From an uncultured Clostridia bacterium (GTDB lineage Bacteria; Bacillota; Clostridia; TANB77; CAG-508): a stretch of 64,000 bases of DNA. The notes beneath the pieces were generated by a model. It did no database searches. It saw only the letters and a list, made by a program, of their open reading frames with translations, and was not told the DNA's origin. The DNA is taken from positions 18,840 to 82,839 of the forward strand of contig CANRGE010000001.1 of NCBI GenBank assembly GCA_947630065.1. Direction: 5' to 3'. The position numbers and the translations under genes are program-made. Shown piece after piece: positions 1 through 64,000 of this stretch. The stretch's first letter is position 1. Each line of letters starts with the position of its first letter.

Positions 1-110
1 CATATAATCCAGTATGTATTTTTTCCATTTTTGTCATCATTCATATCTCCTTATAGCAAGAAACAAATAATCAATTTTTTATCGCCGTATTCGATGCTTT
101 TGCTTCCATT

Positions 111-647
111 TTAAATAAGCCTTTCGCCATCTGCTGTTAAATAATAATCTCCATTATCATCAATTTCTAAGCAAATTTGTGGAGTAATTATAATTTCCTC
201 ACCATTGCCTTTAATGTGTATACTTTTTATACTATAATTTTCGCCATAGTTGCGAATAACATTATAGTCTGTGCCGAACCTATTGTTAACATTGCTGTAA
301 CGGACGTAATATTTAGACTTACTACTTTTCCAATTTGGAATATAATCTGAACAATACATATCATAAAAACGTTCTGTTTTTAATAAAAACTTAATTTTTT
401 CAAGAACTTCATTTGCACGTTCTTCTGTATGAAAATAATCATTATTTTCAAAACATGAAATGTCATAATCAGTATGTTCTTCACAAGTTTTAGATATATC
501 AAGCTCACCACCTAAAATACGTAGATAATAGTAATATTCTCCAATGGCTTTACGTCTAAAATCAGATTCTTCACTCTGTTTAATTTCTTTTTTTAATTCT
601 TCTAAAGTCTGCTCAATTTGTTTTATTTTCTCTTCTATTTTATTCAT
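111..647 (-). CDS. hypothetical protein, tandem paralog 1 (N-terminal coiled coil)
   Basis: Intact 178-aa ORF with a GGAGA RBS. Shares the block NNxYFHTEERAxExLxKIxFxLKxE...CxDYxPxW with the genes at 794-1288 and 1281-1778. Confidence 0.6.
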   Translation of the reverse strand: MNKIEEKIKQIEQTLEELKKEIKQSEESDFRRKAIGEYYYYLRILGGELDISKTCEEHTDYDISCFENNDYFHTEERANEVLEKIKFLLKTERFYDMYCSDYIPNWKSSKSKYYVRYSNVNNRFGTDYNVIRNYGENYSIKSIHIKGNGEEIIITPQICLEIDDNGDYYLTADGERLI

Positions 648-688
648 AGTATTTCTCCTTTTAGTATTTTATTTTTCTTTACAATATA

Positions 689-717
689 ATTATATCATAA
701 TTTTTTGAAAATTTCAA
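689..717 (-). promoter_or_regulatory. sigma70-type promoter, conserved family copy 1
   Basis: Minus strand: -35 TTGAAA, 17-nt spacer, TGaTATAAT extended -10. About 35 nt upstream of the ATG at 647. Confidence 0.6.
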
Positions 718-793
718 ATATTTTATTCTTACAAATGTATAGTAACTGGTTAAAAAATTCCTACTTTTATTTTTAAAAATTCACAGGCATAAT

Positions 794-1288
794 TTATTCT
801 GCTTGCTATCTTCTAAAATCTTCATTTAATTTATCACAAATAATTTGTGCTGTTTCTCTATTTGGGAAATATACTCTTAAAATACCTCTATTCTTACAAT
901 CCCAATCTATTTTAAATCTTTTCCTTTCACTGTCATAATAGATATAGTATTTCGCCGCCTCTGAATCCCAATTAGGATAATAATTTGGACAATAAGTATC
1001 ATAATATTTTTCTAATTTTAGTAAAAGATTTACTTTATTTGCAACCTCGGCGGCACGTTTAGAATTAGTAAAATAATTATTGTTATCAAAATATGTAGTA
1101 ACATCATTAGTATTTAACCTATAATTATATATCTTGCCAGTATGAGGCTAAGATTTTATTATAAAGAATTGATTTTCAATATTAGGTTGAACTACAAAAT
1201 CTTTATCAAATTCCTTAAAATTTGATTCTGAAATACTTATTTTTTGTTTAGTCTATATAATTCTTTCTTCTAACTCTCTTTTATTCAT
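794..1288 (-). CDS. hypothetical protein, tandem paralog 2 (164 aa, 3 in-frame TAG)
   Basis: Missing from the ORF track because of TAGs. Read-through gives MNKRELEERII(TAG)TKQK...NNNYFTNSKRAAEVANKVNLLLKLEKYYDTYCPNYYPNWDS...NEDFRR(TAG)QAE then TAA at 794. The ATG overlaps the stop of the upstream paralog. Confidence 0.55.
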
Positions 1289-1778
1289 TTGCTATCTCAT
1301 TATTTAATTTATCACAAACTTGTTGAGCAATTGCATAAGATGGAAAATATGTTTTTACATGATGACAAAAAATAGTACTACTATTTACTTTAAATTTTTT
1401 TATTTCAGTGTCATAAGAAATACCATACTTATCTTCATCGTAAGAACTCCAATCTGGTTCATAATCAGGACAAAAGGTATCTTTATAACATTCAAGTTTT
1501 AACATAAAATTGATTTTCTTCAAAATTTCCATAGCTCTTTCTTCTGTATGAAAATAATTATTACTGTTAAAAAAATGTTCATCATAACTATAATTTTCTT
1601 TCCTTCTATCAATATAAAGTCCCGTGTCATCTGCACAAAAACAATAATAAAAATTATCAAGTGGCACATGATTAAAACTTGGTTCTTTAATAGTAGATAA
1701 TTCTTTTTCTAATATTTGTATTTTTTCTTTTAATTCATTTAATTCTTTTGTTATATTATCTATTTTTTGTATACTCAT
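1281..1778 (-). CDS. hypothetical protein, tandem paralog 3
   Basis: ORF 1281-1799. Preferred start is the ATG at 1778 (MSIQKID), preceded by GGAGGA. Same C-terminal motif family. Confidence 0.6.
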   Translation of the reverse strand: MSIQKIDNITKELNELKEKIQILEKELSTIKEPSFNHVPLDNFYYCFCADDTGLYIDRRKENYSYDEHFFNSNNYFHTEERAMEILKKINFMLKLECYKDTFCPDYEPDWSSYDEDKYGISYDTEIKKFKVNSSTIFCHHVKTYFPSYAIAQQVCDKLNNEIANE

Positions 1779-2475
1779 TATTATCCTCCATTTTAGCATT
1801 TTCTATTCTTGTTTTAGCAACCTAAAAATATTTTTCATTTAATTCTATTCCAATAAAATCTCTGTTAGTATTTATACAAGCAATACCTGTTGAACCACTT
1901 CCCATACAATTATCAAGAACAACTTCTCCTTCTTGTGTATAAGTTTTAATTAAATATTCAAGTAGTGGCACAGGTTTCTATGTTAGGTGTAAAGAACCTC
2001 TACATACTTTAGAATATTTTAATAATGTAATAGGTTGTTTATATTCGTAGGTTTTTTCATATTTTTTTCCTATTTCTTGCTGTTTTATAGGATAGACTTC
2101 CGTAGGTTTATTACCACCTTTTTTAATAGGCTTATCTCTTTTTATTAACTAAGGAAAATAAGGCAGACGCCCCTTAGAAAACACACTAATAGTTTCTATC
2201 TAACGCATAGGTTGAATTTTTGCGTTGACCATTCCACTTGGAATAACTTTATCCCAATACCAATCATATTTATAATTTTTTAAATTTGATATTCTAAGTT
2301 TACTACTGAATGGTTCACTACCAAAAAGAACTATTGCAGTATTCTTTTTTACTATTCTATTGTATTCAGTCCATAAAGGTTCAAAAGGTATTACATTATC
2401 CCATTTACAAGAAATCGTGCCATAAGGCAAATCACACAATATCATATCAATAGAATCATCTGGTATCATTTTCAT
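1756..2475 (-). CDS. DNA methyltransferase (N4/N6 family), 4 in-frame TAG
   Basis: Starts MKMIPDDSIDMILCDLPYG (DPPY-like motif). Read-through continues ...SLHLT(TAG)KPVPLLEYLI...VVLDNCMGSGSTGIACINTNRDFIGIELNEKYF(TAG)VAKTRI, ending at TAA 1756. The TAG at 1978-1980 sits where the paralog at 27190-28119 has Q in HPTQKP. Confidence 0.8.
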
Positions 2476-2523
2476 TAGTTCTAAACAATCTCCTCTTAAT
2501 AGCTACAATAAATCATCTCCTTC

Positions 2524-2832
2524 TTATTCTTTTTTAATATTATTATAATGTTTTTCTATTCTCTTAAAAACATTATCAGCAGTTAATTCACCTACTACAC
2601 TATCAATTTCATATTCTTCATCAGTTAATAATCCCATGATTTCTATTAAATCTTTTTCATGTCCATAAGAAAAAAAATGTTGAACTGCACTTAAAATTCT
2701 ATCAGTTTCATTTGGATAAAGAACCTGAAAACCATCATAAATACAATTAAATTTATAAGGTATTCCTGCCTCAGATAACATCTTAGCAAGTTTATATATT
2801 TCAGTATATTGATTTTCTTTAAAATCTTCCAT
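2524..2832 (-). CDS. hypothetical protein
   Basis: Intact 102-aa ORF, GGAGA RBS, TAA stop. Confidence 0.5.
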   Translation of the reverse strand: MEDFKENQYTEIYKLAKMLSEAGIPYKFNCIYDGFQVLYPNETDRILSAVQHFFSYGHEKDLIEIMGLLTDEEYEIDSVVGELTADNVFKRIEKHYNNIKKE

Positions 2833-3330
2833 TATTTATATCTCCTTTTAATTAACATTTTATATTTTATTTTGTCACTTCATACAATTCTTAATAATTT
2901 CTTTTAATGTACATTTTTTATCAATTAAATAATTTCCTTTTCCTTCCAAAATATCATTCAATACTTTTTCTAAATCATCAATATGAATATCCGTTGTACT
3001 TGCTATATTTTTTTTCGTTCAGTTTAAAATCAACAGTCACAAGATTCATTACATCTTTGCCTTCCATATCCATAATAACAGTATTTTTATAATTATCATA
3101 ATCAGGGTCTTTTGTGATTACAACAGCCACTTTTCTATATATCCATCAAGTGTGATATGCTCATTTGACCCCATATCTTTTATTATATTTTTCACTTTTT
3201 CTGTTAGATAATTTTGCATTGTAACCTCCAATTTAGACCTTTTATTAAATTTAATTTATTAGATTTTTGTTTAATAATATACTTTTATAAAAGTTTATCT
3301 TTAATTTTATGATTTCTATAATTAAAATAA

Positions 3331-3552
3331 TTATAATATTTCAATTAACATTGCTTCAATTTCATCAAAACGACTATCACGTTCTTTTTCATTGCTAAAA
3401 TCTTCTTCTACATAAGATGTAGAAACTGAACCATAGTCAAAAATAATTTGATAAACAATTTTTTCAAATTTAGGTACTTTATCTTTTTCAATATAACAAA
3501 CTCTATCAAGATTTACAAGCGTTCCATTATTTAATTTAATCCATTTTTTCAT
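3331..3552 (-). CDS. hypothetical protein (73 aa)
   Basis: ORF 3331-3636. Preferred start is the ATG at 3552 (MKKWIKLNNG), preceded by GGAGGA. Confidence 0.5.
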   Translation of the reverse strand: MKKWIKLNNGTLVNLDRVCYIEKDKVPKFEKIVYQIIFDYGSVSTSYVEEDFSNEKERDSRFDEIEAMLIEIL

Positions 3553-3595
3553 TCTAATTCCTCCATTATTTTTATTAGATTTCATTAACATTTTA

Positions 3596-3925
3596 TTATT
3601 CTTTAACATAATTTGATAACTCATCAAAATAATCATAAGATGTTTTAAAACTATTTAATTCATTTTTTTCAATCAATTGAAAAAATACAACTCCTTTATA
3701 TTCAACACTAATACAATAGTAATCACCATTTTCTTCTAAAATAAAAGGAGCGTCAGTATTAAGTCGAACTTCTTGTATTCCTGATGCTAAATGTACTCTT
3801 GGCATATTTTTTTCTACACTAAAAGATATAAATTTTATACTATTATCAAAATCCTTATATAATTTTGCATTAACAATAGACAACTCGACCAATTGATTTA
3901 ACAAAGAAACATTTTCGCTATTCAT
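3596..3925 (-). CDS. hypothetical protein
   Basis: Intact 109-aa ORF with AAGGTAAGG RBS. Confidence 0.5.
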   Translation of the reverse strand: MNSENVSLLNQLVELSIVNAKLYKDFDNSIKFISFSVEKNMPRVHLASGIQEVRLNTDAPFILEENGDYYCISVEYKGVVFFQLIEKNELNSFKTSYDYFDELSNYVKE

Positions 3926-4086
3926 ATAATACCTTACCTTTCTAAATCACAATAAACATCATTACTATCCAACATATATTCTACCCAATCTCTTATATCA
4001 TAGATACACTCTGTATCTATCCATTTTTTATAGTTTCTATATAAAGAACAATACAAAGACTTTTTATCTCGAAAAAATTTATGTAT

Positions 4087-4440
4087 TTAAGGATAAAAAT
4101 GTTTAAATTCTTTTTCTTCAATACCATAATATTCCTTTATTGTTTTAACTAAGTCGTCCCAATTCATGTTTGCCGCCGCAGCATAATCTTCTGGGTATGG
4201 TTCATACATAGTAAAAAGATTTTCTCCTGTATAATTCAGTTTTTCTAAAAGAATACTTTGTTTATCATAATCAGTAAGAATATCAAACTCTGTCAAAGTA
4301 TAAACTGTTCCTATATCGTTATCAATATGCAAATAGATATAAGTAGTAAATTGTATTATATCTTTTGTCGCCTCTGCTATAATTTGAGTCAAATCTTCTA
4401 AAACCTTATCATAATTTTTTAATATATAAATTTTTTCCAT
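4087..4440 (-). CDS. hypothetical protein
   Basis: Intact 117-aa ORF, AGAGG RBS, family promoter upstream. Confidence 0.5.
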   Translation of the reverse strand: MEKIYILKNYDKVLEDLTQIIAEATKDIIQFTTYIYLHIDNDIGTVYTLTEFDILTDYDKQSILLEKLNYTGENLFTMYEPYPEDYAAAANMNWDDLVKTIKEYYGIEEKEFKHFYP

Positions 4441-4472
4441 AGCAATACCTCTTTCTTTTTCTTTATAATACT

Positions 4473-4501
4473 ATTATACCATAAATTTTTTAAAATTACA
4501 A
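4473..4501 (-). promoter_or_regulatory. sigma70-type promoter, family copy 2
   Basis: Minus strand: TTGTAA, 17 nt, TATAAT. Confidence 0.55.
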
Positions 4502-4542
4502 ATATTTATTTTAAATATTATTCTATGTTTTTATTTTTTATT

Positions 4543-6225
4543 TTAACTAATTGACTACTCTGTAGTAGTCAAACCTAACATTACTTTATTTTCAAGATAA
4601 TAATTACTATTACTTACGGTATCACTATAACTTGAAATTCCCTCAAATTCTTCAACTAATTGTTTATTATCATTGTCGAGGTCTTTATATTGTTTTGTAC
4701 CATAATCGTCAGGGAGGAAGCCCTTTTTACGTCCTGCAAAAATGTTCCATTTCTTTAGCAAATCTTCATTAGTAAACCATATGTGAATAGTACCTTTTTT
4801 CATAAATTTTGCATCAAAAAATGCTCCATGAACTTTTTCACCGTCATAACCATTTCTACTTATATTCCTTAATATTGTACCAATAGTTTCTCCTTCTCTA
4901 TAACCACCATTAAGATAAGTTAAGACTTTTTCAATTTCATCAAGCATATCAGTTGCTTTATACAAGCTCCAACCAAATACATTTTCATAGATTCCATAAC
5001 AAGGAATTATGATTTTCTTATTTATCTTATATGCTTTATTAGTACACCACGAATTATAATAATGTATATTTCCAGATTTCATCTGACTATGTTCGTAAGT
5101 AAGTTTATCAAACTGCTCCATAATAGCTACTTCCAAATTACTATTTATAGATTCTACCAAATATATTTGCATAGTCTTTATGTTGTCTAAATTAAAATCA
5201 TAATTTCTTAATTTTTCCATGTTTCTTTGAAAATATGCACGCGTATTTTCTGTTAAATATTTAGAAACATCATCACTCTTAAAGAAAATATTCCAATATT
5301 TAGCACGTAATTCTCTAAGATAAAGATTTTGAATAGAATAGTTACTTGAATTTTCTTTTGTTAGAACTGTCATGTTTATAAGTGGCGATTCACTATGTGA
5401 CGAGCGCGGCAAAATATTTACAAATCTATTATAATTATCAAGCAAACTCAATCCTATTGTACATTCTTTATTATATTGGTCTAATATAATTTTTATAACA
5501 TCATTAACGGCAAGCTGATAATTGTTAGTCATACTTTCATATTGACTTTTATACTCTTGTGCTCTATGCATTTTAGAAAAAACATCAAAATCATATTGAA
5601 TCATAGGAATATCAACATAGATTAAAGCAATTTCAACTTTAGTGGTTCTTTCACTATCAACAAAAGTATCTGATAAAAACCCTATATCAGCTCTATATTC
5701 ATTTAATTTCTTTACAAGCTCTTTCCTTAATATACTATAAGGATTCTTTATAGTTTCAGCATTTAATATACAAACTATTTGTCCACCTGTGCGACAAAGG
5801 TTTAATGCTTTCATTAAATGCTTATCACCCTCTGAAAAAGGAGGATTCATAGCTATCAAATCATAACGAGTATAAGTATTCCACTCTAAAAAATCAGCAA
5901 CATTAACACTATAGTTATTATCTCTTAATATTGCCGCAAGGTTAGGGTCTATTTCAACACAATCTATAAATTTTATTTTTGATTTAACTTTTTGCAAAAT
6001 TTCTTTTTTTTCTGACTCTGTTATAGTTCTATCTAAATCTAATTTTTCAATCTTTTTTTGTTTCTTATCAAGCTCATTCTGATACAGATATTTATAAATT
6101 CCATCAATTATATCACCCTTGCCCGCAGATGGTTCGAGCATTGAATTAACTTTAGTCCAATCAACTTTTGCCGCCATTTTCATACTAAGACTTTCAGGTG
6201 TCGGATAAAATTGTATTCCAAACAT
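4543..6225 (-). CDS. N6-adenine DNA methyltransferase-like protein with long C-terminal domain
   Basis: Motif I LEPSAGKGDII and motif IV LIAMNPPF. The track ORF ends at TAG 4555. Read-through adds 4 codons (Q-S-I-S) to TAA 4543. Confidence 0.75.
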
Positions 6226-6260
6226 ATTAAACCTCCAAAAGCATTTTATTCTTTATATAT

Positions 6261-6289
6261 ATTATATCAAAAAAAAGTAGAAGAATCAA
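6261..6289 (-). promoter_or_regulatory. sigma70-type promoter, family copy 3
   Basis: Minus strand: TTGATT, 17 nt, TGaTATAAT. The -35 lies inside the inverted repeat gtagaagaatca/tgattcttctac. Confidence 0.6.
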
Positions 6290-6322
6290 ATATTTTTATG
6301 ATTCTTCTACTTCTCACTTTAC

Positions 6323-6820
6323 TTAATAAAAATAACAGTCACTACAATCTTTAACTTTTCCATCTTTTGAAAAAGTCCAACATTTTTGATTTAAACTTCC
6401 TCTTAATTGTGGTGTTTGTACATGAAGATTTTTATTGTATTTTCCATCAATTAAGAAATCTATACATTGTCTTTCCTTTTCGTTTAATTCTAATTGTGCT
6501 AATGTGAATCCTGTGTATACTACAATTTTTATATGGGGTAAATCATTACGAATCTTTTTAAGTAAGTTAAAAGAACTATTACGATTTTTTTCTGATAATG
6601 GTTCACCACCAAGTAATACAAAATAACCAATATGTGGCTTTTTTAAGCTATCACATATCACTTTATAAGTGTTATCTGTAAACTCTTTGCCGCAATTATA
6701 ATCCCATAATTCAGGATTAAAACAACCATCACATTTATTATCACAGCCACAAACCCATAAGGTTGTAGAATATCCATGACAATTTCCAGTATCATATGTA
6801 ATAATTTTGGAATATCTCAT
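6323..6820 (-). CDS. nrdG: anaerobic ribonucleotide reductase activating protein (radical SAM)
   Basis: CGCDNKCDGC (CxxxCxxC) and GGEPL motifs. Lies directly downstream of nrdD. Preferred ATG at 6820 after GGTGAG. Confidence 0.85.
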   Translation of the reverse strand: MRYSKIITYDTGNCHGYSTTLWVCGCDNKCDGCFNPELWDYNCGKEFTDNTYKVICDSLKKPHIGYFVLLGGEPLSEKNRNSSFNLLKKIRNDLPHIKIVVYTGFTLAQLELNEKERQCIDFLIDGKYNKNLHVQTPQLRGSLNQKCWTFSKDGKVKDCSDCYFY

Positions 6821-6824
6821 TTTT

Positions 6825-7412
6825 TTACTCACCAATTTCTAAGCCTGTGTGCTTAACTCTTTCTTCAACTTCAGCTTGTTTGCCTTCGTTGAAAGCAGTT
6901 TTATAATCTCCTGTTAAATCATTTTTATAATGGACTATTTCTTGCTCCGTAGAGCGTGTGTGTTTAGTCTCTGCATTTAGATAAGTGATATCATACATCA
7001 AAATCTTTTTTCTCTTTGCTTTTAAACGACTTCTTGCCGCCTCAAAAGTAAGAATTGTTGTTTGAGATATGTGCCGCGCCGCAGCAGCATAACTTTCAAA
7101 ATAAATATTATTAAGTAAGACTGGTTTCTTTTGACCTATATAGCGTAAATTTCTATAATCGTTATTATAAATGTTGCCATCAATATGACTAAGCTTTTTG
7201 TTCTGTAAATACTCACCTAACCAACATTCAGCAACAATTTTATCAATCATTATTTTTTTAGATTTTATAAAGCCAACATAACCATTTTCTTCTAACTTAA
7301 TTTTAATTTGTTTTTTTGATTTTACGTTTCTTAAAATTGTTCCATTCTCATTAACTTCATATAAAAATTTTAATGATTTCACTTTTCTAAACTCAAGGTT
7401 TGAATTATTCAT
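6825..7412 (-). CDS. HNH homing endonuclease encoded in nrdD intron 5, reading in frame into exon 6
   Basis: FLYEVNENGTILRNV (NUMOD4-like) and HIDGNIYNNDYRNL (HNH) motifs. GGAGG RBS. The last roughly 31 codons are the nrdD C-terminus, with a shared TAA. Confidence 0.7.
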   Translation of the reverse strand: MNNSNLEFRKVKSLKFLYEVNENGTILRNVKSKKQIKIKLEENGYVGFIKSKKIMIDKIVAECWLGEYLQNKKLSHIDGNIYNNDYRNLRYIGQKKPVLLNNIYFESYAAAARHISQTTILTFEAARSRLKAKRKKILMYDITYLNAETKHTRSTEQEIVHYKNDLTGDYKTAFNEGKQAEVEERVKHTGLEIGE

Positions 7413-10400
7413 CTCTTGATACCTCCATAGTCATTTTTTTATTTCTGTACCTTAATAGGACACCAACTATGGAAACTTCTTTTAAAAGAATTTACACAAC
7501 TTTAGGGGCATTTCTTTAGGAGATATTAGATAACCCCGTCACTCTTCTTAATCTCTTTATATTATTGCCGCCACATTGTGGACAAGCTGCAATAATTTCT
7601 CCCGTATATCCACAATCATCACATAAGTCATTCGGCACGTTTATAGCAAAATAAGGAATATCCTTATCCATTGCATAATTAACAATTTCTTCCAATGCGT
7701 TTATATTGTTTTGAAGATTGGTGTCCATTTCTACATAAGTTATACAGCCTGCTGAACTATAACCTGTGAGCTGACTTTCTATGTCAATTTTAGTGAAAAG
7801 GTCTACCTTTTCCCACACAGGAACGTGCATAGAATTTGTGAAATATTTATGGTCACTTACATTAGGAATTTCACCGTATTTTTTCTTAAATTGTTTCATT
7901 GCTGTAAAACAAAGATTTTCTGCCATTTATACCCTCGGTTTCCCGATATTTCTTAGGGGATTAGACTATATTTTCATCTAATATTCCCATTAGCGAAATA
8001 TTAGAGCCTTATCTTTCGCCGCAAGGCTACTCTACTCATTTATTCACATAAGAATTTCTCTCATGTTATACTTTCGATAGTCGTTAGAGAACAATGTTGT
8101 CCTACGGGATTAGCTTGCCATTTAGGTTTAGCCTTTCTTACCAACTTATTACGTTTGCCCGTTTAATAAGGTTTGTCATTATAGTTACCTATAAAGCTCC
8201 CAACAATTTTTAGGAGTATAATAAACACCAAAATTCAGCTTATATTCATTCTTAAATTGTGTACATCTATCTTTAAATAATTGTTCAATTCTTTTTGCTA
8301 AAACCATTCCTTTTTCATGAGCTTGATTAGTTTCGATAAGAATTTCAAGAGTTTCAGCAAGACCTAATTGCATTTATACCCTCGGTTTCCCGATATTTCT
8401 TAGGGGATTAGACTATACCATAGATTAACTAATCTCAACCATTATAGTCGTTGAAGCTTCTTCTCAAAGAGAAGTTTGCCTGCGTTTGATTGTCCAATCT
8501 TTGATGATTTTACCATACTGTTTCCGTTACTAAACACCACAGTAGCGTCACCGCGACTGCTTGGTTATCAAAGCTCTAAGGAGTTCCCCGCAATTTCGGT
8601 TGTTTAAAGTGAGCCAATTTTTTAACCCACCGCAAGTGTACCATGAATAAGAGCTGACCTAATTCCTTGTTCTGGTATGTAACCTGCCATTAAGCCATTC
8701 TCATACATAAATCTTGCACTTTCCATAGGTTGAGAGCATATCCACTCAAACCTTTCAATCAACATATCTTTTGCTTCATGAATTTTTTTATCAAGTAGCT
8801 CCATAAAATCTTCTACTAAATTATTAGAACCACTTTCTTTTACTTCCATGGCTAAAGTTGGTAATATAATGGTTACTGGACAAATGTTTCCTCGTCCATC
8901 TTTAAGTTGTCCTAAACCATTTATATCCCAGCCATTAGCTGTTCTACACGTGTTTATCTTATGTCACCATAAGCACTGACTATATGTTCTCTTACTAAAT
9001 AAGAGCCTCCCGCTTGGGGTTAGTGCCTATCTCTAACCCTACTCTGCTACACTCATCACAGATAGTCGATACATTTTATTTTTCATAATACTAAGAAATT
9101 TTTTTAAGAATATTACAAAAAATCTTAACACGGTCTCAGCTTTACTTAATAAAGTCCTAACCGTTAGCCTGTTTATACAGACACCCGTTGGCACGGTTCA
9201 AGAGGTTTTAAATGGGCTAAGTTTACGCCTACCCATTGTACTAAATTCTGTTTTAGGGTCGTCTGGGTCATACCCAGCATTACCTGTCCAATCTACATTA
9301 GCATAATTGGGATATAATCTCAAAGCCGTAGATTTTAAGGCTAATTTAAATAAATCATAATTTGGGTCGCCCTCATTACGATTGATTCCTTTTTTACACT
9401 TAAAAATGCCACAAGGAAAAATACTTGTTTTATGAAATTTCCCTACACCATTTATTGAACCCTCTATTAAAGATTTGATTACCATACGTCCTTCAAGAAG
9501 TGTGCAAGTTCCATAGTTAATTGAGGTGAACGGTCGGTTATGTTATCGTAAAGGCTTTTTATCCTTTACTTCTTATAGTTTCCTATAAGCCCAGCATACA
9601 TTTTCATCTTCGTCATTACACGTTAAGAGTCGAACACTCGTGGGTAGATTATATTTATTCACTACCTATGCGTTACGGTGTCTTTTAGCCTTTCGCTATC
9701 TAAAAGATTACCTCGGTGTTATCATATTTTAACAAAAATTGTGATATTGTAAAAAATTATTATATATATCTTTTTTACGAGTAAGATAAATTGTTGAATC
9801 ATTATATATCCAATCCCCTAAAATTTTCATATCTTTAGTACTTGCAACTTTTATTTCACTTAAATGTCTATCTTTATAATCACGAATTTTTGGTTGATGG
9901 CTTAATTGTAATTGTTCATATATATATCTTGCTATATCGTCCATTAGTTGATGAGTGCCACAAAAATGAATATATTGATAATAACGTCTATTATACTATT
10001 TTGCTGCTATACTTCCATCGCCATCAAATATTCCACGAATAAGATGAGACATTAAATTATCATCTATTTTTGGCAAATAAGTATGTAAAGTTTTTCGTGA
10101 GATTACACCGTATTTTTCAAGGTCTTTTGCCATAACATTACTGCGTACTGCAATTGTTTCACAACCTCGTCCATCGCAGTTTACAGAGGTATTTGCTTGC
10201 AAAACTTCTTTAAATTTTTCAAGCATATATCTATCTTTTTGCTATAAAGTAATAGATATAGATGCTTGCCTTCTACTATTTCTGTCTATAAAAACATTAC
10301 CATCTGTAATTAACAACCCTAAAAAATAAGCGGCAATTTCATTATCTATTGTTTGAAAAAAATGTTCTTTTAGGTTAGGATTATATAATTTTGCTTTAGG

Positions 10401-12973
10401 ATATTTAGGTATATTTGCAAGAATTTTTGTTATTGTTGGACTACATAAATTATATTTATCTGCTACTTGTTTTATTGTCATAGGTTGAGATAAATAATAT
10501 TTTATAATTTCTTGCTTTAATTCTTCTGTTATAATTTTACTTGGCATTATTCATCTCCTTTAAAATATTTTTGTTAAAACTTAGACTTTCACCGATTTTG
10601 CTCGATTTTTTCTAAAAAATTTCTTTTTTAGACAACCATACATTTTAGCTGATTTCCAGAGCGGCTTTGTAGAGAATTTAGGTTGTGATACATTCCTTCA
10701 ACTGCTTGGTCTAATTCCTTTTGTGTCATATCAAGTGCATATTGATAACTTCCTTTGTCATCATAAATATAAGTATCTGATATACTGTATTTGTCAGAGT
10801 CTTCTTTTGAAATACTAATTTCCTTTTTATCTTTCGCTATATATTTTAGCCCATCACAATAGTGCTTATAGAATGATTTTCTTACATAAGGAATCATTGT
10901 CCAATCTAAATGAGTAGCTGAAACTCCACCAAACTGATTTAACGATTGTAATTGAAAAATTACTGCTATTAGTTGAAAAGCCGTTTCGATACTATTAGCT
11001 GGACGTATATCTGTTTGACGTGTGTTAAATCCCTTAGCCAGCAAATCATCGAACGGGACAGATAAACAATTGTGTGATACATAATTATTTACAATAAACC
11101 AGTGTGATAATGTTTCTAAATCATATACATCTTCTTTTAAAGGCTCTGTTGTAATTGATATAATTTTTGTTTCATTAAAATTATTACTAATACCCATATA
11201 AGCATAAGAATCATTATATTTGAATGTATTTAATTCAGATTGTAAATTATAAACATCATCAGTTCGACCCACTGTTAAATTGAAACAATCATAATTTCTT
11301 GTTCCTGTTTTTCCTCTAATTTGATAGGTACTACCTTTTTTATTTATCAATGTTATGTGAGAAACATAGCCTAATTCCTTTAACATCATTGCTAATTGTT
11401 GCAAATAAGATTCACAGCAAGAAGTATAAGTTATTCCTCTACTTGTTACACTACCATCAGTATCTATACAAGCTGATAAATAAGCTAATTTTATTTTCTT
11501 ATTACCATTTAATACAAAATTAGGAACTGATATATCTCCTGCACCATTCTTCTTTGCTCCTGCAAAATTCTTAAATAATTTTACAATTATTCTTGAATCA
11601 TCTGTTACACGTATACAAGGTGAAGTGTGCCATTCTTTTGCATAAGATTTATTAAGATGCTTACCAAAAACAGCCTCATAACATTTTACAAAATCATCTA
11701 TTAGTTCTTCATTTATATTAGTAAATGTTAGAGAAAAAGTACTACTCTTTTCATTAATATATACACCACCATCTGCATATATATAGGCATATATTTTTGC
11801 AAGCTCAGGAGAATAAGGTATATATAATGGATATTCATTTTTACTACCACAGCTTTTAATTTTCAAAGAAGAAATAACATCAAAAGACAACGGATATTCT
11901 TTTGTAATTTTCTTAAAATCATTTAATTTTAATGTCAATGATGATGGCGGCAATTCAAAATTATGTTCTTTTGCAAAATCTGAAAATACTATATTATATT
12001 TAAATCTCAAATAATGTCTTAACACAGATAAGTTAGTAATTCTCAAATCTATTTGTTCATCATTTAATTGAGTTAAATCCAAAAAGCTACTCGCTATCTC
12101 TTCCTCTGATAAAGTTAAATTTTCTATATCTAAAAGACAATCACCTTTTTTTAGGTCTTTTACTTCTTTTAGCACTTCTTTACCATTCTCTATTATAGGT
12201 AATCTATGCTCACCAGTTAATTTTATTGGTATTCCAGAACGAGTTTTGATTGTATACAATAGTTCTTTGTCTTTCGGCGACCTTTTTGTAATAGATATTA
12301 GTTTTGTCCAGCCATCACGTGATAAAATAGAATAATTATCATTTTCGATAATAGCTATTTGATTTGTTTTAAGTAAAAACCTGTTTGCCAAATCCTCAAT
12401 TTTTATTGTTTCTATTTCATTATTATGTTTAACTTTAATAAATGATTTTCCTATAGTACAATTGTGTGAACCTATAGCATAACTATCTAAGTCATGAATG
12501 TAAATCTCATTATTTATATGATTATTTTTAGACATTTCTGACATACAGTTATCTAACGCATATTGTTTAAGAACCGTATTATTAACAGCTCCAACTCGTC
12601 CTCCAAAAGACCTTTCATCAACATTAGCGTTCTGATTTTCTACAATTTTTGCACCAATTTTATCACTAATTTCTTTCATAAGTTTAGAATTAGATTCTCT
12701 AACTCTTGTTCTATCATTACGATAGATGATAAAAGCTTTAGCAATATCCTTTCTATTACTTTGCATTAGCTTTTTTTCAATTAAATTTTGAATTTCTTCA
12801 ACTTCAATATTTGTTTCTTTTTTATTTTTTATTTCTGCTGCAATTTTTTCAGCAAGCTCTAAAGTTTTCTTATCCAAAATGGTATCAACAGCTAATGTCG
12901 CTTTGTTAATTGATGAGATAATTTTCTTTTCATCAAAAGCAACCTATCTACCATCTCTTTTAATTACATACAT
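6825..12973 (-). CDS. nrdD: anaerobic ribonucleoside-triphosphate reductase, split into 6 exons by 5 group I introns and carrying an intein
   Basis: Exons: 12973-10647 (intein 12460-11069), 9534-9231, 8948-8625, 8370-8212, 7923-7533, 6919-6825. Joining restores VIKRDGR(TAG)VAFD, IHDLDSYAIGSHN|CLSVPFDDLL, SGNQL|PFTSINYGT, STMG|CRTANGW, TLAVG|QLGLAETL, GVYYTP|AENLCF and RRVTG|YLTGDYKTAFNEGKQAEVEERVKH. Segment lengths sum to a whole number of codons (about 735 aa). Confidence 0.85.
6920..7532 (-). mobile_element. group I intron 5 of nrdD (613 nt, HNH ORF)
   Basis: The 5' exon ends ...ACGGGGT and the intron ends ...AAAAATG (terminal G). Splicing gives GGG T|AT TTA, which is G-Y-L of the glycyl-radical motif. 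Confidence 0.7.
7924..8211 (-). mobile_element. group I intron 4 of nrdD (288 nt, no ORF)
   Basis: The exon ends ...TATACTCCT and the intron ends ...GGGTATAAATG. The junction restores YYTP|AENL. GC-rich structured interior containing CGACTAT. Confidence 0.7.
8371..8624 (-). mobile_element. group I intron 3 of nrdD (254 nt, no ORF)
   Basis: The exon ends ...GCGGTGGGT and the intron ends ...GGGTATAAATG. Its last 47 nt are identical to intron 4. Confidence 0.7.
8949..9230 (-). mobile_element. group I intron 2 of nrdD (282 nt, no ORF)
   Basis: The exon ends ...ACAATGGGT and the intron ends ...AAACACG. The junction restores MG|CR at the active-site Cys. Confidence 0.7.
9535..10646 (-). mobile_element. 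group I intron 1 of nrdD (1112 nt, LAGLIDADG ORF)
   Basis: The exon ends ...AATCAGCT and the intron ends ...CATAACCG. CT|A CCG TTC restores SGNQL-PFTS. Confidence 0.75.
9729..10547 (-). CDS. LAGLIDADG homing endonuclease (double motif), 2 in-frame TAG
   Basis: Track ORFs 10242-10547, 9996-10226 and 9729-9944 share one frame and are separated only by TAGs at 10242 and 9996. Motifs YFLGLLITDGNV and LIRGIFDGDGSI. True stop is TAA at 9729. Confidence 0.8.
11069..12460 (-). mobile_element. intein (464 aa) with LAGLIDADG endonuclease domain in NrdD
   Basis: Begins C-TIGKSF after ...GSHN and ends ...VYDLETLSHWFIVNNYVSHN, followed by +1 Cys (CLSVPFDD). Block B is LTGEHRL. Endonuclease motifs IYAYIYADGGVY and LSACIDTDGSV. 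Confidence 0.85.
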
Positions 12974-13052
12974 AATAAAAACCTCCCATTTTTATTTCTA
13001 TGCAAACGTAAGAGTTTTGTTTTACGTTTCCATTTTCATCACCTCTATTATT

Positions 13053-13081
13053 ATTATACCATAAGAGAGAAACAAAGTCAA
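13053..13081 (-). promoter_or_regulatory. sigma70-type promoter, family copy 4 (nrdD)
   Basis: Minus strand: TTGACT, 17 nt, TATAAT. Confidence 0.6.
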
Positions 13082-13100
13082 GATTTTATAATCTTGACTT
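13075..13100 (-). terminator. hairpin terminator overlapping the -35 of the nrdD promoter
   Basis: 11-bp stem aagtcaagatt/aatcttgactt with a 4-nt loop, just after the TAA at 13103. T-rich tail on the minus strand. Confidence 0.5.
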
Positions 13101-13102
13101 CA

Positions 13103-13489
13103 TTAAATCTCTTCCCAATTTTTTAACATATCATCTGTGATACTTATAATATAACTATTGCCGCCCTTTTCTGTATATGCTTTATATAGGTAAAGCCAAT
13201 TTTCTTTTGCAAATTGAGGAATCTATTTTTCATCTTTATATCTAAAATAAAGCTAAGTAATAGCATTTCTAAGTATTAAAATGTCTACTTCTTCTGAATC
13301 ATTTGCTTTAATTTTTAACTATTCAACACTTTCCTATAATTCTTGATTCGCCGCTTTACTTTCTTCTCGAATTACTTTCTTAAAAGCTTGTAAAGGTCTT
13401 TTTGAAACTAATCCAAAAAAAGTTATAAGCGTTATCAAAATACCAATAAAAGAACCTATATCTTCAAAAATCTTTAATATGCTTGACAC
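13103..13489 (-). CDS. membrane-anchored hypothetical protein (128 aa, 4 in-frame TAG)
   Basis: GTG start after AGGTGAG. SSILKIFEDIGSFIGILITLITFFGLV (TM segment)...NWLYLYKAYTEKGGNSYII...WEEI then TAA. Only visible with TAG read-through. Confidence 0.5.
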
Positions 13490-13906
13490 TTATCTCACCT
13501 TCTTCTAATTTATTAGAATCATATTGTGAATAGGTGTTTTTACAATAAAATTTTTGTTATAAAAGATTTTTTCAAGAGTTAAATCTTCCAGTTCCCAATA
13601 CGGGATTCTGATTAAAGGAATATTATTTAGAATACAAAATCTATTTTTTCTAATATCATATTCCTTCTATTTACAAAAAGTTGACGGATTTTTATGAAAA
13701 TAAGGAGTATATTCAAAATGTTGTATTCCATCTATTTCAATAAGAGCAAGTAATTTTCCTTTGTTAAAAACACCAAAATCAAAACGCAATAACTCTTTAG
13801 CACCTTTTAATTCCCTAAAACTAACTTCCTATTTATACTATATGCCACCTTGTCTAAGAAGATTAGCAACAACTTTTTCACCTTTTGATTTTTTTGTCAC
13901 TAACAT
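13490..13906 (-). CDS. PD-(D/E)xK-type nuclease-like protein (138 aa, 4 in-frame TAG)
   Basis: MLVTKKSKGEKVVANLLRQGGI(TAG)YK(TAG)EVSF...LRFDFGVF...LIEIDGIQHF...IPLIRIPYWE, a pattern typical of small DUF559/Vsr-like phage nucleases. Confidence 0.5.
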
Positions 13907-14679
13907 TCATCTCGTTTTTTAGGTGAATTTTTCTTTTTAGGACAAGACTGTTGCGGCGCAGCAAAAGGATATACTGGAATAACAGTTGGTTCACACTAAT
14001 CGGCACATTCAATTTTAGAAGATTCAACATGATAAGTTGCTATATGTGCAAAATCACCACAATTATGATTTTTGTAAGGCTATTCCATAGTTCTTTTACG
14101 AGGTTCATAATACTTACAATTTAAAATTGCTGAAAAAGGTGTAGTGTTAATAACATCAACATTGGCTTTTAGTTTCTCTTCTGCCGTTTTACGCCAATCT
14201 GAAATTACTTTCTCAATTGTTTCGACACTTTCAGGTTTAATCTCATACTAAACGCCATAGTAAAGTTCTTTACCTATTTTTGGTTCATATCTTTCAAATT
14301 CTTTACTCCAATCAAAAATAAACATTACATAAAAATCTTCTATTTTATATAAAAATTTTACTCTGTTTATATCAGACCATTTAGCTGACATAAAGCTACC
14401 TTTGATTTCTTCTCCCTTTTTCTTAGGTATTATATCAATTTCCTACGGAAAAATTAAATTATCTTCAAAATCAAATCCCGTAAAACCATCATCACATAGC
14501 TGTATTTCTCTATCTTCTTGCGGCTCACCAAGAACTTGCTAAATTAGTGTTACGACTTTTCTATAATCTTTCTAAAACTAACAAACCTCTCGCTTATCAC
14601 ATTCTAAGCATTTAATCTTTACTATACAATGCGGCGGTGGACAAGGAACATTTATTGTATTTAAGTAAAGTCTATTCAA
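13897..14679 (-). CDS. Cys-rich hypothetical protein (260 aa, 8 in-frame TAG)
   Basis: TTG start 7 nt after AAGGAGGTG. One continuous frame with only TAG interruptions. Ends TAG-TGA, overlapping the next ATG. Confidence 0.5.
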
Positions 14680-14759
14680 GAAATTCACCTCCTTAAATAA
14701 AAGAGAACGATTCTTTCTCTTTCTATTTAAGTAAAAATTATATTATTTTTCTCTAAAAG

Positions 14760-15878
14760 TTAATTATTAACTATTTGTGACCAGTCACAATCATTAGGTG
14801 TTTTGTCAGGTCTTTCTTCTATAATTTTTGCGTGTCTTAAAGAATAATTGTCATTGATGTGTTCTATTTCCATTGCTGAAATTGAAAAGACTTTGTTAAT
14901 CCATTCGTCAGGATTTTGTACTATTCCTTTTTTCATTTCATCTGGTATACCACTTATCCAGCAAATGCGCACTGGATTGCCGTCTTTCATAACAGAAAAT
15001 GATAAAGAACCCGCATAATTAAGATAATAAGATTTTGTTATTGGTATAATAGTGTCACCACTTAAATAATTCTTAAAATAATTACCGCATAATTTTTTAT
15101 GATTTTTTAAGTCGTACCAATATTGCCATGTATCAATTTGACTACCCGTATAATCTCTTGTAGCTGCAACATATGCACCATCAATAAAAGCGTCAATTGT
15201 ATCATTCAATTCTTTTTTCATTTTAAGAGTTAATCGTGCCGTGCGCTTACCACAAGTATATGGTATGTCTTTTCGCTGAATTACAATACCCTCTTGTCCA
15301 TTTGCAATCGTGTCAAGATATAACTCCCATAAATCTTTACCGCAATAATAATGAGCTATCTCAATTGATTTTATTGGTTTAATATAAGATAAGTATTCTA
15401 TTCTTTTACTTATTGAAGTTTCTATTAAGATTTTATTATCCCATGCTAAAACGTCAAAAGCATAAAAATGAAGAGGACTTTGTCTCTGTCTTTGTAAACT
15501 TTTTTCTTTTAAACAATTCAAAATACTTGTTGCTTTACGACTACCTTCGTCTTTATATTTATAAATTTCACCTACTATTACAGAACCATTAGGAATTGTT
15601 TTTAACTCGTCTGTAATAGTGGGAATCCATTCACCTTTATCTGCATAAGTACCATCAACATTTTTTGTTCTACTTCTTAAATGAAAATTTCCAGAAGAAT
15701 CTTTTATTATCATAGACCAAATGCCATCTACTTTTCTTGCACCTATATATTCACCACTAAAAATCATATGTCTTGCTTCTTCTTTTTTCTTTTTAATATC
15801 ATAAGATTTAGGGTGACTCCAATATTTCATAGCCTCAAAATTATCCCAAAAATCAACGTCTGAAATAATTATGTTCAT
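14760..15878 (-). CDS. ATP-dependent DNA ligase
   Basis: Nucleotidyltransferase motifs ARKVDGI (I), FYAFDVL (III), EGIVIQRKD (IV) and LKMKKE (V). No TAG. Confidence 0.8.
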   Translation of the reverse strand: MNIIISDVDFWDNFEAMKYWSHPKSYDIKKKKEEARHMIFSGEYIGARKVDGIWSMIIKDSSGNFHLRSRTKNVDGTYADKGEWIPTITDELKTIPNGSVIVGEIYKYKDEGSRKATSILNCLKEKSLQRQRQSPLHFYAFDVLAWDNKILIETSISKRIEYLSYIKPIKSIEIAHYYCGKDLWELYLDTIANGQEGIVIQRKDIPYTCGKRTARLTLKMKKELNDTIDAFIDGAYVAATRDYTGSQIDTWQYWYDLKNHKKLCGNYFKNYLSGDTIIPITKSYYLNYAGSLSFSVMKDGNPVRICWISGIPDEMKKGIVQNPDEWINKVFSISAMEIEHINDNYSLRHAKIIEERPDKTPNDCDWSQIVNN

Positions 15879-15905
15879 AAAAAGACCCCTTTCATTTTTA
15901 ACAAA

Positions 15906-16127
15906 TCATCTTATCCACTTTTTTATGGTTTGATAAATGTCTTTTTCACACTCTACAAAAATGTTATCCCATTCAGCCATCGCAAGGGCGGCGGCGAGTT
16001 GTGATTTTGCACTTACTTTGAATTTGTGCCGTGGGTCAGTCAAATAAACCTCACTATCTATGTTTGAAACAGCATTTATGAAGTCTGTTACATCTTTCAT
16101 AGTTACAAGCTCAATTTTATTTTTCAT
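15906..16127 (-). CDS. hypothetical protein (weak HPr-like resemblance)
   Basis: Intact 73-aa ORF with GGAGG RBS. VSAKSQLAAALAM recalls the HPr-family KS..g...L segment. Assignment is weak. Confidence 0.4.
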   Translation of the reverse strand: MKNKIELVTMKDVTDFINAVSNIDSEVYLTDPRHKFKVSAKSQLAAALAMAEWDNIFVECEKDIYQTIKKWIR

Positions 16128-16265
16128 TCAAAAACCTCCAAATTACTTTTTCTTAAACAATATTTCCCAAATTATATTTATTATTCCTTTTATAAATAAA
16201 TAATAAACAATACCTAATATTATTAGTTTCATAATAAAAATCCTTTCTGTTTCTTTTATAATAAT

Positions 16266-16294
16266 ATTATATCATAATTTTTTCAGAAAAGCAA
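16266..16294 (-). promoter_or_regulatory. sigma70-type promoter, family copy 5
   Basis: Minus strand: TTGCTT, 17 nt, TGaTATAAT. Confidence 0.55.
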
Positions 16295-16457
16295 ATATTT
16301 TATAGACAAAGAAAGACTATGATTAACATAGTCTTTCATAATATTTATGATAAAAATTTATAATCTTTATTTGTTTTAAGAATTTCATTAAGATTCTGAA
16401 CTTCTAACGTAGCAACTTCATATTCTCCAAAATCTTTTTCAATACACCAACACCACA

Positions 16458-16733
16458 TCATTCATCATCACCCTTTGAAAAAATCTAATCTCTCTATATT
16501 TCAAAAAAATCTTTTTTCTATTCTGCCTAACGTTCTTTATAATTAGACTAAAATTTTTCTTGTTCTTTAGAAAAATTATCATCATTTTTTATTGGCTTTA
16601 ATTCTTTTTTCTCGTCCTATATTTCTTCTTTATCATTATATTGTTCTTTTTCTATAAAATCATTCTTAGGCTTTTTAGTAAAAACAGCAGCTATAATTAA
16701 AAGTGATACAATTAAAAATAATACAATAACCAT
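16458..16733 (-). CDS. membrane-anchored hypothetical protein (91 aa, 6 in-frame TAG)
   Basis: The ATG overlaps the thyX TAA (TAATG). MVIVLFLIVSLLIIAAVF (TM segment), then a charged tail. Ends TGA, overlapping an ATGATG start for a possible 38-aa ORF at 16345-16461. Confidence 0.45.
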
Positions 16734-17449
16734 TACTTTTCCTTTTTGGGATAGCGTCCACAGCTTTTCATTTCATCGCAATATCCACTTATTTCACACT
16801 TACTCTTAAAAATTTTCTCTTCTTCAATTAAATATTTCCATTCATCAGAATAGGCGGAAAGAGATTCCTCTATTTGCTTAAAAAGCTCTCTAAATTCATG
16901 ATAGGCTCTTGAACATTTTCTTACTTTTGCCATGTCAATCAACATTCTCAAATTTGTTCTAAATACAATTTTTGTTTCCATTCCTAAAGGAAAAATATTT
17001 GCTACATCTTCTTTAGGAATTTTGCACTCATTTTCTAAAAAATGTGCCGTTTCTATTATATTATTCATACACTTATCATATGCCTTTTTTGCTTTTTCAT
17101 TATCATTAACCTTTGGCGGCGTAAAATAAGAAAAATTAGAATAATTAACATATCTTGTTGATTCTTGTAAGTAAGTAGGTGCGCCGCCTATGTGTCTTGT
17201 AAATTCTCTTATAACTCTTGCAGACCAGCCGCTAAGAATTAAATAAATTTGTGGATATTCAAGAACTCGTCCATGTCCTGATTTCAAGCAATTAAGTCCT
17301 CTTTGAAAATTTTTCTCATGATTAGTAACATCAGCAGACCAACAAATTCCTGCAAATTCCCCAGCATCTGTAAGAGGTTCATCAGTAGTTGCAGAATGAA
17401 CAATTACCTTACCTGTTTGATTCCACCTTGACGCAAGCATATTATTCAT
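16733..17449 (-). CDS. thyX: flavin-dependent thymidylate synthase
   Basis: SGWSARVIREFTRHIGGAPTYLQESTRYV resembles the ThyX RHRxxxxxxxS..S.RY signature. 238 aa, no TAG. Confidence 0.65.
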   Translation of the reverse strand: MNNMLASRWNQTGKVIVHSATTDEPLTDAGEFAGICWSADVTNHEKNFQRGLNCLKSGHGRVLEYPQIYLILSGWSARVIREFTRHIGGAPTYLQESTRYVNYSNFSYFTPPKVNDNEKAKKAYDKCMNNIIETAHFLENECKIPKEDVANIFPLGMETKIVFRTNLRMLIDMAKVRKCSRAYHEFRELFKQIEESLSAYSDEWKYLIEEEKIFKSKCEISGYCDEMKSCGRYPKKEK

Positions 17450-17666
17450 CAGCCCCCTTTACACGTACAATATTACTACCATTACCAAAAAACATTCTTG
17501 CAAGAACATATAATCCAAAAAATTGCCAAAAATTAAGTTCTGGTAGACCAAAAGTTGGTACAAGGATGACAGTATACACAAACAAACCTAATTTTATTAA
17601 AGCCCAATAATAAATTAAAAGTACTACTATAGCTATAATAATTATTGAGAAGTTTACATCTTTCAT
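17442..17666 (-). CDS. small membrane protein
   Basis: 74-aa ORF with two hydrophobic segments and AAAGGAG RBS. Confidence 0.5.
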   Translation of the reverse strand: MKDVNFSIIIIAIVVLLIYYWALIKLGLFVYTVILVPTFGLPELNFWQFFGLYVLARMFFGNGSNIVRVKGADE

Positions 17667-18251
17667 TTATTGTTCTCCTTTCATTGAATTAAAAAATAAC
17701 TAATCATCTATTATTCTTGGTATTTCATTCATTTCAATAGGTTCATAACACCAATTATATATGCTTAGATTTAAAACTTTTTTGTTGAAAATTTCCCCCT
17801 TTTTAAGAATTTTTTCTTTTACTAAAGAAGATTCCGCTGCTGCAAAATAATAATTCTCATTATACCAAATTTTGGTATTATCTTTATTCATATTTATGAT
17901 AACTTTTTCTTCTTTATTATCTATAATTCCCTCAATAAAACCATCTAAGGAACAGGTTTTAATAATACCGATACTTTTCCATAAATCATCTCTTTTTATA
18001 ATAGGCTGATTATTTAAATCCGTCACAATACATTTAGACTATATCTAAGTTATTAAGGATTTAGTTTCCTCTACTTTACCATAACTAATCTCTCCAAACA
18101 AAAGTAAAAAATCATCTTTACTAACAATTGTATTTATCTTTTCTATAATCATTTGATTATATTCTGTTGCTGTAAGATTAGTTTTTTTAATCATTCGCGG
18201 GTCAAAAAATCTTGTATCAGCTGCTAAAAAAGTATTACAGATAATATTCAC
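17667..18251 (-). CDS. metallophosphoesterase-like protein (degenerate motifs), 3 in-frame TAG
   Basis: Track ORFs 18045-18251 and 17700-18026 share a frame and are joined by TAG-ATA-TAG. The TAG at 17700 is followed by 10 more codons to TAA 17667. FLAADTRFFDPR...LLLFGEIS resembles the sDtHFgH...LGD pattern. Confidence 0.4.
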
Positions 18252-18274
18252 CTCTTTTTCATTTTCTATATATT

Positions 18275-18303
18275 ATTATAGCATAATTTTTTAATAAAAT
18301 CAA
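18275..18303 (-). promoter_or_regulatory. sigma70-type promoter, family copy 6
   Basis: Minus strand: TTGATT, 17 nt, TATAAT. Confidence 0.55.
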
Positions 18304-18307
18304 ATCT

Positions 18308-20104
18308 TTAAAATCCTTTAAGCTCTATAAAGTTTAAATCACTACAAAGAATTTGTAAGCTACAATTACCATTCCAATAATTTAAGTTTCCTTTGCCAAC
18401 TACAGTGAAAATAAGATTTTTGCCATTAGTTTGTTCTAACTCTTCAATTATATTTTCTGCCTTAAATTTAATATAACTAATATCATTAACTATAAATTTT
18501 AATGTATCTTGATTTTTTCCTATTATTTGATAATCCTGAACCACAATATTTTCTACTACTATAATTGGTTCAGGGTTTCCTTGACCCCATAACTTTTTTC
18601 CATTATCTAAATCTAATATCAAATCTTTTAAATAAGAACAATTTTCATTAACAATAAAATCGGCTTCATAATAGCCTTCATTAAAATTAACATCTTTTAA
18701 TTTTTCGTTGGCATAACTCTAAAGTTTGCTTATGTCTGATTTGCTCATACCGAAACCAGCCGCATTAGCATGACCCTCAACGTAACTCATGTAATTGCTG
18801 TCCTACAAAAATTTTTTAAAGTCCTTTAATTCACTTTCTTCTCTTCCGCGAACCGAACCCTTTAAATATCCGTCTGGACTAATACGTCCAAGCATTGTAG
18901 GTTTTTTATATTTTGATGCAATTTCTCCTGCAATAAGTCCTGTAAGATTATTTGAAACATTTAAGTCATCAGCTTGCAAAATAAGAATCTTATTTTCATC
19001 AAGGCAATTATCGCTAATTTGAATGTCAAGTAATTCAATAGCTTTTTCTTTTTCTCTATTCTGTCTATTACGAGCATTGACACAATTTCTTGTACTTTGT
19101 TCTGTAATGGTTTCCATTGTATTTTCACCGCCGCGCTTTGTTGAAACAATCTGTTTGTCTCCTTCAATAAAGCTACGAAAAAGTATTTCTTTTTCATTTT
19201 GAGTTCCAACTCTAATAAGAGCATTGATAAGCGGCGTTACATAAAAAGCAACTTTAATTTGAGTAATTTCACCATTTGTATAATAATCGTTTGTCCATGA
19301 TTCTGGACGAATACCTAACATAGGATAGCATTGTTTTTTTATAATTTCTCTAAAAAGACTATTGTTTATATTACTTAAACCACAGTCACAAATATATCTA
19401 TTCTCAAAAGTCTACATATTCATCATGTCACCGATTTCTCCCAGTGCCACAAGGTCTAAGTATTCTTTAATCATTGGTTTGTAAGATTTTTCTATCATCA
19501 ACTTCTTTTCAAAATATTCAAGAAACTTATAAACTACACCAACACCACTTAAAAATTTATTAGGATAATTTTTAGAGAGCTAATTGTTTATAACTATAGC
19601 ATTTTCGCTATATTTATCTACTAAGTGATGGTCTAATACTAATAGGTCATAACCCATATCTGAAAGAATTTTATGCTACTCATAGTCATTACTTGAACTA
19701 TCTGGTAATACAATTAAATCATATTTTTTTTCATTTTCTAATTCAGACATTATACAACGTAATCCGTGTTCTTTACCTTGCGGAATATGATATGATAAAG
19801 TAAAATCATATAGTGATGAAAGAATATCTGTTAAATAATTATAAAATAAAGCCGCGCTTGTATAGCCGTCACAGTCTGGGTCAACTATAATTAAAATTGA
19901 ACTATTATTTTTTAGGTGTTTTAATAGTAATTGATAACCTTCTTCTATATTATCCAATAAATTAGCATCATATTCATTTTCTTTAGAAACATGAAAAAAA
20001 TTATAAATATCTTTTTCATCATGGGGTAAAATATTTCTTTCCTATAATAATTCATTTAAAAAATTCTCTTTTATTTCCTTGCTTGTTTTTCTTACATATT
20101 GCAA
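18308..20104 (-). CDS. recJ: RecJ-like DHH/DHHA1 single-strand exonuclease (598 aa, about 6 in-frame TAG)
   Basis: ORFs 19676-19957, 18803-19321 and 18308-18622 plus the gaps share one frame. IIVDPDCDG, LLVLDHH and EGHANAAGFG motifs. TTG start after TAAGGAGG. Confidence 0.8.
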
Positions 20105-20117
20105 TTAAAAAACCTCC

Positions 20118-21188
20118 TTATATCCAAACTGTGTTTTGCCAATATAATTTTAAGAAAGTTTCACCACCTCTATCCATTGGACTTTCTTTTAATTTTAAAA
20201 TATTATTACTATCCCAAATAAAGCCCATTTTCACTTTATTCTAATATTTTTTACAAAAATTCATTAACTTATTATAATATTTATCTTTTTCTTTCCAATT
20301 TGTCCCCTCTTTATCAAAAGCAATTAAAATTCGATTAACTCCTAAATTCAATAAGAGGTTAATCTAATAATCAGATATATTGCTGCCGCAAGCCGCAACG
20401 ACTATATTATCATGAGAACCAAAATAAGACATATATTGTAAACAAGACTTTTCTGATTCAGCTATTATAGCCATTCCTATACGTTTAATATTGCCTGCTA
20501 CAAAATTAAGTCCATATAAATTATAACCTAATGGGTGAGATAATACTTCTCCATTTACAACAATAGGTCTATATTTTCCGTTCAACTCTGCTTCATCTGG
20601 GTCTAATGCTCGTCCCCTAACTCCAATTAAATAGCCCTCTCTATTATAATGGGGAATTATTACTTTATTTTCTATTATTGAATATCCAATTTGATAATGC
20701 CGCATGGCTTCTTCTGTAATACCATCATCTAACCATTCTGCAATTGGATAAGTAATAAAAGTATTAAGAATATTGGGGTTTAAGTGCTTTAAATTAACTA
20801 TTATTTTTTTCTTCTAATATTTATCTAATTCTAAATCATATGGCTGATAAAAAGAACTTTCAAAAGGGGAGCTTGTATAATTTGCTTTTTTTGCTAATCT
20901 AAGTACTATATCTTTATAAAAATCATAATCTTGATTTAATATTTCATAACGTTTCTATAATAATTTAGCTATATTAAAAGTTCCACAGCAAGTATAACAG
21001 ACAAATAATTTACTATTTTTATAATAATAAAGTTTATGTGAACCATCTTCGGCGTAATGATTATGACATATAGTAGGAAAAATTATTTCATTTTTATGTT
21101 CTATATAATTTTCTCCACCAATAGAAGTCATTATTTCCTTAATATCATCTGTTGTTAAATTTTTAACAACTTCATTAACATCAATCAC
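20118..21188 (-). CDS. dnaG: DnaG-type DNA primase (356 aa, 3 in-frame TAG)
   Basis: Zn-finger region FPTICHNH...FVCYTCCG, RNA-polymerase core IIPHYNREGYLIGVRGR...KYRP...LYGL, and Toprim AIIAESEKSCL...IAFDKEG. ORFs 20955-21188 and 20364-20705 are in frame. Confidence 0.8.
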
Positions 21189-22904
21189 TTAAATCATATC
21201 TCCTATATTTAAGTCTTTAACAGTTTTAATTTGGTCTACTTCATTTTCAAAAGCATCTGTTATAAAAGAATTATTTTCAATATTATCTTGTGATTCTAAA
21301 TTATTCTTAATCATTGAGGTAAAATTGTTAAGTACTACATCTACACTATCATTTTTAAGTTTTTCATTATTATAATAATTTTCTAATTCAATCATTTCTT
21401 TAGTTTTTGTGATTTCAAAATCTATAATTCTTAATTCCTCTATTGGTTCATTATTGGGAGTAGTAACAAAAATATCTTCTCTTCTACACGTTCCCAAATC
21501 ATTATAGCCCCAGAGTCTTATCTAAGTCCAACGACCTCTTCTGTTCTTAAAAATATCTATTACAATATTAGGTTTATAACCAAAATTCTAACTAAATTCA
21601 GAAACTAATTTTAATTCTGATTGTGATGGTCTTGACATTATACACGCAAAATCAACTAAGTTTACAATCATTTTTGCGCTTTGAATTTGGTGATAATCTC
21701 TAAATCCACCATCTTCATTATCATTAGATATTTGAGTTGATGTCATAATAAAAGCATTTAATTCTACGGCAAGATTTTTTAAAGTTGTAGTAAAAAGTCT
21801 AAGACATACATATTCTGCTAAATGTAAATCCCTATATTCATTTAACATTGCAGGAGAGCTAAAAATGTAATCATAGAAAAAATATTGCACTCCTTTTTGT
21901 AGATTATAACGTCTAAAAAGATTTTTTATAACAGAAGCACAAGGGTCAGGAACTCTCACTAAATAAAAATTATCATTATATTTTTCCATGATTTGAATAG
22001 CTTTTGCTATTCTATCCGAATCAGCTAAATCAAAAGTACCATAAAGAAAACATTCTTCATTTATACCTGTAAGCCAAGATAAAATCATAGTTTGTATTTC
22101 AGATATATCTTGTTCTGTAGAAACATAACAAATTTTTTCACAATGTCCTGTTGCTACCCATTGATTTTCTATTGTATCATATCTAATTGGATAAGCTAAA
22201 TTACAACAATCTCCAACCATTGTACGTGATTTTCCTACACCACTTGATGCTGAACGTAAATAAAGTTTACCTAATCTTGCCCCTCTTGTAATTGTATTAA
22301 AAATTTCACCTTGAAGTGGTAAACCAATTTCAGGTTTTATTTCTAAGCTATTTAATAATTCTTTAACTCCTTCACCAGCTCTTACCTCCTCTATTTCTTG
22401 ATTAGAGGAATATTTATCTTCTAAAACAGCTACTTCACTCTTTAATCTATTTATTATATCATTAGGTTTAAGTTCATCAAATTTCTGATTTATTTTTGTA
22501 TAATCAGTATCTAAAGGATTCTCGCAATAAAATTGTGATATATCTCTTCCTGATTTTTGTAGCTCTCTTAATAACGCAAATTTTTTAAAGGTATTATAAT
22601 AATAATTAAAATTGCTAATTTCTGCATAAGTTTCACAATCCTATAGCATTTGTATACCTTTTTCATTTTGCATTAACTGCGCCGCCAAAGCGTTATCCTA
22701 TAAATATTGGTCTACATCTATTGTATGAATTTTTTCAGCACCATTGATATATAAATTATAGATAGCTGAAAATATATATCTATCTAATTGCCGTGGAAAA
22801 TCATTAGGTTCAATCTAATATTTATCTATATCATTTAAAATAAGTGGTTTTTGCATTAAAGAACCTAACACCTAAATTATTATTTTACGAGGTGTTTCTA
22901 TCAA
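21189..22904 (-). CDS. dnaB: DnaB-type replicative helicase (571 aa, 6 in-frame TAG)
   Basis: N-terminal ...(TAG)VLGSLMQKPLIL...FPRQLDRYIFSAIYNLY, Walker A LRSASSGVGKSRT, and C-terminal FKNRRGRW. TTG start 7 nt after GGAGGA. ORFs 21588-22220 and 21189-21497 are in frame. Confidence 0.85.
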
Positions 22905-23600
22905 TTATGATTCCTCCAAGTCTGAAAGATTGATTTCTTTCTTTTTCTTTTTAGTACTATAATATTGAGTTGGGTCATATACAATTGTAAATCTATCTTG
23001 CTCTAATTGTTTTTTTATTGCTTCTTCTACTTTTTCTCTCTTATCTTTTTCTTTTAACCAATAGGCTCTTGATTCATCATAGACATAAGGAATTATTCCT
23101 ATAGAGCCTTTTGATTTTTCAATAGAAGAGTGCTTAATTTCAAAAAAATATTTTAGAGTAAGTAATTGTGCTTTATAATTTATTCCTTTCTTTTTGAATC
23201 TCTCCATTTGAGTAACATTCCATGGACTAACTGTTTCACAATTAAAAAGTTTACAAATATAGTACCATAAAGCTTCTCTATCTTCATAATTCTTATCATT
23301 TTTTGTTAAATTTTCTTGTGTTAAAAATTTTTTTATAGTTGTTGTTGAAATGTGTAACTGTCTACTCACTTCTGCCATATTTTTACATTCGGCGTAAAGT
23401 TGATTGATTTTATCTATAAGTTCTGGTGTTATTTTTTGTTTATTATCGCTATTTTTATTTTCAGAAAATATTCCAGCAACTTTAAGATATTTACTAACTG
23501 TTGATACCGATATATTTAGTTCTCTTGCTACTTGTGATTTATTATGATATTCATTATAAAGTTTTGGAATTTTATCAATAATTTCTTGTGATAAAGCCAT
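22905..23600 (-). CDS. DNA-binding protein with two HTH repeats
   Basis: Duplicated YNEYHNKSQVARELNISVSTVSKYLK and YAECKNMAEVSRQLHISTTTIKKFL. No TAG. Confidence 0.5.
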   Translation of the reverse strand: MALSQEIIDKIPKLYNEYHNKSQVARELNISVSTVSKYLKVAGIFSENKNSDNKQKITPELIDKINQLYAECKNMAEVSRQLHISTTTIKKFLTQENLTKNDKNYEDREALWYYICKLFNCETVSPWNVTQMERFKKKGINYKAQLLTLKYFFEIKHSSIEKSKGSIGIIPYVYDESRAYWLKEKDKREKVEEAIKKQLEQDRFTIVYDPTQYYSTKKKKKEINLSDLEES

Positions 23601-23633
23601 AAAATCACTCCTAAAATTTTATTTTATATTTAT

Positions 23634-23662
23634 ATTATATCATAAAAAAGTAGAAAAGTCAA
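23634..23662 (-). promoter_or_regulatory. sigma70-type promoter, family copy 7
   Basis: Minus strand: TTGACT, 17 nt, TGaTATAAT. Confidence 0.6.
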
Positions 23663-23719
23663 TTTTTTGTTATTAAAAAGAAGTTAAAGGATTATTCTTT
23701 AACTTCTTAATACTCATTA

Positions 23720-24676
23720 TTAAATAAAATCATTAAATTCTTTTTTTATTCTTTTGATTTGTTCCTTAGAGAAATTTGAAAAATCTATATGAGAATTAAA
23801 ATTATCATAATTTAAAGAACGTGATACATCTTGTAGATGATATATAGCATAATTCCCCAATGCCACATTTTTTATTTCACGCTATTCTATATTTATTAAG
23901 CCCCAACTATTTAATAAATTAAGATATAAACGAATATTGGTATAACATATACTATTTGTATCACCATGACCCAAAATAAAACAAATATTCCTTATAGAAA
24001 AATCCTTATCATAAGGTATTGATGTTTTATTTAACTCTTTTAAATATAAGTATGTTCTTAATAAATCTATATTTTGACTATTTACCTTTGCGGGTTTTAG
24101 TAAAATTTCTGTAATTGCTTTATCATAATCTGTTGAAAAATTAGGAGTAATATAATAGTAATCACAATCTATCTTAATTAAATTATTATCACATAATTTA
24201 GCTAACGTATTATAAAAAGTTTGAGTACTTTTAATTCCTAAATTTTTACAAGTTTCTGAAATATTAAAGAAGTTTTTATTTATTCTTAAATTAGTCTATT
24301 CATCTGTTAAAATATTAGCTAAATTTATCATATAATAATATAATAACCACTATTTATTAGTTAATTTAATAGAGGAATTATCAATATTATTTTGACAAAA
24401 ACTTCCCTCGCCTCCAATAGTTCTATTATATCCATTTTTATAGCTATCATAGTAGCTAATCCAAAACTATTCTCTTTCATTTAACTATTGCTATGAACAT
24501 TCTTCTATAACATCAAAAGAAAAGTTATCTATTCTATTTACTTTCATATCCTAATATAAAGGATTATAAAGGTCTTTACATTTTTTATGTTCTCTCCAGC
24601 GTCTTTTAATATCAATAGATTGTCCTATATATACTTTTTTATTAACATTATTAGTAATTTTATAAATTCCTATCAT
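23720..24676 (-). CDS. free-standing GIY-YIG homing endonuclease (318 aa, 7 in-frame TAG)
   Basis: MIGIYKITNNVNKKVYIGQSIDIKRRWREH...NERE(TAG)FWISYYDSYKNGYNRTIGG. AGGTGA RBS. Absent from the ORF track because of TAGs. Confidence 0.75.
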
Positions 24677-24741
24677 TATTATTCACCTTATATAAAAAAG
24701 AAAGTTAAAGCCTATAAGACTCCAACTTTCTTTAGCTAATA

Positions 24742-24813
24742 TCACCGCAATTGGATTTGAACCAATGGTCTTGCCGTGAAAGGGCAAAGTCTTTACCACT
24801 TGACTATGCGGTG
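24742..24813 (-). tRNA. tRNA-Glu (anticodon UUC)
   Basis: Acceptor CACCGCA/TGCGGTG, D arm GTCAAGTGGTAAAGAC, anticodon arm TTGCC-CTTTCAC-GGCAA, T arm ATTGGTTCAAATCCAAT. Confidence 0.8.
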
Positions 24814-24817
24814 AGAA

Positions 24818-24888
24818 TTGCGGAACAAGGAGTCGAACCTTGATTTGAAGATAATGACTCTTCTGTCCTACCTTTAGACGATTCCGCG
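24818..24888 (-). tRNA. tRNA with anticodon CAU (Met, fMet or Ile2)
   Basis: Anticodon arm GAAGA-GTCATTA-TCTTC, T arm CAAGGTTCGACTCCTTG. The C1-A72 mismatch is like bacterial initiators, but the anticodon stem lacks the GGG/CCC run. Confidence 0.65.
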
Positions 24889-24889
24889 A

Positions 24890-24957
24890 ATTGCTATGTG
24901 AGGAATCGAACCTCACACCCTGTCTCGTCGCTAGTGTACTCCTTATACTAATAGCTA
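24890..24957 (-). ncRNA. aberrant tRNA-like element (no foldable anticodon arm)
   Basis: Canonical T arm GTGAGGTTCGATTCCTCAC, D-like GTAT-AAGGA-GTAC, acceptor TAGCTAT/ATAGCAA with one mismatch. Only about 19 nt lie where the anticodon arm plus variable loop should be, and I could not pair them. Confidence 0.3.
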
Positions 24958-25102
24958 ACCTTACTTCATGAAGTATTTTTCATATTAGAAAATTTAATTA
25001 TAATAAAACAATAAACACAAGCGTTCCAACAATTTGTTTTATCAATTTAACTTTACTATTTACTTTTAAAGGTAAGCTGAAAGTTATTAAAGCTGACCCA
25101 AG

Positions 25103-25176
25103 TTACGGTGGAAGGATTTGAACCTTCGGAGTGACGGAGTTAGAGTCCGCTGCCTTACCCGCTTGGCTACACCGTA
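25103..25176 (-). tRNA. suppressor tRNA, anticodon CUA (reads UAG), tRNA-Gln-like body
   Basis: TACGGTG TA GCCAAGCGGGTAAGGC A GCGGA CTCTAAC TCCGT CACTCC GAAGGTTCAAATCCTTC CACCGTA A. The anticodon is at 25141-25143. U1-A72, the D arm and the anticodon-stem GGA/TCC core match the tRNA-Gln(UUG) at 30050-30121. Confidence 0.85.
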
Positions 25177-25233
25177 ATAAATACTTTGAATAACAAAATA
25201 ATTAAAATTCTAAATTAAATAAATATATTATTA

Positions 25234-25851
25234 TTAAATTAAAATCCAATCTTCATCACTAATATTGTTAATGTCTTTCTTTTTACAAGGTAATCCTTCA
25301 TATTTACACCAATGTATAATTGTGTTATCACTAACACCATACATTTTACCTATTTTAACAAATGATGTAGTTCTAATTAAATTTTTTAATTCTTCTCTTG
25401 ACGGTCTATCAACTATTCTTCTACATTTTGCTACACAAGTGTTACATAATCCAGTTTTAGTTTTTTCATAAAGTTGCTTTCCACATTCAGAACAAAAATG
25501 TAAAGTTTTTTCTCTTAAAAGTTTTTTCTTCTCTCTTAATATGTTTGCATAATTCTCATCATATACTTTTTTCTATTCTAAATATTCTACAATATATAAT
25601 CCCGCATGAATTTCTCTATGACAATTAGCACAAACCAAAATACATTTTTTTAATTCTTCTAAATCTTTTTCTAAATCATGTGTGTTTCCTGTTGAAAGAC
25701 CATATTTTTTCTCTTCTGATATAATATGATGAAATTCTAATGCTGAATTAACCTTATTATATCCACATAAGCAACATCTCCCACCTGCGACTTTTACTAA
25801 ATTATCTTTACGCTTTCTTCTATAATTAGAAACATCTGTAGAACAACTCAT
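25234..25851 (-). CDS. free-standing HNH endonuclease with C-terminal HTH (205 aa, 1 in-frame TAG)
   Basis: CCLCGYNKVNSALEFHHI...KCILVCANCHREIH. The TAG at 25573 is followed in frame by ...HFCSECGKQLYEKTKTGLCNTC...IGKMYGVSDNTIIHWCK, ending at TAA 25234. Confidence 0.75.
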
Positions 25852-25871
25852 TATTCCTCCTTATAAATAAT

Positions 25872-25900
25872 ATTATATCATAATTTCTATAAAAAGTCAA
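25872..25900 (-). promoter_or_regulatory. sigma70-type promoter, family copy 8 (HNH gene and downstream tRNAs)
   Basis: Minus strand: TTGACT, 17 nt, TGaTATAAT. Confidence 0.6.
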
Positions 25901-25904
25901 ATAT

Positions 25905-26141
25905 TCAAGATTCCTCTAATGAAGATGGAATTACTCGTATTTGTGTTCGTGCTGTTACACTACATTCTTTTATATCAACTACCTTTACACGAGTGCCATA
26001 ACAAATATAATTATAATTATTATCCACCATTCTAATGATAGAACCTTTTTCTGGAATTTTCTCCTCTTCATTTAATTCATAATCATAAGTTTTGCCACGA
26101 AAAATCTTATTCTTATCTTTGAATTGAACAGTAATAAACAT
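25905..26141 (-). CDS. hypothetical protein
   Basis: Intact 78-aa ORF, AAGGAAG RBS, TGA stop. Confidence 0.5.
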   Translation of the reverse strand: MFITVQFKDKNKIFRGKTYDYELNEEEKIPEKGSIIRMVDNNYNYICYGTRVKVVDIKECSVTARTQIRVIPSSLEES

Positions 26142-26175
26142 AGATAACTTCCTTTCTGTTTTCTTTTATAATAAT

Positions 26176-26204
26176 ATTATATCATACTTTTTCCAAAAAG
26201 TCAA
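26176..26204 (-). promoter_or_regulatory. sigma70-type promoter, family copy 9
   Basis: Minus strand: TTGACT, 17 nt, TGaTATAAT. Confidence 0.6.
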
Positions 26205-26208
26205 ATAT

Positions 26209-26502
26209 TTATTTTTTTATTATTTGTGAAGAAAAAACCTCTTTTGTAATTTTTTTATCAAAATAATTCTTAATAAGTTGTAAGTTTTCTTCAATAAAAT
26301 CATTAACTTTCATAACAGCATCTATATCAACTTCACCCTTAGAACTGACTATTTTTATGGATTTATTGTAAAAAATATGAAATTCTTCACCGCTACTTCC
26401 ATATAAATAAAAATTTATATTATGACTACCTAAAACATTCGGCTCATCAAAAACTAAATCATACTTAAATCCTGTTGTTCTTTTAGAAAGGAAAACTCCC
26501 AT
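26209..26502 (-). CDS. hypothetical protein
   Basis: Intact 97-aa ORF with AGGTGAG RBS. Confidence 0.5.
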   Translation of the reverse strand: MGVFLSKRTTGFKYDLVFDEPNVLGSHNINFYLYGSSGEEFHIFYNKSIKIVSSKGEVDIDAVMKVNDFIEENLQLIKNYFDKKITKEVFSSQIIKK

Positions 26503-26507
26503 TTAAC

Positions 26508-27163
26508 TCACCTATTTAAATATTTTCTCTTTTCTTTGTTCTCATCTGATAATCCCATCAATACTCCTTCTCCATTATCAGCTACAAAAAATAAACGTTT
26601 CCGATTGCTTTCAGATATATAACATTTACAATTGGGTAATGCTCCCATCATATCAAGTAAAAATTGTGAATTAACAGAGATAACATTTTTTCCTAAAAAC
26701 CAAGCACCAGCAACATAATTTTTGGTTTCCCAGTATATTCTGCTTTATGAATTTTCACTGCTGCTTTTAACTCCTGTATAGAGGGAAGTTTAATCTCCAT
26801 GTCATAAGTACGTGATTTTTCTATAGTATCTAAGAAAAGAGAATTACTACTATCATCATCTAATTCCTCTAATTCCATGGGTTCAAAAAATTTTACAATC
26901 CTATAACTATCACAAATATATTGATTCCCATAAATTATTTTTGCACCTAATTTTATATTAGAAAATTCTGACATTTTTTTAGCTGATTTCAAAATACGCT
27001 TTGCGGCAGAGTATATTTTTGTGCTACCTTTTGACCGCATACTTTTTGTACAAATATCTTGTTTTATAGATGTTATTAAATTGTCTAATTCGAGCTTTGT
27101 TGCATCGTCCACTGTGGCAGTGGAGATTTTTACAAGTCTATTAAGCAATACTTCACTTGTCAT
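26508..27163 (-). CDS. hypothetical protein needing a -1 frameshift (or homopolymer correction) near 26719-26723
   Basis: Frame 1 starts at ATG 27163 after AAGGAG and ends at TAG 26693. The -1 frame continues ...NYVAGAWFLGKNVISVNSQFLLDMMGALPNCKCYISESNRKRLFFVADNGEGVLMGL to TGA 26508 with no start codon of its own. The shift site is CCA AAA ATT. Confidence 0.4.
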
Positions 27164-27189
27164 ACTATTTCTCCTTAACAAAATATTAT

Positions 27190-28119
27190 TTATTTTAAAT
27201 TTGCATTTCTTTCCCAAAAAATTCCATCTGCATATCCTTGAATTTTTTTATTTTCATCAGCCATTTCAAGTCTTTGTTCTGTCCATACACAATATTGTTT
27301 CTCTGCTTCAATGCCTAAATAATGTCTGTCAAGTTTCTTTGCAACAACACTTGTTGTTCCTGAACCTAAAAATGGGTCAAAAATTATATCTTTCGGATTA
27401 GAACTTGCCAATATCATTTTGGCAATAAGTTTTTCGGGCTTCTGTGTCGGGTGAGCAGTGTTTTCTGGCATCGACCAAAAAGGGATTGTTATATCGTCCC
27501 AAAAATTCGATGGGCAAGTATCACGATAATTGCTGGAATCTGTTTCAATCCAATCTTTGGGCTTTCCATCAACTCGATAAGGAGCAATAACCTTTTTGCG
27601 GATTTTGACTGAATCAAGGTTAAATGTATAATCATTACTTTTTGTAGCAAACCAAATGTCTTCCATTCCGTTTTTCCAGTTTGCCTTTGCACCACGACCT
27701 TTTTCTCTCTGCCATGTGATTCGGTTTTTGATGGTAAAAAATTCACCTAAAACTCTACCCACAATCAAACTCGTTTCCCAATCGCAGTAAACATATATTG
27801 AACCCGTTGGCTTTAACAGTGATTCTACTATTTCAAGCCATTTACGAGTATATTCTTCGTATTCAGTGTATTTTAGCTTTGTAAATTTTGTATTCCCAAA
27901 TACTTTGCTTAAATTATATGGTGGGTCTGCAATAATTAAATCCACACTTTCTTTAGGTAAATTAGGAATTACAGAAAAAGTATTCCCTAAAATGGTTTTA
28001 TCCAATACCGATTCAATATTTTGAATCGGTAAATCAACCTTGATACACCGTGAAAGATACTGTTGTCCTTCTGAAACAGTAGTATCAATTGTTTTATTCC
28101 TCGTAGATTTCTTATTCAT
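27190..28119 (-). CDS. DNA methyltransferase (N4/N6 family)
   Basis: DLIIADPPYNL, NTAHPTQKPEKLI and FDPFLGSGTTSVVA motifs. No TAG. Confidence 0.85.
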   Translation of the reverse strand: MNKKSTRNKTIDTTVSEGQQYLSRCIKVDLPIQNIESVLDKTILGNTFSVIPNLPKESVDLIIADPPYNLSKVFGNTKFTKLKYTEYEEYTRKWLEIVESLLKPTGSIYVYCDWETSLIVGRVLGEFFTIKNRITWQREKGRGAKANWKNGMEDIWFATKSNDYTFNLDSVKIRKKVIAPYRVDGKPKDWIETDSSNYRDTCPSNFWDDITIPFWSMPENTAHPTQKPEKLIAKMILASSNPKDIIFDPFLGSGTTSVVAKKLDRHYLGIEAEKQYCVWTEQRLEMADENKKIQGYADGIFWERNANLK

Positions 28120-28156
28120 TCTATATCACCTATTCATTTTAATAAGTATTTTGTAG

Positions 28157-28229
28157 TGCGCTTAGTGAGAATCGAACTCATACTCTCTAGATTAAGAATC
28201 TATTGCTCTACCTATTAAGCTATGGGTGC
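28157..28229 (-). ncRNA. tRNA-Lys(CUU)-like gene with three C-A mismatches in the acceptor stem
   Basis: Good D arm GCTTAATAGGTAGAGC, anticodon arm TAGA-TTCTTAA-TCTA, T arm ATGAGTTCGATTCTCAC. The acceptor is 5' GCACCCA against 3' TAAGCGC, with 3 of 7 positions as A-C or C-A. Confidence 0.45.
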
Positions 28230-28262
28230 ATTAAATTTGATTTTCTCTTTTTTACTATAATT

Positions 28263-28291
28263 ATTATAACATATTTTCAAGAGAAAATCAA
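28263..28291 (-). promoter_or_regulatory. sigma70-type promoter, family copy 10
   Basis: Minus strand: TTGATT, 17 nt, TATAAT. Confidence 0.55.
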
Positions 28292-28312
28292 ATTTTCAGT
28301 TTTTTTATTTTA

Positions 28313-28561
28313 TTAAAAATTTTCAATCAATTTTCTGCCACATTCTGGGCAAAATTTTGGAATATAATATCCTATATCTTCTCATTCGCCTCTACTTTCA
28401 TTCCATTTTGAAAATATGACTGTTGTTGCCATATTACTTCCAGATTTTATTTGTATATCATAGTCTTTTAAAGCTATACCAATTCCTATATAACTTAAAT
28501 CATTTTCTGGAGTTAATATTGACTCAACGGCGGCATTACAATAATATTTACAATATTGCAT
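28313..28561 (-). CDS. small Cys-rich protein with an in-frame TGA at 28382-28384
   Basis: The ATG overlaps the RNA ligase TAA (TAATG). MQYCKYYCNAAV...KWNESRGE(TGA)EDIGYYIPKFCPECGRKLIENF then TAA. The 22 codons after the TGA look coding (zinc-ribbon CPEC) but have no start. Confidence 0.4.
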
Positions 28562-29871
28562 TAAACACCTTCTTTCATCAATTCTTCAACTTCTTCTATG
28601 TCAGGTACTTCTGCTGTATCTTTAATTATGCCTTCTAATACCTTAAAGGCAAACGATTTAGTTTTATAAGCTGTAAAATGAGTTCTATTATCAATTCTTA
28701 CTACAACACCTTCAGTAACATGACTACCATTTGCTAAGGGTTCAGGTATATCCAAATATTTTTCGCATCTCTCATTTAAATCTTCCCAAGTTGTATATAA
28801 AAATTTTTCAACAAGCGGCACATATTCACAACCAAATCTTTCACACCATTTTATAGTTTCCTCTGTAGGTAATTCTATAGTTAATCCATCATCATTAGTT
28901 AAAGTTATACGATAGATATAACATTTATTTTCACCGCGGGCGCAACCATAAGTGAATATTGTTTCTTTTCCATACATTTTTTTGAAGTTTTTGTCTTTTA
29001 ACTTACTATTATCACACGTAGGCATTATAGGGGTATTTTCATCTATCCAGCCAACTATTTCTCCATATACAGTCATGCCTTTAGGCAATTTGTCAGCAAA
29101 AAAATTATGATATTTTTCACGGAATTTATTAGAGCCGTAAAAGCCACCATTAAAATTATCAAGAACAACACGACGAGTACCACTAACAACTTCAAATTCA
29201 GATTTAGTTTTGTCTTTTAAATGGAAAAGTTTCTTTAATATTTTATTTCTTTTTATGGTAGTAACCTTTAAAGTATTACTTACTCTAAAAGAAGTGCCAT
29301 GAAGCTTTCTGGTTATGTAGATAATATCATTTTTTTTGAAAGCACTTTCATTGTAAGCTAACTGTGCAGTGTCTATATGTTCTTCAAAGTAAGGGAAGCC
29401 AACAGTTTTGCGAGCTTCTTTTTTATTTTTAGCAATTTTAGGATTAGAAACATTAGATACTGTTTTACCGCGAGGTATATATTTCTGACATATAAGTTCA
29501 CCGTTAAGGACGGCAATTTTGTCGCCGTCAGATAATTTAGTTATGTCAGTATATTTTGCTAATACAGAAATAGGTAAGGCAAGACCATCAGATTTTTCGC
29601 CGCGAAGATTCAAAGCGCGTATGTTTCTTTTGTAAGGGTCAAGATAACCACCAACATTATTTCCATTTTCATCTTTCCTACGAACTAAATTGTTTTCGTT
29701 TGCAAATTTTTCACTAACTTGACCGTCAACAGGAAAATAAACAACTTTATCACCAACCTTATAGTCTAAACCAACTATAACGTTGTTGCCAAATATTTCG
29801 CAGCACTGTAATCTATCTGCATTAGAATGTTTGCGGATTTTATTTATAGTAGTTATATATGCACAATACAT
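28561..29871 (-). CDS. ATP-dependent RNA ligase (N-terminal OB-domain type)
   Basis: N-terminal INKIRKHSNADRLQCCEIFGNNVIVG...VVYFPVDG, motif I ITRKLHGTS, motif IV TEGVVVRID, motif V FTAYKTKSFAF. Sits between two tRNA islands. Confidence 0.7.
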   Translation of the reverse strand: MYCAYITTINKIRKHSNADRLQCCEIFGNNVIVGLDYKVGDKVVYFPVDGQVSEKFANENNLVRRKDENGNNVGGYLDPYKRNIRALNLRGEKSDGLALPISVLAKYTDITKLSDGDKIAVLNGELICQKYIPRGKTVSNVSNPKIAKNKKEARKTVGFPYFEEHIDTAQLAYNESAFKKNDIIYITRKLHGTSFRVSNTLKVTTIKRNKILKKLFHLKDKTKSEFEVVSGTRRVVLDNFNGGFYGSNKFREKYHNFFADKLPKGMTVYGEIVGWIDENTPIMPTCDNSKLKDKNFKKMYGKETIFTYGCARGENKCYIYRITLTNDDGLTIELPTEETIKWCERFGCEYVPLVEKFLYTTWEDLNERCEKYLDIPEPLANGSHVTEGVVVRIDNRTHFTAYKTKSFAFKVLEGIIKDTAEVPDIEEVEELMKEGV

Positions 29872-29909
29872 CTATTTCTCCTTTCATATCTCTCATCTTT
29901 ACTATAATT

Positions 29910-29938
29910 ATTATACCATATTTTGAAGAAAAAATCAA
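29910..29938 (-). promoter_or_regulatory. sigma70-type promoter, family copy 11
   Basis: Minus strand: TTGATT, 17 nt, TATAAT. Confidence 0.55.
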
Positions 29939-29966
29939 ATATTTTAATAAAAATTTTTCTTTTGAC

Positions 29967-30047
29967 TGCGCCCAGCAAGACTCGAACTTGCACGCCATAA
30001 GACATTAGAACCTAAATCTAACGTGTCTGCCATTCCACCATGAGCGC
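29967..30047 (-). tRNA. tRNA-Leu (anticodon UAG), class II
   Basis: Acceptor GCGCTCA/TGGGCGC, anticodon arm TTAGA-TTTAGGT-TCTAA, long variable arm TGTCTTATGGCGT, T arm GCAAGTTCGAGTCTTGC. Confidence 0.85.
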
Positions 30048-30049
30048 AA

Positions 30050-30121
30050 TTGTGGTAGCAGGATTTGAACCTGCGCATAATGGAGTCAAAGTCCATTGCC
30101 TTACCACTTGGCTATACCACA
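30050..30121 (-). tRNA. tRNA-Gln (anticodon UUG)
   Basis: TGTGGTA TA GCCAAGTGGTAAGGC A ATGGA CTTTGAC TCCAT TAT GCGCAGGTTCAAATCCTGC TACCACA A, with a U1-A72 pair. Confidence 0.85.
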
Positions 30122-30133
30122 AAATTTATATAA

Positions 30134-30817
30134 TTACATTAGCCGAGATTTAGCAATATCATAATAATTACTATCTATCTCAATGCCAATGAATTTTCTA
30201 TTAGTGTTTTTACAAGCGATTCCTGTCGTCCCGATTCCCATAAATGGGTCAAGAACTATTTCATTTTCTTTAGAAGAATTTTCAACAAATATTTGCATAA
30301 GTTCTACTGGCTTTTCTGTATTATGCAAATTTTTACCATCTTTACCTTTTGTTTTTACATTCTTAACTGATAATATATCACTCGTTCCACAATTATTTAT
30401 GCGGACTCCTTTACCTTTACGAAAAAACAAAATATATTCAAATGCTGACATATAATATTGCCCCATCACTTTATTACCCTTATCCCAAATCAAAGATTTA
30501 ATAAAATGAAAGCCGTTTTGCTCAAAAGTATTGAGCATATGAATAAGATTTTTATGATTAGTCATTATATAGCAATGACCACCATCTTTAAGAACTCTGT
30601 AAAATTCTGGGGCATATTCTTTACAATCTGTACTGTTATATGCAAAAACATTGCCATCATTAAAAATTCTTTCTTGCAACATACCACCAGTATTACCCGC
30701 ATTTCCTCTTGTAGTAACCTTATATGGTGGGTCAGTAATTAACAAATCAATACTATTATCTTGTATTTCTGAAAAATAATCCATACAATTAGCACATATT
30801 AGTTGCATTTTCTCCAT
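30134..30817 (-). CDS. DNA methyltransferase (N4/N6 family)
   Basis: DLLITDPPYKV, NTEKPVELM and LDPFMGIGTTGIA motifs. No TAG. Confidence 0.85.
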   Translation of the reverse strand: MEKMQLICANCMDYFSEIQDNSIDLLITDPPYKVTTRGNAGNTGGMLQERIFNDGNVFAYNSTDCKEYAPEFYRVLKDGGHCYIMTNHKNLIHMLNTFEQNGFHFIKSLIWDKGNKVMGQYYMSAFEYILFFRKGKGVRINNCGTSDILSVKNVKTKGKDGKNLHNTEKPVELMQIFVENSSKENEIVLDPFMGIGTTGIACKNTNRKFIGIEIDSNYYDIAKSRLM

Positions 30818-30829
30818 ACTTTTTCTCCT

Positions 30830-31789
30830 TTAAGCTACTTTTAAAGCTTTACTTTCTAACAAAATTCTCTTTTCAATAGATTTTGCTGGTAACTCTTTAG
30901 CAAATTCTGTAACTGCATTTATAAAAGCCCATTTACTTGGTGTACCATATTCTTTTGTGTAAGTATTGAAAATAGTAATAACTTTTTCAGCTTCTTTATT
31001 ATTAAGCTGCAACTCTTTAGCAACATATGTCTTTTTAAAATCATCTTGTAATTCTTGAATTGTTGCCGTTTCAGCTGTTGTTTGTGAAACTATTTTTTGA
31101 ATTTCTCCTTTTTTTTCTGAAAGAAATTCCACACTTTCACTAAACTCTGCGGCAATATCTTTTCTACCTCTATGAACAGCTCTGCAAAGTATAAAATCGT
31201 TAATAGGAATTATCATACCATTTTCGCAAACTTGTCTATATACTCCAACTCTAATCTTAAAAGCACTCTTTCCAACCATTGAGTTGTCTATGTAATAAAG
31301 CATATACAAGTTGCTATCATCATTATCTACTGTAAAAGGATTATCAAGGTCAATTGCACGAAGATGTAATCTTTCTGGCGTAGTAAGAGCATATTGAAAA
31401 CGATATTTTGCAAGAGGACTATCATTGATAATATTCATTACTTCATTATCATCAAAATAAGAATATTTATCAGTTACTATTCCATAAATTTTATCATAAA
31501 ATTCTCTGGCATAAAGTTCTCGTTTGTTTTTATCACAGAAGTTTGTCACTCTATCACGTATAATCTTATTTGCAAGTGATGAATTAGTAGTACTAATTTC
31601 TGTGATAAAATTAGCAGGAAAACCAACTGCTTTTCCAAGACTTTTTAATCCATATTCAGAGTAGTTACTTATATTACATATTTTGTCAAAATTAGATGCT
31701 TCAATATGAAAAGTATTCTCTGTATCTGTTATGCTTTTTATAGACTGTCTTACATCATTAAAGCTCATTGTTCTTGATTTAATATTCAT
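30830..31789 (-). CDS. DUF932-like protein
   Basis: 319-aa intact ORF. VGVYRQVCENGMIIP matches the R.vC.NGm signature I associate with DUF932. Confidence 0.5.
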   Translation of the reverse strand: MNIKSRTMSFNDVRQSIKSITDTENTFHIEASNFDKICNISNYSEYGLKSLGKAVGFPANFITEISTTNSSLANKIIRDRVTNFCDKNKRELYAREFYDKIYGIVTDKYSYFDDNEVMNIINDSPLAKYRFQYALTTPERLHLRAIDLDNPFTVDNDDSNLYMLYYIDNSMVGKSAFKIRVGVYRQVCENGMIIPINDFILCRAVHRGRKDIAAEFSESVEFLSEKKGEIQKIVSQTTAETATIQELQDDFKKTYVAKELQLNNKEAEKVITIFNTYTKEYGTPSKWAFINAVTEFAKELPAKSIEKRILLESKALKVA

Positions 31790-31828
31790 ATCAATTCTCC
31801 TTTTTAGACAACTAATAATATTTGCGAA

Positions 31829-31917
31829 CGGTGTGGGTGAGATTTGAACTCATACATCAATAGCTGATTACTGACGGTTTAGCAAACCGCTGCCTTACCA
31901 ATTAGGCTTACCACACC
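31829..31917 (-). tRNA. tRNA-Ser (anticodon GCU), class II
   Basis: Acceptor GGTGTGG/CCACACC, anticodon arm GCGGT-TTGCTAA-ACCGT, long variable arm with ATCA/TGAT stem, T loop TTCAAAT. Confidence 0.8.
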
Positions 31918-31931
31918 TTGTAAAATGATAA

Positions 31932-32031
31932 TGTGGTATGCAAGTCCTGCCCTTGCTGGTCGTTACCTATCGAATAAACGACCTATTTTCGATAGGTTGA
32001 ATATGCGTCATCTCGCCGCATTGATACCACA
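31932..32031 (-). ncRNA. structured RNA candidate X1 (closing stem, two hairpins, H-type pseudoknot)
   Basis: Minus strand: TGTGGTAT...ATACCACA (8 bp), ATGCG/CGCAT hairpin, CCTATCGAA/TTCGATAGG (9 bp) whose loop GGTCGTT pairs with downstream AACGACC (7 bp), and GCAAG-GGCAGGA-CTTGC next to the 3' closing strand. GC-rich island in AT-rich DNA. Confidence 0.45.
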
Positions 32032-32082
32032 TATAATAAACTATTTTACTTTATAACTATTGATTATATGATTTTTATTTAG

Positions 32083-32242
32083 TGGAGCGCACGAGCCTCG
32101 AACTCGCAACCTCTGTCAGCTAACAGCGTGCCTATCCGCGACAATCTACATACTTATGAAACGCTACTTTCAAAGTTTCGCCAAGCTGCTCCCCTGCATT
32201 ACAGTGAGTCTTATACTTGTTTTGTCTATACACCCGCGCCCC
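32083..32242 (-). ncRNA. tRNA-Ala-like / tmRNA-like element X3 (G3-U70 acceptor, T arm, about 107-nt insert, 4-nt loop in place of anticodon loop)
   Basis: 5' GGGGCGC pairs with 3' GCGCTCC-A, including a G3-T70 wobble. T arm GCGAG-TTCGAGG-CTCGT, D-like GCG-GATAGGCA-CGC, stem CTGTT-AGCT-GACAG. About 107 nt separate the 5' acceptor strand from the D arm. Confidence 0.45.
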
Positions 32243-32245
32243 AAA

Positions 32246-32314
32246 TGGTACTGATAGTAGGACTTGAACCTACACATTTGATATAATCATTGTTCTTCAT
32301 TAAACTATATCAGC
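32246..32314 (-). ncRNA. tRNA-like element X2 with encoded CCA and a 3-nt loop in place of the anticodon loop
   Basis: GCTGATA TA GTTT-AATGAA-GAAC A (A)TGAT-TAT-ATCA(A) ATGT GTAGG-TTCAAGT-CCTAC TATCAGT A CCA. Standard cloverleaf spacing except the anticodon loop is 4 nt short. Ends 3 nt before X3. Confidence 0.45.
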
Positions 32315-32467
32315 ACATGAATAAGCTGATTTACCTCACAGCCATTGGTCGTGTTAATTTTATTCATGCGTGAGAACACAAACTCACTACTCTTAACGCC
32401 GAGTCCACGCCTACTCATATTTCTTTTATATCCATATTATTGATATAAATTACTCTATTTTCAGTTT

Positions 32468-32544
32468 TGGTACGCCTTAATGGATTTGAACCATCAACTT
32501 ACCGCTTAGAAGGCGATTACTCTATCCTATTGAGTTAAAGGCGT
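32468..32544 (-). tRNA. tRNA-Arg (anticodon UCU), CCA encoded
   Basis: ACGCCTT TA ACTC-AATAGGATA-GAGT A ATCGC-CTTCTAA-GCGGT AAGTT GATGG-TTCAAAT-CCATT AAGGCGT A CCA. Confidence 0.85.
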
Positions 32545-32547
32545 ATA

Positions 32548-32620
32548 AGCTGAATGACGGACTTGAACCGTCAACCTGTTGATTACAAATCAACTGCACC
32601 ACCAATTGTGCTAATTCAGC
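32548..32620 (-). tRNA. tRNA-Thr (anticodon UGU)
   Basis: GCTGAAT TA GCAC-AATTGGTG-GTGC A GTTGA-TTTGTAA-TCAAC AGGTT GACGG-TTCAAGT-CCGTC ATTCAGC T. Confidence 0.85.
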
Positions 32621-32792
32621 ATAGAATATTTTTAAATATTCCTCTTGTGTACAATTACGACAAGCTTCTTTTTTCGCTTTCTTTTTTTTGTTTTCAATTA
32701 CTTTGTGTCGCGGCAAATCTTGTAGAAGTTTTCTTTTAGTACCAAAATAAAATTGTTTTTTAGTCATTTTCTTTTTCATTGTTACTACCTCT

Positions 32793-33128
32793 TTATTTTT
32801 TATATATGGAGTAATTACAATTTTCGTTATCGTTATCGTTATCGTTTAAGAGAAATATTTCTCTTATACCACTCTCCGTATCATATTTACAAATAGCTCT
32901 ATATTTTGAACCAGTATTTAATAATGTTAAAATGGATTCAAGTCTGCCTCCCCATTCAAATAAGCTATTTGTATAACTTTCTTTTGCTTCAACACATTCT
33001 GTTTCTGATATATAGTTATTATCACAATTTTTCTATGTTTCTTTTATACACATTACAAAACGGTTTATTTGTGTACAAATACGTCTTAATTCTTTTTCAA
33101 TAATCTCAAATTTTATTTCCACATTCAT
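32793..33128 (-). CDS. hypothetical protein (111 aa, 1 in-frame TAG) with (Asn-Asp)3 repeat
   Basis: MNVEIKFEIIEKELRRICTQ...KET(TAG)KNCDNNY...FLLNDNDNDNENCNYSIYKK. The cgttat x3.5 repeat at 32825-32846 encodes NDNDND. Confidence 0.5.
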
Positions 33129-33149
33129 AACCTTCCTCTTTTTATTAAG

Positions 33150-33460
33150 TGCAGGAAAAGGGACTTGAACCCTCACGACCGAAGTCAATGGATTTTCGTA
33201 CCACTCTATGTCACCATAGCCATTTTACAATGTTGTGGTCTGGAGTACGTCTTTACCATATCTTATGACTTAGGTAGTTGGTGTATACTCTCTACACACG
33301 GTTAAAAACCTTGCACGGCGTTCTCTATTCGCCTTCGCCGTTTTAGCCAACTTCTACTCTTAGCGTTTCCGCTAAGGCACTCTCTATTTTTTAAATAGTA
33401 TTACTTAAAGTAACAGAATAGATTAAAGTCCATTGCGTCTGCCTATTCCGCCATTCCTGC
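33150..33460 (-). tRNA. tRNA-Leu (anticodon UAA) interrupted by a group I intron in the anticodon loop
   Basis: 5' exon 33460-33426: GCAGGAA TG GCGGAATAGGCAGACGC A ATGGA CTT. 3' exon 33196-33150: AAAA TCCAT TGACTTCGGTCGT GAGGG-TTCAAGT-CCCTT TTCCTGC A. Joined loop is CTTAAAA. The mature class II tRNA is 82 nt. Confidence 0.85.
33197..33425 (-). mobile_element. group I intron (229 nt) between U34 and A35 of tRNA-Leu(UAA)
   Basis: Follows a U and ends in G (…GAGTGGTACG). Same insertion point as the classical cyanobacterial and plastid tRNA-Leu intron. GC-rich paired segments such as GCCTTAGCG-GAAA-CGCTAAG and GGCG..CGCC. Confidence 0.8.
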
Positions 33461-33475
33461 ATTTTCTATAATAAT

Positions 33476-33504
33476 ATTATATCATAGATTTTTTAGAAAA
33501 TCAA
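33476..33504 (-). promoter_or_regulatory. sigma70-type promoter, family copy 12 (tRNA-Leu UAA)
   Basis: Minus strand: TTGATT, 17 nt, TGaTATAAT. The predicted start is about 10 nt upstream of the tRNA 5' end. Confidence 0.6.
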
Positions 33505-33526
33505 ATATTTATTTTTAATTTTCTAA

Positions 33527-33596
33527 TTTTCTTGGTGGGAGTCGAACCCACATTACCTACTTTATGTAGGTATCCTTCCATTTAGACCACAAGAAA
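33527..33596 (-). ncRNA. unusual 70-nt tRNA-like gene (anticodon loop CAUAAAG)
   Basis: Perfect acceptor TTTCTTG/CAAGAAA, T arm GTGGG-TTCGACT-CCCAC, anticodon stem ACCTA/TAGGT. The loop has A at position 33 and would present UAA on a class I body with a 3-nt variable loop. Confidence 0.45.
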
Positions 33597-33600
33597 ACCA

Positions 33601-33780
33601 AACTTTTAACTTCAATAGATAAGGTGTTTTAACCGACTTGTGTAGCTACATAGCCTTTTAACTTTGGCTAATAATAGGATAAGGTAGCTTAACCGACCAG
33701 ATTTCGCCGCATAACTAAGGGCTATTATTTATCTTTTTAACTTTTAAGGGTAAGGTGTTTTCACCGACCTTTTTGTTTTT
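33601..33780 (-). repeat. three imperfect ~35-nt direct repeats phased exactly 60 bp apart
   Basis: Plus-strand cores ataaggtgttttaaccgac (33622-33647), ataaggtagcttaaccgac (33682-33707) and gtaaggtgttttcaccgac (33749-33767), each preceded by cttttaactt. Each core can form a GGT(N6)ACC mini-hairpin. Lies between a family promoter and the tRNA-like gene. Confidence 0.5.
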
Positions 33781-33788
33781 CTATATAT

Positions 33789-33817
33789 ATTATATCATAG
33801 ATTTCTTAGAAAATCAA
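33789..33817 (-). promoter_or_regulatory. sigma70-type promoter, family copy 13
   Basis: Minus strand: TTGATT, 17 nt, TGaTATAAT. Would transcribe the repeat region at 33780-33601. Confidence 0.6.
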
Positions 33818-33822
33818 ATATT

Positions 33823-34092
33823 TTATTTTTCTGTGAAAATGTAAACATATTTTCCGTCTTTTCTAATATATATTACATTAAAAATGAAATTTTCAGGTTC
33901 TTTGTCAACAAATTCTATTTGCCTTTTCTTTTTATTATGAAAATCTTCCTCTAAACTTTTTCTAAACATTACTTTACTGGCTCTTATGCGTTGTGCATCA
34001 ACAACTTTTAATTTTTCTTCTTCATTTTTCTGTAAATACGTAATTTTTAAAATAAAATGTGCTTTTAAGAAACTTAAATCCATTCTTTTCAC
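33823..34092 (-). CDS. hypothetical protein
   Basis: Intact 89-aa ORF with GAGGTG RBS. Confidence 0.5.
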   Translation of the reverse strand: MKRMDLSFLKAHFILKITYLQKNEEEKLKVVDAQRIRASKVMFRKSLEEDFHNKKKRQIEFVDKEPENFIFNVIYIRKDGKYVYIFTEK

Positions 34093-34106
34093 CTCTCTAT
34101 AATTAT

Positions 34107-34135
34107 ATTATATCATAAAAAAGAGAGAGAATCAA
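34107..34135 (-). promoter_or_regulatory. sigma70-type promoter, family copy 14
   Basis: Minus strand: TTGATT, 17 nt, TGaTATAAT. Confidence 0.6.
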
Positions 34136-34139
34136 ATAT

Positions 34140-34550
34140 TTATTCTTCACCTTTTACAAAATAAACTATATCTTCTGTTTTTTCATTTTCGGGCAAAGCC
34201 TGATAATCTGTATTAGATATTTCTTTATGTGTTATTTTATCTTCTTTATTTTCTAAAACAGTAATTCTGGCTTCATAAGACTCAAAAGTCTTTTTATTCT
34301 ATTTATTCTATTCAGTAATTTTATCATCTAAAGTAGTTTGCTGTCCTGTTAAATCTTGTATCTAACCATCTAATTGTTCTATCTAATCCCTTATTTCCTA
34401 AAATAATTCAGGATTTTCTTTTAATAATTCTTTTACATATTCTTTTATTTGTTCTTCATCTATAGAATTACCTTTTATTGGACGGCGTGCAAAATAAGCT
34501 GGGTCAAGAGTGTCGTCTTTGGTAAAAAATTGTTCCTAAAATAAAATCAC
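34140..34550 (-). CDS. coiled-coil protein with DDTLDPAYF motif (136 aa, 6 in-frame TAG); paralog of 62596-62880
   Basis: GTG start after AGGGAGG. ILF(TAG)E(TAG)FFTKDDTLDPAYFARRPIKG..., then a heptad-like region. Confidence 0.5.
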
Positions 34551-34627
34551 AACTAAAACCTCCCTTTTTAAGTATTGGGACGCGAAATCCTAATTATAAA
34601 GTGAGATTCTTTGTAAAATTATCTAAA

Positions 34628-35089
34628 TTACATCTTTTTAATATGAAATAATAAAATTATCAAATTATCATCGTCTGCCTTATAAGCTACATATCCATGC
34701 ACTCTGAATAATGGAGTTGGGAAAAATTTGCAATAAAAATGTTCTGTTTCGGTAGAAAAACTTTCAATTTCTGCCGCGACATCATCTAAATGATTTTTAT
34801 CAATATCAATACAAGATAAAAATTCTAATATTTTATCAAAAACATCAAAAGGCTCTTCTAATAAACAAAGCCTCCCCTCAATTAAAATAGGAACATTTGA
34901 TGAAATTAAACGATTTTTACAAATAACTTTTTTCTTTATTAAATCTTTATAAACTTCTCCACATACAATTTCTCTGGCAGGACGAACTAATTCCAAATAC
35001 CTAACCTATTTATTACAAAAAAAGTTATGAAGTGGTTCAAAAATTTCTATTTTTATATTATCATCTTTATAGATAGTATGTAAATCCAT
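34628..35089 (-). CDS. hypothetical protein (153 aa, 1 in-frame TAG)
   Basis: The ATG at 35089 overlaps the helicase TAA. MDLHTIYKDDNIKIEIFEPLHNFFCNK(TAG)VRYLELVRPAREIV... joins track ORF 34628-34996. Confidence 0.5.
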
Positions 35090-36186
35090 TAAAATTTTAC
35101 CACTCCTTGTTTTGCTTTTTTGAATCTTCCATTCTTTTTAGAAGCTCCATTTGTTTTCTTAAAAGCAGGACACCAATAAAGATTTTGTTCTGCTCTTGTC
35201 GCCGCTACATAAGAGATTTTTCTTTCTTCTGAATTATAAACTAACGCACCAACCACAATCACATTTGGGGCTTCCAGTCCTTTTGCCGCATGAATTGTCA
35301 TTACTTTTACAACATTTTTTGACATTAAAGCCTTCATTTGGTTTAGACTTAAATTCCCTCTTTTAAAAGTAATATAAGGTACTTTTCTCTTGCTCAATAC
35401 TTGCATTATTGAATATACTTCTTTATTAGTTCTTGCTATTATAAACCAATCTTTCCAATTACCAGATTCTTCTAATTCCTCCAAAGCTTCATTAAAACTG
35501 CAATGGCAAATAAAGCCATTTTTGGTTTTCATAGGAATTGATTGAGGACTTAAATTTTCTCTCTCATTAAGAAAAGAATCTGCAAATTCAATTATTTCTG
35601 GTGTATTACGATAATTTTCATTTAAAAAATACTTTTTATAAGTTTTGTCATAATACATAGTATACAAATATTTATCCGAACTACCTTTAAATCCATAAAT
35701 AGTTTGTCTTTCATCACCTGTCCAATATTCATTATCTTTAATGAGATAAGATAAAAACTTAAATTCAAGCTCACCCAAATCTTGACATTCATCAACAAAA
35801 AGATAACCTATTTTTCCTAAACGACTACGAGGAATTAACAATGCTTTTTTAATAATTCTGTCATATTGTTCTTTAACTATTAAATCACTGGTGTCAATTC
35901 CATTTAAAATACAAATTTTATTAGCATAAGAATGAAGTGTACCTATAAAAACTTCTTCACCGACTTCGCCCAATCGTGAATACATTTCCTGACTTGCTTG
36001 ATTAGTAAAGGTTATAGCTACTATGTCTTTTGGAGCAACTTGTTTTTCTGTTATTATATATCTTATTCGTTCTGTTAACGTTCTTGTTTTCCCACTGGCG
36101 GCGGAAGCTAAACATAATATTTTTGGTTCATCAGCCTATATTACTTTCTTTTGTTTGAGATTTAATTTAAATTCATTATCTTCCAT
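35089..36186 (-). CDS. UvrD/Rep-like SF1 helicase (short form, 365 aa, 1 in-frame TAG)
   Basis: MEDNEFKLNLKQKKVI(TAG)ADEPKILCLASAASGKTRT (Walker A), FVDECQD, GDERQTIYGFKG, NYRNT, TIHAAKGLEA and YVAATRA motifs. Confidence 0.8.
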
Positions 36187-36218
36187 TTTTAAATCCTCCT
36201 ATTTTTTTATCTATTATT

Positions 36219-36247
36219 ATTATAACAAAAAAAAGAGAGAAAATCAA
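36219..36247 (-). promoter_or_regulatory. sigma70-type promoter, family copy 15
   Basis: Minus strand: TTGATT, 17 nt, TATAAT. The -35 lies within the palindrome gagagaaaatcaa/ttgattttctctc. Confidence 0.55.
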
Positions 36248-36262
36248 TATTTTGATTTTCTC

Positions 36263-36610
36263 TCATAAACTTTTTAATAAGCTTTGCAATCCTGCATCAT
36301 TTTCTTCATCATATTCATCATTGATATAAATAACTATATCAAGCTAATCTAAAGATTCTTTATTATTTACATAAGTATCATTATGCATAGCATAATGGTC
36401 TCTTTTCTTTTCAGGTAAATGTAAATACAATTGAACAGTGTTAGATACTACTTTATCATTTTTATTTAATTCAATCTTAAAACCATGAAAAATATGTTCA
36501 TCTTTTTGAACTTTATTATTAACTGCCTCTATAACACTCTGATATTCTTCTAAAGAAAACTAAGTAACTTTATCTTTTGCTCCTAATTTAACCTAATGGA
36601 CGATTGCCAT
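36263..36610 (-). CDS. hypothetical protein (115 aa, 3 in-frame TAG)
   Basis: MAIVH(TAG)VKLGAKDKVT(TAG)FSLEEYQSV...ESLD(TAG)LDIVIYINDEYDEENDAGLQSLLKSL then TGA. Confidence 0.45.
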
Positions 36611-36938
36611 TTTCTTTATCCACCTAATTTTTATCATAGTTATAAGTTAAATACCGATTAAAAATTTCTTTTAATGAATCAAATCCTTTCATTGACACAT
36701 AAGCAGATATAAAGCCCATTAGTATTGCTATTAATATAGCTTCTAATACAATTCCATAACAAGCAATACTAATTCCTAAACTAAAGAGTAATGAAACAAT
36801 TAGTGTTAAAATTTGAGTCGGGAATTTTTTAGAAACACATTGTTTTAATACCTCAACAACTACAGTTGTAATAGCAGCAATAAAACCTAAATCCGTTAAT
36901 GTAAAACCGCTGCCTAATCCTAATAGTTTTTCAATCAT
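36588..36938 (-). CDS. holin-like membrane protein
   Basis: Three hydrophobic segments (GFIAAITTVVVEVL, ILTLIVSLLFSLGISIACYGIVL, AILIAILMGFISAYV). Directly downstream of the endolysin. The TAG at 36624 is followed by 11 more codons to TAA 36588. Confidence 0.6.
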
Positions 36939-36968
36939 TTTATATCACCTCAATTTTATATAAAGGTG

Positions 36969-38387
36969 TTATTCTATGTAAATGTCGCCATCTATTCTTG
37001 CACAGACCCAGCCACTTGGAATTTGTAGCCAATATTCTTTATCAGAAATCTTTTTAACTTCTAATGCAGTAACTTTAGTTCCTGTTTTTAATACCGCTTT
37101 AGTTTGGTTATAAGAATTTTTCTTGCCATCAGCTGTTAATTGACTTCTATCTTTCCAAGTATAAGAAGTTCCTGCTCCTGTTCTAACCTTTAAATCAACT
37201 AATAATTTATAAACTTTGCCTTTAGTATAAGGAGATTTCGTATTAGTTTCTTTTTTAGTTGTAGTATTATTTTTCGCTGTAAAGTCTTTATAAAAATAGC
37301 TCATGTCAACGCCGCTTGAAATTCCTTTAACCTTATAAACTGACGTAAATTGCCAACCATCATAATTACTAATATTTGGTTTTGTCTGAGCTGTGCCATT
37401 ATTAGTTCCATATTTTGCAACCCAAATACTATAATTTTTAATATCAGCATATGTGATTTTTGTATCAAACCATGATTCACTTGTATAAACGCCTGCTTTT
37501 AAACCTTTCTTCTCTATATATTTACAAAAAGCAACTGCGACTTTTGTTCTATCACTTTTAGAAATTTTATCAGCTCTTCCATTACCACTACCTTCGGTAC
37601 TTTCTTCTACATCAATATAAATTGGTAAAGAGGGCTTATAAGATTTTATTAAGTTATAAGCATATTTTGCTTCTTCTTCTCCCTCTGTAGCATTTTTAGC
37701 CTACGAAAGAAAATAAAATCCATAAGGAATTTTATTATCTACTAAACCTTTAATATGAGAATCAAACTTGTTATCTTTACATAAAGTTCCTGCCGTTCCC
37801 CAACCTCTATAACCAATTCTTATAATAGCTCCATCAATTTCTTTAGCTACTGCGGCGTAATCTACAGTGGTTTGCCATTCACTTATGTCAAGAATTTTAT
37901 AAGGACTTGATGAATTTTTGTTTGTTGATTTCTCTTTAGTTGATATTTTAATTCTACTTTGGTCTTTAGGTCTTAAAACACCTAAAACATGATTATAATT
38001 GTGTTTAATTTTTGTAGCTGGGTCATGATTCCCAGTCCAATTACAATCCCAAGAATTAAACCAAGTTGTGTCTCCTTCGCCTGAACAAATGGCTATATGA
38101 CCCCAACCGCCTTTAGATAAGGAACTTGACCATACCATTATATCTCCTTTCTACGGCACAAAATCAGGTGTATTGGCAATTCTTGTAAAGTTTTCTTTTA
38201 GCTAAGGAACATTATTAAAATTGTCGTAATAGTCATGAGCATCACCCCAAGCTCCAGGTTGTAAGCCAAACACTTCATTTAGATAATATTTTGCTAAATC
38301 AACACATTGACAACCTGCAACACCATCATAATCTAAAGCTTTTCCTTTGTGAGCTTCTATAAATTGTTTATAAGTATATTTTGCCAT
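36969..38387 (-). CDS. endolysin: CHAP + GH25 muramidase + SH3 (472 aa, 3 in-frame TAG)
   Basis: CHAP motifs GVAGCQCVDLAKYY and GGWGHIAI. GH25 motifs ILDISEWQ, GAIIRIGYRG and YGFYFLS. C-terminal SH3-like VRTGAGTSY...WLQIPSGWV. ORFs 38202-38387, 37701-38138 and 36969-37304 are in frame. Confidence 0.8.
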
Positions 38388-38389
38388 TT

Positions 38390-38950
38390 TTATTCACCCC
38401 TTAATGTGAACGAATATGAATCACCATTTTTTTGACATTTATAATATTTATTTTCTATTAAATCAAAAAATAATGAATTTATATCAGAATCTGTAAGTGT
38501 TAATTCTGTAGTGAAATCCTAAGAATTATAGAATTTATTTTCATGAAAATATCCTGTTCGCATTGGATATTTTTGTACCTTAAAAAACCATAATGGGAAG
38601 CCTGTTATAACTATGTGTTGAGTTGTTTTATTAAAATAAATTTTTCTTAATATTCCAAAATTATCTACATACAATTTACCTATATCTTCTTCTGGTATTT
38701 CAATACCAGAAGTGTCTGAAAAAACAAGAGAATTATAATCTTGATAATCTATCTCATCATTTTCACGATTTATTTGTGGAGATATCATATCTACTTTTTG
38801 TTGAATTATATAATTCTAAGGGTCATTAGTAAAATTCACATGAGTTACATAAAAACAATTATCTAAAAAATTTTTACAATTATTATAATTTACCGATTCA
38901 TCACTTTTTAAAGAATAGTTATTAGTTATATGACAAGCTGTAACATACAT
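38390..38950 (-). CDS. hypothetical protein (186 aa, 2 in-frame TAG)
   Basis: ATG at 38950 after AGGTGA. Joins MYVTACHITNNY...NDP(TAG)NYII... to track ORF 38519-38788 and on to TAA 38390. Confidence 0.45.
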
Positions 38951-38952
38951 TT

Positions 38953-40323
38953 TTATTCACCTATGGCTTCTGATAACCAACTTTTTGGAACTATTTTTGT
39001 AGTTTGAGTTAAATAATATTCTACTTCTGCTGGCGACATTTCTAATACTATTCCCGCTAACATTTTTCCTTTTAATGGTTCTGCATTATCTGAACGCTGT
39101 TGCCAATCCCAATCTTCTTCACCTGGGTCAAGAGGTTCTATGATTTTTCCATTTTTATCAAAAGCGACAGGAGTCATAAAACCTTCTATATAATTTGCCT
39201 TTTCACCATTAGGCACAACCTTTTCAACCCAAACAACTAAACCTATTATATAAGGCAACTCTTCAAAGACTACATCTAATTGTGGTGCAGCTTTATTATA
39301 TGATGCATAAGAATCAAGTTCAGTACTATCTTTATGAATATTAGTATATCCACCAAAAGCCCAATTCTAATAAAATAAACTACTAGAAAATGTTGAATAT
39401 GAACTTGACCTTGTTTTTATAAAAGCATTATTTGTTTTTACTTGATTTGTTAATATATCAGATATTTTTTTGTTATCTGCATAGCATTTATAATAATAAT
39501 AATTTTTTTCTTCAACTAAAGCCTAATCATGTAAATTTATATAATTAAAGTAAAAATATCCATCTGAGGAGGAGAAACTTGTCGAAGAATAAGGAATCTA
39601 ATGACTACATTTACCACCATCACCACTATCATTCATAGGCACAATAGCAGTATATAACCATGGAATCTTAATCCCCTCTATAGTAGGCTTATCACCTTTT
39701 AATACCTAAATCTTTTTTTCTAACTTACCATATAATGAGTCCTCTTTATACTTATCCCCATCTTTTAATGCCAATGAGTTTGCACTAATACACAAAACCT
39801 AACAAGCAACAATTTCATCTCTAACACTTTCAGTACTATAAACTCTCATTCCACCATTTAAGGGGATTTCTATGTCATTACTTACAACATCTAAAGTATT
39901 ATCAGAATTACTATTACCATTAGCATCTACTAACATTATAGCATTTTCTACAAATAAATCATTACTTATAGGTATTGTAACAACACCTTCTCCGTCTGGC
40001 TCTAACTAAACTTCGCCATCACTTAAATCCTAAAGAAACTTTTTAGCTTCTTCTTTATTCATACTATTCAAAATATTATCTATAAGCTTTCCTTTTAATA
40101 TCACATTTATCCCTCCTACTCCTTTTAAGAAGAAGGCAACATTTGATTTCATAAGCTCATCATAAAATTTTCTAAAAACAGAAGAGCTAATCTATTCAAC
40201 TTTTAATACCTCATCAGCACTTGTATATTTATCAATATCATTCAATTCTGAATCAGGTACAACCTCTATATGTTCTATGCCGCCAATGGCACAATCATTT
40301 ATAAATTCATCAATTGTTGGCAT
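38953..40323 (-). CDS. hypothetical protein (456 aa, about 9 in-frame TAG)
   Basis: ATG at 40323 after GGAGGGG. One frame interrupted only by TAG. C-terminus is track ORF 38953-39258. Confidence 0.45.
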
Positions 40324-40384
40324 ATAATCCCCTCCATCAATGACCTCTAACTTTAAGTAAAAATATTTTGTTAAAAATCTAATA

Positions 40385-40627
40385 TTACTACTACAATATT
40401 TTTAGAATTTCATCAATCTTTTCTTCTATTCTATCAATCTTTTCATCTTGATTTATTAAATGATTTTCAATTCTATCAGAAATAATATCTGCCGCTTTCT
40501 AAGAATTTTGTAGTATTTCATCTTTATCACTCTAAGTTAAATTTTCCTAATAGTTTAATAAACCTAAAATAAAAGATGCAACATTTATATTATAACTTAA
40601 TCGCTCCTATAATTCATTCAACTACAT
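40385..40627 (-). CDS. coiled-coil protein (80 aa, 8 in-frame TAG, including codon 2 and the last two codons)
   Basis: M(TAG)LNEL(TAG)ERLSYN...DRIEEKIDEILKIL(TAG)(TAG) then TAA. Family promoter upstream. Confidence 0.4.
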
Positions 40628-40643
40628 CACCACTTTTTATTTT

Positions 40644-40672
40644 ATTATACCACAATTTTCATAAAAAGTCAA
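40644..40672 (-). promoter_or_regulatory. sigma70-type promoter, family copy 16
   Basis: Minus strand: TTGACT, 17 nt, TATAAT. Confidence 0.55.
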
Positions 40673-40681
40673 AATATCAAA

Positions 40682-40708
40682 ATAAAAAGAGTAGGCAAAC
40701 CTACTCTT
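40682..40708 (-). terminator. rho-independent terminator after the PIN-PhoH gene
   Basis: 9-bp stem aagagtagg/cctactctt, loop caaa, T-run on the minus strand. Confidence 0.65.
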
Positions 40709-40715
40709 AAAAAAA

Positions 40716-41918
40716 TCAATTACCAGACAACTCATCTAAATAATCAGCTATTTGTGCTGTTTTAGACCTCTCTACTTTTGTAAGTCTAACTGTGGCAAAA
40801 TTTTCAGCATAAGGAGAATTAGCTAACTATAAAATACTCCTTAGACCATTTCTATTCTTAAATATATCTGAATCTATTTGCTATAAACTTCCATCAAAGA
40901 ATATTCTTGAATTTTTTCCAACTCTACCTATTAAAAGTTTAACATGATTTTCGTCCAAATTCTATGCTTCATTAACTAAAATAATTGAATTATCAAAATT
41001 TCTTCCTCTCATATAAGCAATAGGCACAATTTCTAAACGCCCATCTTGCATTAGTCGTACAACTTCATCAATTCCAATTAAATCAACTAAAGTTCCAATC
41101 ATTGGTGTAATTTTTTCAAAACTTGTACCAGGCAAGAACCCTAATTCCATAGAATTTTTTACATAGTTATTATTAGGTATATAAACAATTTTATTTATTT
41201 CATCATTATATAACGATTCTAAAGCTAAATTATTAACTAAAAAAGATTTTCCCACTCCTTGTGCGCCGCCAGCGTAAAGAATTGTTACATTAGGATTATG
41301 AAGGGCATCAAATAAGCATCTTTGTTCTGGATTTTTGGGTGTAATTTTTGTAATCCATTTATTTCTAATAGAACCAAATCCAACTTCTTCTAATTTTCCT
41401 TTTCTGTAAACATAAATTTTAATAACTTCACCATCTGGGTCTTTAACAATTAAATATTGATTCTCAACCATTGAAAACTAAGGCGGCAAAACATTGTTTT
41501 CTAATAATTCTTGTAAGCTATTAGAATACATATCTAAAACGTCCCAATAAAGAACACCTGTATAAACTTCATCATTACCATATCCAGAAGTTCTTATATT
41601 ATTAGCAGTAGCCTTAACTTTCAAGTAAACATCATTTGTTATAAGTTCACCCGCATAGCTTTTAGTTAATTCAATTAACTTATCATCAACTTTCTTATTT
41701 TCATTATCAAGAGAAAGATTAAAAATTATATTAGTTAAATTTCTTGATATAGCTATTGCCGCTCTCCGCGCCTTAAAAGCAATTTCTGGATTTTGATTAA
41801 GTTTTAAGCCATCTAATTCTTTAAGAACATCTCCCGCTATAATAAGGTCAGGTTCTTTAGACAGAATTTGTGGATAATCTAATAAAATACAAGAATCAAC
41901 TATTTTGAATTTACTCAT
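40716..41918 (-). CDS. phoH: PIN-domain + PhoH-like ATPase (400 aa, 4 in-frame TAG)
   Basis: ORFs 41478-41918 (PIN-like) and 40962-41471 (GGAQGVGKSF Walker A, GFLPG, AYMRGRNF) are in frame across a TAG. ILVNEA(TAG)NL matches the canonical DEAQN. Continues GSL(TAG)QIDS to TGA 40716. Confidence 0.8.
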
Positions 41919-41931
41919 TATTCACACTCCT

Positions 41932-41960
41932 AAAAAATAAGAGAGGGGAGTTCCCCTCTC
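41932..41960 (-). terminator. rho-independent terminator
   Basis: GC-rich stem gagagggg/cccctctc, T6 run on the minus strand. Confidence 0.65.
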
Positions 41961-41963
41961 TCC

Positions 41964-42938
41964 TTAAAGTAATTCCTTTATCTCGCCGAGAACTCGGTTA
42001 ATGGCTTCAACCTCATTTTTAGGAATTTCTGAAAATTTAATCTTTTTACCAAATTCCTTTTCCAAAATTGCTTGTGCCTTTTCTATTTGTCCTTTTTCAT
42101 ATATTTTATTCCAAACTATAGCGGCGTCTTCCATTAAATCTTCATAATTTAATTGATAATATGGATTAGACTCATTTGTTCCTTCACCGCCGCCCTTATG
42201 TTTAATCTCTTCATCAATAGCATTGTAAATTGCATTGATAAGATTATCATAAGATAATTCAACTCTTGGCTCTATATATGCAAATCGAGAACCAGCTTGG
42301 AAACGACTATCTCCCCTAAAATATAAATAACGTTTCTGAACAGTTCCTTCTCCTTCTTGTATTTCTACTTGTCTTAAATAAGCTATTATATCAACAAGTT
42401 TATTGATTATGCCCAAAGGTCGTTCAGGCAATGCTGGAGCTATTTGTACATATTCTTGTCCTTTATCATTAACAAGTGTTTTTTCTTTTGCATGAGAAAT
42501 AAAGAATAGTCCATAGCCAGAAAAAGCCAATTCTCTAAAGGTAGAAGAAAATTCATCATCTAATAATTTATAGCCGCCACCAAAAGGTATATCTTTTATA
42601 GCTTCAATTCCATTTTGTTCACAAACGAATTTTTCACAAAGCTTATAAGCTTCATCTACTGTATCAATTGTGATAATACGAATTTTGCTATCTAACTTAT
42701 CTTTATTCTAAACTAATTGGCGTACTACTTTTTTCCAATCCTGCCATTTAACTATAGGCTGTACTAATACATTATGTAAAGCATTTGTACCCTGCTCAAA
42801 ACTACAGATTAAACCCTTATCTATCTAACTTGCAAGTGTAGTTTTCCCCGTTTTTACATTTCCATATACAAGACAAAATTTTCCTTTTAAATCTTTACTA
42901 ATCTTTTGTGGTTCAAGAGTAAGTAAATCTATAGCCAT
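41964..42938 (-). CDS. Sak4-like / AAA_24 RecA-fold ATPase (324 aa, 2 in-frame TAG)
   Basis: MAIDLLTLEPQKISKDLKGKFCLVYGNVKTGKTTLAS(TAG)IDKG... (Walker A) joins track ORF 41964-42530. GGAGGA RBS. Confidence 0.65.
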
Positions 42939-43000
42939 TTAATGTTCCTCCTATAATAGATATTTTATTATAATAAACCGCACAAAGGCGGCTTATTACA

Positions 43001-43900
43001 TTAAAAATCATCAAAAGTGGTACTTGGACGATTTGTAGTAGAGGGCTTATTTTTATTTTTACCCATTTCACGAATCTCTTCTATTTTCTTAGTTCTATCT
43101 TTAAGCAAAAGCTTTATAGAATCTGCATCATAGCTAAGTGCTTCATCTGCGCCGCAGGGTGAACCACCCGTAATATAGAGTTCACGTCTTGATTCCGTTT
43201 TATGTCTTTTTATAGGTTCACCAAAACCTTGCTCTTCTTCCCATTCAACAACCTTGTAAGAATAAATTACTCTACCAGTTGCTATAACAGTGTCGCCCTG
43301 ATTCCAGTTATTTTCAAAAAACGTTTTTCTTGAACCCTCTGCTATTAACTCAACAACATTAGGCGTACCACCCCAGCCAACAACGACTAAAGAAATTTTC
43401 ATACGTCCAGTTTCTTCACCATTCTTGTCAACTTCATCAATCATTTTAGCAACTACACCTTGAATTTTAAAAACTGCAAGTTCTTCCTCTTCAGGTCTTT
43501 TCTTATTCAAAAAAGATGCTAAGAATTGAGTAGAAGAGATTACATCATTGATTCTATCACTGTACCAATTATTTTCTCTTACCTTAGCTATTACACTAAC
43601 ATATGACGCACTTTTAGCATCGTCCGCGGCTCTTACAGAGGTAAAAATATCCTTATATCCCAAAATTCTGTCATATCTGGGATTAAGAGTATTATCATTC
43701 TTATATCTAAAAGCTATCATTTTTACTGGAATTTCGCTTTCAACTACTTTTCCGTCAATTTCTTGGTCTACCTGAATCTTCGCTGTACCATGAACATATG
43801 GTTTACCATCTCTTGTAGTAGACTCTACTATATCAAGCTCATTTAACAATCCGTTTATAATTATTTCATTGTGACACTCATCTTTTTTTACATCTAACAT
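43001..43900 (-). CDS. single-stranded DNA-binding protein-like
   Basis: About 299 aa, with a C-terminal tail ...NKPSTTNRPSTTFDDF resembling the acidic/aromatic SSB tip. Sits in the recombination/replication neighbourhood. Preferred ATG at 43900. Confidence 0.45.
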   Translation of the reverse strand: MLDVKKDECHNEIIINGLLNELDIVESTTRDGKPYVHGTAKIQVDQEIDGKVVESEIPVKMIAFRYKNDNTLNPRYDRILGYKDIFTSVRAADDAKSASYVSVIAKVRENNWYSDRINDVISSTQFLASFLNKKRPEEEELAVFKIQGVVAKMIDEVDKNGEETGRMKISLVVVGWGGTPNVVELIAEGSRKTFFENNWNQGDTVIATGRVIYSYKVVEWEEEQGFGEPIKRHKTESRRELYITGGSPCGADEALSYDADSIKLLLKDRTKKIEEIREMGKNKNKPSTTNRPSTTFDDF

Positions 43901-43995
43901 AAGCAAAATTCCTCCAAAAATTTAAAATCAAAATTAAAAGAGTTAAGAATAGGCAAGTTAAACTTGCCTATTTAACTCAAAATTTAGTTTAGTAA

Positions 43996-44241
43996 TTACT
44001 CTGCATCAGGATTATAATTTACACCCTCATCAGTCAAAGCAAAATACTTAATTTCATTACCATCTGCATCAGCCTCAGTAAATCTTACTGCATAGCCTTT
44101 GCCTTCAAGACTTCTCAAAGAACCTACTATAGCTATGGGCTTTTCAATGCCGAGAGCTTTCTGAAGTTCCTTGATTGTAAACTTTGTTCCTGCACCAGCT
44201 TCTTTAAGATAATTCAACACTTTACGACTATTTTCACTCAT
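43996..44241 (-). CDS. small winged-helix-like DNA-binding protein
   Basis: 81-aa ORF: FTIKELQKALGIEKPIAIVGSLRSLEGKGYAV. Confidence 0.45.
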   Translation of the reverse strand: MSENSRKVLNYLKEAGAGTKFTIKELQKALGIEKPIAIVGSLRSLEGKGYAVRFTEADADGNEIKYFALTDEGVNYNPDAE

Positions 44242-44332
44242 TAAAAATCCACTCCTGTATAATTTTATTTTTTATATATTTTAATAAAACAAAAGATAAC
44301 TGGTCTTATGTTTTATTTTTTTCTATATTTAT

Positions 44333-44361
44333 ATTATATCACTATTTAATGATAAAGTCAA
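44333..44361 (-). promoter_or_regulatory. sigma70-type promoter, family copy 17
   Basis: Minus strand: TTGACT, 17 nt, TGaTATAAT. Confidence 0.6.
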
Positions 44362-44365
44362 ATAC

Positions 44366-44788
44366 TCATTTTGAACTTTCTGATAATTTTTTAATAAAGT
44401 CTTTTACCTCTTCTAAACGTTTAGTAAAATTATCAATGTCTTTTTCCAAAACTCCCATAATAAAGATTAGAGAAGCTACTATTAGGTTGACTTCAAAGAG
44501 TGACAAATTAAAGTCATTATCTATTAACTTGCGTCTAACTTTTTCAAACTTTTGAGCTTCATCTTTAAAACCTTTAATAAAAGTTTCTATTTTTATATCA
44601 GGTGTTAAACCCTCTTTTAAATTACCATTTTCATCAAAATAATTATCTACTAAATTATAAATGCTATCCAAATAAGAGTTAAGTGACTTTATAAAAAATT
44701 CTTTATTTTCCTTTATTATTTCAATTTTATCATTATAACTTTTAATATAATAACTTTTAATATATTTTTCATCTTCTTTAATAATCAT
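44366..44788 (-). CDS. hypothetical protein
   Basis: Intact 140-aa ORF, AAGGAGGA RBS, TGA stop. Confidence 0.5.
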   Translation of the reverse strand: MIIKEDEKYIKSYYIKSYNDKIEIIKENKEFFIKSLNSYLDSIYNLVDNYFDENGNLKEGLTPDIKIETFIKGFKDEAQKFEKVRRKLIDNDFNLSLFEVNLIVASLIFIMGVLEKDIDNFTKRLEEVKDFIKKLSESSK

Positions 44789-44797
44789 AGTTCCTCC

Positions 44798-47197
44798 TTA
44801 ACTGTTATTTTCCATAACTAAACCTATGACCTTTTCATTTTCTTTTAAATCAACACCTTTTACGCCCATTGCAGTGCGAGAAAGTAATCTTAATTCATTT
44901 GTGCTGATTTTTATTGCTTTTTTATTCACTGATATTATTATATCATAGTCTTTTTCCAAAATCAAATAATCAACAATTTTATCATTTTCTTTTACTTCTG
45001 AAATTTTCTTACCTTTTGTTCCTCGATTTGCTACTGGTAAATCAGTAATTGAACTCTTTTTTATTATTCCTTGCTCACTGATAGTTATTAAATAATTACT
45101 ATTATTGGGAACGGCGTAAGCTTTAATAACATAGTCATCATCATTAAGATTTATTCCTTTAACTCCCATTGATATACGACCAATACTATTGATTTCAGTT
45201 GTTTTTACTCTAAGAAAATTGCCATTATTAGTTAAAATAGTTAAATCCTCATCATTTATAAATAAAACCTTTATAACTTCATCATTCTCTTTTAAGTTAA
45301 TAGCTCTTAAACTTTTTCCTTTTCTAATATTATATTCTGATACATCTGACTTTTTTATTATACCATTCTTTGTAATGAAAATCAAATATTTAAAAGCATT
45401 TTTGTTTTGAATAGTAGTTAATGCTGTAAGTTTTTCTTGTGCCGAAAAATTAAAAATTTGATTAGCATTAACTTTTGTATTTAATGGTAAATCATCTGTT
45501 GAGACAACACTCATTATTCCTTTATTAGAGAAAGCAAGCAATGAACTATAATTATTATCTCTTAATGTTTGAACTATAAACTCATTAGCTTCACTTTTTA
45601 TTTTTGTGCCTTTTGCACCACGGCGCGAACGAATTAAAGTATTAGATTCAGTAGTATAAATGTTATTAAAATTAGTATAGTTAATTAAAAGCTCTTTTTT
45701 TTCAATTGACTCTGAATCTTCATTTTCAGAAGTAAAATCAAGACTTATATTTTTTGTGCGCCGACTATCACCATATTCATTTTTAATGTTAATAACGTCT
45801 TGAATCATGGCTTGTTTTATATTTTCTTCACTCGATAGTATTTTTTTAATACTATTAGCTTTTGTAGTTTTTTCTTCTGCCTCTTTTTTAATTTTATCAA
45901 CCTCTAAATGTGATAAACTTGATAATCTTAATTTTAATATATAATCAACTTGACTTTCAGAAAAACTATATTTTTTCATTAAAGTTTCTCTTGCCAATGT
46001 TATAGAATCAGAATAACGAATAATTTTTATAATATCATTTAAATTATCATAAACAGTAATTAGTCCTTCGAGTATGTGAAGTCTTTCTAATAAAATTTTT
46101 AAATCATAATTATAAGCTTTAACACTAATTTCTCTAAGGAAATCAACATAAGTTTGCATGGCTTCTTTCCAAGTAAATAATTTTGGATTTTTTCCATTTT
46201 CAAGCATATTCATATTTATAGGATAAAAGCTTTGTAGAGCTGTATGTTTATAAAGCATTTTAGTAACTCTATTAACATTCACACCTTTTGATAATTGAAT
46301 ATAAATTTTACAACCCTCAAAATCTGTACCGTCAATAACATTGTCAATTCCAGTTATGAGTTCTTCATCAATTGCCTTAGCTATAGAAGCAACAATAGTA
46401 TTAGTAAAAGTCATATAAGGAATTTCTCTTACTATCAATTCATTTTTATCACCATTATAATCAATTGTTGCTCTTACTAATGCCGCTTTACCATTACCAT
46501 TTTTTAATGATTCTTTAACTTCATTTTCATTTATTATTGTACCACCAGTTGGAAAATCTATAGGACAATAAATTTCTTCAAAATCTATATCAGGATTTTT
46601 TATCAGTTTAATTACAGCATCACATACATCATTCAAATTATGTGGCGGCAAACTTGAAGAACAAGCAACTCCTATCCCATATGAACCATTTACAAGAGCG
46701 TATGGAAATTTAGATGGGAGAACTGTTGGATACAATTCTTCTCCCGTATAATTAAGTTTCCAATCATCAATTGTTTCTTTATCCAATAAATGCGTCATGT
46801 CATAGGCAATTTTGTTTCCTTGCATTTCAAGATAACGAGATTGAGAATAATCATCACCTGATAATACAGAGCCATTATTACCTTGTACTGATATAACTGG
46901 ATAACGCAAAGAAAAATTTTGTGACATTCTAACAGCTGTCCCTAAAATAGAACTATCACCATGAACACTAAAACGCATTGCGGCATTTACAGTTGAAACA
47001 GCTTTTCTTCTTTTATCTTTATAAGTTAGTTTATCCTTATATTGACTAAAAAGAATAAAACGCGCACCAGTTTTTAAACCATCTCTTGCATCGGGTAATG
47101 CACGTGTTTGAATTACATAAGAAGCATAAGGAACATAAAAAGATTGTAATGCTTCACTAACTTCTATTTTATCTTTATCAAATTGAATTTCTGCCAT
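44798..47197 (-). CDS. gyrA: type IIA topoisomerase subunit A (GyrA/ParC-like)
   Basis: 799 aa. RALPDARDGLKTGARFILF, SVHGDSSILGTAVRMSQNFS and YPVISVQGNNGS motifs, with a C-terminal beta-pinwheel-like repeat region. No TAG in about 800 codons. Confidence 0.85.
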   Translation of the reverse strand: MAEIQFDKDKIEVSEALQSFYVPYASYVIQTRALPDARDGLKTGARFILFSQYKDKLTYKDKRRKAVSTVNAAMRFSVHGDSSILGTAVRMSQNFSLRYPVISVQGNNGSVLSGDDYSQSRYLEMQGNKIAYDMTHLLDKETIDDWKLNYTGEELYPTVLPSKFPYALVNGSYGIGVACSSSLPPHNLNDVCDAVIKLIKNPDIDFEEIYCPIDFPTGGTIINENEVKESLKNGNGKAALVRATIDYNGDKNELIVREIPYMTFTNTIVASIAKAIDEELITGIDNVIDGTDFEGCKIYIQLSKGVNVNRVTKMLYKHTALQSFYPINMNMLENGKNPKLFTWKEAMQTYVDFLREISVKAYNYDLKILLERLHILEGLITVYDNLNDIIKIIRYSDSITLARETLMKKYSFSESQVDYILKLRLSSLSHLEVDKIKKEAEEKTTKANSIKKILSSEENIKQAMIQDVINIKNEYGDSRRTKNISLDFTSENEDSESIEKKELLINYTNFNNIYTTESNTLIRSRRGAKGTKIKSEANEFIVQTLRDNNYSSLLAFSNKGIMSVVSTDDLPLNTKVNANQIFNFSAQEKLTALTTIQNKNAFKYLIFITKNGIIKKSDVSEYNIRKGKSLRAINLKENDEVIKVLFINDEDLTILTNNGNFLRVKTTEINSIGRISMGVKGINLNDDDYVIKAYAVPNNSNYLITISEQGIIKKSSITDLPVANRGTKGKKISEVKENDKIVDYLILEKDYDIIISVNKKAIKISTNELRLLSRTAMGVKGVDLKENEKVIGLVMENNS

Positions 47198-47200
47198 TTA

Positions 47201-49045
47201 TTAGTCCTCCAAATTATCAAAGTCTGCATTAGCAAATACATATTTTCTTCTTTCCTCAATGTTTGTTCCAAGCAGAATATCAAAATATTCCGCTGCGGCA
47301 TTACCATCTTCCATTGTCATTTGAACCATACGAGCATTTTCAGAAAATATAGTTTGTCTGAAATCTGATGGTTGAGATTCACCTAATCCCTTAAATCTTG
47401 TAACATCACCTTTTGGCAATTTTTTAAATTCTTCATCATTATAAGCAAAATAGGTTTTTCCTTTTGATACTACCTTAAATAATGGTGTTACACCCCAATA
47501 TATTTTTCCAGCTTTTAAAAGTTGTGGATAAAAAGTATAAAAAAATGTTAAAATTAAGCAAGCTATTGCATAGCCATCTTTATCCATATCACACATTATA
47601 ACTATTTTACCGTATCTCAATTTATTTATATTAAATCTTTCACCTATTCCACAGCCTAAAGCAATATGAAGTTGAGTAATTTCTTCATTCTTCACAATTT
47701 TTTCATCATTATTTTTAAGAGTGTTAATCAATTTTCCTCTTAAATCAAAACAAGCCGTTGTATCACTATTACGAGCTTTTACTAATGCACCTTTAGCAGA
47801 CTTACCCTCACAAATCATCAATTGACTTTTTTCATTATGATAACGACAATCAACTAATTTTGTAGCCAACAAAACTTTCTTCCTTGAAGCATTATCAATT
47901 TCTTTATTTTGAGCAAGTTCAGCTTCTCTTGCTTTATCTGCCGCTTTTTCAGCTCTTTGAAAGCGTCTAATAATATTAGCTATAGTTTCAAATTCAGCTG
48001 TATAGCTAAATTGTTCCAAACATTCTTTTGTAGCTTGACTTGCTAATGTTCTTAAATTTGTATTATTTATACGATTTTTTGTCTGCCCCTCAAAACTTGG
48101 ATTAGCTACTTTACAATTTACAACATAACATAATCCTTTTCTAAAAATTTCAGGTTCTATATTTTTATCAATAAGCCGTTTTAATGTATTAGTTATACTT
48201 GTTTTGATCCCAGTAATGGGTGCGCCACCCTCATTACAAAAACCACCGTTAACAAAGCAAAAAGATTGTTCCTTTTCTTCCGTCCAAATTAAAGCAACTT
48301 CAACTTCATCTGTTCCATCAGATTTGGTAGTCATAATAGGTTTACTTAATAAAGGCTTTTTTATTTTATTTACAATAAAATCAGCAATTCCGTTTTCTGA
48401 ATAAAAGGTTTTAGTTTGTGAATTATTAGAATTGATAACTTCAAATTGAACGCCACTATTTAAATATGAAATATTTTCTACTTCTTCACAAATTCTTTTA
48501 TAAGTTAATGGTTTTTCTGCATCTTTAAAAACCTCTTTTGAGGGGCTATAAGTTATGAGTGTTCCATTTGGCTCTTTTGTTTCTTTTTCTTCGTATGAAG
48601 TATTATCACCCTCTTCAAATTTTGCTATTGCAACAATGCCATCACGATAACTTTTTACTATGAAGAATGAGGCTGATAAACAAGTAGCACTTGAACCTAT
48701 TCCATTTGTTCCCACTGATTGAGCATAAGCCTTATGATTAAATTTCCCACCAGTATGAGGTTTTGAAAAGATTGACACTAAAACATTTTCACCATCTTCT
48801 CTAAAACCAAAAGGAACAGAACGTCCAAAATCTCTTACACTAAATTTTTGATTTTGTTCATCAACAGTTATAATGATTTTTTTTCCAAAACCAGCATGAG
48901 ATTCATCTGTTGAATTGTTAATTATTTCTTTTAATCCTTGCCAAAGTCCTTCCGTGGTTGAACTACCTAAATACATTTGTATTCTTTGCCGAACTCCCTC
49001 TTTGAAAGATAAACTTTCTATTGAATTTATATCGTAATTGTCCAT
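47201..49045 (-). CDS. gyrB: type IIA topoisomerase subunit B (GyrB/ParE-like)
   Basis: GHKL ATPase region (EIINNSTDE, GRSVPFG, GGKF...GTNGIGSS), Toprim region (LMICEGKSAKG, IVIMCDMDKDG), and FKGLGES. No TAG. Confidence 0.85.
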   Translation of the reverse strand: MDNYDINSIESLSFKEGVRQRIQMYLGSSTTEGLWQGLKEIINNSTDESHAGFGKKIIITVDEQNQKFSVRDFGRSVPFGFREDGENVLVSIFSKPHTGGKFNHKAYAQSVGTNGIGSSATCLSASFFIVKSYRDGIVAIAKFEEGDNTSYEEKETKEPNGTLITYSPSKEVFKDAEKPLTYKRICEEVENISYLNSGVQFEVINSNNSQTKTFYSENGIADFIVNKIKKPLLSKPIMTTKSDGTDEVEVALIWTEEKEQSFCFVNGGFCNEGGAPITGIKTSITNTLKRLIDKNIEPEIFRKGLCYVVNCKVANPSFEGQTKNRINNTNLRTLASQATKECLEQFSYTAEFETIANIIRRFQRAEKAADKAREAELAQNKEIDNASRKKVLLATKLVDCRYHNEKSQLMICEGKSAKGALVKARNSDTTACFDLRGKLINTLKNNDEKIVKNEEITQLHIALGCGIGERFNINKLRYGKIVIMCDMDKDGYAIACLILTFFYTFYPQLLKAGKIYWGVTPLFKVVSKGKTYFAYNDEEFKKLPKGDVTRFKGLGESQPSDFRQTIFSENARMVQMTMEDGNAAAEYFDILLGTNIEERRKYVFANADFDNLED

Positions 49046-49075
49046 CAAATACCCCCTTATTTTTTCTTCTATTCT

Positions 49076-49104
49076 ATTATATCATAAAAAAGAAAAAAAG
49101 TCAA
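49076..49104 (-). promoter_or_regulatory. sigma70-type promoter, family copy 18 (gyrB-gyrA)
   Basis: Minus strand: TTGACT, 17 nt, TGaTATAAT. Confidence 0.6.
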
Positions 49105-49123
49105 AAGTTTTACACTTTTGATC

Positions 49124-49711
49124 TTAATATATCCAATCAAAAAATGTCTACTGGGAGAATTTGCCATTTTCGTCCTTGTAAAAAATAGCCCAACAATAAG
49201 CACAATTGGAATTTATTATATCATTTATATTACCATTGCGATAATGCTTTAATCTGTTAGCATACATATAAATGTTTTGCGGCTTATATTTGCTATAAAT
49301 CTAATCATATCGTTTTTTAGATTCTAATTGTGCAAGTTTCTAAAAGCTGCAAACATAACCATTGCATTTTACATCTTGTAATGCTTTTATTAACATTTCT
49401 GAAAAACCAATATTATATTTAATATTATAACTTTTTATAGGGAATTGAGTTATTATTAAGTCATAAGTATCTTTACAATTTAATTCCATATAATCTTGTT
49501 TTATAATATCTTGTCTTTTTGGTGTTATGTCATAACTATCAATCGGTATTTTTGTAAGCTAAAATAATCTATCAGATATAAAGCCGCCGCCTGCACAAGG
49601 CTCTAAAGCTTTTTTACATTTTCTAATTTCTGGCAAAACGACTAAAAGATTATTAACTATTATGGGGTCAGTAGCATAATTATCACTTTCTATTTTTTCT
49701 TTAGTCATCAT
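49124..49711 (-). CDS. SAM-dependent methyltransferase-like protein (195 aa, 4 in-frame TAG)
   Basis: MMTKEKIESDNYATDP...ALEPCAGGGFISDRLF(TAG)L (motif I) ...YDLIITQFPI (degenerate NPPF-like motif IV). Ends ...FS(CAG)(TAG)TFFDWIY then TAA. Confidence 0.45.
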
Positions 49712-50225
49712 TTAAATCACCTAATATATAACTATTATAAAAAATTGAGGCTTCTACTTGTAAATCTTTAATAGTAGAATCATTGTGTATAATTATATCA
49801 TATTCATAATTATATACTTCATCATCTGCTGAATTGCCATAATTGTTATTTCTCGTCCTGCTATTATCTACCAAAATTGTCTTAGCATTATAATATTTTT
49901 TGAAATTATCAATATCTTCTTTTTCTCTCATATCAATAAAAAGAACATCATAACATTCATCAACAAAGATTTTTACTTCATCAAGAACTATTTGTAAAGG
50001 TAAAGAATTATAATCAGTTAATAGTTTTTTTAAGTCACAAAGAAATTTTCTATCTTTATTGGTTTTTGAACCATTCCATTTACAAAGAGAGGCTATTTCT
50101 TTTACATAATCAATTATTGATATTACTTCACATTCCAAGTCATTTTTGCTACAAAGCTTTTTTATGTAGTTTTCAAAGGTAGTTTTTCCAGAGCCGCCTT
50201 TCCCATTAACTATGAAAATTTTCAT
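49701..50225 (-). CDS. P-loop NTPase (nucleotide-kinase-like)
   Basis: MKIFIVNGKGGSGKTT Walker A at the N-terminus, 174 aa. Confidence 0.45.
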   Translation of the reverse strand: MKIFIVNGKGGSGKTTFENYIKKLCSKNDLECEVISIIDYVKEIASLCKWNGSKTNKDRKFLCDLKKLLTDYNSLPLQIVLDEVKIFVDECYDVLFIDMREKEDIDNFKKYYNAKTILVDNSRTRNNNYGNSADDEVYNYEYDIIIHNDSTIKDLQVEASIFYNSYILGDLNDD

Positions 50226-50228
50226 TTA

Positions 50229-51191
50229 TTATCCTCCACAAATATTATTTATTATTTCTAATTCTGTTTTATTTTCTTTTTTACATATATCTTCAAAACC
50301 TATGAATTTTATATTATAATTATCATCTTGAAAATCTTTTAATAATGATATATTATTAAGATTACCATAATTTTCAGATGGAATATTTGTTCTTCTTAGT
50401 ATTAACCAATTAAATAATTTATCTTCTAATATTTCTGGTTTATCTTTATAAAAATATAAAGATATTACATTTTCATTTTCCATTTGATTAAGATTTTTAG
50501 AATCTTTAATATTATCATTAGATAGATAAATAACATAAATAGGAGGTTTATTTTCATCTATAATATTTTTTAAGTCTAAATTATATTTTAAGGGATTATT
50601 ACACCAATTATTAAAATGTTCTATTATTGTATTAGAAAATTTAATTATTGGGTCTTGATAACCTATTTTAAAGAACAATGACATAATAAATATTTCATCT
50701 GGAGTAGGATAATTATTAAATAAGTTATAAGTGTCAAATTTATTATATATTGTTTTTATTTTATAATTATAAATAATAGAATTAGATATTTTATTATCAT
50801 TTAATACTTTATAAATAGGATTATTAGAGGACTCTATAATAAGAGTTTTATCTTTATTTAAAGCTAATAATTGTTTATATTTTATATATTTTTCTTTTTT
50901 AGAAAAATAATTTTTTATTTTTTGAGGTTTATTATATATAATAAAATCAAAATCAGATATACTTCTTATACTACACAATATATGATATTCTATTATAGAT
51001 AATATATCATCATTATTAAAAAAAATATATGTTTTATTTTTAAATAAAGTAGATTCTTGTTTAATAAAATTATTTATAACTTTATTTATTAAAATATTAG
51101 TTTGTATATCTATATTTTGAGAAGATACTTTATAATCCATATTTAATAAATAGTGTAATAATTTATTATTTATATCATGCATATTATTCAT
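50229..51191 (-). CDS. hypothetical protein (Asn/Ile/Lys-rich)
   Basis: Intact 320-aa ORF with GAGGTGA RBS. First gene of the leftward block. Confidence 0.45.
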   Translation of the reverse strand: MNNMHDINNKLLHYLLNMDYKVSSQNIDIQTNILINKVINNFIKQESTLFKNKTYIFFNNDDILSIIEYHILCSIRSISDFDFIIYNKPQKIKNYFSKKEKYIKYKQLLALNKDKTLIIESSNNPIYKVLNDNKISNSIIYNYKIKTIYNKFDTYNLFNNYPTPDEIFIMSLFFKIGYQDPIIKFSNTIIEHFNNWCNNPLKYNLDLKNIIDENKPPIYVIYLSNDNIKDSKNLNQMENENVISLYFYKDKPEILEDKLFNWLILRRTNIPSENYGNLNNISLLKDFQDDNYNIKFIGFEDICKKENKTELEIINNICGG

Positions 51192-51209
51192 ATCATCACC
51201 TCTATATAT

Positions 51210-51238
51210 ATTATAATATATTTTTAATAATAAGTCAA
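51210..51238 (-). promoter_or_regulatory. sigma70-type promoter, family copy 19
   Basis: Minus strand: TTGACT, 17 nt, TATAAT. Confidence 0.55.
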
Positions 51239-51290
51239 ATATTTGATTTATATAATAATATATGTTATAATAATATATAGAGAAAGAAAA

Positions 51291-51340
51291 TTATATAATA
51301 TATAATTATTATATAATATATAATTATTATATAATTTATA
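51291..51340. repeat. 18-bp tandem repeat, about 2.6 copies
   Basis: ttatataatatataatta occurs at 51291-51308 and 51309-51326, then a partial copy. Confidence 0.7.
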
Positions 51341-51389
51341 TTATTATTTATATCATTATTATTATAGTTAAGAAAAATAAAAGATAGTT

Positions 51390-51469
51390 ATTTAATAATG
51401 CGTTAGCATTATTAAATATTCCTATATTAACATGAGTAATTACGTAGTAATTACGAGTGTTAATATAGG
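51390..51469. repeat. two adjacent long palindromes in the divergent intergenic region
   Basis: atttaataatgc-gtta-gcattattaaat (51390-51417, 12-bp stem). cctatattaaca...tgttaatatagg (51421-51469, 12-bp arms) encloses two copies of the self-complementary octamer gtaattac. Confidence 0.7.
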
Positions 51470-51627
51470 AACTAAAATAACTTATAATATATATATTATA
51501 AAAATATTATTATAACAATATATTATTACATAAAAATAAATATTATTTATATAAAAAATTAAATATTATATAGATATTTTAATATTATTTAAAATAATTA
51601 TTTAAAATAAATAGGAGGGAGAAAATT

Positions 51628-54600
51628 TTGGCAACTTACACACAAGCTGAATTAAATGCTTTTAAAAGCGCAATGACACAAATTGTGCCTATAATTAGTG
51701 GCGCAACTCCTATATCAATGGAAGAGGCAGTTAGTTTTTTATCTACTTATGAAGGTTTAGAAGATACAGTAAAAAACCCTATAAAATTATGGGAACTAAT
51801 GGTGAATTATCTTGCTAATGAAAATTAGTCAGGATTCTTAGGATTACCTCTTATTAGTCAACAAAATTTTGCAGGAAGTAATAACAACACTATTTTTGCT
51901 TATCTTAATAACAACATAGATTTACCTGATAGCAGATTCAAAACTCTTTTAAATAATTATAAAGGTTAGATAGATTTAAGTACACCCAGCGGCACAACTT
52001 ATAATGCACCATTTTGGAATGAATCTGTTAGCTATTTAATGGCAAATTTACTTGCAGATTTTGATTTATCAACTATCAAATCTTTAGAAAATTAGGGATT
52101 TAATGAAAATATCTCACCCGTTCAAAGACCTAATGCACGAATAAAAAATAATGGACAAGCTGCATTTAGAATTACAGATGTAATATCAGCAGATGCAGGA
52201 AGAGATTTTAGCCAATACTATGTAAGACCATCTTATAATATTCAAGGACAAAAATATACTGATGTAAGAAATAGTGATTTAATTTCAACAGATGCAAAAA
52301 ATTCTGGACAATTATAGTATACAAATTCTACAAATGATTATTTAAGATTGTTAATGCCTATGTATACTCGTCAAGTTAAAGTTGAAGATTTAGATAGAAA
52401 TTTTTGGGTAATTGGACAATCTATTGCGGCAATTTGTGCTTATTTATTTGAAGATGATTCACCTTTAGTAAATATACTAAATAAAATGTTAAATGAAATT
52501 TTTCAACTTTGGGAAAATGTTTTGTTTTTATGGGTATTAACTGCATTAAATACTTATAAAGAAGAAGAAAAATATACTGATGTACATTGTGAGGTTGTTC
52601 CTTATCCTCAAAATGCTAATATGCATAATTATAAATATGATAATGCTTATTATAATGATGTGGATTTTGATGGGAATAGTTTTAAAGGAACTCTTTATGA
52701 TTTTGGTGAGGGTATAAAGGGTGAACTGATTACTACTGATTCTACTAATGCTACTTATTCAAAAATTTTGAAGAATAATATAAAATTATTTAGTTACTTA
52801 AAAGACAGCTATCCTAAAAGTAATTTATGTATAATACCTTTTATTAGATGTCATAATTATGAACATAATTATTATAGTGTTGAATATTATCCCGGTGTAA
52901 TTTACTATGATAGAAATAGTGACAAGTGGGGTATGTAGAGTTTTAAAATAAATCAAGAGAGTGACACTACAAAAAAACCAGATTATAGAAGTTATGATGC
53001 TAATTTAGATAAATCAATAACTGTACAAGATTTAATACGTATGCAAAAATATATCAATGGTGATGAGGTAGATTTTACAGGACAATTATATTCAGAGTTA
53101 ATAAAAAATAATACTATAGAGCAATATTATAAGATAGACCCAACAAACAATTTAAACGATTTTATAGTCGGAGATGCCAACAATGATAAAGAAATCAATA
53201 TAAAAGATACTATACGTATACAAAAACTTATAAATGAACATAACGATATAGAATTAAACGAAGATGGTTCAATAAAGTCAGAAAGCGGTGGGAATAGTAA
53301 CCCTGGAATAACTGTTATAAATAATGACTATGGAATACTAATTGTTGCATCATTTTATAAACAATATATAGGAGCTATAAGTGATGAAATTGATAATAAA
53401 AGATATTATGTATATCCTTTTTCTGACTTGGAAGAAAAAACTGAATACGAACCTAAAACATATAGAACTATTTTAAGAACAATTTTTGATAATAATAGTG
53501 TAAGTGCTTCTTTATCAGGAAAAGAAATAAATGGAATGAATGTAAGATTAAATAGATTTTCTATGTTAATAGAAGATGTTGCGAGAAATTTAGAAATAGA
53601 AAGTGACCCCGATTCAGAAGAAAACCCCATGCCAATAATTCTATATGAGTTAAATAAAAATGAAACAGATGGAACGTTAGATATAGAAACTGTTTCAATT
53701 ATAAAACAACCAGAAGCTAATCAGCATATTTTAGGTAAAGAAATAAAAATAACAAAAGGTTATTATTTAGGAGAATTAGTTTCTGAAACAAAAAGAAGTA
53801 ATCAAAAAAATTATACTTTTAAAACAAAAGAAATAAATTTAATGCCTATTAAAAATAATTAGGCTTGGAATAATATAAGTAAAATAAATAATTATGACGA
53901 AAATTAGTTTAAACAAATAGCTGATATAGATAAAGATAAGGAGTCAATACAAATAAATATTGTTACTCATGATAGTGATTTATACCATCAAAGTGAAAAA
54001 ACAAATTTACATAAATACTATGTTGATGGTGTTGAAATAGTACCAAATGGCACTACAATTCCAGATAAAATATTAGATGTTAGTTTATCAGATAATAATA
54101 TTATAAGTTCAAATAGTTCTAATAATTTCTTAAATAGTTATAGAGAACAAGTCTATTCTTATGCTTAGATTACTGCTCCTTTTTTAGAAAAAGGAATAGA
54201 TTATTCAAATTATATTGGGTATAATTATCTACCCAAAGCAGGAAATATTACAGATGGTATTGTTTCATCAATACTTGTACCACAAAAAAATAATGATAAT
54301 GGAATATTATCATTACCTTCTGATGAAGATAATGCATCGATTAAAAGAGCAAGATAGTCTTGGGATTACACATTATTTGAAATTTATGCTACAGAAAAAC
54401 CTATAACGAAAGATAATTGGATTATATCGGTAGTAAAAACCAATTGTATTTTTGGTGCTTTGCCAAGTTTTAAACCTTATGACTCCATAAATAATATAAA
54501 AGTTTTGACTAATATATCAGACGATGTATTAACATATGATAAAAATAATGAAGATGTAATCAATATAATAAAAAACATGATAAAAAATAATGTAGTTAAG

Positions 54601-55086
54601 GCTCATATTTCTACAACTTTACAATTAAATAATAGTTCAATAAAAAAATATATAATACCATTCTTTTTAATAGGCTATCCAATGCCAGATAAAGATAATG
54701 AAGATTATAATACATCAGATTACACTAAATTATATAAAGATTTTAATACATTATATGATATTGTAAGTAAGACTGATAATAACAATACAATTAAAACTGC
54801 AATAATGAATAGTGAAATACAACTAATTCCAGCCTTTTTGAATCAACAATGGCACTATTATTTTAATGCTAATGGTGAAGTTCATTATGAACATAAATAT
54901 ATATATAATTATAATTCAAACGAGTCAAATACAAAAACGAAATATGATAATGAACAAGAATATAATAGATTAAAATAGCAAGTTAAAACTTAGGTAAAAC
55001 CATATGGTAGAGAAGCTTCAATAATGGATAATGGAAAAATACCTTTTAATTTTGACATTTATCCACATAATGGATATAATTATTAA
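51628..55086 (+). CDS. giant protein L1 (1152 aa, 11 in-frame TAG), putative virion protein with dockerin/EF-hand-like loops
   Basis: TTG start after AGGAGGGAG. Track ORFs 51628-51828, 52348-52938, 53041-53862 and 54460-54978 are all in frame 1. I checked every gap codon by codon and found only TAG interruptions. TAA at 55084. Confidence 0.7.
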
Positions 55087-55097
55087 GAGATGGTTAA

Positions 55098-57833
55098 ATG
55101 ACTATACAAACTTTTTTTGAGCAACTAAAACAAACAAGTAGTATATTTCCAAATTTAATAAAAAATCTTGCAGATGAATATAAAAAAAGAAACAAATTTC
55201 CTAATATTGACTTCGATAAAGAATTTTTATCATATTTTTAGCAACATATTCCTTTTGAAAAAGCCGCAAATAATTCACCATTAGGAAATATTCAAAGAAA
55301 TATAGATTTAGATGATGAACAAATTGATAATATAATTGAACAAATTTAGAACAATAATCTCACTAATAAACCATGGAATGAATCAGTTGTTAATCTTGCT
55401 ATTGAAATATTAAAATTATCAAAAGATAATTTAATAAAATCCTCTGGTGGAACAGAAGAAATTTTCAAAAAAGCTGACGCTGGTAATTCTTTTACAGACT
55501 TAAACAATGTAGTAAAACCAATGACTAATTTAAGTAATGATAATTTTAAGTCAATTATCGGTAATTCAGCGGAAGTACTTAAAGCATTATTAAATGATAA
55601 GCATATTCAAAAAACAAATAATATAACAGATGAGTACCCTTTTATATCACTCTTAATGCCAAAAAATACAAGACGAGTTGAAATAGCAGATTTAAATAGG
55701 AATTTTTGGGTTATAGGTGCAATTACAACTCTTATTAACAATATGCTATTCAAGCAAGATAATAATTATCAACAAGTTTTTTCTAATATGATAAATGAAA
55801 TTACTTAGTTATGGGAAAATCTACTCTATTTATGGGCAACTACTATTCTTACTGAATTATTAGAAGAAACTCCTCTCCATGTTGAATTTTTATATTTACC
55901 AAATAATGAATTTTAGAATTATAGAAAATTTGATAATTTTGCTTTTAATGAAAAAATAAATAATAACTGGAATTTAGGCAATAAAGACGAAGAAGAAAAA
56001 ATGTTAAAAAGTCGTTTGAATTTTTTAAAATAGAAATATCCTGAATATAATATTTGTATAATTCCAATTATAAGATGTAATAATTATGAATCTAATTATT
56101 ATAAGGAAGAAATTTATGAATGTTTTTATTTTATACCTGCAAAATCGAATAATTATCATATAACTTATATGGCACAATTTACCAATAAAATCAATTTTCC
56201 ATGGCGAAATTCAATTAGTATTGATAATAACTGTATAGCATATAAAAAAGATGATGCAGGAAATTATTATTATATATCTCCTTTTAATAAAGTTTCTAAT
56301 GTTTATGAGTACAATCCTACTAAATACTATGCTGCCGCCAGAATTACGCCAACATTAGAGTACAGTTATAAAAATAATATAATATCCATAAAAGGTGGAA
56401 AAGATAAAGGACTTTCTATAAAAGTAACTGATGCTATAGCTAAGGCAGCGAATTTATCAGAAAGTTTTTCAATGGATATTTTTTTACAAAATAATTTACA
56501 ATATAATTTTACAACTGGAATTATTGAAACGCCTGAATCAATTACAATTGGTGAAGATGGTAGAGAAAGAATAAAAGTATCAGTTTATACTAATTCTCAT
56601 ACAATTCAAATGGACACCCCTAAAAAATTTTCCTTTCTTAATGGTTTTTATTTAGGTGAATGTGTTTCTGATTATAAAAATTCACAAAGTATTTCTTATG
56701 ATTTAGTTCTTAAAGAGATTGAATTAGAACCTTTTATAAATTCAGCTGTAGAAAATACTAATTTTAATGGAGTTTCTTATCCCTCAATTTATACAATCCA
56801 AAATAATGAAGAAAAAATCAACCCCATTTTTTCTGAAAGAGCCAGTCTCGAAAATAGTGGAACAATTATAGAAAGATACACTAAAGATAATTAGACAGAA
56901 TTTTAGGGTACATCTTATATGACATTAAATGTTGGGAGACATTCCATAGGTTGGTGGGGTGAGGGTTCAACAAAAACAGAATTTTGGAATATAAAAAATG
57001 ATAAATTGCTTCTTGATTCAAAAACTATACCTTTTACTCATCATTCTGGAAACTTATATAAAGGTGCAGCGTTAGTTGACCCATTAAATGATAAAATAAC
57101 TTCATATTCTGAGTACTATTGGTATACAACAGGAATACCTGGTATTGCACCATATGTATTTAAAGATTCAGGTTTTACATACTGGATGCATAATAAGAAT
57201 TTTACCTTTATTTATACTAAAAATGGTGAAGATTTAAGTAGTGACAATTGGATAATTAGATATGTTCAATTTTCTGGTGCGCTTACATTTGATACATAGT
57301 CTGCTTTTCAAAATACGGATAATCAAACAATTAAAGATTTTTGTATAAATTTAAATAAATGGAAATTTCCTTTATCAGCTACTAATGATAATACTTTTAT
57401 TTGTTATCAAGATAGCCTAAAGGAATATAATAGCTATTCCTATGAAATAGAAAATGGTGCATTATATACAGGCGGACATAGTTATTTCTATCCAGTAATA
57501 TCAAAAGTACAAACCAATATTTTCTATCCAAATGGAAATTATGATATAAATATAGACGTATTAACTTATAATAATCAACCTATTTATCTTTATAATAAAG
57601 AAATTGACTATACAAATCAAAACTATACTGATTCAAATTGTCCATTTAAGTGGAAATCAATTAAAACAAGTGACAATTATTCCAATATAATATCTCAATT
57701 AACAGATGAAAAACTAAATTCTCCAGTATCAACTAACAAATATTATTGGCTTGGAGATTTCTCAAACACATTGGATTTCACAAAATATCAAATAGATGGA
57801 AAACGTAAAGGACAAAAAACGACAAAAATTTGA
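55098..57833 (+). CDS. giant protein L2 (911 aa, 8 in-frame TAG), paralog of L1
   Basis: ATG at 55098. ORFs 55521-55808, 56169-56894 and 56919-57299 are in frame, and the gaps contain only TAG. Shares LLMPxxTRxVxxxDLxRNFWVIG...NEIx(Q/TAG)LWEN...CIIPxIRCxNYExNYY with L1. TGA at 57831. Confidence 0.7.
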
Positions 57834-57858
57834 AAAAACATAAAAAAAATGATATAAT
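57830..57858 (+). promoter_or_regulatory. sigma70-type promoter, family copy on the plus strand
   Basis: TTGAAA, 17 nt, TGaTATAAT. Upstream of the gene at 57906. Confidence 0.55.
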
Positions 57859-57905
57859 AATATTATAAGGTTTTATATTAGGTTCTTTAACCTTGGAGGA
57901 CTAAT

Positions 57906-58118
57906 ATGAGTAAGTTTTTAGTTGCTTTTTCAGCCCCTACCATGCATTATATGAACGATAAGGACTTTTATACAGAAGTATATGAAATTGAAGTTAATAA
58001 AAACGACCTCTCTATTGAAAAAGAAAAACTTTTAAGAAAGTTTTGTATTAGTCATAATGTAGCACTTAATGATGCTTTTGAATTATGGACTCTAAAAGTT
58101 AAACAGCCAGTTAAATAA
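57906..58118 (+). CDS. hypothetical protein
   Basis: Intact 70-aa ORF with GGAGGA RBS, its own promoter and terminator. Confidence 0.5.
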   Translation: MSKFLVAFSAPTMHYMNDKDFYTEVYEIEVNKNDLSIEKEKLLRKFCISHNVALNDAFELWTLKVKQPVK

Positions 58119-58122
58119 TTTT

Positions 58123-58149
58123 AAGCCCCTTTAAAGGGGCTTCTTTTTT
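58123..58149 (+). terminator. rho-independent terminator (plus strand)
   Basis: aagcccct-ttaa-aggggctt followed by cTTTTTT. Confidence 0.75.
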
Positions 58150-58153
58150 ACCA

Positions 58154-58181
58154 TAAAAAAATCCACGATTTAATCGTGGAT
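58154..58181 (-). terminator. rho-independent terminator (minus strand, end of tail-fibre operon)
   Basis: atccacgat-tta-atcgtggat with a T7 run on the minus strand. Convergent with the plus-strand terminator. Confidence 0.7.
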
Positions 58182-58190
58182 TCTTTATTG

Positions 58191-59258
58191 TTATTGAACT
58201 GTAACAGTTCCCTCTGTTCCAGTAAAAGACGGTTGTGTGATAGTTCCTTTAGGAGTGTAAGTGATACTAACAGTTGCATCATCACCAGTAAATACAGGCT
58301 TACTAATATCACCTTCGGGAGTATAATCAACACTAATAGTTGAAGGAGTTCCTGTAAAAGTTGGAGTTGCAATAGTCCCTGTAGGAGTATAGGAAGCTGT
58401 TAATGTTGAAGCACTTCCTGCAAATGTAGCAGTTAAATCAGTAGGAGTTCCAGTAAAAGAGGGTGTGGTAGTAGTTGCTGATTTAATTCCAGTTACAACA
58501 GTTACTGCACTTCCCTAAGTCGGCAATGCACCAGTAGTCCATTTAAGCTCCAAAGTTTCATCAGCCACAGTTGTTTCAAGACTGGGTAATGTACCGACTG
58601 ATGTAATCGGCGTTATAGTGTCAGTATTGGGAGTAACTGTAGTTGTTAATGCACCAATAGTACCAGCGGGAGTGTAATTACCTGAACTACTTACAGGAGA
58701 TGTTGCTTTTATGGTTACATTTCCAGACGGAGTGTAACTATTTGTAGTTATTGTATCTGCGCCGCCAGTGAATGTTAAACTACCTATAGTGCCTTGTGGC
58801 GTAAAGGCAGTTGAAAGTGTTTTCTTAGTGCCAGTAAATGTCAAATCGCCAACAGTACCTGTAATAGAAACATTGGAATCAGTCAAAGTTTCCTGCGTAC
58901 CACTAAAAGTAATAGCTGAAATACTACCTTGTGGTGTGAATTTGCCTGTTGCACTATCCTTAAAGGCTAAAGCCTTTAATGACCCCATGTCACCAAATTC
59001 TTTCCATTGAGTGCCATTCCAAGCAAACTCTTTATCATTATATATTACTACATCACCAGAATTTGGCGTTACGCTATCAGTGTCTATTTGAATAGGAGAA
59101 GTAGTAGATTTATCCGTTATTTGAGTAGTTGTTTCTCCTATGTAGTGCATTGCACCAGTTAATCCAGTTTTTAAGTCACTTATTTCTTGTCTTGCCTATG
59201 TGTCTTTAATGTTATATGTATTACCGCTTGGTAATTTTATTTTAGAAATATCAGGCAT
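58191..59258 (-). CDS. tail fibre protein 1 with periodic YTPxGxI...FTG repeats (355 aa, 2 in-frame TAG)
   Basis: N-terminus MPDISKIKLPSGNTYNIKDT(TAG)ARQEISDL. At least 8 repeats of about 25-30 aa of the form (F/Y)TPxG(T/S)I..(L/P)(T/S)F(T/S)G. ORF 58515-59150 continues past TAG 58515 to TAA 58191. Confidence 0.65.
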
Positions 59259-59273
59259 TATTTTTCACCTCAA

Positions 59274-60698
59274 TTAGTAAATAGAAAAAAGTATTTCAAT
59301 TATGTTGTCTGTTATACGTTTTACAACTCTATAGCCTTTTTCAGAAGATGTCGCTATGCCGTTTTCGCCACAAGTACAATATTCATTTACTTTGCAAGTT
59401 CCATCATCTCTTACTCTTATATAGCCAAGCATACCAATTGCAGCCCATTCAGGACGTTCAGCACGAGAAATATATTTTTGGTTTTCATCGTAATCAGGAT
59501 TTATTGTTAAAGGTTTACCATCTTCTTCATTACCATAGATAAATCTACCAAAATCATCTCTTATATATGTTTTAGACCAACATTCATCTGCATTACCTAC
59601 AATACTTGGAGTACCAGAAACAATTCCTGCAATAAAATCACCAGGCTATGCAATGTTGATTTTATCACCATTTAAGGTTACAAATAATCCTACTCTATCT
59701 TCATTAAATAAGTTGCCATCTTCCCATTCTTTATATTCTGCATAATCTGCGCCAGAGGTATGAAAAGACTAAAGTCCATAAGCAGTTCCATCATAGTTTA
59801 CTCTAAAAGCATTAGCCTAACTACTTGCTGTGCCATTACCTATTACAAAAGCTGTTCCAGAAGTTCCATTAACAGAACCATAATTTGATGTTCTGTTATA
59901 ATGTCCAAAGGCAATCCCCCCAGTAAAACCACGAGCATTACTACCTATAGCAACGGCTTCAGAACCCTATTTAGTTATTGTACAATTGTTACCTAAACAT
60001 AAACCATACATAGAATCTACAGTATTGTTAAAACCAATACCTACACAAGTATTTGCATTTTCCTAAAATGTATTAGTAAATCCTATTGCAACACAAGTAT
60101 CAGATGTATCAAATTGATTATTATTTCCAATTGCAGAAATAGTTCCAGACCCACTTATAGTATTTAAATCACCCATTATATAACAATTTGATGACCAATC
60201 TTGTATATAATTTTGGTTGCCAGCAATAAAACATTTTTCTGATGAATCAATATTACTATTATATCCACATATTATTGTAGAATAATCACTATCTACCCCT
60301 ATCGTATTAGTTTCACCAGCTACAAAATTTAAACTACTGCTACAAGTATTATCAAAACCAATTGCAAAGTTATTTTCTCCACCATATATTATGTTAGAAG
60401 AACCAAATAAAGTATGATAATTTCCAGCTACATTTTGTTGATTATCCCCTGCTATAAAACAACAAGTGCTTTGACTGGTTCCAAGTGATAAATTATTGAT
60501 TTTAAAATTCCCTAAACTTTCTGGGTCATTATAACTAACTACTTCTAAATTATCTCTTGCTTCTTCTGCTGTAGTCGCACCTGTGCCACCTTGCGTAATT
60601 GGTACAGGCACGGATATTAAATTACTACTTCTCGCAACACTATCCTTTATATTATAAACCTAACCATCAGGTAATTTAATTTTAGATATATCTGCCAT
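59274..60698 (-). CDS. tail fibre/appendage protein 2 with beta-helix repeats and peptidase-G2-like C-terminal domain (474 aa, 6 in-frame TAG)
   Basis: N-terminus MADISKIKLPDG(TAG)VYNIKD. Repeats of N.aiG..n. C-terminal NAFRVNYDGTAYGL(TAG)SFHTSGADYAEYKEWEDGN...RPEWAAIGMLGYIRV resembles the autoproteolytic intramolecular-chaperone domain of phage tail spikes. Confidence 0.65.
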
Positions 60699-60709
60699 TA
60701 TTCATCACA

Positions 60710-61138
60710 TCACTTATTAGTAAATATTAACAATTCACTGTCAACAGACGATTCATCAATAGTTACTTTTTCATTCCATTTATTTTTATCCTAAATTGTA
60801 ACATGAATATCTTGATTCTCTATATGTTGAGAATAAAGTGTGTCTATAAAAGGTAAATCAGCTAAATATGAATTGCCATCACCTATTTTTATTCCTGCTA
60901 CATCTTTACTTAAATCCTGTTTATAGTTACTATAAATATAAATAGTACCTTTTTTAGGAATTAAAATAGACTAACTTGCCCAATTTTCTTTTGTATCACA
61001 AAAAATTTCTGCATTTGCAGCATTAACATCAACAGTTAATTTATTGATTTTTTTCATAATTACACTGTTTTCATCATTTAATTTATTCCAAAGGAGCTAT
61101 AATCCCTCCTCATCTAAATATTTTTTATTTTTAATCAT
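60710..61138 (-). CDS. tail-associated protein (142 aa, 3 in-frame TAG)
   Basis: MIKNKKYLDEEGL(TAG)LLWNKL... This N-terminal YLDxxGLxxLW motif recurs in the gene at 61131-62594. Confidence 0.5.
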
Positions 61139-62594
61139 TGTTACTCATTCCTTTTTTCAGATAATAAATAGTTAAGTTGCTTATGGTAGTGTCTTTTAAT
61201 TCGCTGCCGTCAATCTTTAACGGTTTAATAACAACACTATCACCGTCATACCAATGTTCAAATTTTAGACAAGAGCTTTCATATTTATCACTCTATATAT
61301 CAACTATAATAGAGTCTTTCAAAGTAAAACTATAAGTACCTTGATTATCAATTGCGGCACTTGTAAAACTACTTATCTATATTCCTTTAGTTTTCTAAAA
61401 GAAATCTTCAAAATTATTATTAGTTAAAACCACATCAGTTTCTACATCTTTCCATGTGCCATCGCCTTGTGCGGAAGTCCAATCTTCTTTTTTAATCACG
61501 GAATTTCCTTGCTTTAGAACCGTAATATTAAAAGTTCCACTATTAGCTTTCCTATAAGCTACTAAGCAAAATTCTGTATCTGTAGTATAATAACCAAATT
61601 TTGTTCCATTTGCAGATGGTGTTACTAATTCAACAACTTTCATTTGTCCAACACCATTATGTAATCCTGCTTGAACTAACCAAACGCCGCCAATCATGTA
61701 CTAATATCTTGCTATATCGGTAATAATTAAACTAACAGAATTTTCAGGTTTACTTTCTTCTAACTTTAGAGGTATTTTACAGAAAGTAGTATATCTATCG
61801 GCATTATGAGAACCAAATTCATAGTTAAAGCTATTATCTAATCTTATATTTTGAGAACCATCAAAATTAGTATTGTTAATAGTGACTATTCTATCAAGCT
61901 AATGCGCCGTGGCGCAACTATTTTTAATACTTTCAATAGTAGAATCAGTAATATCATCTGAAACTATATTGCTATCTGTTTCTTTACTTAACATATCATA
62001 TAAGTTCCAACTACTTTCTTTATCATTATAATTATTGTGTTCTTCTAAAACCTAAAACATATAATTGTCTGTCTTAGAACATTTAACAGCTAAAAGAATT
62101 TCACTCTCGCCACAAATAAGTTTGAAATCTTGTGGGTCTATGTCACCACTTAATAAATTCCACTTTAGATTTTTATTAGAAATATTCCCATCGTTAATTT
62201 CTATAAAAGCAGTTAAAATTCCTATACTATCACTATTGTTACTTTTTCTAACAATAAAACTAATACTTGTGTCACCATTATTAAGATAAGTGTCGGCGAA
62301 AATTCTCCAACCTTTTTCTTCATTATTACTATTGCCCTCTATTAAACACTTTCTATAAGGCATTGCACCAACATCTTCATAAGTTGGCATTTGATGAATG
62401 TGGTCGGCTCTACTAAACTTGTTACTGATACCAGGCTCAGGTTCGTCCTCAAAATTCTTAGGTAAATCATCAGATGGTTCAGTTACAAAAACTTTAATAG
62501 CATCAATCTTATTTATAATTTTACTATTCTATTCATCTAATTTATCCCATATTTGTTTTAAGCCTTTTTCATTCAAGTAATACTTTTTTGCCAT
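61131..62594 (-). CDS. tail fibre protein 3 (487 aa, 7 in-frame TAG)
   Basis: MAKKYYLNEKGLKQIWDKLDE(TAG)N...GISNKFSRADHIHQMP. ORFs 62052-62390 and 61395-61697 are in frame. TAA at 61131 overlaps the next ATG. Confidence 0.6.
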
Positions 62595-62595
62595 T

Positions 62596-62880
62596 TTAAC
62601 CACTCATTGTAAAAGTTAAAGAATTTATAAAATCTGCACTTATTGGCTCAAAATCGTTAATAGAGGTTTCAATATCTTGAATTTTTGTAGTATTATCACC
62701 TATTGACTAATCCTAAGTTTTATTAGTTTGGTCTAATTGCTAATATTTTTGTTTCAAATCGGCAATGTCTTTATCAGAAGCTGCACCGCCAGACGTGTCA
62801 GCAGCGATACTTCTATCTTTGAAATAGGCGGGGTCAATAGTATCATCTCTTACTTTCTATTCCTATAGATATATATTCAC
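62596..62880 (-). CDS. coiled-coil protein with DDTIDPAYF motif (94 aa, 5 in-frame TAG); paralog of 34140-34550
   Basis: GTG start after GAGGTGA. NIYL(TAG)E(TAG)KVRDDTIDPAYFKDRSIAADTSGG... Confidence 0.5.
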
Positions 62881-62994
62881 GCATTATCACCTCATTTTAC
62901 TTATTTAATTTTGTTTTAACTATTAGAAAAAACAAAATTTTAATTCTATTATAAAGTAACAACCTTTATTTTTATCTCTAAACAATATAAAATA

Positions 62995-63023
62995 TTGATT
63001 TTTACTATTTTTTATGATATAAT
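62995..63023 (+). promoter_or_regulatory. sigma70-type promoter (plus strand) for the polymerase gene
   Basis: TTGATT, 17 nt, TGaTATAAT. Confidence 0.6.
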
Positions 63024-63055
63024 ATATATAAGAAAAAATAATAGAGGTGATTTGT

Positions 63056-64000
63056 TTGAATGAATTTTATGGTTCTTGTCACAATCATACTGACCGTAGT
63101 AATCATGATTTAAGAGATTCAACTAATAGATTAGATGAATTATGTTGGTATGCCGCAGATACTTTGAAACATAATTTTATTGCAATAACAGACCACGAAA
63201 CAATTATGACGGCGATAGATTGTCAAGAAGTAGAAGAAAAAATTAGACAAACTTATCCTGATTTTAAGGTTATTAGAGGAAATGAAATTTATCTTTGCAG
63301 AAATGGACTTAATGCAGAAAACTATGTAAGAGGAAAAGACAAATTTTATCATTTTGTACTCTTAGCAAAAAACATAGAAGGACATAGACAAATAAGAGAA
63401 TTATCAACAAGAGCATGGCTTAGAAGTTTTAAGCAAGGCAAAATGAGAAGAATACCAACTTATTATTCTGATTTACAAGAAGTTATTGGTAATAATTCTG
63501 GTAATGTAATTTTTAGTACAGCGTGTCTTGGTTCAAGATTAGCTAATCTTGCTATTAATTATAACTCTAATCCAACAGATGATAAATTACAATATATTAT
63601 TACATGGATTACAGAAATGCAGCAAATTTGCGGCAAAGAGAATTTCTTTCTTGAAGTTCAACCATCTTTTACAGAAGAGCAAAAAATAATTTATAAAGTC
63701 TATAAAGAGCTTTCAGAAAAATTAAACATTCCTGTAGTAATTTCACTTGATGCTCATTATTTAAGAAAAGAAGATAAAGAAATTCATCATGCTTTCTTAA
63801 CAGCACAAGAGGGTGAAAGAGAAACAGAAGCTTTCTATTCTTCAACTTATATGATGAATAGAGAAGAAATTCATTCTTATATGGACGAAGTTATAGGAAC
63901 AGAAACGGTTTCATTATGGCTTAATAACACAAAAAACATTTATGATATGTGTAATGATTATGATTTAACAAAACCTACAAAGATTGGTTATATTCCTTTA
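63056..64000 (+). CDS. dnaE: DNA polymerase III alpha subunit-like (DnaE-type), N-terminal PHP domain; runs off the window
   Basis: TTG start after AGAGGTGA. LNEFYGSCHNHTDRSNHDLRDS...FIAITDHETI...IRGNEIYL...HFVLLAKN...FFLEVQP...ISLDAHY are typical PHP-domain motifs. Open to the window end with no TAG in 315 codons. Confidence 0.75.
   Translation, partial: MNEFYGSCHNHTDRSNHDLRDSTNRLDELCWYAADTLKHNFIAITDHETIMTAIDCQEVEEKIRQTYPDFKVIRGNEIYLCRNGLNAENYVRGKDKFYHFVLLAKNIEGHRQIRELSTRAWLRSFKQGKMRRIPTYYSDLQEVIGNNSGNVIFSTACLGSRLANLAINYNSNPTDDKLQYIITWITEMQQICGKENFFLEVQPSFTEEQKIIYKVYKELSEKLNIPVVISLDAHYLRKEDKEIHHAFLTAQEGERETEAFYSSTYMMNREEIHSYMDEVIGTETVSLWLNNTKNIYDMCNDYDLTKPTKIGYIPL

Follow-up and report, generated by a model that had tools for sequence, protein, structure and literature searches.

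What kind of RNA, if any, is encoded by the 100 nt that lie between a serine tRNA gene and a row of tRNA mimics in a phage genome? An initial annotation of this locus, here called element X, had described a structured RNA of five helices, two of them joined in an H-type pseudoknot, and had assigned it to no known class. We ask whether the predicted fold stands out from chance, whether the pseudoknot is possible, how far X resembles a tRNA, and which explanation best fits its setting. The window, to which all unprefixed coordinates refer, is the whole stretch of 64,000 nt that was analysed.

The phage and its tRNA row

The window comes from a 153-kb contig (G000:C1, 29% GC) that was binned with a 2.15-Mb genome of 27% GC. 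The contig is that of a phage. Its genes are encoded almost entirely on the minus strand, and those for an RNA ligase, DNA methylases, a UvrD-type helicase and a lysin are among them. Many of the core genes are open only when TAG is read as a residue, and a tRNA with the matching CUA anticodon is present (Table 1). The minus strand also carries all 10 tRNAs called by ARAGORN in the window and the 11 tRNA matches of Rfam. Because every tRNA in the window is on this strand, we read X on the minus strand too, so that position p of X corresponds to window position 32032-p.

Upstream of X, the minus strand has three copies of a strong promoter (TTGATT-17-TGnTATAAT), and a scan called no terminator-like site in 31600-34200, an interval that includes the stretch from promoter to X. 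Another multi-branch structure of ~106 nt is found in the same row (32315-32421, minus strand), between the tRNA-Arg gene and a tRNA-like gene with a 3-nt loop, and stops exactly at the start of the latter. It has a 12-bp end-to-end stem (AUAUGAGUAGGC/GCUUAUUCAUGU) around three hairpins, and its z-score is only about -1.7 to -2.0.

All of the tRNAs and mimics fall within a tRNA and accessory island of ~10 kb (24676-34628), which also encodes two methylases, the RNA ligase, DUF932, and GIY-YIG and HNH-like proteins. Part of the island is bracketed by the GIY-YIG gene and a weak HNH gene. Island genes contain 0-1 in-frame TAG codons, compared with up to 11 in core genes. Relatives located through the UvrD-type helicase (60-67% identity) share the gene order on either side and likewise translate TAG as Gln, but lack the island (24.7-34.6 kb).

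Table 1. Coordinates of element X, its parts and the neighbouring features
Feature	Position in X	Window position	Strand	Remarks
Element X, predicted 100-nt four-way-junction RNA		31932..32031	-	RNAfold, shuffles
Closing stem, 5' strand UGUGGUAU	1-8	32024..32031	-	Acceptor-like
Closing stem, 3' strand AUACCACA	93-100	31932..31939	-	UUA next, no encoded CCA
D-arm-like hairpin AUGCG-GCGAGAUGA-CGCAU	11-29	32003..32021	-	Pair probabilities 0.87-0.97
Long third arm ACCUAUCGAA/UUCGAUAGGU, 10 bp, 13-nt loop AAUAGGUCGUUUA	35-67	31965..31997	-	Pair probabilities 0.62-0.97
S2, 5' strand GGUCGUU	49-55	31977..31983	-	Within long-arm loop
S2, 3' strand AACGACC	68-74	31958..31964	-	'Variable region'
T-arm-like hairpin GCAAG-GGCAGGA-CUUGC	76-92	31940..31956	-	5-bp stem, 7-nt loop
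tRNA-Ser(GCU)		31829..31917	-	14 nt downstream of X, same strand
tRNA-Ala-like 160-nt RNA		32083..32245	-	51 nt upstream of X, same strand
Nearest upstream promoter copy, TTGATT-17-TGnTATAAT		33476..33504	-	Motif scan
tRNA-Gln(UUG) of the phage		30049-30122	-	
tRNA with CUA anticodon		25102-25176		75 nt, tRNA-Gln-like; ARAGORN

A stable predicted four-way junction

RNAfold predicts four nested helices of 8, 5, 10 and 5 bp for X, with 28 pairs and no mismatch, and this structure is both the minimum free energy (MFE) fold, at -32.6 kcal/mol, and the centroid. The closing stem runs end to end and is followed, after a 2-nt linker, by a short hairpin in which positions 11-15 pair with 25-29 around a 9-nt loop that lacks GG. 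A 5-nt linker separates this second arm from the long third arm. The core of the latter (CCUAUCGAA/UUCGAUAGG, 36-44 with 58-66) has 9 bp and is extended to 10 bp by A35-U67, and its loop contains a UAG triplet. An 8-nt 'variable' stretch then leads to the last hairpin (76-80 with 88-92), which abuts the 3' closing strand at position 93 with no spacer. All five complementarities that had been listed initially are present at 31932-32031 on the minus strand.

Compared with 4000 dinucleotide shuffles, X has a z-score of -4.05, and three shuffles fold as well as the native sequence. True tRNAs of the same cluster score between -0.1 and -3.8, so X is more extreme than any of them. Its GC content is 46% versus 28% for the window, a value that some coding stretches equal. 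X itself does not look like a coding sequence: on the minus strand, the open reading frame has only 12 codons (table 11), or 37 if TAG is read as Q, and lacks a ribosome-binding site, and the 42-codon frame on the plus strand runs opposite to the direction of all genes. These results uphold the first impressions that nested complementarity on this scale is unlikely by chance and that a compact, unusually stable, GC-rich structure occupies a non-coding gap in the tRNA row.

Could X nevertheless be a chance fold in a GC-richer intergenic patch, or a DNA-level site for protein binding or recombination? When the whole window was scanned with a cruder, GC-adjusted method, X came out at only about -2.5 SD, a value calculated manually from the fitted curve and the GC content of X. 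The residuals of at least 45 windows are more negative, so the stability of X alone is not unique. The plus strand of X also folds (-30.6 kcal/mol, z = -3.5), and because every pair is Watson-Crick, the fold gives no indication of strand. Both observations would fit a chance fold or a DNA site. Against them stand the rarity of equally stable shuffles, the closing stem, whose two 8-nt strands are parted by 84 nt and make little sense in DNA, and the placement of X exactly in the tRNA row, with the junction spacing of a tRNA and the acceptor of tRNA-Gln (see below). We consider this explanation highly improbable, and a structured RNA is plausible on the basis of the folding models.

After GC adjustment, the 100-nt windows at 51381-51520 and 58081-58240 are the most stable of the whole scan. 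One of the two reaches -40.5 kcal/mol at 22% GC, on both strands, and lies near a strand-switch region at ~51.2-51.6 kb, where GC drops to 8-20%. An origin, a bidirectional terminator or a long inverted repeat could account for it.

A possible extra helix that may compete with the long arm

The fifth complementarity is the 7-bp helix S2, which would form between the loop of the long arm and the stretch that follows the arm. When the unpaired bases of X were shuffled, a 7-nt Watson-Crick complement between two unpaired segments arose in 0.14% of cases (p ~0.0014), so S2 may well be more than an accident.

The initial annotation had combined S2 and the 9-bp helix into an H-type pseudoknot. In this type of pseudoknot, the loop that crosses the shallow groove of stem 1 lengthens with the stem. 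In X, A68 would pair with U55 beside A44-U58, the pair that closes the loop of the long helix, and G66 and U67 are at the far end of that helix. Between G66 and A68 there is U67 alone, or no nucleotide when A35-U67 pairs. The pseudoknot as drawn is excluded because at most 1 nt would have to span 9-10 bp; the 9-bp and 7-bp helices cannot coexist at full length.

Two other arrangements would accommodate S2, and as the 7-nt complement is improbable by chance, one of them probably matters. It is possible that S2 belongs to a mutually exclusive alternative fold, as the predicted folds that contain it have energies of -29.4 to -30.2 kcal/mol, 2.4-3.2 above the MFE. A shortened pseudoknot, in which the inner 5-6 bp of the long helix are retained alongside the 7 bp of S2 with a crossing loop of 4-5 nt (63/64-67), is also possible and geometrically feasible. 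Rough nearest-neighbour sums, made without a pseudoknot energy model, suggest that it would be approximately isoenergetic with the simple arm.

These alternatives raise the idea that X works as a conformational switch, as a pseudoknotted regulatory RNA or as an undescribed small self-cleaving ribozyme, which would make sense both of the improbable complementarity and of three states that lie within ~3 kcal/mol. We view such a function as very unlikely, given that no Rfam ribozyme or riboswitch matches X at E<=10, that the pseudoknot as drawn is sterically impossible, that no regulated gene is obviously attached and that no conservation is seen.

So, is X a tRNA?

The order of parts in X is that of a cloverleaf, with an acceptor-like stem directly on a T-arm-like hairpin (0 nt between them) and a 2-nt linker to a D-arm-like hairpin. 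The initial annotation had correctly placed the 5-bp/7-nt hairpin at the 3' closing strand in the position of a T arm, and had missed that X as a whole is laid out in this way.

Despite its layout, X cannot read codons. Because the third arm has 10 bp and a 13-nt loop, X is without U33 or an anticodon frame. None of the three loops is that of a tRNA: GCGAGAUGA has no GG, AAUAGGUCGUUUA has 13 nt, and GGCAGGA is not a T-loop of the U54-A58 type. ARAGORN makes no minus-strand call over X in default, -ps80, -ps60, intron, mitochondrial or tmRNA mode, and no RF00005 match overlaps X at the gathering score (29 bits) or, in a 1-kb stretch searched with lax filters, at E<=10. A tRNA-Sec-like decoder is no better a candidate, since X takes on a class II fold only at a penalty of 7 kcal/mol relative to the MFE, and the loop is then UCGAAAA, with C at position 33. 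Local alignments with the neighbouring mimics are not significant, so X does not appear to be their paralogue. More generally, no family of any kind in Rfam 15 overlaps X on either strand at E<=10, in line with the earlier failure to match it to a known class of RNA.

Possible descent from tRNA-Gln

The ends of X are those of one tRNA in particular. X and the phage tRNA-Gln(UUG) begin with the same 8 nt, UGUGGUAU. The tRNA ends in UACCACA-A, and the last 7 nt of X are identical to its 3' acceptor strand. The seven outer pairs of the closing stem are the acceptor stem of tRNA-Gln(UUG), UGUGGUA/UACCACA. The T stems (GCAGG/CCUGC in tRNA-Gln versus GCAAG/CUUGC in X) differ by one compensatory change from G-C to A-U. 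The complete T arm of tRNA-Gln is GCAGG-UUCAAAU-CCUGC, and X has the loop GGCAGGA instead. In the IMG/VR contig G101, the fetched relative with the most similar RNA ligase (76% identity), tRNA-Gln(UUG) is encoded 4 nt upstream of tRNA-Ser(GCU), the position that X takes here. Together, the identity of the acceptor, the compensated T stem and the position in G101 suggest that X descends from a tRNA-Gln gene.

The likeness is confined to part of the molecule. Overall, the local alignment of X with tRNA-Gln is not significant, and the 3' part aligns once the T-loop is deleted. As the D and anticodon arms retain no significant similarity to tRNA-Gln, they appear to have been replaced rather than eroded. 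When a covariance model built from X alone (R1) was run with filters off, the best weak matches in related phages were ordinary class II tRNAs, at no more than 20.5 bits and E ~0.01, in keeping with a cloverleaf topology.

Is X then only the functionless, remodelled remains of a tRNA-Gln gene, which would be transcribed as a structured spacer and either discarded or left to linger by virtue of its stability? The acceptor stem shared with the phage tRNA-Gln, the 3' part that aligns with it and the G101 position would all be expected of a relic. So would the outcome of the searches described below, in which no homolog was found and X was not recognisable beside the Ala-like RNA of another contig (L014). 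However, 28 nested pairs without a mismatch, together with the 7-nt complement and the raised GC content, are unlike decay, and arms that were replaced rather than eroded also argue against it. A relic therefore seems unlikely to us, though less so than the other alternatives considered here.

Searches for relatives and strain variation

No homolog of X was found by blastn against 50,697 phage records, or by BLAST against genomes related to the host bin (100 relatives and 400 members of its family). Exact and degenerate patterns of X, matched against public viral, metagenome and genome contigs, also gave no homolog and hit one random coding sequence. R1 detected nothing significant in the phage's own genome, in 7 IMG/VR relatives, in 28 fetched loci, in tRNA clusters searched with filters off, or in 400 class-level genomes, and nhmmer found no X homolog over all fetched loci. 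Anchoring the search on the DUF932 neighbour led only to the same phage and to loci without these RNAs, and anchoring on the RNA ligase led to no X homolog. The 111-aa island protein is an orphan.

The Ala-like RNA upstream of X does have a relative, at L014:2377-2534 (contig from logan:ERR14656754; E = 2.8e-31, ~88% identity, with an identical core of 41 nt). There it lies just downstream of a DUF932 gene that is 65% identical to the one in the window, whereas in the window it lies upstream of DUF932. The gene and the RNA are linked in two different arrangements. Two other L014 proteins were found on L014 alone, and patterns derived from the conserved Ala-like RNA gave no useful match. In the 116 nt after the Ala-like RNA of L014 (2535-2650), where the contig ends, there is no model or profile similarity to X. 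Because this tail is unlike X, X is not visibly co-conserved with the Ala-like RNA, with the proviso that L014 has another gene order and is truncated. The contig breaks off within a GC-richer stretch of this tail, which begins UGUGGAGAU at 2596.

Among assemblies of the same phage, X is identical in four others. A fifth, L010 (ERZ27249337), differs from the window at 2 of 5255 positions, both of which are inside X (window 32022 and 32018; L010 63 and 67). The first, A10U, is in the linker, and the second, C14U, turns C14-G26 into U.G and keeps the helix on the minus strand only. Both changes preserve the minus-strand fold, but they are weak evidence because they lie 63-67 nt from the end of a contig with 4.8x coverage and are possibly assembly errors. 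The L010 contig stops at the exact 3' end of the Ala-like RNA, a possible sign of strain heterogeneity upstream.

A tRNA-derived, non-decoding RNA?

We favour, with moderate confidence, the interpretation of X as a tRNA-derived small structured RNA that does not decode. Given the promoters upstream and the lack of a terminator-like site between 34200 and 31600, X is most likely part of a long polycistronic tRNA precursor. Transcribed on the minus strand from the TTGATT/TATAAT promoters, this precursor would span tRNA-Thr, tRNA-Arg, two other tRNA mimics, X and tRNA-Ser and extend into the DUF932 gene. The enzymes that process the neighbours could release X. Once RNase P had cut at the 5' side of tRNA-Ser, and possibly at that of X itself, and the 3' end of the Ala-like RNA had matured, only short AT-rich tails would remain on X, and RNase Z or exonucleases may trim these back to the 8-bp end stem. 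The 13-bp stack of acceptor and T stem might be recognised directly by RNase P or RNase Z, although recognition by these enzymes or by the CCA-adding enzyme is not assured, because X lacks a T-loop and a D-loop with GG.

The same setting could hint at a role in cis, with X guiding or blocking RNases for the benefit of the tRNA mimics, tRNA-Ser or the DUF932 mRNA. X has neither promoter nor terminator of its own and lies between two processed RNAs, separated from them by short AT-rich spacers, and its end-to-end stem would halt exonucleases. A simple hairpin would suffice for this purpose, however, and the four-way junction, the tRNA spacing and the competing helix all exceed the need. Moreover, other tRNA pairs in the cluster are spaced just 1-3 nt apart and have no such element between them. 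A processing or stability element is thus, in our estimation, decidedly unlikely.

If X is indeed a non-decoding derivative of a tRNA, it would have kept the tRNA-Gln-type acceptor on a T-stem-like hairpin and the junction spacings of 2 nt and 0 nt. It would have lost the D-loop, the T-loop and the anticodon loop, and its middle would have become a 10-bp arm with a loop able to pair with the 7 nt that follow. X is most likely a stable tRNA-shaped RNA that acts via its acceptor end or its exposed loop. It may serve as a decoy or binding partner for a host or phage protein that recognises tRNAs, with the species 1 and 2 RNAs of T4 as a possible parallel. A far more specific scenario can be drawn, in which X has evolved expressly to imitate the tRNA-Gln acceptor end and, in place of an anticodon arm, carries a bistable or pseudoknotted module with the UAG loop. 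Such an RNA might bind a factor in Gln-tRNA formation or UAG reading, such as GlnRS, GluRS/GatCAB, release factor 1 or the CUA suppressor tRNA, and help to time the recoding of UAG to glutamine on which this phage relies. We regard this scenario as far-fetched.

As a singleton without relatives, known from its sequence alone, X adds little by itself for now. Yet phage tRNA clusters repeatedly hold tRNA-shaped genes that do not decode, with at least three in a row beside X, and X represents an extreme case in which all that is left of a tRNA is the acceptor stem and the junction geometry, every loop having been replaced. Should X turn out to be processed into a stable RNA, it would help to establish how little of a tRNA the processing machinery requires, and would provide a test case for phages that turn tRNA scaffolds into small RNAs or decoys.

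Comparison with known RNAs

X shares with canonical tRNAs (RF00005) a four-way junction, an acceptor on a 5-bp/7-nt hairpin, the 2-nt linker and a place in a row of tRNAs on the same strand. It differs from them in its 8-bp acceptor, the 5-nt linker between the second and third arms, the 10-bp third arm and the absence of a T-loop. Bacterial tRNA-Sec has an 8/5 acceptor-T geometry, acceptor-T domains of 13 bp (8/5) or 12 bp (8/4, 9/3) characterise tRNA-Sec and allo-tRNA, and the 8/5 geometry of X recalls both. Unlike X, both decode, with a 7-nt anticodon loop, a T-loop and a long variable arm. Irregular tRNAs with long acceptor stems have been described in polycistrons and phage tRNA clusters from uncultured samples, including Clostridia (Mukai et al. 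2017, PMC5389517).

Tracts with tRNA-like ends around a non-tRNA middle, in which pseudoknots are possible, are also found in the tRNA-like domain of tmRNA and in YrlA/Y RNAs. X is not a tmRNA, as its third pair is U-A rather than G3-U70, there is no tag reading frame, and ARAGORN and Rfam are negative. Nor is it a YrlA/Y RNA: there is no RF02553 match on X, and the sole subthreshold YrlA match in the 1-kb scan is over tRNA-Arg/tRNA-Thr. A Y-RNA role is further disfavoured because no Ro60/TROVE gene was found in the 2.15-Mb bin, including the phage contig, in a search that detected its positive controls.

The tRNA clusters of related phages hold other unusual elements. In the IMG/VR relative G105, one such element, 105 nt long, receives no ARAGORN call (L065:2974-3078). 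Its ends pair in an 8-bp stem (UGUGGCAA/UUGCUACA), which is followed after a 2-nt linker by a hairpin, then by a long capped arm and by a canonical T arm, GUAAG-UUCAAAU-CUUAC. The element has the same layout as X, but homology is unproven, and its R1 score of 13 bits is no better than that of tRNAs. Two further elements without an ARAGORN call occur in the IMG/VR relatives G105/G102. One is a 132-nt tRNA-Leu-like gene with an insert of ~45 nt (L065:7401-7532), and the other is a tRNA-shaped element of 68 nt with a short middle (L068:898-965). The relatives found through the RNA ligase also encode tRNAs with a CUA anticodon (L064:11856-11948, L065:10285-10379, L066:3515-3606 and L067:10186-10280). 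These are 92-95 nt long with a long variable arm (class II body), in contrast to the 75-nt tRNA-Gln-like version in this phage. It may therefore be that tRNA bodies of different kinds read UAG in related phages, and that its meaning as an amino acid differs among them too.

A parallel in setting comes from phage T4, in which rnaC (species 1) and rnaD (species 2) directly follow tRNA-Arg (NC_000866, 70908-71171). With filters off, R1 matched neither rnaC nor rnaD, so the likeness does not extend to homology of sequence or structure. The 139-nt rnaC folds with paired ends and has a canonical T arm (GGUUCGAAUCC) near its 3' end, which X lacks. The T4 species 1 and 2 RNAs have been shown experimentally to be stable, whereas X is a prediction; to our knowledge, no function has been established for them since their description. 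In both phages, however, a non-tRNA RNA is encoded inside a tRNA cluster, on the same strand as the tRNAs and beside one of them, and both clusters hold a GIY-YIG endonuclease gene (segB in T4).

Follow-up and report, generated by a model that had tools for sequence, protein, structure and literature searches.

A conserved, structured tRNA-like RNA gene without an anticodon loop in a phage tRNA array

Phage tRNA clusters are usually read as sets of tRNAs that serve codon supply or anti-defence, and to our knowledge no function has been assigned since the 1970s to the odd RNAs that are also encoded in them, for which RNAC and RNAD of phage T4 are the classic case. RNAC and RNAD are the species 1 and species 2 stable RNAs of the T4 tRNA cluster, and their roles are still unknown (PMC3014915, PMC9697503). 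The element described here is likewise a small, presumably stable RNA encoded inside a phage tRNA cluster. It covers 160 nt (32083-32242, minus strand) of a 64,000-nt stretch of DNA, hereafter the window, which is part of a large phage genome. Together with the copies on four other phage contigs (L013, L018, L019 and L066), five distinct copies are available for comparison.

Like the element, RNAC (139 nt) lacks an anticodon arm and carries additional hairpins, and its terminal closing stem adjoins a T arm of canonical form (CCGGG-UUCGAAU-CCCGG). It differs in the absence of a CCA end and of an alanine-type acceptor, and the covariance model of the element (R1) does not match rnaC as a whole, but only gives a 17-nt, 4.9-bit match to the T arm (E = 0.65). 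Homology based on the strings GUAAG and GUAGCG was considered and rejected, because GUAG is paired with CUAC in rnaC and its Karamvirus homologues, within a covarying 10-bp stem, which makes the shared GUAGCG superficial. The resemblance between RNAC and the element is one of kind, not of descent. Among known RNAs, the two T4 species come closest to the element in kind, and the 3' end of tRNA-Ala comes closest in sequence.

With canonical tRNA (RF00005), and with tRNA-Ala in particular, the element shares a 7-bp acceptor stem, of which the first four pairs and A73 are as in tRNA-Ala, a 5-nt variable loop, a 5-bp T stem with a UUCRANN loop and the G53-C61 pair, a U at position -1, a location in tRNA arrays and, in three copies, an encoded CCA. 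In contrast to tRNA, an invariant 4-nt loop takes the place of the anticodon loop and the acceptor is separated from the D region by a structured domain, which measures 96 nt, or 60 nt in L066, while the G3:U70 pair of tRNA-Ala is not conserved in the family. The tmRNAs (RF00023), including the reduced jakobid mitochondrial tmRNA without an mRNA-like part, also combine an alanine-type acceptor and T arm with the absence of decoding, and they have a helix that leaves the core after the D-loop-like strand, as helix P2 does in the element. However, the element has no tag frame, no pseudoknots and no match to tmRNA models, carries two small hairpins between the 3' strand of P2 and the T arm, has lost G3:U70 in two of its five copies and coexists with a real tmRNA in L066.

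Other tRNA-shaped, non-decoding modules that are recognised by tRNA-processing enzymes are YrlA (a bacterial and phage Y RNA-like RNA), mascRNA and the 3' tRNA-like structures of plant viruses. In YrlA, unlike in the element, the RNA ends form a Ro-binding stem and the 'acceptor' is closed, whereas the viral structures have pseudoknotted acceptors at genome 3' ends; the Rfam models of YrlA, mascRNA and the viral tRNA-like families gave no match on the element. The element is a new family within a known kind, that of the phage tRNA-cluster small RNAs and tRNA mimics, and no description of such an RNA was found in the literature searched. It provides a covariation-backed example with an alanine-type acceptor end, no anticodon and an extra domain with invariant loops, and thereby a defined RNA through which the role of non-decoding tRNA mimics in phages could be learnt. 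Standard tRNA, tmRNA and Rfam scans miss genes such as this one.

The window and the anatomy of its copy

The window has a G+C content of about 28%, and nearly all of its genes are on the minus strand. These genes encode gyrase A and B, an anaerobic ribonucleotide reductase (NrdD) with an intein, DNA ligase, ThyX, PhoH and helicases, as well as two N6/N4 DNA methyltransferases, an RNA ligase and a DUF932 protein. DNA identical to the window is present in several ENA and Logan assemblies, on contigs of up to 153 kb. A tRNA array spans 24.7-33.6 kb, with ten tRNA genes according to ARAGORN and eleven according to Rfam, all on the minus strand. The element is located within this array, between a tRNA-like gene (32249-32314), which ends in ACCA three bases ahead of G1 of the element, and tRNA-Ser (31829-31917).

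The initial annotation had described a 7-bp acceptor with a G3-U70 wobble, a good T arm, a D-like arm and a tetraloop-capped stem at the place of the anticodon arm, and all of these are found when the minus strand is read. The acceptor is perfect: its 5' strand GGGGCGC (32236-32242) pairs at all seven positions with GCGCUCC (32084-32090), G3 (32240) faces U70 (32086), and the 3' strand continues through the discriminator A73 (32083) into CUA (32080-32090 as a whole). The U at position -1 (32243) is a U in all five copies. The T arm GCGAG-UUCGAGG-CUCGU (32091-32107) has a loop of canonical form and is preceded by an invariant 5-nt equivalent of the variable loop, AGGUU (32108-32112). At the place of the anticodon arm, a stem of 4-5 bp is closed by a 4-nt loop (C-UGUU-AGCU-GACA-G, 32113-32126); this substitute is invariant in the five copies, all of which have AGCU and no 7-nt anticodon loop. 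The D-like element GCG-GAUAGGCA-CGC (32126-32139) comes directly before it.

Between the 5' acceptor strand and the D-like hairpin lie 96 nt, not the approximately 107 nt reported initially. This segment begins with positions 8-16, GGGUGUAUA (32227-32235), which are invariant apart from a G9 to A change in L066. These are followed by the 5' strand of P2, GACAA (32222-32226), which pairs with UUGUC (32140-32144) in a long-range helix that encloses P3 and P4. The P3 arm (32182-32219) consists of an outer helix CAAG/CUUG and an inner hairpin CUC-A-CUGU-AAU-GCAG-GGG, with an internal loop that is GUAAG-like on its 5' side and has the invariant GGGAGCAG on its 3' side. The GGGGAGC that had been taken for a second near-acceptor is in fact the 3' side of helix P3b together with this invariant internal loop. 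The junction between P3 and P4, GCGAAACUU (32173-32181), retains CGAAA in four copies, and the junction between P4 and P2, UAAGUAUGUAGA (32145-32156), contains a conserved UAG(R). Between the two junctions lies the P4 hairpin UGAAA[GUAGCG]UUUCA (32157-32172), with its invariant hexaloop at 32162-32167. A hairpin had been noted here as GAAAC/GUUUC; it exists, but the homologues place it in the register given above.

Three pairings of the D region can be drawn. In Model A, GGGUGUAUA is a single-stranded joiner and the D-like element forms a local 3-bp hairpin (104-106 with 115-117), for which one compensatory change is seen. In Model B, positions G10-U13 of GGGUGUAUA act as the 5' strand of a D stem and pair with 112-115 (G10U11G12U13/G112C113A114Y115), which is possible in all five copies. 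This gives a textbook cloverleaf with a 7-bp acceptor, a 2-nt joiner, a 4-bp D stem, position 26, a 5-bp anticodon stem, a 5-nt variable loop and the T arm, in which the P2 domain interrupts the D loop and a G18G19-like GG comes after it. Model C widens the D-stem pairing to 10-16 with 109-115, stacked on P2, and is the minimum free energy (MFE) fold of L066. In both Models B and C, the D-like element is the remainder of the D loop, with the G18G19-like GG, and the 3' strand of the D stem. Nearest-neighbour energies place Models A and B at most 2.4 kcal/mol apart, and the three models, all of which fit the five sequences, cannot be separated by the data. In addition, a 4-bp contact between the P4 loop (UAGC) and the loop of the anticodon substitute (GCUG) is a possible loop-loop interaction; both loops are invariant.

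The window sequence proves little by itself, because the single-sequence fold of the element is no better than that of shuffles (MFE z-score -0.40) and a scanner for acceptor and T arm also gives some chance matches in this AT-rich window.

Homologues and covariation

A search for homologues with a check for covariation, as proposed in the initial annotation, yielded the four additional copies. The closest DUF932 homologue of the window protein (P0122, 65% identity) led to the 2.6-kb contig L013, where a long-range scan for acceptor and T arm found a copy of 156 nt just downstream of the DUF932 gene. The elements of the window and L013 are 89% identical, whereas the neighbouring DUF932 proteins are only 65% identical. 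The similarity starts at G1 and stops at the discriminator and CUA. The same boundaries, from G1 to N73 plus CCA or CUA, are observed over the family, and the flanks of the copies are unrelated. The copies of L018 and L019 were obtained with a degenerate pattern from JGI metagenomes; their insert is far more diverged, and an encoded CCA closes each of them. In all copies the antisense strand can be read as an open frame, and pseudo-peptides derived from it, used as a query against protein collections, led to an antisense 'protein' on contig L066. The L066 copy measures 126 nt and scores 91 bits with the two-sequence covariance model. CCA is encoded in L018, L019 and L066, and CUA is found in the window and L013.

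The genomic contexts of the copies vary. The L066 copy lies between tRNA-Met and tRNA-Cys, the L019 copy follows directly after tRNA-Gln, and for L018 the nearest detected tRNA is a tRNA-Gln about 600 nt upstream. On L013, where the element follows a protein gene, no tRNA was seen, including in the 114 nt downstream of the element. The array of L066 also contains a tmRNA (1-339, minus strand; RF00023, 84 bits, tag DNVYAYAA*) at about 430 nt from the element copy. Relatives recognised by their RNA ligase, a homologue with 72-77% identity, have genes for a CCA-adding enzyme and RlaP adjoining the ligase; the element was not found within 7 kb of these ligase loci (L006-L012), and it is absent from the loci of more distant DUF932 homologues (L014-L016). 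No useful match to the whole element was obtained in INPHARED with megablast and blastn, and no relative was found in phage GenBank records. IMG/VR gave no relative in a protein-guided scan and five DNA-pattern scans, of which the last two returned only chance or coding matches, and a scan of GTDB genomes gave one chance match only. The 36 nt from the variable loop to the 3' end weakly match annotated phage tRNA-Ala genes at their 3' end (blastn, 86% identity, E = 0.04).

A covariance model (R1) was built from the window and L013 copies with a hand-drawn structure. It aligns all five copies with every helix intact, with scores of 91-207 bits, the diverged copies scoring 91-120 bits. In the five-sequence alignment, which is fitted to our own structural model, 99.5% of the cells are paired, and 18 of the 40 pairs have changed on both sides; this set represents about three lineages, with one or two events per covarying pair. 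None of 500 column shuffles matched the alignment in its percentage of pairing, in the number of pairs or of cells with changes on both sides, or in its covariation score, whereas the count of further pair types was reached by 29 of the 500. When the partner strand was slid by 1-3 columns, pairing amounted to only 32-58%. Since five copies with covariation stand out from both the shuffled and the slid controls, the element is more than a chance arrangement: it is a real, conserved and structured tRNA-like RNA. RNAalifold on two sequences had given a fold without the T arm, which was discarded and replaced by the five-sequence covariation.

The changes are distributed over most of the helices. 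Acceptor pairs 1-4 are fixed apart from 3:70, while pairs 5-7 vary yet stay paired, with pair 6 changed from G-C to C-G in L066. In P2, all five pairs have changed on both sides, giving ACCUG/CAGGU in L018 and L019 and GAGAGG/CCUUUC in L066. In P3, the four outer pairs and two inner pairs covary; the whole arm is missing from L066 and is therefore dispensable. The hexaloop of P4 is identical in the five copies, although four of its five stem pairs have changed on both sides (GCAAAU/GUUUGU in L019, CAAAC/GUUUG in L018 and GCAGG/CCUGU in L066). The middle pair of the D-like hairpin is C-G, U-A or U.G. The T arm has one compensatory change, from G-C to A-U in L013, and this is the only difference among the five copies over the 40 nt that extend from the anticodon-substitute hairpin across the T arm. 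The substitute hairpin itself is invariant, so covariation neither backs nor contradicts its pairing. Features present in all five copies that define the family are the acceptor and T arm, the invariant CUGUUAGCUGACAGAGGUUGC, P2, and P4 with the GUAGCG hexaloop. The insert is no mere spacer, and forms a covariation-supported junction domain in which P2 encloses P3 and P4.

The searches for known RNA classes that had been suggested at the outset were negative on the element. ARAGORN at default settings and Rfam at gathering thresholds gave no match, no Rfam 15 family matched any of the five copies, and at E<=10 on a 1-kb slice no Rfam model, RF00005 included, had a hit on the element. The tmRNA models (RF00023, RF04321, permuted and others) were silent as well, although the same tools detect the tmRNA of L066. 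The element has a tRNA-type 7-bp acceptor stem, a T arm with the UUCGAGG loop and a 3' N73-CCA, with CCA encoded in three of the five copies, yet a decoding tRNA is ruled out by the missing 7-nt anticodon loop and the lack of any model match.

Alanine identity, proposed mimicry and alternative explanations

G1-C72, G2-C71, G3:U70, G4-C69 and A73 are the identity set of the tRNA-Ala minihelix and should suffice for alanylation by AlaRS, whereas G3:C70 abolishes recognition by AlaRS in known systems. The full set occurs in L019, L066 and the window copy. The first four acceptor pairs of the element correspond to those of E. coli tRNA-Ala. Pair 3:70 is G:C in the other two copies, L013 and L018, and position 73 is A in four copies and G in L018. 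Each of the two G:C copies is a close sister of a G:U copy, which indicates that a switch at 3:70 is tolerated; L018 and L019 have about five or six differences (counted from alignments), two of which are at positions 70 and 73. The pair on which the earlier argument for alanylation was built, G3:U70, is thus lacking in L013 and in L018, which also has G73. Alanine charging of the G3:U70 variants, including the window copy, is plausible from these identity elements. With G3:U70 in only three of five copies and G73 in L018, alanylation does not appear to be a conserved requirement of the family.

The explanation that we favour, to which we assign a rough probability of 0.45, is that the element is the gene of a stable, non-decoding tRNA-like RNA from a small, uncatalogued family of phage tRNA arrays, which probably acts by mimicry or binding, and not through obligatory alanylation. 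The element would be co-transcribed with the neighbouring tRNAs and released like a tRNA, by an RNase P cut after the conserved U at position -1, followed by 3' trimming and CCA addition where CCA is not already encoded. An RNA of approximately 160 nt may then accumulate, which would be stable and unable to read codons. In this mimic, the top half (acceptor and T arm) would recruit tRNA-handling factors and provide stability, while the anticodon-substitute hairpin, the T arm and the GUAGCG loop may be the specific surface that a protein or RNA partner contacts. The candidates for this partner, which could be titrated or scaffolded, are a host factor that targets or binds tRNA and a phage enzyme for tRNA repair or maturation. 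The invariance pattern is our reason to favour a mimic by which a tRNA-handling factor is bound, titrated or scaffolded: the 40-nt stretch and the GUAGCG loop remained invariant while P2, P4 and the acceptor were rewritten, which suggests sequence-specific recognition by a partner and not recognition of mere shape. The invariant 3' part could instead reflect recent common descent. Apart from the RNA ligase, no obvious tRNA-binding gene is present among the window proteins scanned.

A more far-reaching, and doubtful, form of mimicry is that of a new class of phage effector, in which the top half of the anticodon-less RNA engages the host tRNA machinery and the invariant loops capture a specific host factor, such as a defence nuclease or transferase that targets tRNA, or the apparatus of trans-translation or aminoacylation. 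The RNA would then serve as an anti-defence or translation-hijacking decoy, with the G3:U70/G3:C70 switch toggling alanylation. About equally unlikely is an alanine-accepting, non-decoding tRNA, charged by AlaRS through G3:U70 and A73, of which the Ala-RNA would act as an amino-acid donor beyond decoding, in tRNA-dependent cell-wall, lipid or peptide transfer, or as a tag-less ribosome-rescue RNA with SmpB and EF-Tu. The identity set in the window, L019 and L066, the CCA encoded in L019 and L066, and the weak match of the 3' 36 nt to phage tRNA-Ala speak for such a role, but the G3:C70 pairs of L013 and L018, the G73 of L018 and the tolerated switch between sisters argue against it. No transferase of the Fem or L/F type, SmpB or AlaRS-like gene turned up in the window proteins that were scanned, and L066 already has a full tmRNA. 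Charging might nevertheless matter more than the mimicry that we favour allows, given the first four pairs, A73 in four of five copies and G3:U70 in three of five. It is even less probable that the element is a processing or punctuation signal of the tRNA array, which directs RNase P and 3' processing or stabilises the polycistronic transcript with no function in trans. For this purpose an acceptor and T-arm minihelix would suffice, which leaves the GUAGCG loop, the anticodon-substitute hairpin and the covarying P2 and P4 unexplained, and the L013 copy follows a protein gene with no tRNA in the 114 nt downstream; the usual position of the element in or near tRNA arrays, the conserved U-1 and the presence of further non-canonical structured RNAs between the window tRNAs would fit such a signal.

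Pseudogenes and their like are far less probable still: a decaying tRNA-Ala pseudogene with an insertion, a spliced intron-containing tRNA or an attP copy of the 3' end of a host tRNA. They could account for the tRNA-Ala-like 3' end, the window contains a tRNA-Leu with a group-I-type insert, and a relaxed ARAGORN run that allows introns (-i) reports a weak 'tRNA-Asp with a 66-nt intron' at this position. However, the anticodon stem implied by this call is poor and is contradicted by the covarying helices, and a 4-nt loop still occupies the anticodon place when the insert is removed. The covariation of the insert helices points to selection on the full RNA, that of both acceptor strands (L066) points to a whole gene and not an attP fragment, and no integrase is located nearby in the window. 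A miniature tmRNA with an insert that encodes a short tag, or a reduced trans-translation RNA, as the initial annotation had suggested, is the least credible of the alternatives and is refuted by the comparison of the copies and by the model searches. The GGGG...CUCCA acceptor with G3:U70 and the position of P2 after the D-loop-like strand loosely recall the tRNA-like domain of tmRNA, and the window copy has candidate frames, such as AAWRNFESSVS*. The same annotation had found no convincing tag ORF, and this is borne out by the homologues: the copies of the window and L013 differ by 1-nt indels and L066 lacks P3, which breaks every candidate frame, so that none is conserved. In addition, the element contains no tmRNA-type set of pseudoknots, ARAGORN -m at relaxed thresholds returned only implausible permuted models that span neighbouring tRNAs, leaving the element itself without a call, and a genuine tmRNA is encoded on the same contig as the L066 copy.

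Other unusual genes in the window and its relatives

The window and its relatives hold several more such genes that standard scans miss. Directly upstream of the element, the 66-nt gene at 32249-32314 (minus strand; Rfam tRNA, 50 bits; CCA encoded) has the anticodon arm UGAU-UAU-AUCA with a 3-nt loop and is a second anticodon-less tRNA-like gene. On the other side of the element, a 101-nt RNA (31930-32030, minus strand) has a 9-bp closing stem (UGUGGUAUC.../...AUACCACA), a fold z-score of -4.4 and three internal hairpins, one of which is T-arm-like without the T-loop consensus; it has no match in Rfam. A tRNA-Leu(UAA)-like gene (33151-33460, minus strand) with a long variable arm and a good T arm has its anticodon loop split after CUU by an insert of approximately 235 nt that ends in G. 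This is where the group I intron of tRNA-Leu is classically found. The gene was not called by ARAGORN and has no Rfam match at E<=1. The gene at 33527-33596 (minus strand) is called Leu(UAA) by ARAGORN, and its anticodon region CCUAC-AUAAA-GUAGG closes a loop of 5 nt, or one of 7 nt in which position 33 is A; judged by this loop, it is probably not a normal decoder.

A tRNA with the anticodon CUA (amber suppressor) is encoded at 25102-25176 (minus strand). The PhoH and DnaB frames (40962-41471 and 21588-22220, both minus strand) are broken only by in-frame TAG codons, with three in PhoH before the first TGA, and the phage apparently reads TAG as an amino acid. A link between this recoding and the UAG triplets in the loops of the element was considered and dropped, as three or four UAGs per 160 nt are about the chance expectation.

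Multiple odd tRNA-like genes are also found on L018. A tRNA with an 8-nt anticodon loop (ARAGORN anticodon 'ggaa') is located in the region 2175-3186 (minus strand), and at least three further odd tRNA-like genes that end in CCA are present (2933-3014, about 2410-2525 and about 2175-2245). Non-canonical tRNA-like genes seem to be common in these arrays. On L019, a gene for an IS605-type OrfB/TnpB protein (654-1760, plus strand), with a Cas12f1-like TNB domain, precedes the element and tRNA-Gln by about 580 nt, which is probably a coincidence. Inteins are found in two proteins: the NrdD of the window (10628-12877, minus strand), in which the intein has a LAGLIDADG domain, and a C5 DNA methyltransferase encoded on L018.

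Follow-up and report, generated by a model that had tools for sequence, protein, structure and literature searches.

Does a tRNA-like gene with acceptor, D and T arms but no anticodon represent a dying tRNA, or is it an RNA that is kept for its shape alone? The element that raises this question (hereafter E2; positions 32246..32314, minus strand) is a 69-nt tRNA-Thr-derived gene with an encoded CCA and a 13-nt third arm. It lies in a 64,000-nt stretch of DNA (hereafter the window), which sits on a 153-kb contig (28.7% G+C) of a low-G+C assembly of 2.15 Mb. The contig is that of a large gut phage and encodes topoisomerase II, NrdD, DNA ligase, RNA ligase and methyltransferases. It contains 11 Rfam tRNA matches, all on the minus strand at 24.7–33.6 kb of the window.

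Read from 5′ to 3′ on the minus strand (32314..32246), E2 consists of (i) an acceptor 5′ strand GCUGAUA with a G1-U72 wobble (32308..32314; sequence and fold), followed by UA; (ii) a D arm GUUU-AAUGAA-GAAC of 4 bp with a single G in its 6-nt loop (32292..32305; Rfam alignment, fold and alignment to tRNA-Thr), followed by AA; (iii) an anticodon-arm remnant UGAU-UAU-AUCA of 4 bp with a triloop (32279..32289; Rfam alignment and fold), followed by AAUGU; (iv) a T arm GUAGG-UUCAAGU-CCUAC with a canonical T loop (32257..32273; Rfam alignment and fold); and (v) an acceptor 3′ strand UAUCAGU, the discriminator A73 and the encoded CCA (32246..32256; sequence). The Rfam tRNA model RF00005 matches E2 at 32249–32314(-) over model positions 1–71 with 50.2 bits (gathering score 29; E = 8.8e-8 for the 64-kb window), and this match skips the model's anticodon-loop positions. 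A whole-model match of this strength shows that E2 is derived from a tRNA and is not a chance cloverleaf. The minimum-free-energy fold is also a cloverleaf, with a third arm of a 4-bp stem and a UAU triloop, and its energy z-score is only −1.5. The third arm can alternatively be read as a UG/CA stem with the loop AUUAUAU. The original prediction of an acceptor, discriminator A, CCA, D arm and canonical T arm is confirmed by the Rfam match and the fold, and its anticodon arm of a 4-bp stem closed by UAU is reproduced in the minimum-free-energy fold. The 4-nt variable loop that it gave holds if an A-A mismatch is counted in the third stem; the variable region has 5 nt if the mismatch is left out.

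E2 lacks the anticodon arm of a decoding tRNA, i.e. a 5-bp anticodon stem and a 7-nt loop with U33, an anticodon and a purine at position 37. Its D loop (AAUGAA) has one G in place of the G18G19 that in a decoding tRNA pairs with T-loop positions 55 and 56. ARAGORN does not call E2 at the default or 80% thresholds and gives only out-of-register nonsense there at 60–70%. In a permissive Rfam scan of 31700–33700, the gene strand at E2 matches RF00005 only, with no tmRNA, YrlA or SpF41, while the opposite strand gives a weak RF04354 (Plastid-ycf2) match (23.6 bits versus a gathering score of 65.7). A weak YrlA match (16.8 bits) at 32519–32576 corresponds to a tRNA-Arg/tRNA-Thr junction, not to E2.

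To which tRNA does this body belong? A covariance model (R2), built from E2 and the truncated homologue described below, was run over 399 genomes of the class Clostridia. Among its best normal-length matches that were checked, 10 out of 11 are tRNA-Thr (CGU or UGU). One Clostridial tRNA-Thr(UGU) is identical to E2 at 57 of 65 positions. Like bacterial and phage tRNA-Thr(UGU) (RF00005), E2 has the acceptor GCUGAU-, the T arm GUAGG-UUCAAGU-CCUA-, the anticodon-stem core UGA/UCA, U8 and A14; it is also tRNA-like in its location in a tRNA operon and in its encoded CCA end. By contrast, its third arm has 13 rather than 17 nt, the D loop is two bases shorter (the GG region) and the variable loop one base shorter, U33-U34-G35 are missing, and the anticodon stem has one pair fewer (one base from each strand). 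The discriminator is A instead of U, and pair 1-72 is G-U instead of G-C. The acceptor, D and T stem substitutions all preserve pairing: pairs 7-66 and 11-24 carry double changes, and positions 13, 65 and 72 are wobble-compatible. Together, the R2 matches, the 57/65 identity and these losses show that E2 is a miniaturised tRNA-Thr(UGU). This ancestry is new with respect to the earlier description. The compensatory changes between E2 and normal tRNA-Thr could be older than the truncation. An origin from a tRNA of the host bin was also considered and rejected because none of the bin's tRNAs resembles E2.

The sole truncated homologue of E2 found among 401 genomes of the host's order is in an uncultured Clostridium MAG (G228; CAYJIP010000015.1, G228:C15:10768–10832), where 57 nt align with 81% identity. 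Its tRNA score is 38 bits, and its third arm (GAC-AUAAUA-GUC) has 12 nt. Its D and T stems are identical to those of E2. In three pairs of the acceptor and one of the hairpin, both bases have changed in a compensatory way, while the two terminal acceptor pairs are broken. The homologue lies between alr and rlmN, i.e. in chromosomal housekeeping surroundings, with a TTGACA-17-TATAAT promoter ending 17 nt upstream and a terminator ∼200 nt downstream. A pattern with both the D and T arms and any third-arm length matched no further genome among 185,579 species representatives, so that E2 and the G228 element are specifically related. The truncation is most likely older than their split. Their flanks were compared as well, and nothing is common to them. 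The G228 element has its own transcription unit (L087:10540–10850(-)), which consists of the promoter, the element, a hairpin, a GAGGA ribosome-binding site, a hydrophobic ORF of 18 codons (MLTTKWIIFKICISLIHL) and the terminator.

The R2 model also found a 65-nt element in another genome (G664; L137:1568–1632(-), G664:C7) with the architecture of E2: its D arm has 4 bp and a loop of 6 nt, its third hairpin closes a UAU triloop with 4 bp, and it has a T arm. Elements of this kind form a family that is independent of E2 but analogous to it, and they lie between sigH and a zinc-ribbon gene. The sigH-linked locus was matched in 57 of the 121 genomes searched of that Clostridia family, and among the 30 loci retrieved (L137–L166) R2 found the element in 24 genomes from at least eight genera. 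The elements are ∼60–70 nt long and have a third hairpin of 3–5 bp (often 4 bp with UAU) and a T loop UGCRARU. In an alignment of 26 sequences (A5), 98.2% of cells are paired, and compensatory changes occur in 16 of the 20 pairs, among them all four of the short hairpin; pairing drops to 27–51% in slid-partner controls. Rfam sees these elements weakly, and as RF00005 only. This shows that tRNA shapes with an amputated anticodon arm are held by selection in this bacterial class, although it does not thereby prove a function of E2. In other bacteria a tRNA-Thr stands ahead of the tuf/secE/nusG region, and the sigH-linked elements may be derived from it.

The surroundings of E2 are those of a tRNA operon. 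On the minus strand, the run consists of tRNA-Thr(UGU), tRNA-Arg(UCU), a 47-nt spacer, E1, E2, E3, an AT-rich spacer, E4 and tRNA-Ser. The first two are genuine tRNAs just upstream of E2 in the same operon (32468..32620, minus strand; ARAGORN and Rfam), and the intact tRNA-Thr(UGU) lies 233 nt upstream of E2. E1 (32315..32420, minus strand) folds into a 106-nt structured RNA whose 12-bp closing stem is flush with the 5′ end of E2; its fold z-score is weak (−1.6). E3 (32083..32242, minus strand), which was earlier named X3, is a 160-nt RNA that folds with an acceptor stem (GGGGCGC/GCGCUCC) containing a G3-U70 pair, a T arm and a tetraloop stem (CUGUU-AGCU-GACAG). It begins 3 nt past the CCA of E2; the sequence and fold agree with the original prediction in both this distance and the tetraloop. 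The E1–E2 spacer is 0–2 nt, so that E2 is spaced from its neighbours as the genuine tRNAs are among themselves. Upstream of E2, a promoter/terminator scan places the nearest strong promoter-like site, TTGATT-17-TG-TATAAT, at 33476..33504 (minus strand), and in the stretch from 33504 to E2 the scan found no further strong promoter-like site and no terminator-like site.

Four things can be read from the sequences themselves, namely that E2 descends from a tRNA, that it is truncated, that it is tightly packed between its neighbours and that it has a truncated homologue differing by compensatory changes. What they amount to can be put forward with a little less than even confidence: E2 may be a non-decoding tRNA mimic that is excised from the operon transcript by RNase P and 3′ trimming, which would set the ends of its neighbours. 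A tRNA-Thr(UGU) gene would have evolved into this mimic by keeping what RNase P and 3′ maturation read (i.e. the 7-bp acceptor/T-arm stack, U8/A14, the D stem and the encoded ACCA) and by losing what decoding needs (i.e. U33, anticodon positions 34 and 35, a pair of the anticodon stem and, in the D loop, the G18G19 region). The lost features are also those needed for anticodon-dependent charging; ThrRS depends on G35 and U36. E2 would be transcribed within the polycistronic tRNA operon of the phage, host RNase P would cleave at its 5′ end, and 3′ trimming would halt at the encoded CCA. Given the short spacers on either side, the same excision would make the 3′ end of E1 and free the 5′ end of E3. 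Against this reading, the D loop has lost G19, which weakens the elbow, a contact of the RNase P specificity domain. The suggestion that E2 serves as a substrate of CCA-adding enzymes is not needed because its CCA is encoded and the phage contig contains no CCA-adding enzyme; the single copy in the assembly is on host contig C10.

Several known RNAs resemble the proposed mimic in part. The stable ‘species 1/2’ RNAs of the phage T4 tRNA cluster and the Bacillus cereus pseudo-tRNA ‘tRNA-Other’ are non-decoding, lie among or alongside tRNA genes and are matured by the tRNA machinery. They have no sequence similarity to E2, their architectures are different and their functions are poorly defined. 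In plant mitochondrial t-elements and mitochondrial tRNA punctuation, tRNA-like structures act as RNase P/Z cleavage signals between transcripts. The t-elements are usually partial (acceptor and T arm) and lie beside mRNAs, whereas E2 is a nearly complete cloverleaf between non-coding RNAs. The mascRNA and MEN-beta RNAs (RF01684) share with the proposed mimic a non-decoding tRNA shape and a CCA end, and they are excised by tRNA-processing enzymes from a longer transcript, which defines the end of the neighbouring RNA (PMC8457004), as is proposed for E2. However, these are eukaryotic nuclear RNAs of unrelated sequence to which CCA is added post-transcriptionally, whereas the CCA of E2 is encoded.

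Conservation among phages bears directly on whether E2 is kept or decaying. In five other assemblies of the same phage, E2 has the identical sequence, so these are uninformative on this point. No E2 orthologue was found in phages that share the RNA ligase (76% and 45–53% identity) and carry 19–34 normal tRNAs each. In the true relatives by helicase synteny, which have 60–67% helicase identity and the same lysin-helicase-DnaB order, the whole ∼11-kb tRNA/DUF932/methylase/RNA-ligase island is absent, so that these relatives offer no loop at this locus, intact or shortened, to compare with that of E2, and relatives by DUF932 have no tRNA array nearby. When IMG/VR, GTDB genomes and JGI metagenomes were searched with exact and degenerate patterns, the sole matches were the G228 element and three tRNA-Met(CAU) genes of normal form, whose D and T arms resemble those of E2. 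BLAST of E2 against cultured phages gave T-arm/acceptor matches only, and a match in one further genome (G327) was discarded as coding sequence. The ligase also occurs in unrelated small phages, in which no E2-like gene was found either, and it behaves as a mobile cassette.

The island itself occupies window positions 23600–34600 and contains tRNAs, DUF932, methylases, RNA ligase and GIY-YIG. It is bordered by a helicase-155-aa gene pair and an HTH-DnaB pair; between these two pairs, syntenic relatives (L111, L112 and L113) have one ∼241-aa gene in place of the island.

These results leave some room for the view that E2 is a dead gene, i.e. a duplicated tRNA-Thr(UGU) that lost its anticodon by small deletions and is now drifting, its good stems reflecting recent damage. 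We consider this unlikely, yet worth weighing. E2 is unable to decode, its D loop is also without G18/G19, an intact tRNA-Thr(UGU) stands close upstream, the region is a variable accessory island and the related phages examined contain no orthologue. Furthermore, the ∼12 tRNA genes here compared with 19–34 in the phages that share the RNA ligase make tRNA loss possible. However, the path from the tRNA-Thr(UGU) arm to that of E2 requires about five separate indels, and yet the outcome is a clean hairpin beside three other stems that are perfectly paired. Random drift would also have to account for the diverged G228 homologue, which has the same truncation together with compensatory differences, and for the retention of CCA and discriminator in E2; truncated tRNA shapes are, moreover, demonstrably selected elsewhere in Clostridia. 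The original prediction of function rather than decay gains indirect support from the truncated homologue with its compensatory changes, the covarying sigH-linked family and the 2–3-nt packing, which stops short of proof as long as no related phage shows an orthologue. Selection on E2 itself is an inference.

A second alternative, which we regard as improbable, is that E2 imitates tRNA-Thr, resists cleavage, and binds and blocks a defence enzyme, of the host or of a prophage, directed against tRNA-Thr(UGU) or the acceptor end. Speculative examples of such targets are an OLD/TOPRIM-type nuclease that cuts the anticodon stem and a CCA-end-modifying toxin. Killing by P2-OLD results from cleavage of the tRNA-Thr(UGU) anticodon stem on both strands, and phage tRNA-Thr(UGU) genes rescue the cell, with resistance to cleavage due partly to a shorter anticodon stem (PMC12445682). 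More generally, phage tRNAs are known to counter tRNA-targeting defences (PMC10264068, PMC11464382, PMC11555353). E2 has a tRNA-Thr(UGU)-like body, and its island also contains an RNA ligase and an intact tRNA-Thr(UGU). Like the P2-OLD-resistant variants, E2 is phage-encoded and has an anticodon stem shorter than that of the host tRNA; by contrast, the resistant variants keep a normal anticodon loop, decode and replace the cleaved host tRNA (PMC12445682), whereas E2 cannot decode. The case is circumstantial, and no such nuclease is identified in the presumed host. Known phage countermeasures substitute the cleaved tRNA and do not titrate the enzyme, and stoichiometric titration would demand high E2 expression. 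A decoy for anticodon-loop nucleases would have to present the anticodon stem-loop that they recognise; this role is disfavoured since E2 has no anticodon loop and cannot mimic a loop-specific substrate. It is possible, however, that E2 blocks enzymes whose recognition depends on the anticodon stem, the acceptor end or the body of the tRNA.

A broader and quite doubtful version of this idea is that E2, the G228 element and the sigH-linked elements form an uncatalogued class of ‘amputated’ tRNA-Thr mimics, distributed over Clostridia and their phages, in which the tRNA body is selected without the anticodon. The phage member would be a competitor that resists cleavage and thereby protects tRNA-Thr(UGU), or the translation apparatus, against a defence enzyme that is of the OLD/TOPRIM type or targets the acceptor end. 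If this were true, E2 would be an RNA-based anti-defence factor and not a spare tRNA.

Finally, it is hardly credible that E2 decodes AUA (Ile) codons through a 2-bp UG/CA anticodon stem with U33, the anticodon UAU and A37 in the loop AUUAUAU. The loop does offer U at 33 and A at 37, tRNA-Ile(UAU) is present in four of the five RNA-ligase-sharing phages compared (G061, G062, G063 and G065) but not in this one, and at 29% G+C the genome is expected to use AUA commonly. However, an arm shortened by 4 nt does not reach from the decoding centre to the peptidyl-transferase centre, folding favours the triloop on a 4-bp stem, the body is Thr-like and not Ile-like, and to our knowledge no tRNA with a 2–3-bp anticodon stem functions on the bacterial ribosome.

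Phage tRNA genes are now seen both as codon supplements and as weapons against tRNA-cleaving defences. A phage gene with a tRNA-Thr body minus the anticodon fits neither role. If E2 is functional, phages would exploit the tRNA shape itself, as a processing signal for neighbouring small RNAs or as a protein-binding mimic. The sigH-linked family is possibly as important as E2; it is conserved with strong covariation in many Clostridia and has only weak tRNA matches in Rfam. Annotation pipelines overlook such elements, as ARAGORN does, or would label them tRNA or pseudogene.

Other RNAs of the array are also unusual. E4 (31925–32032(-)) is a cloverleaf-like RNA with a 4-way junction, a fold z-score of −4.0 and a possible pseudoknot (GGUCGUU with AACGACC); one variant assembly (L007:1–295) has a C-to-U change that turns a G-C pair of the first hairpin into G-U and keeps the pairing. 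The 50-nt AT-rich spacer 3′ of E3 has matches in many host genomes, which were dismissed as low-complexity similarity. A second odd tRNA (33527–33597(-)) has a class I body without CCA and a 15-nt anticodon arm (CCUAC-AUAAA-GUAGG), which forms either a 5-bp stem with a 5-nt loop or a 4-bp stem with the loop CAUAAAG (A33, ‘UAA’). At 33148–33463(-), a tRNA-Leu(UAA) has an anticodon loop interrupted by a ∼230-nt insert resembling a group I intron; this split gene is called neither by ARAGORN nor by Rfam at the gathering threshold.

The phages that share the RNA ligase have tRNA-like elements of their own. The tRNA array of one of them (G065) contains a 60-nt tRNA-like gene (L058:2339–2398; RF00005, 30 bits) with an anticodon arm of ∼9 nt (CC-CGGAA-GG). 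Three others (G062, G063 and G064) have in common an almost acceptor-less tRNA-like element (L054:2380–2439, L056:13600–13662 and L057:10989–11051, respectively) with the flanks GAGUAG...CUAAAAAU. Its T stem covaries between G063 and G064, in both of which it lies just upstream of tRNA-Ser(UGA), and its third arm in G062 is a 6-bp stem with a tetraloop. In smaller phages (L104–L107), the RNA ligase (75–77% identity) is part of a cassette that also contains RlaP, an uncharacterised 314-aa protein and a CCA-adding enzyme; in two of three phages (L106 and L107), a KTI12/AAA_33 kinase is near the cassette. The ligase/RlaP/CCA-adding cassette looks like an RNA-repair module, from which the present phage carries the ligase only.

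The helicase genes of the syntenic relatives (L111–L114) are translatable only with TAG read as Gln. Read with table 11, the window ORF at 32796–33128(-) is interrupted by a single in-frame stop; it was scanned with TAG as Gln, and the phage encodes a tRNA(CUA) at 25102–25176. At the level of sequence, these three observations are compatible with TAG-to-Gln recoding.

Follow-up and report, generated by a model that had tools for sequence, protein, structure and literature searches.

Does the minus strand of the 64,000-nucleotide stretch of DNA analysed here (the window) carry a genuine tRNA gene interrupted within its anticodon loop, and if so, what is the interrupting sequence and to which lineage does it belong? 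The first-pass annotation, made from the letters alone, had joined two short segments into a tRNA-Leu(UAA), assigned the gene to a phage, and read the insert between them as a group I intron at the classical position of the ancient cyanobacterial and plastid tRNA-Leu(UAA) intron. We find that the gene structure and the class of the insert stand, and that the lineage is a different one.

A split tRNA-Leu(UAA) gene in a TAG-recoded phage

When joined, minus-strand positions 33460-33426 and 33196-33150 are read by ARAGORN as an 83-nt class II tRNA-Leu(UAA) featuring a regular cloverleaf, a long variable arm, anticodon UAA and A73, with CCA absent from the gene sequence in exon 2 (Table 1). The split point lies between U34 and A35, and the 229-nt insert (33425-33197, minus strand), which starts with UAAUC and closes with ...GGUACG, follows a U and ends in G just as had been described. 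The same arrangement, in which an anticodon stem strand with CUU is followed by an intron ending in G and then by AAAAUC with the complementary stem strand, was retrieved at 27 IMG/VR loci in the first scan, in further members of the subfamily and in many bacterial genomes, and this recurrence argues that the halves belong to one split gene rather than being unrelated fragments paired by chance.

Plain ARAGORN and the Rfam tRNA model both missed the split tRNA-Leu gene. In intron mode ARAGORN recovered it unaided together with its 229-nt intron, a check that the first-pass annotation had proposed, and set the boundaries one base to the left, which produces a tRNA-Phe(GAA) call that is weighed below. 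For other split tRNAs, the isotype calls of the program were set aside, as their boundaries were off by 1-3 nt; a 'Stop(tta)' call for one such locus (L005), for instance, becomes Ile-UAU by the U...G rule.

The window has a G+C content of 28%, and its PHROG matches are to a tail fibre or pre-neck appendage, an endolysin, PhoH, a primase, a DnaB-like helicase, a RecJ-like exonuclease, a topoisomerase II, an RNA ligase and homing endonucleases. When TAG is read as a sense codon, the share of the window covered by open reading frames of 150 aa or more climbs from 48% to 77%, and the window encodes a tRNA(CUA). By gene content and codon use the window is thus a TAG-recoded phage, in agreement with the earlier assignment of the tRNA. 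In our own reading of its sequence, the endolysin appears to combine CHAP, GH25 and SH3-like domains, which, together with the sigma-70-like promoter candidate upstream of the tRNA, suggests a Gram-positive host.

UUA accounts for 57.5% of the Leu codons in open reading frames of at least 150 aa with TAG as sense, and is indeed the dominant Leu codon. Two companion proposals hold in part. The dependence of UUA decoding on splicing would apply to the phage's own copy only, since the host presumably supplies a tRNA-Leu(UAA) too. The dedicated strong promoter corresponds to a plausible site, 15 nt upstream of the tRNA and matching at 10/12 positions with an extended -10 element, but promoter-like sites are no commoner in this AT-rich window than in shuffles (4 observed against 4.1 expected).

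Table 1. Coordinates of the split tRNA-Leu(UAA) gene, its intron and the upstream promoter candidate
Feature	Position	Strand	Details
Sigma-70-like promoter candidate	33476..33504	-	TTGATT-17-(TG)TATAAT
Exon 1 of tRNA-Leu(UAA)	33426..33460	-	35 nt, GCAGGAATGGCGGAATAGGCAGACGCAATGGACTT, 3' end ...GGACUU; acceptor 5' strand, D arm, anticodon stem 5' strand, C32 U33 U34
Group I (IC3-type) intron	33197..33425	-	229 nt
P1 5' strand	33425..33429	-	exon ACUU plus intron U1; last exon U in the U·G pair at the 5' splice site
P1-loop hairpins	33384..33415	-	P1a 33415-33399, P1b 33398-33384; subfamily-specific extension, covarying but poorly aligned by MAFFT
Internal guide sequence AGAGU (P1 3' strand)	33379..33383	-	pairs with exon ACUU plus U1
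P2 hairpin	33357..33377	-	CCUUAGCG-GAAA-CGCUAAG; GAAA tetraloop 33369-33366
P3 5' strand AGUUGG	33347..33352	-	partner CCAACU, 33281-33276
P4 (ACGGCG/CGCCGU) and vestigial P5	33315..33341	-	P5 a conserved 15-nt purine-rich loop, AAGGCGAAUAGAGAA, 33335-33321
P6, minimal	33296..33314	-	GGUU-UUU-AACC; position of the endonuclease ORF in longer relatives
P7 5' strand GAGUA	33286..33290	-	conserved J6/7 GUGUAGA just before; partner UACUC, 33247-33243
P8	33255..33275	-	contains CCUAAG...UAUGG
J8/7 (AAAGACG) and P7 3' strand (UACUC)	33243..33254	-	from sequence, alignment and R1 model match
P9 (ACCAC/GUGGU)	33198..33239	-	P9a with GUAA loop 33232-33221; P9b with GUGA loop 33219-33206
Terminal guanosine (omega G), 3' splice site	33197	-	a G ends every homologous tRNA-Leu intron
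Exon 2 of tRNA-Leu(UAA)	33150..33196	-	47 nt, AAAATCCATTGACTTCGGTCGTGAGGGTTCAAGTCCCTTTTCCTGCA, 5' end AAAAUCC; A35 A36 A37 A38, anticodon stem 3' strand, long variable arm, T arm, acceptor 3' strand, A73

An independent covariance model and covariation support a group I intron

The covariance-model match that had been expected for the insert did not materialize with the Rfam group I model RF00028 (gathering threshold 50 bits), which returned nothing on the whole window and stayed silent when the E-value limit was relaxed to 10 for a 511-nt stretch and for the isolated intron. Taken literally, this is the outcome that the first-pass annotation had named as counting against its reading. The same model scores cyanobacterial tRNA-Leu introns, used as positive controls, at 86 and 91 bits, the intron of a phage tRNA-Arg (L053) at 81.6 bits, and a member of the window intron's own subfamily (L077) at 52.4 bits, just above the cut-off. 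We therefore read the miss as a gap in sensitivity rather than as evidence against an intron. This reading also rests on a second model, R1, which covers the P3-to-P7' core of ten RF00028-positive IC3 introns from cyanobacteria, PVC, Nitrospirota, Bacillota, Thiotrichaceae and three phage contigs, none of them from the window's subfamily, with P3, P4, P5, P6 and P8 as the given structure. R1 aligned from end to end with positions 33238-33361 of the minus strand, scoring 67 bits (E=1.5e-14), far ahead of every other match in the window.

Relatives gathered by pattern scans of IMG/VR and GTDB genomes were aligned with MAFFT into a set of 36 sequences (alignment A1), onto which the structure of the window intron was projected and its pairs counted. 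In this alignment 87.6% of cells are paired, against 28-42% when the partners are slid by 1-3 columns, changes on both sides of a pair occur in 47 of the 68 pairs, and none of 500 shuffles reaches any of the observed measures. All 36 sequences keep the splice-site U·G pair. Pairing is maintained in the individual helices, reaching 90.7% in P2 (double changes in 8/8 pairs), 96.5% in P3 (5/6), 99.5% in P4, 97.8% in P7 (3/5) and 98-99% in P8, as well as 96.5-98.3% in P9, P9a and P9b, again with double changes. The window copy itself carries compensatory changes, with P9 reading ACCAC/GUGGU against ACUAC/GUAGU in relatives and P7 reading GAGUA/UACUC against GACUU/AAGUC or GACUA/UAGUC in others. 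P1a, P1b and P6 score lower in their upper parts, which MAFFT misaligned, and these parts were given no weight. Overall, the R1 match, the covariation and the invariant U·G pair support the assignment of the insert to the group I introns, as first proposed, and more narrowly to the IC3 type.

Architecture of the intron

The 229-nt intron contains no open reading frame of at least 50 aa. Its P7 and P3 pairings form the P3/P7 pseudoknot, and P8 carries a CCUAAG...UAUGG motif, which we take to be the 11-nt receptor for GAAA tetraloops; by analogy with the Azoarcus intron, the GAAA loop of P2 is its likely partner. P5 is reduced to the 15-nt loop, has no clear Watson-Crick helix and is conserved in this form throughout the subfamily; in more distant relatives P5 comprises 3-4 bp. 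The minimum-free-energy fold favours a local hairpin, GUGUGUA-GAGAG-UAUACAC, in competition with P7 and P3.

Two elements were considered for the model and discarded. An initial hand-built P1, pairing UCUAUU with AAUAGA, was abandoned since homologues place AAAUAG in the local covarying hairpin P1b. A small hairpin suggested by RNAalifold on alignment A3 (columns 184-186 with 193-195) was kept out, as it conflicts with P7 and P6.

A family of mobile relatives in phages and Clostridia

By BLAST, the window intron is 79% identical to that of locus L204 over 227 nt (E=4.5e-54), and both of its halves align at 84-89% identity with introns of 750-900 nt that bear an endonuclease gene. In these relatives P6 accommodates an HNH reading frame (175 aa in L075; also L028 and L205) or a LAGLIDADG one (211 aa in L208), and HNH remnants are found in two more (L019 and L033). 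Judged from these comparisons, the window copy is a minimal, ORF-less representative of a mobile intron family, the members of which presumably spread by homing.

Relatives occupy the same tRNA-Leu site on at least 35 IMG/VR phage contigs, and 20 IMG/VR contigs, mostly of 100-196 kb, match a subfamily-specific pattern that spans P4 and the vestigial P5; several of these 20 hold the intron-bearing gene alongside tRNA arrays, two including a tRNA(CUA). The exact exon pattern with a gap had no match in IMG/VR, which indicates that the window's own contig is absent from that collection, and GenBank phages queried with the locus and with 20 kb around it returned matches to the tRNA exons only and none to the intron.

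The same subfamily also resides in a solitary tRNA-Leu(UAA) gene in genomes of Ruminococcus and Oscillospiraceae. In R. albus 8 the intron-bearing tRNA-Leu is chromosomal, flanked on one side by an aldo-keto reductase gene and on the other by an integrase gene, neighbours that mark it as a tRNA serving as an integration site. In many small gut Clostridia genomes, a related core interrupts the tRNA-Asn(GUU) that comes immediately after 5S rRNA, and others are found in the tRNA-Leu(UAA) of Thiotrichales and in various other tRNAs on phage contigs.

These distributions invite a broader reading, which we put forward tentatively and at slightly short of even odds: a large, essentially undescribed clade of mobile IC3 introns may be moving between gut phages that recode TAG and Clostridia, residing in tRNA genes of the former and in chromosomal tRNA genes of the latter, and may have been missed as RF00028 scores below threshold for most members. 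The phage tRNAs concerned are Leu-UAA and, by approximate ARAGORN calls, also Arg, Leu-CAA, Lys and Ile; the clostridial ones are the tRNA-Leu of Ruminococcus and Oscillospiraceae and the tRNA-Asn beside 5S rRNA of small gut Clostridia. A bolder version would have the anticodon-loop ribozyme be adaptive for the phage, and, if true, the intron might keep the precursor from host anticodon nucleases or tie UUA decoding to GTP and Mg2+ status.

Proposed splicing pathway and alternative readings

The explanation that we favour, with a probability of about 0.85, is that of a phage class II tRNA-Leu(UAA) gene split at U34/A35 by an ORF-less IC3 intron that self-splices and belongs to a mobile family. 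The precursor would probably be transcribed from the promoter-like site just upstream of the tRNA, and the intron would fold through P1 to P9, with the guide AGAGU pairing to exon ACUU and U1 so as to place a U·G wobble at the 5' splice site, and with the GAAA loop of P2 probably docking in the P8 receptor. An exogenous guanosine bound in P7 would attack after U34, whereupon the terminal G would take its place and the free 3'-OH of U34 would attack the 3' splice site, so that CUU is ligated to AAAA and the anticodon loop CUUAAAA restored. Throughout, the anticodon stem (AUGGA/UCCAU), which directly flanks the intron, could keep the exons together. RNase P, 3' trimming and CCA addition would finish the tRNA, which may add decoding capacity for UUA and UUG, the commonest Leu codons of this genome. 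The window copy is then best seen as a stripped-down member of a mobile family living in the tRNA-Leu(UAA) of TAG-recoded gut-type phages and on Ruminococcus/Oscillospiraceae chromosomes. In this account the structure of the gene, the homology, a secondary structure backed by covariation and the spread of the family rest on the data presented here, and transcription, tertiary contacts, self-splicing and homing are inferred.

The intron could be real and yet need a host or phage protein cofactor to fold and splice in vivo, given its vestigial P5. Proteins are needed by some group I introns whose peripheral domains are weakened, and the reduction of P5 to a loop, the blindness of RF00028 to this copy and the competing hairpin of the minimum-free-energy fold would all fit such a requirement. 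However, the vestigial P5 sequence is conserved across the subfamily, including the chromosomal tRNA-Leu of Ruminococcus, which points to a selected functional form; the L2 loop and the P8 receptor are intact, three GNRA loops are present, and no candidate maturase gene is found within or next to the intron, so that we regard protein dependence as unlikely. More improbable still is a dead gene, that is, an inactivated intron in a tRNA pseudogene, to which the missing RF00028 match and the lack of an endonuclease reading frame in the window copy might be taken to point. Against decay, the U·G pair, the terminal G, the P3/P7 pseudoknot, J8/7, the tetraloop and its receptor are all intact, pairing persists through copy-specific changes (those in P9 and P7 given above, as well as P3 GUUGG/CCAAC), the exons fold as a regular tRNA, and the R1 match is full length.

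The last alternative concerns the boundaries alone. Placing them one base to the left, as ARAGORN does in intron mode, changes the anticodon to GAA (Phe), and the UU/U...G/A sequence by itself permits both placements. The shifted intron would, however, end in C instead of G and release a long-arm class II tRNA-Phe, which is not a bacterial type, and homologous introns starting with A (L025, L027 and those of cyanobacteria) fix the 5' splice site after CUU; we assign this reading a negligible probability. A self-splicing intron in a phage tRNA-Leu(UAA) with the boundaries of Table 1 is thus the reading that we retain.

Precedents and implications

Textbook examples of group I introns in bacterial tRNA genes come from a few lineages (cyanobacteria and plastids, Azoarcus, Agrobacterium). 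For phages, a 2014 review placed all introns then known in protein-coding genes, despite the many phage tRNA genes (PMC3984707), and the first introns in phage tRNAs were reported from Lak megaphages by Devoto et al. in 2019 (PMC6784885). A 2026 survey describes tRNA introns in alternatively coded jumbo phages and suggests that these introns could encode another tRNA. In the literature that was searched in full text, with most subscription journals outside it, no group I intron was described in tRNA genes of phages, Ruminococcus or Clostridia, and we call the family undescribed on a provisional basis. The find, presented at first as unusual, is so relative to the searchable literature, but is not rare in the data, with dozens of IMG/VR contigs carrying relatives.

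The window locus breaks the rule that phage introns sit in protein-coding genes only, and the related loci show frequent exceptions, in phages that also recode TAG. As RF00028 and default tRNA finders miss such genes, the tRNA counts of gut phages and Clostridia come out too low. The presence of one subfamily in the tRNA-Leu of both phages and Ruminococcus/Oscillospiraceae offers a system for studying intron exchange between viruses and hosts, and a small ribozyme with almost no P5 offers a natural test of the minimal P4-P6 domain for group I introns.

Comparison with known systems

The cyanobacterial tRNA-Leu(UAA) intron is the obvious reference, and the position claimed for the window intron is indeed the same: the junction GGACTT / ...G / AAAATCC, found at about 45 cyanobacterial loci, is that of the window. 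Host gene and insertion point coincide, both introns place a U·G pair at the 5' splice site, and the IC3-type cores of both contain GUGYAGAGA, an 11-nt spacer, CUACC and GGUAAAGA. They differ in build: P5 is complete and the P1 loop short in the cyanobacterial introns, whereas the window copy has a vestigial P5 and two P1-loop hairpins. They also differ in lineage. Over the 118 core columns of the R1 alignment, the distance of the window intron to phage tRNA-Leu introns starts at 0.09 (0.09-0.17 for the closest eight; mean 0.27), that to Ruminococcus tRNA-Leu introns is 0.17-0.23 and that to Clostridia tRNA-Asn introns starts at 0.25 (mean 0.30), against a minimum of 0.66 and a mean of 0.77 for cyanobacterial tRNA-Leu introns. 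A clade of the window, Ruminococcus and Clostridia tRNA-Asn introns, which takes in introns of other tRNAs too, excludes all cyanobacterial sequences in 100/100 neighbour-joining bootstraps, a simple method on a short alignment from which we draw the separation of lineages and nothing finer, and BLAST found no similarity of the window intron to cyanobacterial introns. Distances, bootstraps and BLAST all speak against descent from the cyanobacterial lineage, and as far as sequence comparison can tell, the two are introns of one kind, set at one site, that belong to different lineages.

In overall design, we take the window intron to resemble the IC3 intron of the Azoarcus sp. BH72 tRNA-Ile(CAU): both are small, ORF-less and set in a tRNA anticodon loop, with a P2 GAAA loop, a P8 receptor CCUAAG...UAUGG, and a similar 5' motif GUGCCUU... 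and core GUGUAGAGA. The Azoarcus intron, the structurally solved minimal group I intron, differs in its tRNA and insertion position, and its P5 carries the receptor for L9. Since P5 is vestigial in the window intron, an Azoarcus-type L9-P5 contact would not be able to form as such, and the window P9 instead forks into a pair of GNRA-capped hairpins.

Group I introns of cultured phages (T4 td, nrdB and nrdD/sunY; SPO1, Twort) often come with HNH, GIY-YIG or LAGLIDADG endonuclease genes. They and others from cultured phages all interrupt protein-coding genes, whereas the window intron sits in a tRNA gene. The window also holds a candidate intron of this classical phage type, in nrdD. The Lak megaphage introns are, like the window's, tRNA introns of alternatively coded gut phages, but they measure 80-114 nt, are inserted after position 37, look like nested tRNAs, have no Rfam hit and are without a group I core (Table S6 of PMC6784885). 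Their size, their 37/38 position and the tRNA-like appearance of the inserts led us to reject a Lak-type identity for the window intron.

A bacterial counterpart, for which the searched literature gave no description, is the tRNA-Leu intron of Ruminococcus and Oscillospiraceae, which is 76-78% identical to the window intron over 165-195 nt and shares with it the P1 hairpins, the GAGAGUGCC guide region, the vestigial P5 motif and P9a/P9b. It differs in residing in a bacterial genome, in a solitary gene outside any tRNA array, and in having exons unlike those of the phage tRNA. Placed among these systems, the window intron is of a familiar kind, the IC3 group I introns set in tRNA anticodon loops. 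What seems new is its host, a phage tRNA, its build, in which P5 is nearly absent and the P1 loop is branched, and how large a family standard tools have overlooked.

A putative intron in nrdD and an apparently fragmented reductase gene

Features that we identified in the window are collected in the table. A candidate second group I intron lies in nrdD, which encodes the anaerobic ribonucleotide reductase, and is marked by a match at 6928-7040(-) to R1 (18.7 bits, E=0.006), the covariance model that we built from the core of ten RF00028-positive group I introns. The match contains GCAGAGACUAAAC...AAUAGUCC and overlaps the 3' end of an HNH endonuclease ORF. In our reading of the translations, the upstream nrdD fragment ends in ...RRVTG and the downstream reading resumes with ...FNEGKQAEVEERVKH, so that the glycyl-radical motif seems to be broken here. 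The same reading of ORF translations suggests that nrdD as a whole is in several pieces (7516-12991, -), and overall the window phage genome, as judged from its sequence, seems rich in both introns and inteins.

Features of the window by coordinate
Feature	Position	Strand	Evidence
Candidate second group I intron in nrdD	6825-7926	-	R1 match and HNH ORF
HNH endonuclease ORF	6825-7430	-	PHROG HNH, 1e-11
Putative nrdD fragment	7516-7926	-	Reading of translation
Putative nrdD fragment	8622-8963	-	Reading of translation
Putative nrdD fragment	9198-9542	-	Reading of translation
Separate ORF with LAGLIDADG-like motifs	9729-10550	-	Reading of translation
787-aa ORF, putative nrdD piece with a putative intein bearing LAGLIDADG-like motifs	10628-12991	-	Reading of translation
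GIY-YIG-type homing endonuclease, among tRNA genes	23720-24682	-	
tRNA with anticodon CUA	25102-25176		
RNA ligase, among tRNA genes	28561-29883	-	PHROG 968, 6.5e-72
66-nt tRNA	32249-32314	-	Rfam 50.2 bits; ARAGORN no call
72-nt tRNA-like gene, directly upstream of split tRNA-Leu	33526-33597	-	ARAGORN, Rfam tRNA model
Large ORF, 1162 aa (TAG as sense)	51598-55086	+	
Large ORF, 911 aa (TAG as sense), adjoining the previous ORF	55098-57833	+	

Recoding, tRNA genes and large ORFs of the window

TAG is recoded in the window: besides the tRNA with anticodon CUA there are 124 in-frame TAG codons, and reading TAG as sense lifts the share covered by ORFs of 150 aa or longer from 48% to 77%. The tRNA-like gene next to the split tRNA-Leu is called Leu(UAA) by ARAGORN and scores 47 bits with the Rfam tRNA model; its variable arm is short, position 33 is A, the discriminator is non-A, and in its minimum-free-energy fold an anticodon stem of 6 bp closes a loop of 5 nt, AUAAA. 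This gene is unlikely to encode an ordinary tRNA-Leu that serves in decoding. The presence of an RNA ligase gene suggests tRNA repair that counters host anticodon nucleases. As both large plus-strand ORFs contain the motifs RNFWVIG and QLWEN, they appear to be paralogous, and a PHROG search of the 1162-aa ORF returned no match.

Related introns in bacterial and phage tRNAs

Many gut genomes labelled uncultured Clostridium or Clostridia (L085, L086, L088, L090 and some 40 other genome loci) carry a tRNA-Asn(GUU) whose anticodon loop is interrupted by a group I intron, roughly 210-250 nt long, that belongs to the same gut clade as the window intron, with a 5S rRNA immediately upstream in the four loci whose sequence was read. 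RF00028 at its gathering threshold does not report this tRNA-Asn intron, which scores 90-101 bits with R1.

The window intron's family is also found in other tRNAs of phage contigs (L053, L029, L045, L064, L081, L058, L043, L005 and L050), with approximate ARAGORN isotypes including Arg-UCU, Leu-CAA, Lys-CUU and Ile-UAU, among others; because ARAGORN boundaries are 1-3 nt off for these split genes, its labels (e.g., 'Stop') are unreliable. Near tRNA clusters of related phage contigs, Rfam also places ROOL, GOLLD and RAGATH-33 RNAs above the gathering threshold (L045:3362-3925, L025:2879-3444, L053:1207-1645 and L057:1029-1157). Finally, the intron of a further phage tRNA-Leu (L011:4297-4734) bears an insert of about 100 nt within its P9a hairpin (columns 500-600 of A1, our 36-sequence MAFFT alignment of related introns). 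With its GGTTCGAATCC T-loop motif, this insert looks like a tRNA and is reminiscent of the proposal, made for Lak phages, of tRNAs nested within introns.
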